Source of the DNA: a virus
Direction: 5' to 3' (one strand)
Virus record (IMG/VR): IMGVR_UViG_3300031555_001876
DNA length: 55,230 nucleotides
Shown here: one piece after another, positions 1 to 55,230 of the stretch
Layout: every line of letters starts with the position of its first letter
How positions within the stretch are numbered: position 1 is the first letter of the stretch
Notes under the pieces: generated by a model
The model's database searches: none
Seen by the model: the letters and a program-made list of their open reading frames with translations, nothing else
What the model was told of the DNA's origin: nothing
Program-made: the position numbers and the translations under genes

Positions 1-38500: not shown

Positions 38501-38800
38501 TTAATTAAAAAAATCATTATTTGATTTTTTATAAAAAATATTATATAATATATATGTAAGATAAGTCGGAATCTTACATATAAGACTGACACCCTTATTT
38601 TTTTCAGAATTATTTCTTTGCGAAACTATCAAGTTATGAGGTTCTTGATAGTATAATAAACTAAAAAACCTCTCTATTTTAGATAGAGAAATTCTTTATT
38701 GACAAATTTAAAAAAATATGATATAATATATATACAAAGTGAGAGAAAACCTCACTAATAAATAAAAATTTTAAAAATGAAAGGTTAAGGTGTTTATACT

Positions 38801-39217
38801 ATGGAAAAGGTTACTAAGCGTGCTCGTTTTGAAGAGGTTATTGACCTGGCTACTCTGGCACAGGAAAACGGTTTTGAGGGTTTTGATTTCGAGGGTATGA
38901 TTGCTTTCGCAACCAAGGAAATTGCTTCTCTGGATGCAAAGGCCGCAAAGGCAAAGGAACGTGCCGCTGAAAAGAAGGCTGAAGGCGACGCTCTGACTGA
39001 GGTTGTTCTGGATTGCCTGTCTGATGAATTCGAGGCTATCGCAGTTATCGCTGAACGCGTTGCCGCGCAGGAGGGTTATGAAGATGTAACCCTGGGTAAG
39101 GTTCAGTATCGTCTGGGTGCTCTGGCTCGTGATGGTAAGGCCACCAAGGGCGAGGTTGTTATCCCTGCTACTGAAACTTCCAAGAAGCGTACCATTTCTG
39201 GTTATGCAAGAGCCTAA
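38801..39217 (+). CDS. Hypothetical Ala/Glu/Lys-rich protein of 138 aa. It is GC-richer than its surroundings.
   Basis: Consensus promoter at 38702-38735 and ribosome binding site AAGGTG. A terminator hairpin lies at 39238-39285. Confidence 0.5.
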   Translation: MEKVTKRARFEEVIDLATLAQENGFEGFDFEGMIAFATKEIASLDAKAAKAKERAAEKKAEGDALTEVVLDCLSDEFEAIAVIAERVAAQEGYEDVTLGKVQYRLGALARDGKATKGEVVIPATETSKKRTISGYARA

Positions 39218-39500
39218 CACTGGCTTTTGATAATATATTTCTCTTTTTCTTAAAGTCTGGCTACAAAATTTTGTAGCCAGACTTTTTGTTCGGTTTTGCT
39301 CCGGCCGGCCACAATCAATACATCCGAGCGCAGGAATTAAAATATGGTTTAGAAATTTTTAGAACAAAAAGGTTGATTTTTAAAAAAAAATATATTATAA
39401 TATTATAAAGGAGTGGTATAATTTGAAAGTATCATTAAACTATTAGCATAAACACGATATTTTATCTAAAGCAGATGAAATTATAGTTCCATATAATAAA

Positions 39501-40220
39501 ATGGATAAACTTTTAGATATAGTTGAAAAATACCCTGATAAAGATATTGTAATGGATTTGCCAGAAGGAGTCGCATTGGACTGGCGCAATGTCGCTTCCT
39601 GCGCCGCGCAATTAAAAAATGGAGAATTATATATCAGAATGCATAAATTAGTTACTATATTAAATGTGGCTAAAGCAAAAGAATATAATTTAAAGTTTTT
39701 CTATTCTGAACCAGTGAAGACATTCTATGATATGTATGCATTGAAAAAACTAGGAGTGTCATATGTATACGTAGATGCACCTTTATTCTTCCAGATGGAT
39801 GAAGTAAAGAAAGTTGGTATTCCATTGCGCTTGGTGCCTAATCGCTGCTATGTGGCTGGAACAATTCCGAAGGCAGATGGACTACACGGATGCTGGGTAC
39901 GCCCTGAAAAATTAGATTTATATGAACCATATGCTGATATTGTAGAGTTTCATAATATAAGCGAAAAGCAAGAATTGGCTTTATATAAAGTTTATATTGA
40001 AGATAAAGCCTGGCCTGGCAGTATGAATATGATTTTCCACGGATTTAATCTTAATATGGATAATCGTTTGGTTTATGAAGGATTAGATGAAGCAAGATTA
40101 AACTGTGGACAAAAATGTGAAACCACTAAACCATATTGTCATTTATGCGACAAAGTAAAATTATTTGAAACTGTTGGACGAGAATGGGCCAATGAAGAAA
40201 TTAAAAAACAAGAAGAATAG
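39501..40220 (+). CDS. Hypothetical protein of 239 aa. It may start earlier, at TTG 39423, in which case it includes an in-frame TAG.
   Basis: ATG ORF. Upstream in frame, TTG 39423 follows AAAGGAG and a TAG lies at 39444. Confidence 0.5.
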   Translation: MDKLLDIVEKYPDKDIVMDLPEGVALDWRNVASCAAQLKNGELYIRMHKLVTILNVAKAKEYNLKFFYSEPVKTFYDMYALKKLGVSYVYVDAPLFFQMDEVKKVGIPLRLVPNRCYVAGTIPKADGLHGCWVRPEKLDLYEPYADIVEFHNISEKQELALYKVYIEDKAWPGSMNMIFHGFNLNMDNRLVYEGLDEARLNCGQKCETTKPYCHLCDKVKLFETVGREWANEEIKKQEE

Positions 40221-40288
40221 AATATTAATTGATTTTTTATATTTTATATGATATAATATACATATAAAATAAGAAATGAAGTGATAGA

Positions 40289-41299
40289 GTGGAAAAATTA
40301 AAGCCTAATGATAGAGCAACTTTAGAAGGTATTTTTAGTCTTACTCAAAAAGGACTTTTAAATACTATGGAAAATTATTTGCGCAATAAGTATAAAAATG
40401 TTGTAAGAACTAAAAGATATTTATATGCGGTTGGCACTATTCCGATAGGATTGGTTGCGCATTGCGATACGGTTTTTCCAAGACCCGCAGAAGATGTTTA
40501 TTATGATAATGAAAAGAATGTAATGTGGAGTCCATATGGCTTGGGTGCTGATGATAGAGCAGGTGTATGGGCGATGATTAAAATTATTCGTTCTGGCTTA
40601 CGGCCGCATATTATTCTTACTACCGACGAAGAAAAAGGAGCAATCGGCGCAGAAGCATTGATTAAAAACTGCCCTACTCCTTTTGCTGATATGAAGTATC
40701 TTATTCAACTTGACCGCAGAGGCGCAAATGATTGTGTATTTTATGATTGCTATAATGCTGATTTCGTAGAATATGTTGAATCATTCGGTTTTTGTGAAGC
40801 ATATGGAAGTTTTAGTGATATTAGTATGATTTGCCCAAATTGGAAAGTAGCAGGAGTTAATCTGTCTATTGGATATATAGATGAACATAGTTATAGTGAA
40901 ACTTTGTTTATTGGGCATATGAATAATACCATTAATAAAGTTATTAGAATGTTAAAAGATGCTCATAATTCTAAATACTATGAATATATTGAAAATCCTT
41001 ATGTATATGATTGGTATAAAGATTATCTAATGAGAAATGCGGCACATATTAAACCTAATCCTAATTCTAAAGTAGTTTGTAGTAAATGCGGCCAACCTTA
41101 TGATGATTATGATTTATTCCCCGTAAAGTTGGCTGATGGTACTACTGGATATGCTTGTCCTAATTGTATTTCTATGTTTGTTTGGTGTGAAAGATGCGGC
41201 GAAGCATATGAATTGACAGAAAATAGTGTAAGTGATATTCTTTGTCAAGATTGTGCAGATATTCTATTTGGGAAGGAACCAGTAAAAGTAAATGTATAA
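40289..41299 (+). CDS. Metallopeptidase-like protein with M28/M42-type HxD and DDxxG motifs and three C-terminal zinc ribbons.
   Basis: Motifs VAHCDTVF and GLGADDRAGV. The C-terminus carries CSKCG...CPNC...CERCG...CQDC. Confidence 0.45.
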   Translation: MEKLKPNDRATLEGIFSLTQKGLLNTMENYLRNKYKNVVRTKRYLYAVGTIPIGLVAHCDTVFPRPAEDVYYDNEKNVMWSPYGLGADDRAGVWAMIKIIRSGLRPHIILTTDEEKGAIGAEALIKNCPTPFADMKYLIQLDRRGANDCVFYDCYNADFVEYVESFGFCEAYGSFSDISMICPNWKVAGVNLSIGYIDEHSYSETLFIGHMNNTINKVIRMLKDAHNSKYYEYIENPYVYDWYKDYLMRNAAHIKPNPNSKVVCSKCGQPYDDYDLFPVKLADGTTGYACPNCISMFVWCERCGEAYELTENSVSDILCQDCADILFGKEPVKVNV

Positions 41300-42746
41300 T
41301 ATTAATGAGATTAAAGAAGACTTTATTAAAGTAATTAAATATTCTCAAAATATCGCAAATCCAAAAGTGGATAAGTTGTTTGATAAATGGTATGAATCTA
41401 AAAAGTATTTTATTAAAGCAATGGGCGGAAATCTTTGGTGTGAAACAGATGAAATTTGCACTTTTTCACTTTCTGAAGAAGAACGTGCTTCTCGAGTTCA
41501 TAGTTTTATTGATATGCTTGAAGATGTTTATAATCATTATGATTTAGCAGAATTTATTTTAGATAATATTAAAACTTTCTTTTCTAATGAAGTATCTTGT
41601 TTGCCGCGTATATGTGAGAATGAATGGTATATAGAACACCCTGAAAATAATCCTTATAAAGATATTAAACTTGGGATGAAACTTATTAAAGCATTTAAAT
41701 TCTTTGAACAAGATAAAGTAGTGCTTGAAACCATCCAAAATGAAGCCAGTCGTCTTATCCAAGAGGATAAGATTGAAGGTAAATTGCGCGTTTCGGTTCA
41801 TCCGCTCGACTTCTTGAGCGCAAGTGAGAATACTTACAATTGGCGTTCTTGTCACGCACTTGATGGAGAATATAGAGCAGGTAATTTATCTTATATGTGC
41901 GACCGCAGTACTGTAATGGTATATCTTTGCACTGAAGATAAAAAGAAATTGCCTCGTTTTCCTGCGTCTGTTCCTTGGTATAGTAAAAAATGGAGAATGT
42001 TGCTTCATTTTAGTGATAATTGGGATATGATATTTGCGGGACGGCAATATCCTTTCTTTTCTATGACCATTCTTGACACTTTTACAAAAAAACTTTTCCC
42101 TAAAACAAAAATGTATGATGCTACAGAAGACAAAAGAACTTACTGGAGTAAATGGAGTAATTATTATGTAAAGTCTGTTGAAGATAATGTAGCAGATGAA
42201 ATTCACGATCTTGACCAAAGATATGTGCCGATTGCAGGTAAATTAATTGCTTTAAAAGATTTAGTAAGCGATGGAGTAAATTCTCGGCATTATAATGATA
42301 TTATTTATTCATCTTGTTATGTACCCTATTATATTAAGCGCAGAGCGCGCAATTGGGGCGATGAATATGATAATGTATTTTTGCCTGAATTGGCTTTTCA
42401 TATTGGAGAGTCAGTATATTGTTTGTGTTGTGAAGAAGAGAAAATTTTAGGTTATGGACAAATGGGATGTCCAAAATGTACTGAACAAGATCCATATGCA
42501 CGAGATATGGAACATTATGTAACTTGTACTTGCTGTGGGGCTACTATATGCCTTGAAGATGCTTATCGTGTAAATGGCGATGAATATGTTTGTTATAGAT
42601 GCAGAGATAAAAATGGTTATTGGTGTCCTAGGTGTAATAATTATTATTTACCTACTCATATGAAATTTAACATTACACGAAATAAAGCGTATTGTTTGAG
42701 TTGTAATGAAGATATTGGATATTTTTTTGATGATGAAGAGGAGTAA
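41292..42746 (+). CDS. Large hypothetical protein with C-terminal multi-zinc-ribbons. It is a paralogue of the gene at 36713..38334.
   Basis: See 36713..38334. Confidence 0.55.
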   Translation: MYNINEIKEDFIKVIKYSQNIANPKVDKLFDKWYESKKYFIKAMGGNLWCETDEICTFSLSEEERASRVHSFIDMLEDVYNHYDLAEFILDNIKTFFSNEVSCLPRICENEWYIEHPENNPYKDIKLGMKLIKAFKFFEQDKVVLETIQNEASRLIQEDKIEGKLRVSVHPLDFLSASENTYNWRSCHALDGEYRAGNLSYMCDRSTVMVYLCTEDKKKLPRFPASVPWYSKKWRMLLHFSDNWDMIFAGRQYPFFSMTILDTFTKKLFPKTKMYDATEDKRTYWSKWSNYYVKSVEDNVADEIHDLDQRYVPIAGKLIALKDLVSDGVNSRHYNDIIYSSCYVPYYIKRRARNWGDEYDNVFLPELAFHIGESVYCLCCEEEKILGYGQMGCPKCTEQDPYARDMEHYVTCTCCGATICLEDAYRVNGDEYVCYRCRDKNGYWCPRCNNYYLPTHMKFNITRNKAYCLSCNEDIGYFFDDEEE

Positions 42747-42752
42747 TTAAAT

Positions 42753-43064
42753 ATGGCTGCTAAAGGCGCAGAAGCGAAAGAATATGTTGCGAAGAAACTG
42801 AAAGAAGCCTTCGGAGAAGATTATATTGGCGAAATCGATAAGAAGTATTATGTTTGGAGTAGAGAAGGCGGTCAGCGCTTGCAAATTGCTATTGCTATGA
42901 CCTGTCCTAAAACTCCTGTTGGAAATGTTGAATCTTCTTCTGGAACTTTTGATTGGGAAGGTTCTACTGTAAGTGCGGCTCCCGCATCCACTTTTAAGCC
43001 TGTTGATATTGATGATGCAGAAAGAGCAAAAGTGGCAGAACTTATGAAAAAATTGGGTCTATAA
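42753..43064 (+). CDS. Hypothetical protein of 103 aa.
   Basis: ATG ORF ending in TAA. Confidence 0.5.
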   Translation: MAAKGAEAKEYVAKKLKEAFGEDYIGEIDKKYYVWSREGGQRLQIAIAMTCPKTPVGNVESSSGTFDWEGSTVSAAPASTFKPVDIDDAERAKVAELMKKLGL

Positions 43065-43256
43065 TTGGGCAAAAGTTTTAATTATAAAGTAGTAATTTTT
43101 TATAACTAATAATCTTTATTTGATTTTTTATAAAAAATATTATATAATATATATGTAAGTTAAAGAGGTCTTTAAGGTATTGGCGCGCTGACCTCTTATA
43201 AAAAAAACGCACGCATACTGCGGTTAACCTTCCGTATCACCAAAAAGGTACTAAAT

Positions 43257-43338
43257 GCCGAATTGGTGGAATTGGTAGACACGTATGATTTAGGATCATA
43301 TGCTATGCGTAAGAGTTCGAGTCTCTTATTCGGCACCA
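43257..43338 (+). tRNA. tRNA-Leu (anticodon TAG), type II, with encoded CCA.
   Basis: Acceptor pair gccgaat/attcggc, anticodon stem tatga/tcata with loop tttagga, a long variable arm, and T-arm aagag-ttcgagt-ctctt. Confidence 0.7.
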
Positions 43339-43735
43339 AAAAATCATTATTTGATTTTTTATAAAAAATATTATATAATATATATGTAAGGTAAAGAAAA
43401 AAGAAAGTCCTCTTTATCTTCTAGTTAAAAAATCAAAATTTGATTTTTTAAAAAAAATATGGTATAATATTTATACAAAGTTTAAAAAATAATACTGAAA
43501 CAGTTCAGGTCCAATCGGCTAATTTGGTAAGTGAGGTAAATGAGGTTGGTTTGGGGCTTTACTCTCCCCTGTAAAACGCCTACGCTTTTAAAGTAATACT
43601 GAAAAATGTATTCGCCAAGTTTATAATATTATTTAAATAGTTTGGTAGTACCCAGAAAATGAGTGTTGAGCATTGGGAGATGGGTTAAAGGAACAAAAAG
43701 ACTCTATGAAGCAGACAACCTCGCCAAACAAATAC

Positions 43736-43810
43736 GGGAGACTAGCCTAGTGGTTCAGGCAGCGGACTGTTAATCCGCCTAGCAAGGTTCAATTCCTTGG
43801 TTTCCCGCCA
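43736..43810 (+). tRNA. tRNA-Asn (GTT).
   Basis: Acceptor pair gggagac/gtttccc, D-stem gcct/aggc, anticodon stem gcgga/tccgc with loop ctgttaa, T-arm caagg-ttcaatt-ccttg, then g and CCA. Confidence 0.7.
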
Positions 43811-43931
43811 TTAAGCCTTAACACGGATTTTGTAAGTTTAAACTACCACCGGTCTTGGATATCGATGCCGAGAATATGTGGCTTGCGGAAAAGGCTATAC
43901 AAAGAAGCGAAGTAAAACTTACATTTTATAT

Positions 43932-44007
43932 GGTGCTATAGTATAGAGGCTTATTATGCCGGACTGTCTCTCCGGTGACCGGGGTTCGATTCCCCGTAGC
44001 ATCGCCA
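43932..44007 (+). tRNA. tRNA-Asp (GTC), with an atypical D-arm.
   Basis: Anticodon stem ccgga/tccgg with loop ctgtctc, T-arm cgggg-ttcgatt-ccccg, acceptor pair ggtgcta/tagcatc, then g and CCA. Confidence 0.55.
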
Positions 44008-44603
44008 ATACGCAGATAGGATGGTTTTAAACTGCGTTCCCAAAGTTAAACTTAAAACCACTTTATATGCGCCGGTAGTTTAAAGAAAACGACTGCTGAG
44101 GCAGGGGATGTAGGTTAGGCTCCTTCGCGGCGCAGCCCAAGTGTGAAGTATATACGATGAACACTTATTTTTCCAATAGTGTCTAGTCCTGGTTGACCTC
44201 GACAAAATGGCAAAGACCGAGTTTGGGTTCAACTCCCATTTAGACTGCGCCAGAACGGGTCAAGGCAAAGAAATAAGATGCCCATTAGTTGAATAGAGTT
44301 TTCGGCATACTTTCTCGTGGCTTATACAAATTACAACATAAGCCAATAAAAAAGTATCGATAACCGCAAATGTTGGCGGTATAGAAATGGGAACCCTTAT
44401 GACTTGGAACGTAGGAGGAGAAACGTCCAGCACGCAGTTTTATCATCCTAACTGCTTTATCAACAAACGATGACCTATTTTAGGGAATCCAACCCAGTTT
44501 CTACGGTTAAGGAAGCAACTTAAAAATGGACAGTGATGCTGCTGAGGGGTCCGGAACCCTAAATGCTTTGTTCGCTTCGCTCACAAAGCGGAGAATTTAA
44601 TAT

Positions 44604-44689
44604 GGGTCAGTAGGAAAATTGGTAACCCCACGAGTCTGTAAAACTCGCGCCTAACGGCACTGTTAGTTCAAGTCTAACCTGGCCCACCA
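44604..44689 (+). tRNA. tRNA-Tyr (GTA), type II.
   Basis: Acceptor pair gggtcag/ctggccc, anticodon stem cgagt/actcg with loop ctgtaaa, a long variable arm, T-arm gttag-ttcaagt-ctaac, then a and CCA. Confidence 0.6.
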
Positions 44690-44994
44690 AATGGAAATAA
44701 CTGGAAAAGTGAAGTTATTAGGTAAAAGTAGATTGGTTGGGACTTTTACCAACCTGATTTAGAGTCTGGAATTTTTAATAAGTTAGTCAGAATTAAATGA
44801 GGAAACTTATTTATAAATTAAAATCTCTACTAAATCGGGCAAATTTTAAAAATTTTTTCTTGATTTTTTTAAAAAAATATGGTATAATATTTATAGAAAG
44901 TTAAGAAAGGAATTGATAAATATGTTTGATGATTTTATGATTCAGATTCAGTCCGATGAAATCGCTTCTATGATTAATTGGGAGGAGATTTTTG

Positions 44995-45162
44995 ATGAAG
45001 AAACAGAAATTTGATAAACGTATTTTGAAAAAGAGTCCAGAAGAATTGGAAGCCTATCTTCAATTCCAAAGACGAGGTTCTGTAGTAGAGAATAAGAAAG
45101 GTAAAGGTTCTTATAAACGAAAACCCAAGCACGCAAATCAGCAATATGATAGGTGTGCTTAA
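44995..45162 (+). CDS. Small basic protein of 55 aa embedded in the tRNA array.
   Basis: Ribosome binding site GGAGGAG precedes ATG 44995. The protein is Lys/Arg-rich. Confidence 0.4.
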   Translation: MKKQKFDKRILKKSPEELEAYLQFQRRGSVVENKKGKGSYKRKPKHANQQYDRCA

Positions 45163-45167
45163 TATAT

Positions 45168-45244
45168 GACGCTTTCTTCTAACTGGTTCAGGAAGCCGGC
45201 CTCTCAAGCCGGTAATGTGGGTTCGAATCCCGCAAGCGCCACCA
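45168..45244 (+). tRNA. tRNA-Glu (CTC)-like.
   Basis: Anticodon stem ccggc/gccgg with loop ctctcaa, T-arm gtggg-ttcgaat-cccgc, acceptor 3' strand aagcgcc, then a and CCA. The 5' acceptor strand has one mismatch. Confidence 0.5.
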
Positions 45245-45280
45245 GTCGACAAAAGACATATACAGCAAATTCCACTTGTT

Positions 45281-45356
45281 TTCACGGTTAGCCCAGTTGG
45301 TCTTAGAGCGCCTGCCCTGACCCGGTGGGAGGTCGATGGTTCGAGTCCATCACTAT
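45281..45356 (+). tRNA. tRNA-like gene of uncertain identity, possibly Val-GAC. No CCA is encoded.
   Basis: Canonical D-arm (ta-gccc-agttggtctta-gagc) and T-arm (gatgg-ttcgagt-ccatc). The anticodon stem is ambiguous. Confidence 0.35.
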
Positions 45357-45386
45357 GAGCAATAAGTTATGTCTTGTTATTAATAT

Positions 45387-45463
45387 GGTTCCGTAGACGA
45401 ACAGGTAAAGTTACTACCCTTTCAAGGTAGAGATTGTGGGTTCGAGCCCCACCGGAATCACCA
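45387..45463 (+). tRNA. tRNA-Glu (TTC).
   Basis: Acceptor pair ggttccg/cggaatc, anticodon stem ctacc/ggtag with loop ctttcaa, T-arm gtggg-ttcgagc-cccac, then a and CCA. Confidence 0.6.
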
Positions 45464-45545
45464 TTTAGGCTTGTCCGCCTATGCATTTTCATTTCCTTTC
45501 ATTGATATAGTCCTGGGTATGACTGAAACTGCCCTTTTTTAATAT

Positions 45546-45622
45546 GGCGGGGAGGACAAACGGTTAAGTCGCAGGCCCCATAAGCCTTGAGGAGTGGGTT
45601 CGACTCCCACCCGTCGCTACCA
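45546..45622 (+). tRNA. tRNA-Met/Ile2-like (CAT). The acceptor pairing is imperfect.
   Basis: D-arm gac-aaacggttaa-gtc, anticodon stem aggc/gcct with loop cccataa, and T-arm gtggg-ttcgact-cccac. Confidence 0.4.
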
Positions 45623-46238
45623 TTTAAAGGCAGAATTGATATTACAGCAAATCTTTTGGTTTCATATTTGGGTCAATCCCCGGATACGAGGTTCAAGTCC
45701 TTGATTTTCTGCCTTGAACAAGAAAATTTAATAGGTGTTTTAGACGGCGTTACTGCAATTTTATTACTAATAGAATTGTATTAAAAGAAAAAAATTTTAT
45801 TGTGTTTAAATAAAATTTTAGGTAAGTCGGCCGACTAATAAAGTTTTTAAAAAGAAGCCGTCTAGTAAGACTTCCAACAGGAGAACCAAGGACTATTGTA
45901 TGCGGGCCTTGGCTGGAAGAAAAGCCTATCCTTTCTTATATAGTTAAGTATATAAGGAAACAAAAACTATGTCCTGCTATCGAGAGTTTTTACATCCTGA
46001 CCCAAAGAATGGTTTGTTTTTTACTCGATAGTTTTTTTATATATACAATTGAATAAAGGAGGTATTTAAATGATTATCGGAGATATCGATGATTTTATTT
46101 TTGCAGATGAAGAAGCATATGTCAGTGAGAGATAATTGCTTTTTCATCAATTATCTTAATGCGCCGAGTCGTTAAAGCGATTCGCTGGTCCCAAGCCCAG
46201 AGTTCGGGTTAACCGAAAACCGCAGAGGGAGATAATAT

Positions 46239-46330
46239 GGAGAGGTACCCAAGGGGTCATAAGGGGGCGGTCTACTAAACCGCTAGCCGGAACATCCCGG
46301 GCGTGGGTTCGAATCCCACCCTCTCCGCCA
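46239..46330 (+). tRNA. Type II (long-arm) tRNA with anticodon loop CTACTAA. The anticodon reads ACT, so the call is Ser-like but unusual.
   Basis: Acceptor pair ggagagg/cctctcc is perfect. Anticodon stem gcggt/accgc, a 19-nt variable arm, T-arm gtggg-ttcgaat-cccac, then g and CCA. Confidence 0.55.
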
Positions 46331-46333
46331 TAT

Positions 46334-46408
46334 GGGGTTGTAGTTTAAAGGTAAAGCGGAGGACTTATAATCCTTTGTTGCTTGGTTCAAGTCCAGCCAG
46401 CCCTACCA
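46334..46408 (+). tRNA. tRNA-like gene with a TAT anticodon loop (cttataa), possibly Ile.
   Basis: Acceptor pair ggggttg/cagccct with two G-U pairs, T-loop ttcaagt, and CCA. Confidence 0.4.
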
Positions 46409-46493
46409 TCCTATAAGACGCACACAGCAATTTTATATATATTCATTCTTAACCTTTTAAATTAACGATATGATTATGGCGTCTTGATTTTAT

Positions 46494-46569
46494 GTTCCAG
46501 TAGCATAATGGATAGTGCATCGGATTTCTAATCCGAGTTGTCAGGGTTCGAGTCCTTGCTGGAACGCCA
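46494..46569 (+). tRNA. tRNA-Arg (TCT).
   Basis: Acceptor pair gttccag/ctggaac, anticodon stem tcgga/tccga with loop tttctaa, T-arm caggg-ttcgagt-ccttg, then g and CCA. Confidence 0.7.
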
Positions 46570-46592
46570 TTATATAAAAAAGGAGAATATAA

Positions 46593-46832
46593 ATGAAATT
46601 TACTAACGCAAAGTAGATTCAAGATTTTCTCGAAGCAGTTAATCAATGTAATAGTGAAGTATATTTAATCAGTCCAGAAGGAGATAGATTTAATTTAAAA
46701 TCTTCTTTATCTCAATATGTTGCTATTGGAGCATTATTAGGTGAACGTGGCGATTATTTAGAATTATTCTGCAATGACAGAGTTGATGAATCTTACTTAA
46801 TGAAATTTTTATATGAACACCCAGAGGTTTAA
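46593..46832 (+). CDS. Small protein of 79 aa with one in-frame TAG. It lies immediately upstream of the poly-Cys / radical SAM cassette.
   Basis: Ribosome binding site AAAAGGAGAATATAAATG. TAG at 46614-46616. A perfect palindromic terminator gtttaattaattatcttaattaattaaac lies at 46827-46858. Confidence 0.45.
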
Positions 46833-46976
46833 TTAATTATCTTAATTAATTAAACCTTTTTTCTATTTTATTTGACTTTTCTCTTTTTTTATTGTATAAT
46901 TTAATTGGGTATAATTGTGTAATAATAAAAATTTTATCTTGAAGATATATAGAATTATAAATGAAGAGGTGAGCAA

Positions 46977-47687
46977 ATGGCTTGTATAGATGATGCTTGC
47001 GCTGCAAGTTGCACTGGCGATTGTTTTACTACTTGTACTGGCGGATGTAGTGGTGGATGTTATACTGGATGTACAGGATGCGGAGGTAACTGTACTGGTA
47101 CTTGTGAATCTGATTGCGCAAAAGGATGTTCTTCTACTTGTAGTCCTGCAGGTGCTTGTTATTCAAACTGTGCGGTAGACTGTCAAGGTACTTGTAAGGG
47201 TACTTGTGATGGAAGTTGTACTGGCGGCTGTGATGGTAGTTGTTCAGGTGATTGTTGGGGTACTTGTACTGGCACTTGTAGTGGAGGTTGTAAAGGCTCT
47301 TGTACTGGCTGTTCTGGTACTTGTAAGAGTACTTGCGCGACTGGGTGCGCAGTAGGTTGTTCTACGACCGCAAATATAGAAACGTTTAATCAATTAGACG
47401 CATTAAGTATTTCAATAAGTGACTTAATGTATGCAAGTGAAATAGAAATTATTGAAAAATCTGCATTAAATGAATTAAAGAGACGTAGTATTACTACTAA
47501 TAATACTGATTTAACTGTTAATGCAGGGGATGAAATTCTTCGAACTATATTAGAGTCTATCTATAATAAGTTAATTGATTTGAATTATAGTCCAAATGCT
47601 AATGATAATAATCAAGATGCTACAAAAGCAGATGAAATAAACAGATATATTACTTTTATAAAAACAAAATATCAAGAGGAAGTTTAA
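46977..47687 (+). CDS. Poly-Cys protein A of 236 aa. About 35 Cys sit in C-x3-C tandem repeats with spacers rich in T, G, S and D. The C-terminal domain of about 100 aa has no Cys.
   Basis: Promoter ttgact...tataat at 46872-46905 and ribosome binding site GAGGTGAG. The repeats include CTGDC FTTC TGGC SGGC YTGC.... Confidence 0.7.
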   Translation: MACIDDACAASCTGDCFTTCTGGCSGGCYTGCTGCGGNCTGTCESDCAKGCSSTCSPAGACYSNCAVDCQGTCKGTCDGSCTGGCDGSCSGDCWGTCTGTCSGGCKGSCTGCSGTCKSTCATGCAVGCSTTANIETFNQLDALSISISDLMYASEIEIIEKSALNELKRRSITTNNTDLTVNAGDEILRTILESIYNKLIDLNYSPNANDNNQDATKADEINRYITFIKTKYQEEV

Positions 47688-47690
47688 TTA

Positions 47691-48974
47691 ATGAAAAAAG
47701 GTCAAGAAAGTTATAGTGAATTTATTGGAAGAATTTATCCTGATTCTCAAATGGTAAAATCAGTTACATTACAGGTAACTGAAGATTGTAATTTATGTTG
47801 TACTTATTGTTATTAGATTAACAAAAAGAAAAATTCTATGTCATATGAAACTGCTATAAAGTTTATTGATTATATTTTAAAAGGTGATAGTGATTATTTA
47901 AACTTTGAAAATAGCGGTGGTTTTGTTTTAGACTTCATTGGTGGAGAACCTTTGTTGGAAGTTGATTTAATTTGTGATGTTTCTAAATATTTAATCGAGA
48001 AAATGATTAGAGAAAATCATCCTTGGTTGCATAAATTTAGAATTTTAGTAGGCTCAAACGGCACTTTATATTTTAATGAAAAATTCCAAAAATTATTAGA
48101 AACATATGGTAATTGGATAGTATATGATGTAACCATTGACGGCAATAAAGAATTGCACGATAGTTGTAGAGTATTTCCAGATGGCAGCGGCAGTTATGAT
48201 TTAGCAGTTGCGGCTATGAGAGATTATAGTCACGGTTTTAAGGATAGATTATCTTCTAAAATAACTTTAGCACCTGAAAATTTACCTCTTATGAATGAGG
48301 CATTGCGGCATTTTATTTCTCTTGGCTTTACTGATATTAATGCAAACTGCGTTTTTGAAGATGTTTGGTCTATTAAAGATGCTAAAATCTTTTATCAGCA
48401 ATTAAAAGAATTTGCTGATTATGTATTAGATAATGATTTAGATGAAAAAATTTATTGTTCTTTATTTAGAGAAGAGGCTTTTAGTCCTTATACTGGTAAT
48501 AATGATAACTGGTGTGGTGGCACGGGTAAAATGCTTGCTATGAACCATACTGGTAATTTATATCCTTGTTTAAGATATATGGAATCTTCTCTTGGTGATA
48601 GTGTAGAACCTATTATTATAGGTCATATTGATACTGGTATTGGTTCTAATGAAAAAGAACAAGAATGGATAAAAGGATTACAAGCAATTACTTATACAAG
48701 TCAATCTCCCGAAGAATGTTTAAATTGTCCAATTGCAGATGGATGCGCTTGGTGCTCTGCTTATAATTATCAAGTTTTTGGTGAAATAAATAAAAGAGCA
48801 ACTTTTATTTGTATAATGCATAAAGCAAGAGCATTAGGCAATTATTATTATTGGAATAAATATTATAAGAAATATAATAAAGAAGAAAGAAAAAAAGTTT
48901 ATATCCCTAAAGAATGGGCTTTAGAAATTATTTCTGAAGATGAATTTAATTATTTAATTGAATTATCAAAATAA
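47691..48974 (+). CDS. Radical SAM / SPASM-domain enzyme. It resembles an anSME or peptide-maturase-like thioether- or crosslink-forming rSAM.
   Basis: CNLCCTYC is a CxxxCxxC motif, followed by the GGEPLL SAM-binding motif. The C-terminal segment CLNCPIADGCAWCSAYNY is a Cys-rich auxiliary-cluster region. ATG 47691 follows AGAGGAAG. An in-frame TAG at 47814-47816 lies right after the CxxxCxxC-Y. Confidence 0.75.
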
Positions 48975-48990
48975 TAATTAAAAAAGGAGG

Positions 48991-49758
48991 TTGGAAAATA
49001 TGGCAAACGGTAATAATTGTATAGATGATGTTTGTACTACCAGTTGTGTTGGTGATTGTTTTACTACTTGTACTGGTGCATGCAGTAGTGGTAATGTATG
49101 TAAAGGCGGATGTACTGGTGGATGTTATAAAACTTGTACTGGTGGATGCGGTGGCGGATGCGGTAATGATTGCACAGATACTTGTAATGATACTTGTAAT
49201 ACAACTTGTGTGAAAACTTGTGCTGATGATTGTACTGGTGGATGCAAAGAAACTTGTACTGGCGGATGTGATAATACTTGTAGTAGTTGTTCTTATGGTT
49301 GTGCTTCTGATTGTTACGCTTATTGTGTGGACTATTGTAATAATAGTTGTAGTGGAGGATGTAAAGAAGGTTGTAGAACAGTTTGTTCAAATGCTTGTAA
49401 AGATGATTGTGGAGCCGCTTGTAAATCAAGTAATCAAGAAACCTTATTAGTAACACCAGTTACTAATTTAAGAAATAACTTAAAAATTGGTGCAATAGTT
49501 CACGCAGATGAATTAGATTTAATAGAACAAGCCCTTATATTTGAATTAGAACGCAGAAACTTAACTTCAACTACAGGAGATACGCAATTAAGTAGAGATA
49601 CTGCGGTTTTAGCAAATATAATCAAATCACTTCACGAAAAAAGTGAAAAAGCATCCTATAACAAAGATAGTAACCAATTCTTAATAGATGATGATGAATT
49701 AGTAGGCTATATTGACTATGTTATAACATTATTTGGTCAATATGTACAACAATCTTAA
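48991..49758 (+). CDS. Poly-Cys protein B of 255 aa. It is a paralogue of protein A, with about 45 Cys in C-x3-C repeats and a Cys-free C-terminal domain.
   Basis: Ribosome binding site AAAAGGAGG. The repeats include CTTSC VGDC FTTC TGAC.... Confidence 0.7.
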   Translation: MENMANGNNCIDDVCTTSCVGDCFTTCTGACSSGNVCKGGCTGGCYKTCTGGCGGGCGNDCTDTCNDTCNTTCVKTCADDCTGGCKETCTGGCDNTCSSCSYGCASDCYAYCVDYCNNSCSGGCKEGCRTVCSNACKDDCGAACKSSNQETLLVTPVTNLRNNLKIGAIVHADELDLIEQALIFELERRNLTSTTGDTQLSRDTAVLANIIKSLHEKSEKASYNKDSNQFLIDDDELVGYIDYVITLFGQYVQQS

Positions 49759-49962
49759 TTTGATTTTTTTTAAAAAAAATGATATAATATATTTACAAAG
49801 TTAAGGAAAAGAAAAATTAATTTTTCTTTTCCTTAACAGAAGAAAATTTGATTTTTTAAAAAAAATATGATATAATATATTTACAAAGTTAAAGACTCAA
49901 ACAGCAATTTTATTAAACATCTGAAATGGGTTCTGATAAATTTTAAGGAGTCTTGTTAATAT

Positions 49963-50036
49963 AGAGGATGTAGTGTAATGGCAACACGCCACATTTGGGA
50001 TGTGGAATCGCGGTTCAAATCCGACATCTTCTACCA
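49963..50036 (+). tRNA. tRNA-Pro (TGG).
   Basis: Acceptor pair agaggat/atcttct, anticodon stem ccaca/tgtgg with loop tttggga, T-loop ttcaaat, and CCA. Confidence 0.55.
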
Positions 50037-50039
50037 TAT

Positions 50040-50116
50040 GCGGGATTGGCGCAGCAGGTAGCGCATCTGACTTACATTCAGGAGGCTCATAGGTTCAAAT
50101 CCTATATCCCGCACCA
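50040..50116 (+). tRNA. tRNA-Val (TAC).
   Basis: Acceptor pair gcgggat/atcccgc, D-stem gcgc/gcgc, anticodon stem tctga/tcagg with loop cttacat, T-arm atagg-ttcaaat-cctat, then a and CCA. Confidence 0.7.
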
Positions 50117-50283
50117 AAGTTTCTTCATAAATCGCTCCAAAGACACATACAGCAAATTTTGTTTAGTAAAACAATGTGTTATAGGTTCGAGTCCTATCTT
50201 GTGAGTATTTTGCGAGTCGACCAATTGGTAGGTCAATTGTCTAAAATGTGTCTTGTAATTTTCCCTTCGTTCAAATTAAATAT

Positions 50284-50359
50284 TGGGGATTGGTGTAATT
50301 GGTAGTCACATTTGACTTTGACTCAAACAGCGTAGGTTCGAATCCTGCATCCCCAGCCA
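50284..50359 (+). tRNA. tRNA-Gln (TTG).
   Basis: Acceptor pair tggggat/atcccca (U1-A72), anticodon stem tttga/tcaaa with loop ctttgac, T-arm gtagg-ttcgaat-cctgc, then g and CCA. Confidence 0.7.
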
Positions 50360-50461
50360 CGCCAGTGAAGAGTGAACAAATGTAGGCACACTGGGGTATC
50401 AATAAAAGGCGGTATGTGTGGTTAAAGAGGGCAGACCTTAATGCAACCTCATTTTTAATAT

Positions 50462-50549
50462 GCCGCTGTGGTGGAACAGGTAGACACCACAGACTTAAAA
50501 TCTGTTGCTCTTTTTGGGCGTGCCGGTTCGAGTCCGGCCAGCGGCACCA
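50462..50549 (+). tRNA. tRNA-Leu (TAA), type II.
   Basis: Acceptor pair gccgctg/cagcggc, anticodon stem acaga/tctgt with loop cttaaaa, a long variable arm, T-arm gccgg-ttcgagt-ccggc, then a and CCA. Confidence 0.7.
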
Positions 50550-50675
50550 TATGATTAAAATCAACTAACATTTTGTTAGTTGATTTTTTTTATTTGTTTG
50601 GACCGACCGGCAACAAACGCAAGAATCGAAAACCCAAATCAAAAAATCGATTTAGAAATTTTAAGGAGGATTTAT

Positions 50676-51245
50676 ATGTCATATCAATTAACGCGTAATA
50701 CTCTATCTCGATATCTAAATACTGATACATTGAAAATCCAAGAGTGTAAAGAAATAGAAAATTTTCAACCTTTGTTACAAAAGAACTATGGAGAAGATTA
50801 TGATTGCTCATTGGTTTCAATTACTATGATAATTAATAACTATCGAAAAGAATTAGTTCCTTTAGATATTTATAAAAAAGTAGAAAAGATTGCTAAAAAT
50901 TATTTTTATAATGGAAAAGTATTTGGTACTTTACCTTTCTTTATAAAAAGCATTTTTGATAGAACTTTAAAAGAATATAAAATATATAAAACCACAAAAG
51001 CAAAATATTTAAAAGATTGCGGTTTTACCTATAATTTAATAAAGGAAAACATAAAAGCGCAAAAGCCTATGATTTTATCTATGTGGAATGATGGCCGCAA
51101 CTATTATAAGAATCATAGTGTAGTAATTATTGGATATGCTATAATAAATAATAAAAAGTTTTTAATAGTATTTGATAATTGGAGTCGTGAAAAGGCTTAT
51201 ATTGATTACTCAAAATTAAATAAAATGAGTTGCTTAAACTATTAA
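50676..51245 (+). CDS. Papain-like cysteine peptidase, C39-like or CHAP-like.
   Basis: Cys motif EDYDCSLVSITMII and downstream His motif NHSVVIIGY. Ribosome binding site AGGAGGATTTATATG. Confidence 0.45.
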   Translation: MSYQLTRNTLSRYLNTDTLKIQECKEIENFQPLLQKNYGEDYDCSLVSITMIINNYRKELVPLDIYKKVEKIAKNYFYNGKVFGTLPFFIKSIFDRTLKEYKIYKTTKAKYLKDCGFTYNLIKENIKAQKPMILSMWNDGRNYYKNHSVVIIGYAIINNKKFLIVFDNWSREKAYIDYSKLNKMSCLNY

Positions 51246-51335
51246 AAAAAAATTTGACAAAACTAAAAAATCTATCTACAAATTATTTTAATAATTTTAG
51301 AAGAGATAACTTTTGATTGGAGGTTAAAGTTTACT

Positions 51336-51704
51336 ATGGCCGTAACTATATAGTTAAAGCGTGGTACTGCCGAGGCTTGGAAAAGAGTTAATCCTATTCT
51401 TGCTGTTGGTGAACCTGGTTTTGAAAAAGATACTAATCGCTTAAAAATTGGTGATGGTATTAATAATTGGGTTAATTTACCTTATCAAGATTAGAGTAAC
51501 GAAAATGTATTTAATACCAATACTCGTTATGAATTTCCAAGTATAGGTAAAGAAAATGTTATTTATAAAGCCTCCCAAGAAGCAAAATTATATCAATGGA
51601 ATCCTACCTTAAATATCTATGAGTCTTTAATTGGTTCAGGAGATGGTGGCAGTCTCGATGATATAGATTTAATAAATGGAGGTAACGCATATGGCAACTC
51701 TTAA
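51336..51704 (+). CDS. Small stand-alone protein that consists of a tail-fibre N-terminal (HylP-like) domain. It has two recoded TAGs.
   Basis: Motif AEAW...NPILAVGEPGFEKDT...KIGDGINNW.NLPY. Ribosome binding site GGAGG. TAG at 51351 and 51492. TAA at 51702-51704. Confidence 0.5.
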
Positions 51705-52953
51705 TACCAGAATAGCGTTAAGAAGTGACTCTTCAGCCAATTGGGCAAATAATAGTTCTGTTATTTTACTGAAAGGCGAAATGGGTATTGAATTTGACGA
51801 TTCTGGCAATGTCAAAATGAAAGTCGGCGACGGTATCTCCACTTGGGCCGCACTACCTTATTTTGCAGGTAGCGACGCAAGCACCGAAACCGCAAAACCA
51901 AGTCAGGTATTCCAAGCCGATATTGAAGGCGAAGAAACTGATTTAGAGGCAATTAATCGTGTTGTTGGCGAAGCAGTTGTCTCTGAAGGCGATATGGCTA
52001 TCGTAAGAGCCACTACCGCTGAAAAAACTTTCCATACCGCTTATGTTTATGACAATGGCGCTTGGGCTGCTATGGACGGCAATTATAATGCTGAAAATGT
52101 TTACTTTGATGAAGATTTATTAACTACTGTTGCAGTTGGTAATATTGAATTAGTAAATGGACAAGCAACTATTGCTTCTACTGGCAAAAACTTAAAAGAA
52201 GTTTGGGAATCTATCTTTGTTAAAGAGCAGAATCCTGAAACTATTGATCCTGCAGTATCTTTCACTTCTGCTACTACTGGTAGTTATGAAGTTGGTACTT
52301 CAGTCACTCCAAAATGTACTGTTAAATTAGATCCTGGCTCCTATTCTTATGGACCTGAAACTGGCATTACCCCAAGTAGTTGGACTGTCCAATTAAAGAA
52401 TGGCTCTACTGTTGCTCAAACTCGTTCTTCTGCATTTGCCGAATTTGATTCTATCATTTTAAGCGACGGCGCTAATTATTCTTATGTTGCAACTGCCGCA
52501 TATGAAGATGGCGCGATGCCTTTAACCAATAGAGGTAATGAATATGCAGATGGACAAATTAAAGCAGGTAGCGATAGTGAAACTTATAGCAGTAAAATTT
52601 CTAGTTATAGAAATACTTTTTATGGCACTTTTACTGAAAAAGACACACCTACCAGTGAAAATATTAGAGGATTAGCCGGAAAATCTGGTCGAGCATTATC
52701 TAACGGTTCTTCTTTCACTTTTGATGTTCCTGTTGGCGCATTAAGAACTGTTATTGCTTATCCTGCTTCTTTACGAGATTTAACTGCGGTAAAAGATAAT
52801 AATGACTCTATGAGTAACATTATTTCTTCTTTCACTAAAATGACTGTATCCGTACAAGGTGCTGATGGATTTAGCGGTATTGATTACAAAGTCTATTATA
52901 TTGACTATGCTAACGCTAATGATGTGGCTAACAAATATACTGTAAATATTTAA
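51691..52953 (+). CDS. Tail fibre / receptor-binding protein of 420 aa with a HylP-like N-terminal domain.
   Basis: Motif TRIALRSDSSANW...ILLKGEMGIEFDD...KVGDGISTWAALPY. Confidence 0.6.
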   Translation: MATLNTRIALRSDSSANWANNSSVILLKGEMGIEFDDSGNVKMKVGDGISTWAALPYFAGSDASTETAKPSQVFQADIEGEETDLEAINRVVGEAVVSEGDMAIVRATTAEKTFHTAYVYDNGAWAAMDGNYNAENVYFDEDLLTTVAVGNIELVNGQATIASTGKNLKEVWESIFVKEQNPETIDPAVSFTSATTGSYEVGTSVTPKCTVKLDPGSYSYGPETGITPSSWTVQLKNGSTVAQTRSSAFAEFDSIILSDGANYSYVATAAYEDGAMPLTNRGNEYADGQIKAGSDSETYSSKISSYRNTFYGTFTEKDTPTSENIRGLAGKSGRALSNGSSFTFDVPVGALRTVIAYPASLRDLTAVKDNNDSMSNIISSFTKMTVSVQGADGFSGIDYKVYYIDYANANDVANKYTVNI

Positions 52954-52967
52954 GGGGGTAAAAAACG

Positions 52968-54866
52968 ATGGCTTTAACATTTGGTAAAATCAATCGTGCG
53001 GCGAGTTTTAACCCTACAACCGCGTTCCCACTTGATGCGCGCAGTTATTTTGAAAGTTATGATTTAGCCGTTGCTGCTGCCTTAACTGCCAAAGAGGCAG
53101 GCGATACTACTACTGTTCACTATTATGGTGAAACTTTATGTGTCGTTGAAAATGGCGCTGCTAAACTTTATATCATTCAGCCAGAAGGCAAATTAGAGCC
53201 AGTAGGCAGTGATGTTAAAGTTAGCGTAAATGAAAATGCTTTTACTTTTACTGATGGTAAAATTGATTTACTTGGCTTTAGTGAAGCAGTCGCGGGCGCG
53301 CAATTAGTAAAAACTGAAGACGGCAAAATCTCTTGGGTAAAACCTGATGCTACCACTGTAGAAGGTTTACAAACTGCGGTTAGTACTTTAGAAACCAATG
53401 TTTCTAATTTAACTACTCTTGTAAATAATAAAGCAGATTCTTCTACTGTATACACCAAGACCGAAGTTGACAATAGTTTAACTGCTATTACTAATACTTT
53501 AGATAATAAAGCAAATGCGGCTGATGTATATAGTAAGAGCGAAGTTGATGGTTTAGTTTCTCCCAAGGCTAATGCTGCTGATGTATATACTAAATCTGAA
53601 ATTGACGCTTTAGTTAATCCTAAAGCCAATAGCAGTGATGTTTATACTAAAGCCGAGGCTGATAGCGCGATTGCCGCAGCGGTTGCAGGTGCCGAACATC
53701 TAAAGAGACAAATCGTTGACCAAGCCGATATTGACATTTATCTTGCTGGACCTACTCTGGCTGAAAAGAATGTCATTTATATGGTTAAGACTGGTGCATC
53801 CAGTGATGCTTATAAAGAATATATGCGATTTGACGCAGAAGATGGCACTGTAAGTTTTGAACAAATAGGCGATACTTCTGTTGATTTAAGCAATTATGTT
53901 ACTTCTGATGCTTTGAATAGTAAGGCAGACGTTAGTGTTACTGATAATCTGGCTGCTTTAATTCAGGCAAATACTAATAATATCGCTTTAAAGGCTAATC
54001 AATCTGATTTAGAGACTTTATCTACTTCTGTTGGAACTAATACCAATGAAATTGCTGCTTTAAAAGAAGCAATGAATGATAAAGCCGCAAAGAGTGATTT
54101 AGAGAGTTTACAAGAAATTGTTAATTCCAAAGCCGCACAAAGCGATTTAGATAATTTAAGCAGTACTGTTTCTGCTAATGGCGAACAAATTGCTTTATTA
54201 GAAACTAATAAGGCTGATAAGAGTGATTTAGAATCTTTACAAGAAGTTGTTAATTCTAAAGCCTCTCAAAGTGATTTAAATGCTTTAGCAAAGATTGTTT
54301 CTGATAATTCCACGGCTATTGCAACAAAGGCTAATCAATCTGATTTAACTGCTTTAAGCGGCGTTGTTGATAATAAGGTTGATAAAGTTTATAGTGAAGT
54401 CGATGGAGAACAAGTTGCTTGGACTTTATTAAGTCCTACTAATGCTAAAAAGTTAGAGTAGTTAAGTATTGATGAAGATGGTAGTGTTGGTATCTCTGGT
54501 ACTGTTGCTGCCGATAAGGTCGAAGGTCTTGCTGACTGGATTACAAGTAAGCGTGACACCGTTCCTGGTTTATTCTCAACTACTTATCAATCTAAACTTG
54601 ATGGTATTGAAGAAGGCGCTCAAGTTAATGTAATTGAAGCAATTAAACTTGCGGGCGCTGATGAAAATCTCGCTATTGCTAACAAGACTGTTGAAATTCC
54701 TTATGCAACTGATAGTCTTGCTGGTATTGTTAAAACTTCTCAAGAAATTACTTTAAATAGTGATAAACAATTAGAAGTTTTAAGTTTGAACGTGGATAAG
54801 TTAGTACAGACTGGTGATTTACTGCTGAATTGCGGTGGAGCCACTGGTTTTACTTATTCTGAATAA
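52968..54866 (+). CDS. Tail fibre protein of about 632 aa with periodic repeats (KANAADVYTKSEVD; KANQSDL..L).
   Basis: Ribosome binding site GGGGGTAAAAAACGATG. In-frame TAG at 54459-54461, then the frame continues to TAA at 54864-54866. Repeats of 17-19 aa are typical of fibre shafts. Confidence 0.6.
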
Positions 54867-54895
54867 TTTTAAATTTGAAAAGGAGATAATTATTT

Positions 54896-55230
54896 ATGGC
54901 TACTGCTAATAAGACTTTACAGACAAGAATTCAATTAAAGTATGACTCTTATGAAAATTGGATTAGCAATAACCCTGTATTATTAAAAGGTGAAATCGCT
55001 GTTGCTACTGTCTCTGTCCCCGCAGAAGGACAAACTAATACTCCCGATTTTCAGAATCTGCCTAACGTTGTTTTAAAAGTTGGCGATGGTAGTTCTCATT
55101 ATAATGATTTAAAATTCGTAAGTGGTTTAGCCGCTGACGTATACAAATGGGCTAAGGCTGATAAAAAGCCTTCTTATTTTGCTAATGAAATTCAGGGTTT
55201 AACTGAATATGTTCAGAATATTTCTGACGT
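54896..55230 (+). CDS. Tail fibre protein with a HylP-like N-terminal domain. The 3' end is cut off by the right edge of the window.
   Basis: AGGAG ribosome binding site. Motif TRIQLKYDSYENW...PVLLKGEIAVA...KVGDGSSHYNDL. Confidence 0.55.
   Translation, partial: MATANKTLQTRIQLKYDSYENWISNNPVLLKGEIAVATVSVPAEGQTNTPDFQNLPNVVLKVGDGSSHYNDLKFVSGLAADVYKWAKADKKPSYFANEIQGLTEYVQNISD

Follow-up and report, generated by a model that had tools for sequence, protein, structure and literature searches.

The window analysed here is a 55,230-nt stretch of viral DNA, ~30% of a ~185 kb phage genome whose structural genes are SPbeta-like. The closest relatives of the phage were found in animal-gut metagenomes, and the one that was traced is from pig gut. 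In-frame TAG codons are frequent in the window, which contains two groups of tRNA genes; one of these genes has the anticodon ACU. The question raised by this locus is whether these genes alter the genetic code, through an amber suppressor or a tRNA with unexpected decoding, or serve ordinary codons. The explanation considered probable overall is a codon-matching tRNA operon in a phage where TAG means glutamine, the ACU tRNA being a putative serine tRNA and the spacers putative structured RNAs.

The heavy use of TAG reported by the sequence-only reading was recovered in codon counts: in-frame TAG represents 25 of 2158 codons in the left-end minus-strand packaging and other late-type genes, against 8 of 6933 elsewhere, and CAG is depleted in the left-end set (5 CAG vs 25 TAG). 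The meaning of the codon was deduced from alignments. The in-frame TAG at codon 42 of the radical SAM gene (47691-48974) corresponds to CAG or CAA in 80 of 80 homologues. In the terminase gene, TAG exchanges with CAA/CAG between the window and 82%-identical relatives: of the 8 TAG sites found only in relatives, 6 read CAA/CAG in the window; conversely, a relative has CAA or CAG opposite TAG at two sites of the window; and one TAG site (position 273) aligns with AGT (Ser) in relatives. These alignments indicate that TAG is a sense codon for glutamine in this phage, which reads it as such mostly in packaging and other late-type genes.

tRNA genes (Table 1) were predicted with ARAGORN and the Rfam tRNA model. 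ARAGORN called 14 genes in the window, 10 at 43257-46569 and 4 at 49963-50549, and a fifteenth, Met(CAU)-like, emerged only at a relaxed threshold (45545-45618); Rfam scores were 47.9-67.7 bits for 13 genes and ~33 bits for 45282-45359 and 45547-45618. Every item of the inventory lies on the + strand: 13 are solid tRNA genes, the others being a marginal Met-like gene, a tRNA-like module and a relic below threshold. The arrays parsed by hand are therefore real, tRNA-Ile(UAU) having been overlooked in that list, and the earlier figure of at least 15 tRNAs holds if marginal items are counted, but becomes 14 (ARAGORN) or 13 (solid by Rfam) otherwise. An encoded CCA, previously attributed to most tRNAs, is present in all real tRNA genes and in the Met-like gene. 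The genes formerly left as ambiguous tRNA-like are mostly not tRNAs, but stem-enclosed tRNA mimics and degenerate relics. The Met-like gene, orthologous by alignment to a normal tRNA-Met of a syntenic relative (locus L234), may be a pseudogene; in the relic, which lies in a stretch unmatched in L234, where that relative has a tRNA-Ala by synteny, a tetraloop hairpin replaces the full anticodon arm. In the codon counts, AGA, TTA, CAA and GAA are the commonest of their own families, and ATA, GTA and CCA are well used, though not the commonest. The approximately 14 functional-looking tRNAs would supply A/U-ending codons favoured by this AT-rich genome (UUA, AGA, AUA, CAA, GAA, GUA, CCA and AGU) and would leave the genetic code unchanged.

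Table 1. Features of the tRNA arrays and of the intervening cassette (coordinates refer to the window).
Feature	Coordinates	Strand	Support
Promoter-like site TTGATT-N17-TATAAT, before first tRNA	43120..43148	+	repeated sequence visible
Further TTGATT-N17-TATAAT copies	starts 43351, 43440, 44860, 49760, 49848	+	
tRNA-Leu(UAG)	43257..43338	+	ARAGORN; Rfam 58.2 bits
tRNA-Asn(GUU)	43736..43810	+	ARAGORN; Rfam 58.9 bits
tRNA-Asp(GUC)	43932..44007	+	ARAGORN; Rfam 55.3 bits
tRNA-like relic, sub-threshold	44069..44134	+	Rfam 28.4 bits (gathering score 29)
tRNA-Tyr(GUA), class II	44604..44689	+	ARAGORN; Rfam 47.9 bits
ArfA-like alternative ribosome-rescue factor, small ORF	44992..45162	+	Pfam PF03889
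tRNA-Glu(CUC)	45168..45244	+	ARAGORN; Rfam 54.3 bits
E1: stem AAGACATA/TATGTCTT, ACAGCAAATT motif, enclosed degenerate cloverleaf	45253..45375	+	
tRNA-Glu(UUC)	45387..45463	+	ARAGORN; Rfam 63.4 bits
Marginal tRNA-Met(CAU)-like gene, C33 in place of U33	45545..45618	+	Rfam 33.4 bits; ARAGORN relaxed only
E2: stem AAGGCAGAA/TTCTGCCTT, ACAGCAAATC motif, enclosed T-arm-like hairpin	45627..45715	+	
E3: stem TTAGACGGC/GCCGTCTAG, ACTGCAATTT motif, internal AU-rich hairpins	45740..45865	+	
Candidate type-P1 twister self-cleaving ribozyme	46153..46233	+	Rfam RF03160, 41.6 bits (gathering score 67.2)
tRNA-Ser(ACU), class II, G73, encoded CCA, loop CUACUAA	46239..46330	+	ARAGORN; Rfam 53.1 bits
tRNA-Ile(UAU)	46334..46408	+	ARAGORN; Rfam 60 bits
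E4: stem TAAGACGC/GCGTCTTG, ACAGCAATTT motif	46414..46486	+	
tRNA-Arg(UCU)	46494..46569	+	ARAGORN; Rfam 63.5 bits
Protein-coding cassette dividing the array	46593..49758	+	
E5: stem AAGACTC/GAGTCTT, ACAGCAATTT motif	49892..49954	+	
tRNA-Pro(UGG)	49963..50036	+	ARAGORN; Rfam 51.6 bits
tRNA-Val(UAC)	50040..50116	+	ARAGORN; Rfam 67.7 bits
E6: stem AAGACACAT/ATGTGTCTT, ACAGCAAATT motif	50140..50254	+	
tRNA-Gln(UUG)	50284..50359	+	ARAGORN; Rfam 61.7 bits
tRNA-Leu(UAA), class II	50462..50549	+	ARAGORN; Rfam 58.1 bits
Intrinsic-terminator-like hairpin (14 bp) and T run, array end	50557..50587	+	

The region would derive from a single ancestral tRNA operon, transcribed from the repeated TTGATT-N17-TATAAT promoters and now in two halves, split by insertion of a 3.2 kb cassette that encodes a 79-aa ORF, two Cys-rich repeat proteins (46977-47687 and 49000-49758) and the radical SAM enzyme. 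This scenario was drawn from L234 and L235, in which 23 contiguous tRNAs are found in the window's order, with the ArfA gene preceding tRNA-Glu(CUC); in L234 the cassette gap does not exist, and Arg(UCU) to Pro(UGG) measures 32 nt. The array of the window is smaller than those of its syntenic relatives (23-25 tRNAs). The ArfA-like ORF (TTG start, 56 codons; 55 aa counted from its Met) matches PF03889 with 29.9 bits (cut-off 25.5, E 3.8e-7), has its own predicted promoter at 44860, stops 5 nt ahead of tRNA-Glu(CUC) and is conserved in L234 and L235.

The type II tRNA at 46239-46330 was confirmed in all its described traits, namely a fully paired 7-bp acceptor stem and T arm, the loop CUACUAA and the anticodon ACU. 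Its body is that of a standard bacterial-type tRNA-Ser (long variable arm, G73, GGA...UCC acceptor end), and its similarity to the tRNA-Ser(GCU) of L232 (75% identity, same D arm) indicates homology to the Ser(GCU) genes in arrays of syntenic relatives. ACU is the Watson-Crick partner of the serine codon AGU, which ranks second in use among Ser codons (187 AGU vs 50 AGC in the genes counted). SerRS does not recognise the anticodon, and a Ser body can consequently bear any anticodon; with its long variable arm and G73, this tRNA would be charged with serine and would read AGU through a Watson-Crick A34:U pair, unless A34 is deaminated or otherwise modified, which could alter the codon read.

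The A34 anticodon was rightly described as unusual, as regards Ser tRNAs of cellular life: a set of 185,579 species genomes yielded only 15 tRNA-Ser(ACU) matches, of which several lie on MAG contigs resembling phage arrays. In IMG/VR, 76 loci with 39 distinct sequences were retrieved, most within tRNA arrays, and dozens of phages unrelated to one another carry this type, among them the cultured Salmonella phage 7t3 and Rhizobium phage RHph_TM30; in the latter, GenBank already annotates a "tRNA-Ser(act)". The gene is also 100% identical in the independent assembly L081, which possibly represents the same population and is weaker than cross-phage recurrence at excluding an assembly-level artefact. 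These comparisons place the gene in a known recurrent and widespread phage-borne class, and point to a serine tRNA rather than a recoding device. The suggestion that it decodes an unexpected codon is unsupported, given its Ser body, its pairing with AGU, the alignment of TAG with Gln and its recurrence in unrelated phages.

Which tRNA would then read TAG was examined by several searches, and here the earlier observation that the window has no recognisable CUA tRNA was borne out: the anticodon is absent from every tRNA called by ARAGORN or Rfam, and these calls revealed no suppressor overlooked by hand, an outcome that the sequence-only reading had allowed for. An intron-containing, split or odd-looped suppressor could be hidden in the unparsed array spacers, as had also been proposed, since the arrays include about 2.5 kb that is neither coding nor tRNA, several spacers have T-arm-like hairpins, and Borges et al. 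suggested that undetected suppressors are possibly non-canonical. This is nevertheless very improbable: ARAGORN gained only the Met-like gene when it was run for intron-containing genes at a lowered threshold, Rfam at E<=10 gave neither a suppressor nor a further tRNA, a both-strand scan for NU-CUA-NN loops with a 5-bp closing stem found nothing tRNA-like within the arrays, five phage CUA tRNAs had no homologue in the window by BLAST, the tRNA-like modules of E1, E2 and E6 carry GAC or no anticodon arm, and CUA tRNAs are likewise absent from the arrays of the syntenic relatives. Nor does the tRNA-Ser(ACU) appear to be a disguised suppressor that would use CUA at loop positions 35-37 as anticodon and insert Ser at TAG. 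CUA does occur twice in its loop, the anticodon-blind SerRS would permit such a change, and terminase position 273 aligns with Ser; but the standard 7-nt loop with U33 fixes the anticodon at 34-36, CUA at 35-37 has no special meaning because it would also be there if the anticodon were GCU and the loop otherwise identical, and TAG corresponds to true glutamine codons in the radical SAM homologues and at most terminase sites. Stop-codon recoding is not known from RHph_TM30 or 7t3, which carry the same type of tRNA, and this reading is regarded as extremely improbable. Any amber suppressor of this phage would lie outside the window. Alternatively, no dedicated suppressor would be needed if the near-cognate host tRNA-Gln(CUG) read TAG after neutralisation of RF1, with ArfA, a rescue factor specific for RF2, as part of the toolkit. 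Near-cognate tRNA inserts mainly Gln at UAG in RF1-deficient E. coli. ArfA works on non-stop complexes and not on ribosomes paused at intact UAG. The lack of CUA tRNAs in the window and in relatives' arrays, the substitution of TAG for CAG and not CAA in late-type genes, the conserved position of the ArfA gene inside the array, and published surveys in which just 40% of the TAG-recoded phage genomes had a detected TAG suppressor are consistent with this mechanism. It is judged unlikely, as the window covers only part of the genome, no RF1 inhibitor was identified, and three other arrays with the same spacer-element family (L236, L310 and L314) do contain CUA tRNAs.

Two further alternatives concern the roles of A34 and of the spacers. 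Phage tRNAs evade anticodon nucleases by loop changes, and A34, which differs from the host tRNA-Ser(GCU) at position 34, could be such a defence; the enrichment of tRNA-Ser(ACU) in viral contigs compared with genomes of cells and the presence in phage arrays of other A34 tRNAs without cellular counterpart (Phe-AAA, Tyr-AUA, Cys-ACA, Asp-AUC, Gly-ACC) fit this idea. It is quite unlikely, since the strong AGU over AGC bias suffices as explanation (both ideas being compatible) and no nuclease cutting tRNA-Ser(GCU) at position 34 was identified. The spacers, for their part, may be no more than scaffolds for processing by RNase III/P/Z, or remnants of tRNA genes, without a function of their own, given their location 2-12 nt from neighbouring tRNAs, the degenerate cloverleaves inside some elements and the reduced state of the array. 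We consider this possible but doubtful: phages without other DNA similarity have conserved both the motif ACWGCAAWUY and the stem base AAGAC/GUCUU, and the interior varies freely whereas the stem covaries, which argues for selection on the cap itself and not for decay.

The preferred reading is that the non-tRNA spacers would be small structured RNAs processed from the same transcripts as the tRNAs. Six of them (E1-E6) have in common a covarying closing stem and the ACWGCAAWUY motif, whose 6 matches in the 55 kb window are all in the arrays and on the + strand. In the closing stem, 90% of cells were paired, a percentage inflated, unlike pair-type diversity, by pre-filtering of the IMG/VR members for stems no shorter than 7 bp; in 46 cells both sides had changed, and 0 of 500 shuffles scored as high. 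The element was found within tRNA arrays at about 25 IMG/VR loci, often 5-11 nt ahead of the next tRNA; here E4 lies 5 nt past tRNA-Ile and 7 nt ahead of tRNA-Arg, and E5 is at the start of the transcript of the predicted 49848 promoter, 8 nt ahead of tRNA-Pro. One further spacer, 5 nt upstream of tRNA-Ser(ACU), is a twister candidate (E 1.2e-6 region-wide) that keeps the conserved core UAA..GCC..GGUCCCAAGCCC..GAGGGA and has an inserted hairpin that the Rfam model lacks; both the spacer family and the twister score under Rfam gathering thresholds. Cleavage is predicted between U46157 and A46158 from the known twister consensus.

The tRNA-like modules enclosed in three of the six elements resemble the Y RNA YrlA, which gives these elements a YrlA-like architecture. 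The E1 cloverleaf (about 45282-45360; ARAGORN "Val-GAC", Rfam tRNA 33.1 bits) is without CCA and has C at position 37, and E6 encloses a predicted permuted tRNA-like domain (T arm, hairpin, D arm) of YrlA type that matches the Rfam YrlA model in a local search (25.8 bits, E 8.5e-4). The elements differ from YrlA in missing its defining 5' motif GNCGAAN0-1G, and none of the window proteins tested is Ro60/Rsr. E6 and the adjacent tRNA-Gln share 77% identity with L234 18495-18695, and YrlA is matched over its full length in L234 with scores of 44, 41 and 34.5 bits, the last at 18505-18615.

tRNA genes of the window were predicted with ARAGORN, which returned 14 genes, all on the + strand (10 at 43257-46569 and 4 at 49963-50549). 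Permitting introns gave no extra gene, and a relaxed threshold added one Met(CAU)-like gene (45545-45618). With the Rfam tRNA model, 13 of the ARAGORN genes scored 47.9-67.7 bits, two items scored about 33 bits (45282-45359, the 'Val-GAC' of ARAGORN, and 45547-45618), and the segment 44069-44134 was placed slightly under the threshold with 28.4 bits. The anticodons of the first block are Leu-UAG, Asn-GUU, Asp-GUC, Tyr-GUA, Glu-CUC, Glu-UUC, Ser-ACU, Ile-UAU and Arg-UCU, with Met-CAU as a marginal extra, and those of the second block are Pro-UGG, Val-UAC, Gln-UUG and Leu-UAA; CCA is encoded in every real tRNA gene of the array. The sequence-only reading had correctly located tRNA arrays here, but its list of anticodons overlooked the Ile-UAU gene called by ARAGORN. 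Repeated TTGATT-N17-TATAAT promoters are found ahead of the array blocks, and downstream of the last tRNA there is a terminator hairpin of 14 bp. According to codon counts in the window genes, the array anticodons are each cognate to much-used A/U-ending codons (AGA, UUA, CAA and GAA are the top codons of their families; AUA, GUA and CCA are also well used). The tRNA array itself is ordinary for a large AT-rich phage. A search of INPHARED with the array gave tRNA-to-tRNA matches only, and no homologue of the spacers.

Features of the tRNA array and of its surroundings in the window
Feature	Coordinates	Strand	Evidence
GIY-YIG homing endonuclease gene	33240-33959	+	three in-frame TAGs
543-aa protein upstream of the array	36703-38334	+	
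484-aa paralogue directly upstream of the array	41292-42746	+	
Conserved non-coding stretch	44246-44569	+	80-87% conserved with L234
ArfA-like ORF	44992-45162	+	PF03889, 29.9 vs 25.5 bits
Spacer element E1	45253-45375	+	stem + motif
Spacer element E2	45627-45715	+	stem + motif
Spacer element E3	45740-45865	+	stem + motif
Conserved non-coding stretch	45867-46141	+	80-87% conserved with L234
Twister type-P1 candidate (RF03160)	46153-46233	+	41.6 bits vs gathering threshold 67.2, E about 1e-6
tRNA-Ser(ACU)	46239-46330	+	RF00005, 53.1 bits vs threshold 29; ARAGORN
Spacer element E4	46414-46486	+	stem + motif
Cys-rich repeat protein	46977-47687	+	no Pfam family
Radical SAM enzyme	47691-48974	+	C-terminal Cys motifs
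Cys-rich paralogue	49000-49758	+	
Spacer element E5	49892-49954	+	stem + motif
Spacer element E6	50140-50254	+	stem + motif

Syntenic loci were reached via homologues of the 484-aa protein encoded directly upstream of the array. In two of these relatives, L234 and L235 (49% identity), 23 tRNAs form one unbroken array with the gene order of the window (Leu-UAG, Asn, Asp; ArfA, Glu-CUC, Glu-UUC, Met, Met, Ser; Arg-UCU, Pro-UGG, Val-UAC, Gln-UUG); a third, L232, has 25 tRNAs, and the Ser slot of all three arrays is occupied by Ser(GCU). Arg-UCU and Pro-UGG are separated by 32 nt in L234 versus about 3.4 kb in the window, 3.2 kb of which is a cassette that encodes a radical SAM enzyme between two Cys-rich repeat proteins. 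What had been described as two tRNA arrays is therefore one array split by an insertion. Judged by gene content, the window array has evidently also lost tRNA genes relative to L234: degenerate tRNA-like relics (44069-44134 and about 44180-44253) lie in a stretch without counterpart in L234, which has a tRNA-Ala there. The Met-like gene, which aligns as the orthologue of a normal tRNA-Met of L234, has C33 and may be impaired.

The N-terminal halves of the two Cys-rich paralogues are dense in CxxxC repeats, and the enzyme encoded between them looks like a SPASM-type candidate when judged by its C-terminal Cys motifs. The set looks like a substrate-maturase-substrate cassette put into the tRNA array. 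The radical SAM gene was discarded as a route to close relatives, the 80 IMG/VR loci that it retrieves (about 50% identical) having no tRNAs and sharing that gene only. The 543-aa and 484-aa paralogues upstream of the array have in common an HPxD...W.SC motif and C-terminal clusters of CxxC zinc-ribbon-like repeats; they match no Pfam family and have thousands of metagenomic homologues, and their place beside the tRNA array is kept in the relatives.

tRNA-Ser(ACU), a class II tRNA of the array, has a perfect 7-bp acceptor stem (GGAGAGG...CCTCTCC) followed by G73 and CCA, a 3-bp D stem with a large loop, a 6-bp anticodon stem closing the loop C32-U33-A34-C35-U36-A37-A38, a long variable arm with its own 4-5 bp stem, and a perfect T arm. 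The identity set of SerRS consists of the G73 discriminator and the pairs G1-C72, G2-C71 and A3-U70, all of which are present, and SerRS does not read the anticodon. The predicted features of this tRNA are those of a bacterial tRNA-Ser. Its anticodon is the exact complement of the serine codon AGU, which ranks second in use among the Ser codons of the genes counted (UCU 203, AGU 187, AGC 50). The suggestion that an ACU tRNA might decode an unexpected codon is not borne out by this Ser-type body and this complementarity. Nor does the CUA at loop positions 35-37 carry any special meaning, since C35-U36-A37 would equally result from this loop with a GCU anticodon. An independent JGI assembly has an identical copy of the gene. 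It is 75% identical to the Ser(GCU) gene of L232, with the D arm in common, which would fit a switch from G34 to A34 in this tRNA lineage, a direction that we infer. The near absence from phages of the same stem with GCU had suggested descent from a UGA-type Ser tRNA, an idea dropped in view of this identity and of the common D arm.

For the distribution of this tRNA type, a 15-nt pattern over the anticodon arm, CGGTCTACTAAACCG, was searched in IMG/VR. Among the 95 loci found, 76 have the match within an ARAGORN-called tRNA-Ser(ACU), mostly inside tRNA arrays, and these yield 39 distinct sequences, one of them atypically short, from many environments and mostly with G73 and CCA. The window's own tRNA-Ser(ACU) gave no match in the exact-pattern search of IMG/VR. 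Among cultured phages, Rhizobium phage RHph_TM30 carries a gene annotated in GenBank as 'tRNA-Ser(act)' (locus EVB93_277), and Salmonella jumbo phage 7t3 also has a tRNA-Ser(ACU). When the pattern was combined with a T-loop requirement and applied to 185,579 bacterial and archaeal species (one genome per species), only 15 places were found, which comprise several Polynucleobacter contigs and MAG contigs, two of the latter resembling phage arrays. In arrays that were not chosen for ACU, Ser-GCU is usual, and Ser-ACU is a minority type among phage arrays, yet a real one. Our literature search found nothing specific on tRNA-Ser(ACU) in phages.

The ACU of this serine tRNA is one of the ANN anticodons of two-codon boxes. 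According to a review (PMC8007984), such anticodons occur nowhere in cellular life and the corresponding tRNAs are lacking from phages as well; the IMG/VR and genome scans contradict the phage part of this statement. Further A34 tRNAs, those with adenine as first anticodon base, were present in the phage arrays fetched (Phe-AAA, Tyr-AUA, Cys-ACA, Asp-AUC and Gly-ACC). A34 tRNAs said to be lacking in cells recur at the array loci L243, L248, L284, L331, L100, L108 and L120. This recurrence suggests that phages generally tend to decode NNU codons by Watson-Crick pairing. The occurrence of Ser-ACU as a common gene of phage arrays, nearly absent from the genomes of 185,579 species, corrects the published statement, and its enrichment in phages points to phage-specific decoding or defence evasion.

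The spacers of the array contain six stem-closed elements (E1-E6) that share the motif ACWGCAAWUY. At the DNA level (ACWGCAAWTY) this motif occurs six times in the window, always on the + strand and within the arrays, with about two occurrences expected by chance in 55 kb on both strands. In all six cases it is preceded by AAGAC and 2-4 variable bases, and the complement of the variable bases followed by GTCTT(G) is found 50-120 nt downstream, which gives a closing stem of 7-11 bp. Covariation of this stem was evaluated on 31 distinct members from the window, L232, L234 and IMG/VR, the latter pre-filtered for a stem of at least 7 bp: in this set the stem is 90% paired, 46 cells are changed on both sides, and at least four pair types are present at the variable positions. 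The covariation score was reached by none of 500 shuffles. The interiors are modular. E6 and several relatives (three elements of L234, at 12417-12540, 12741-12857 and 18505-18615, and elements of L255, L262 and L320) have an AS hairpin flanked by a T and a D stem-loop, a permuted arrangement that is typical of YrlA. The interior of E1 is a degenerate cloverleaf of normal order, which is the 'Val-GAC' of ARAGORN, E2 has a T arm only, and E3, E4 and E5 contain AU-rich hairpins and no such combination of stem-loops. Several of the tRNA-like genes considered ambiguous from the sequence, namely the 'Val-GAC' of E1 and the modules of E2 and E6, are accounted for as parts of these elements.

With the Rfam model of YrlA (RF02553), full-length matches of 44, 41 and 34.5 bits were obtained in L234 and a match of 25.8 bits for E6, none of which reaches the gathering score of 69. 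YrlA RNAs, which are also known from mycobacteriophages, are defined among other features by an end-formed stem, the motif GNCGAAN0-1G (the proposed Ro60/Rsr contact) and a neighbouring Ro60/Rsr gene, within about 4 kb and on the same strand (Chen et al. 2014, PMC4201824). The elements resemble YrlA in their end-to-end closing stem, in a conserved motif near the 5' end, in their modular interior and, for several of them, in the permuted tRNA-like order of T arm, AS hairpin and D arm. Unlike YrlA, they carry ACWGCAAWUY instead of GNCGAAN0-1G, many have no tRNA-like domain, and they occupy tRNA slots of arrays. A Pfam scan of 10 window proteins, of which three have at least 400 aa, detected no TROVE (Ro60/Rsr) domain, and no Ro60/Rsr gene is listed in the gene tables of L232-L235. 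Because GNCGAAN0-1G is absent and no Ro60/Rsr gene was found, the elements are considered as Y-RNA-like in architecture and not as members of YrlA.

The combination of stem and motif is present in at least about 25 further IMG/VR loci. Among the matches listed, nearly all are in tRNA arrays on the tRNA strand, often 5-11 nt ahead of the next tRNA or 2-12 nt past the previous one, and three of the element-bearing arrays (L236, L310 and L314) also have CUA tRNAs. Elements placed in tRNA slots would be released by normal tRNA processing. The stem-ACWGCAAWUY elements may represent an RNA family not yet described: the inter-tRNA 'junk' of phages holds a recurrent structured RNA family with Y-RNA-like tRNA mimicry, which may have a part, so far undescribed, in the control of host RNA metabolism by phages.

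The twister candidate falls short of the gathering threshold mostly because of a 14-nt inserted hairpin. The core and the P1, P2 and P4 pairings are kept (UAA, GCC, GGUCCCAAGCCC, AAA and GAGGGA), with one non-canonical pair. The candidate lies 5 nt upstream of tRNA-Ser(ACU), after a 21-codon mini-ORF (46071-46136) with a strong ribosome-binding site. At the same position of L234 there is no room for a twister. The notion of a cassette combining twister and Ser(ACU) was abandoned, no twister being found upstream of any other Ser(ACU) gene examined. In the window region searched, no HDV-family ribozyme was matched by Rfam at E<=10. The ArfA-like ORF, which lies inside the tRNA operon with its own promoter, has 56 codons from a TTG start (55 aa from Met) and a KGKGSYxRKxKH-type motif (sequence VENKKGKGSYKRKPKH); L234 and L235 likewise have ORFs called as ArfA. 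RF2, the factor recruited by ArfA, is the release factor without UAG recognition, which makes the gene suggestive in a TAG-recoded phage. Nothing specific on phage ArfA was found in the literature.

Outside of these elements, the two conserved non-coding stretches of the array are better conserved with L234 than the neighbouring tRNAs. They have no Rfam match, and the fold of 44240-44603 has a z-score of only -1.8. Directly downstream of the 36.7-38.3 kb gene, a 135-nt segment (38377-38511) matches 25 Enterococcus phage genomes (about 150 kb) with 73-76% identity, mostly in DNA that is unannotated there, and is the sole DNA similarity to cultured phage in its 6 kb query; a conserved small RNA or the end of a mobile element may lie here. 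The region of about 9.6-20.3 kb has a higher GC (0.38-0.43), few long ORFs, short genes, more than 10 TTGACAA-N17-TATAAT promoters close to the consensus, and direct repeats of 20-40 nt that form several families (e.g. TTGACTAAATCGCTAAAG). Its appearance is that of an early region for host takeover with repeats resembling operators; the idea that the ORF-poor 10-20 kb region is an anomaly was given up in favour of an early region dense in promoters and short genes.

In-frame TAGs are numerous in several window genes (7 in the terminase, 6 in the portal, 3-8 in others), and the TAG-bearing genes of the left end, on the minus strand, have 3-7 in-frame TAGs each and encode terminase, portal, a sigma-like factor and two unknown proteins. 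TAG accounts for 25 of 2158 codons in late-type genes versus 8 of 6933 elsewhere, and CAG is scarce in late-type genes (5 codons). The GIY-YIG homing endonuclease gene, with its in-frame TAGs, lies among TAG-poor early/middle genes. The 120 closest database homologues of the terminase have Q at the TAG sites, which is not evidence by itself because those proteins were translated with a table where TAG is Q; the DNA of the homologues does not give their protein under the standard code. Compared codon by codon in the terminase DNA, TAG of one genome changes places with CAA or CAG of the other. At the 8 sites where TAG is present in relatives only, the window has CAA/CAG at 6 and AAA at 2, and at the window's 7 TAG sites, at least one of three relatives has CAA/CAG at 2 and AGT at 1. 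The radical SAM gene between the tRNA blocks provides a test independent of the terminase: its TAG is codon 42, directly after a CxxxCxxCY motif, and all 80 homologues (about 50% identical) have there CAG (51) or CAA (29). Judged by these codon alignments, TAG really is a sense codon read as Gln in the window phage. The structural genes match SPbeta families (YonG, YonD, YonB, YomW, YomV and YomU), and one terminase relative was traced to a pig-gut metagenome.

An amber suppressor was searched for in the window. None of the 15 tRNA calls of the window (ARAGORN, Rfam) has CUA at positions 34-36, and a scan of both strands for 7-nt loops with a central CUA and a 5-bp stem gave nothing tRNA-like inside the arrays, in agreement with the first inspection, which had seen no CUA tRNA in the window. 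The window has no homologue of five CUA tRNAs from other phage arrays, and a search for a CUA version of its tRNA-Gln backbone gave none. CUA anticodons are likewise absent from the arrays of L232, L234 and L235, and no tRNA was found around the terminase gene of the terminase relatives. L182, the sole related array with a CUA tRNA, was rejected as it is not a relative of the window. A window protein occurs on a 185,543-nt contig, and the window therefore corresponds to about 30% of the genome. Since Borges et al. (bioRxiv 10.1101/2021.08.26.457843) detected TAG suppressors in no more than 40% of the genomes of TAG-recoded phages, the absence of a suppressor from 30% of a genome is unremarkable.

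A suppressor-free reading, in which RF1 is neutralised and a near-cognate tRNA-Gln reads UAG, has a low probability. Unlikely in our estimation is the wider proposal that this lineage with SPbeta-like structural genes reads TAG as Gln in this way, without any dedicated CUA tRNA. If it were true, the tRNA-operon island would amount to a hitherto undescribed kind of translation-reprogramming module, in which A34 tRNAs absent from cells occur together with an RF2-recruiting ArfA, a twister and tRNA-mimic RNAs of a new stem-ACWGCAAWUY class. For the code switch in TAG-recoded phages without detectable suppressor, this lineage, with its conserved CUA-free arrays and conserved ArfA, offers a concrete test case.

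The code 15 gut phages (TAG to Gln) of Borges et al. (bioRxiv 10.1101/2021.08.26.457843) belong to the crAss-like, Lak and Agate clades, among others. The window resembles them in its low GC, in early genes that are in the standard code, in the concentration of TAG in packaging/late-type genes and in the alignment of TAG with Gln. It differs from them in its SPbeta-type structural genes, and neither a CUA suppressor nor a release factor or aaRS was seen in its 55 kb. Theta ribozymes (minimal HDV-like) adjoin phage tRNAs (Kienbeck et al. 2024, PMC10879173), and the window likewise has a small self-cleaving ribozyme, here a candidate, inside the tRNA operon of a recoded gut phage. In contrast to theta ribozymes, the candidate is a twister, and it cannot make the tRNA 3' end because it lies upstream of the tRNA with predicted cleavage near its own 5' end.

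The phage array, the code-15 phage and the phage Ser(ACU) are already known kinds, of which the window is a further member. The tRNA-Ser(ACU) genes of RHph_TM30 and 7t3 have the same class II Ser body and the same arm CGGUCU-ACU-AAACCG as that of the window, and most phage genes of this type have G73 and CCA; those found elsewhere are only 50-77% identical to it and have no preceding twister candidate. Same-strand clusters of 10-25 tRNAs with encoded CCA are likewise found in T4, T5, the Bacillus phages TsarBomba and Chewbecca, and jumbo phages, and clusters of large virulent phages share with the window a bias of anticodons toward their own A/U-rich codons and the presence of small ORFs and homing-endonuclease-like genes among the tRNAs. 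What sets the window array apart from these clusters is its presence in a TAG-recoded phage, the radical-SAM cassette that splits it, and its ArfA gene, twister candidate and six stem-ACWGCAAWUY elements.

Follow-up and report, generated by a model that had tools for sequence, protein, structure and literature searches.

A phage-borne CXXX-repeat radical SAM target cassette whose products may be thioether-stapled virion-surface proteins

Several described systems resemble parts of the locus reported here. CteB makes a Cys-to-Thr thioether in SCIFF, a peptide of 45 residues. QhpD cross-links Cys to Asp or Glu in QhpC, the gamma subunit of quinohemoprotein amine dehydrogenase, before export; it is thus a precedent for a radical SAM–SPASM enzyme that acts on a real protein subunit rather than on a peptide, although only three or four links are formed and the substrate is a small enzyme subunit. 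Special chemistry is also found in phage fibres and capsids, such as the iron-binding His-x-His motifs in the tip of T4 gp37 and the isopeptide chainmail of the HK97 capsid. In these cases a part of the virion is reinforced by metal ligation or covalent cross-links, but by other residues and chemistry, with no dedicated enzyme of the radical SAM type and in sequences unrelated to ours. In the ranthipeptide system PapB/PapA (freyrasin), the radical SAM–SPASM enzyme PapB acts on repeated CXXXD motifs and introduces six thioethers (PMC12373016), one per Cys motif of four-residue spacing; the substrate, PapA, is a short peptide whose six motifs each offer an Asp or Glu acceptor at i+4. Finally, a maturase family, TIGR04115 (‘radical SAM peptide maturase, CXXX-repeat target family’), and a target repeat, TIGR04114/PF27846 (named tSAM_targ_Cxxx_rpt in Pfam), are catalogued together. 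We found no experimental paper on the TIGR04115/TIGR04114 family in the literature, and as far as we found it is defined only in silico. Paralogues of the TIGR04117 family belong to the same catalogued system.

The window analysed here, a stretch of 55,230 nucleotides (IMG/VR record IMGVR_UViG_3300031555_001876), has portal and terminase genes and is therefore of phage origin; the phage is of gut type. Its cassette consists of three genes on the (+) strand, polyCys-1 (46977..47687), a radical SAM–SPASM maturase (47691..48974) and polyCys-2 (49000..49758), with gaps of 3 nt between polyCys-1 and the enzyme gene and 25 nt between the enzyme gene and polyCys-2. The initial annotation had recognized two poly-Cys proteins flanking such an enzyme, and this arrangement is confirmed with small corrections to the coordinates. 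Its further statement that no described system matches has to be withdrawn: the enzyme matches TIGR04115, an equivalog-domain model with a curated cut-off, at 436.2 bits (cut-off, 350), with residues 23–387 spanning positions 2–359 of the 359 in the model, and the adjacent targets match TIGR04114/PF27846. Judged by these matches, the cassette is a phage-borne member of the catalogued CXXX-repeat radical SAM target system. Relatives of the pair carry the JGI names ‘radical SAM peptide maturase (CXXX-repeat target family)’ and ‘modification target Cys-rich repeat protein’.

The enzyme, of 427 amino acids, is encoded by a reading frame that the TAG at 47814..47816 would interrupt unless it is a sense codon. 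In an alignment with 16 homologues, this codon, number 42, falls on the invariant Gln of the motif CxxxCxxCYQ, which points to TAG-to-Gln recoding and gives Gln42. Also invariant in the 16 homologues are the SAM-cluster motif CX3CX2C (C33, C37 and C40), GGEP at residues 84–87 and the seven Cys of the SPASM region (C275-X12-G-X4-C293, C343-X2-C346-X5-C352-X2-C355 and C374). The Cys sets for the SAM cluster and both auxiliary clusters are thus complete, and the CNLCCTYC-type cluster, the GGEP motif and the C-terminal Cys cluster noted from the sequence at the outset are all present.

The enzyme also matches phrog_1802. Its next-best NCBIfam matches are PapB (172 bits; cut-off, 340), the SCIFF maturase (111 bits; cut-off, 425) and QhpD (100 bits; cut-off, 453), all below their own cut-offs; anaerobic sulfatase maturases and cyclophane-forming maturases are detectable relatives at no more than 49 bits. 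The closest solved structure is that of CteB (PDB 5wgg; E = 1.9e-22), which aligns over residues 5–380, including the entire radical SAM and SPASM core. Alignments to families of the CteB/SCIFF type begin at about position 80 of the model or structure, so the N-terminal leader-recognition (RRE) domain of approximately 80 residues, with which CteB binds the leader, is absent from the window enzyme. A profile search had been proposed as a check for a housekeeping enzyme; with PapB, CteB and QhpD as its best characterized relatives, the enzyme is, on its profile matches, a peptide- or protein-modifying radical SAM–SPASM maturase and not a housekeeping one. Assignment to the sactipeptide or SCIFF maturases was rejected on the SCIFF score, a RumMC match of 53 bits against a cut-off of 720 and the missing leader-recognition domain. 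QhpD was rejected on its score and because no dehydrogenase genes lie near the cassette.

The two poly-Cys proteins are the expected substrates. PolyCys-1 has 236 amino acids, with a CXXX repeat at residues 3–128 and a Cys-free four-helix domain at about 130–236; polyCys-2 has 252, with a CXXX repeat followed by a Cys-free domain of about 110 residues. They contain 32 and 34 Cys, respectively, and successive Cys are spaced by exactly four residues in 27 of 31 and 30 of 33 cases, counts that none of 10,000 shuffles of each Cys-rich segment matched. The ‘35–45 Cys’ first described was therefore a slight overcount, although the regular spacing was largely right. Similarly, the gene for polyCys-2 was found correctly but begun too early, at the TTG at 48991; the start is the ATG at 49000, 8 nt past AAGGAGG. 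A Cys-free C-terminal domain of some 100 residues in each protein, as first described, is borne out at about 108–111 residues, as is paralogy (35% identity over the full length; E = 2e-37). Both proteins pass the TIGR04114 cut-off of 20 bits, with 23.1 bits for polyCys-1 and 29.8 bits for polyCys-2, and polyCys-1 also matches phrog_6085.

The repeat is 25% Cys, with spacers rich in Gly, Ser and Thr. The three positions between Cys are occupied by small residues (S/T/G/A/D/N), with an acceptor residue fixed at none of them; Asp at the third occurs in 16% of units in the window proteins and in 4–8% family-wide. Because no acceptor is fixed and Asp is scarce at this position, a PapB-type Cys-to-Asp link cannot be the general rule. 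In contrast to PapA, residue i+4 in the window proteins is the next Cys, and each protein has 27–30 units. A ranthipeptide system of the PapB/PapA type was rejected on these grounds, on the PapB score and on the size of the precursors (236–252 amino acids, with a C-terminal domain). AF2 modelling of polyCys-1 from a 45-sequence alignment gave four helices for the C-terminal domain (pLDDT, 70–93) and no confident fold for the repeat (pLDDT, 36–56). A search for structural neighbours of the C-terminal domain gave none that was informative, and its comparison with the N-terminal domain of prophage-type targets reached an hhalign probability of 23% over 28 residues, which leaves homology unproven.

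The cassette lies between tRNA arrays in a recoded phage. The portal and terminase genes each have seven in-frame TAG codons and are open only with TAG as sense, so these genes, like that of the enzyme, require TAG suppression; the stop codon is TAA in every gene checked, and no suppressor tRNA was found within the window. Upstream of polyCys-1 is a promoter-like site, TTGACT-17-TATAAT (46872..46900, (+) strand), which matches at 11 of 12 positions and is the best in the region, although such sites are no more numerous there than expected by chance, so that it counts for little as evidence. It is preceded by an AT-rich inverted repeat and then a T-run (46823–46866). Tail-fibre-like genes start downstream at 51267, 51676 and 52968, with tRNAs and a peptidase gene between them and the cassette. 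The recoding, the flanking arrays and the position ahead of fibre genes had all been read correctly from the sequence.

The pairing of enzyme and repeat is general. Among at least 7,999 homologues of the enzyme, we found same-strand CXXX open reading frames beside it in 77 of 80 viral loci, in all 13 viral lineages (clustered at 80% identity), and CXXX proteins beside it in 64 of 71 bacterial loci. The bacterial hosts are mostly strict anaerobes, and the bacterial loci are often prophages. Targets range from 150 to 970 amino acids across the family, and some are fused to large structural domains. Some bacterial CXXX proteins have export signals, including some of the Tat type, as is usual for proteins that are exported in folded form or carrying cofactors.

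The setting in related phages lends real support to one of the early guesses about the locus, namely a virion or tail protein with very many cross-links. In at least 10 of 13 viral lineages, the module lies next to genes for baseplate wedge, baseplate J, tail-collar and tail-fibre proteins. Proteins of 806–831 amino acids combine CXXX repeats in one chain with two ALK_LTK_GRD glycine-rich domains (326 bits) of the receptor-binding type; in one locus (L071), such a fusion adjoins a paralogous 888-amino-acid glycine-rich-domain protein and tail-fibre genes. A 968-amino-acid protein consists of a CXXX repeat, a domain, a second CXXX repeat and a C-terminal part of 400 amino acids, and a 920-amino-acid protein joins CXXX repeats to repeats of the peptidoglycan-binding type. 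To our knowledge, neither the position of CXXX modules within phage tail-fibre modules nor their fusion to fibre domains has been described.

We give a probability of about 0.5 to the reading that the enzyme installs many thioethers on the CXXX repeats and that virion-surface proteins thereby gain a rod that withstands reduction; the reaction and the structural role alike are inferred from related systems and loci. The cassette probably includes a 79-amino-acid gene upstream, and its three closely packed genes follow the strong promoter-like site. In the anaerobic cytoplasm of the host, the enzyme would use three [4Fe-4S] clusters for hydrogen-atom abstraction and link the sulfur of each Cys to a carbon atom of a residue close by, forming many thioether bridges along the repeat, much as PapB does on CXXXD repeats, CteB on SCIFF and QhpD on QhpC. 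The product may be a rigid rod, stable to proteases and to reduction, with which phages of strict anaerobes could replace disulfides without needing oxygen. Among related phages, the repeat could serve as the stalk of tail-fibre-type proteins; in the window targets a small four-helix domain would take the place of the receptor-binding domain and could dock or oligomerize the targets on either the virion or the enzyme. More tentatively, the repeats may be a new kind of structural element in viruses: fibre or stalk segments of the phage particle, with tens of thioether staples per chain put in by a radical SAM enzyme of the phage. If true, a virion protein cross-linked through thioethers by an enzyme would be a first, no known substrate of a RiPP-type maturase would be larger, and phages of strict anaerobes would have a reduction-proof, oxygen-independent substitute for disulfides.

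The closest large-phage relatives, whose targets also have a CXXX repeat followed by a C-terminal domain, carry the module outside the tail genes, among non-structural neighbours that include Band_7, PhoH, gyrase, PemK, NrdD and a GT2 glycosyltransferase. This early or auxiliary setting, and our finding no receptor-binding or known virion domain in the window poly-Cys proteins with Pfam and PHROG, count against the virion reading and would suit a modified CXXX protein that acts in large lytic phages as a non-virion intracellular effector (in takeover, anti-defence or redox and thiol buffering), with fibres confined to prophage-type relatives. We consider this unlikely: tail-fibre genes come after the window module, no known defence or anti-defence family was recognized (PADLOC library not included), and elsewhere this repeat, with the same enzyme family, is clearly built into fibre proteins.

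The Cys content and small spacers of the repeat, like the Tat-type signals of some bacterial relatives, would also fit metal- or iron–sulfur-binding proteins with free thiols, metallothionein-like or forming a metal-stapled fibre, the enzyme modifying something else or only a few sites. Such a role appears improbable, as it leaves the near-obligate linkage to a protein-modifying radical SAM–SPASM enzyme unexplained and neither poly-Cys protein matched a metallothionein or ferredoxin family in Pfam or NCBIfam. Some other reaction on the repeats (Cys to formylglycine, epimerization or carbon–carbon links) would accord with the lack of a conserved acceptor and with the detectable similarity to sulfatase and cyclophane-forming maturases. 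It is quite improbable given that these families score far below the thioether formers (100–172 bits) and that the substrates contain neither the sulfatase motif C/S-x-P/A-x-R nor the aromatic residues that cyclophanes require.

Downstream of the cassette, a peptidase gene (ATG, 50676..51245) had been read as papain-like or C39. It passes the looser Pfam family Peptidase_C39_2 (34.1 bits; cut-off, 24) but not Peptidase_C39 (PF03412; 16.8 bits; cut-off, 22). The gene lies 0.9 kb from the cassette, beyond four tRNAs and a terminator-like hairpin, as a separate transcription unit; it has no counterpart in the 154 related loci (80 viral and 74 bacterial), is not annotated in the four closest-relative loci and has no homologue in GenBank phages. 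The precursor, enzyme, precursor and protease layout that had been proposed is therefore not a conserved unit, and the peptidase is probably unrelated to the CXXX system. A bacteriocin-processing C39 identity was rejected on the PF03412 score, the lack of conservation with the system, the lack of a transporter gene in the window region and the lack of a double-glycine leader on inspection of either poly-Cys protein. A RiPP-like toxin, bacteriocin or signal, secreted or released by lysis, with the Cys-free domain as follower or leader and the core freed by this peptidase, is thus very improbable: the peptide-maturase branch to which the enzyme belongs, the nearby peptidase and the export signals of some bacterial CXXX proteins speak for it, but the peptidase is not shared, we found no conserved transporter or immunity gene in related loci, the targets are long and in part fused to structural domains, and the enzyme lacks the leader-recognition domain of CteB-type maturases.

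The 79-amino-acid protein described upstream of the cassette is confirmed as an open reading frame (46593..46832, (+) strand) with a ribosome-binding site and ATG, in which an in-frame TAG at codon 8 has to be read through. It has no match in Pfam, NCBIfam or PHROG, and none of the 80 viral and 74 bacterial loci screened for the wider family has it. A homologue in loci L084–L086 is 61% identical, has the same length and a TAG at the same codon, and lies two genes upstream of a CXXX protein and radical SAM enzyme; the gene is probably an accessory of the cassette’s sub-family. Relative to the catalogued family, the window copy is set apart by the C-terminal position of its Cys-free domain, the two targets flanking the enzyme, the 79-amino-acid companion and the TAG recoding.

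The radical SAM enzyme at the centre of the cassette (47691..48974, + strand) matches the NCBIfam model TIGR04115, 'radical SAM peptide maturase, CXXX-repeat target family', at 436 bits against a cut-off of 350, and the two Cys-rich proteins that flank it, polyCys-1 and polyCys-2, both pass TIGR04114, the model of the target repeat. We assign the cassette to the CXXX-repeat target family with a probability of about 95%. The next matches of the enzyme in NCBIfam (PapB, 172 bits; SCIFF maturase, 111; CcpM, 106; QhpD, 100) each fall under the cut-off of the respective model. The initial annotation had recognized the poly-Cys pair and the enzyme, counted a nearby C39-like peptidase as a member, found no described system that matched and proposed an HMM search. 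That search identifies the enzyme as a TIGR04115 peptide maturase; the observation was sound, and the claim of an undescribed system fails at the level of curated families. Relatives also carry PF27846 (tSAM_targ_Cxxx_rpt), which is more recent than the Pfam version scanned here, and the names 'radical SAM peptide maturase (CXXX-repeat target family)' and 'modification target Cys-rich repeat protein' are in use at JGI, where a 185.5-kb contig holds an identical but truncated copy of the enzyme. Our literature search, which included a SPASM review, returned no experimental paper on the CXXX-repeat/TIGR04115 system and no published description of its phage tail-fibre setting. The family is thus defined in silico and is biochemically unexplored.

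The enzyme has the SAM-cluster motif, GGEP and the full set of seven SPASM cysteines, all of them invariant among 16 homologues, and its sequence is that of a complete three-cluster radical SAM-SPASM enzyme. The nearest solved structure is the SCIFF maturase CteB (5wgg; E = 1.9e-22). Unlike CteB, which has an N-terminal leader-binding domain, the phage enzyme lacks this domain, as its alignment begins at CteB residue 80.

PolyCys-1 and polyCys-2 contain 32 and 34 Cys, respectively, spaced by exactly four residues in 27 of 31 and 30 of 33 intervals; shuffling either Cys-rich segment 10,000 times never matched these counts. Small residues occupy the positions between the cysteines, and none is fixed, either in the window or in approximately 5,200 units of related loci. 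In the window, the first position is mostly T, S, A or K, the second is G in 44% of units and the third is mostly T, G or D. With 35% identity (E = 2e-37), the two proteins are paralogues. The C-terminal 110 or so residues of both are Cys-free. AlphaFold2 gave a pLDDT of only 39 without an alignment; with an alignment of 45 sequences, the C-terminal domain is predicted confidently as a four-helix unit (pLDDT 70–93) and the repeat stays unmodelled (36–56). Fold searches with this domain returned no informative structural neighbour.

The genes for polyCys-1 (46977..47687, + strand), the enzyme and polyCys-2 form a compact three-gene unit, preceded by the best promoter-like site of the region (11 of 12 positions). 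The locus is as initially annotated except for the start of polyCys-2 (+ strand), which we place at the ATG at 49000, 8 nt after an AAGGAGG, rather than at the TTG at 48991. A 79-aa open reading frame lies upstream (46593..46832, + strand) and, like the radical SAM gene, contains one in-frame TAG. The TAG of the enzyme aligns with a Gln that is invariant in the 16 homologues (motif CxxxCxxCYQ). A sense reading of TAG is needed to keep many of the window's long genes open, including the portal and terminase genes (1226..2845 and 3220..4968, both − strand), with seven in-frame TAG codons each, and TAA terminates all genes checked. Together, these features indicate that the window derives from a phage in which TAG is recoded to Gln. 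Several metabolic genes on the + strand have no in-frame TAG. The window encodes 14 tRNAs but none with a CUA anticodon; the genome must therefore carry its suppressor tRNA outside the window. The ten-tRNA array 5′ of the cassette includes a 92-nt tRNA-Ser with an unusual ACT anticodon (46239..46330; ARAGORN).

The proposed membership of the peptidase was not borne out. Its gene (50676..51245, + strand; 189 aa) is separated from the cassette by four tRNAs (49963..50549, + strand) and a terminator-like hairpin, and is followed by three tail-fibre-like genes on the same strand. The protein passes only the loose C39_2 model. We found no relative by tblastn in 154 viral and bacterial loci, no match in a protein search of GenBank phages and no peptidase annotation in the four loci most closely related to the window. 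We therefore reject it as part of the system.

Homologues of the enzyme number at least 7,999 proteins in public data (E < 1e-20), with 190 relatives in IMG/VR. Among the best 80 of these 190, which represent 13 lineages at 80% identity, the co-occurrence initially proposed as a check is confirmed: a CXXX-repeat open reading frame accompanies the enzyme on the same strand in 77 loci, and every one of the 13 lineages has such loci. Bacterial data with one genome per species gave 74 loci; such a frame adjoins the enzyme in 64 of the 71 that span 4 kb or more. The genomic linkage of enzyme and repeat proteins is thus near-obligate. Relatives come mainly from gut or faecal samples and from strict anaerobes (Lachnospiraceae and Oscillospiraceae). 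Nearly all bacterial carriers are strict anaerobes, in these two families and other Clostridia; a few are Treponemataceae, Coriobacteriia or Mollicutes. Many of the bacterial loci contain baseplate genes and are therefore prophages. In GenBank phages, a DNA-level search matched tRNAs only, and a protein search with polyCys-1 matched nothing; the enzyme retrieved two uncultured gut phages (approximately 36% identity) and distant enzymes (approximately 25%) of Erwinia and Salmonella jumbo phages. One 230-kb viral contig has two separate modules of enzyme and CXXX protein (L029 and L033; 5660..9377 and 13504..15840), the second with an enzyme of only 405 aa and its own 361-aa target. In an Oscillospiraceae locus, an intein seems to split a TIGR04115-type enzyme (P0030; L131 8001..9701), which is 569 aa long and contains Pfam Hint/intein domains.

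At least 10 of the 13 lineages have the module next to tail or tail-fibre genes. In prophage-type lineages, genes for a baseplate wedge, baseplate J, a further baseplate protein and a tail-collar fibre lie 5′, and tail-fibre-like genes or an endolysin lie 3′. The targets are of five types: (a) a Cys-free N-terminal domain of approximately 100 aa and the motif CRGxCxGLC, followed by repeats; (b) repeats alone, with up to 64 Cys in 262 aa; (c) approximately 220 aa of repeats with two glycine-rich ALK_LTK_GRD domains (326 bits), in proteins of 806–831 aa; (d) a 968-aa arrangement of repeat, domain, repeat and a 400-aa C-terminal part; and (e) repeats fused to peptidoglycan-binding-type repeats (920 aa; L158 10017..12776). 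In locus L071, a type (c) fusion has tail-fibre genes to one side and the endolysin to the other; it adjoins a paralogue of 888 aa with three glycine-rich domains and no repeat. In the fusion, the repeat therefore stands in for the N-terminal part, in other words for a stalk. Another locus (L070 198..9353) encodes five consecutive CXXX proteins, the largest of 968 aa with 104 Cys, and then an enzyme of 653 aa that is extended at its N terminus. Some bacterial CXXX proteins carry Tat-type signals (SRREFFK) and an OB-like middle domain (L002 2219..2743; P0152 and P0227); such signals would fit export after folding or cross-linking. The peptidoglycan-binding fusion and the Tat-signal proteins suggest that the repeat is a portable module of exported proteins. 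Taken with the tail setting and the other fusions, they make it more likely that the module is structural and part of exposed proteins than that it yields a small, diffusible peptide.

The proteins of the window, with the repeat first and the domain at the C terminus, belong to a smaller group, with 11 representatives at 50% clustering in an exhaustive profile search. A word-indexed search with full-length sequences returned 137 matches to such proteins, and one with the C-terminal domain alone returned none. We claim no homology of this domain to the N-terminal domain of type (a) targets, because the best hhalign match reached at most 23% probability, over a single helix (ELxRR). A conserved helical protein of approximately 109 aa, with a C-terminal CxC, is encoded directly 5′ of the enzyme gene (at approximately 335 nt) in 77 of the 80 viral loci (L003–L082). 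Searches of PHROG and NCBIfam returned no match for this protein, a possible third member of the system that the window does not encode. With hhalign, the C-terminal domain gave no match to it, and the 79-aa protein shows no similarity to it.

The closest loci, L084–L087, are likewise TAG-recoded. There, a gene for a homologue of the 79-aa protein (also 79 aa; 61% identity) is followed by genes for a helical protein of 149 aa, for a CXXX protein that carries the C-terminal domain, for the enzyme and, last, for a GT2 glycosyltransferase. A TAG at codon 8 is kept in both 79-aa genes (window 46614..46616; L084 3657..3659) and could gate translation. The GT2 gene, directly 3′ of the enzyme (L084 6516..7493) and absent from the window cassette, hints that the modified protein may also be glycosylated. 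On three other large-phage contigs the module lies among Band_7, PhoH, lysozyme, gyrase, PemK and NrdD genes, not tail genes. This setting is our main ground for caution, and we propose a virion-structural role for polyCys-1 and polyCys-2 only tentatively, at somewhat less than even odds.

PapB acts on repeated CXXXD motifs (PMC12373016). By analogy with PapB, CteB and QhpD, the enzyme would form many links all along the repeat, each between a Cys sulfur and a carbon of a residue close by, and we slightly favour such thioether chemistry. The cross-linked repeat could form a stiff, reduction-resistant rod, which would suit phages whose particles form in strict anaerobes and are released from them. 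Stapling of fibre proteins by the enzyme, if it occurs, would bring a new post-translational chemistry into virion assembly and would explain how exposed proteins of the phages of anaerobes are stabilized without disulfides; a maturase for dozens of sites in full-size proteins would also be attractive for protein engineering. The system is abundant, and related loci occur in cultured lysogens, which makes the question of stapling directly testable: Neglectibacter timonensis SN17, Eubacterium pyruvativorans i6, Desnuesiella massiliensis mt10 and Anaerobacterium chartisolvens DSM 27016.

Elsewhere in the window, proteins of 543 aa (36697..38334; no PHROG match) and 484 aa (41292..42746) resemble each other in layout, and both have CxxC pairs clustered in the C-terminal part. 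Two ribose-phosphate pyrophosphokinase-like paralogues (phrog_619; 34155..35135 and 35734..36621) are encoded close to each other, near genes for a nucleotidyltransferase (32368..33228) and a GIY-YIG-like protein (33213..33959), and the genes across 32368..36621 look like an auxiliary block for nucleotide or NAD metabolism.
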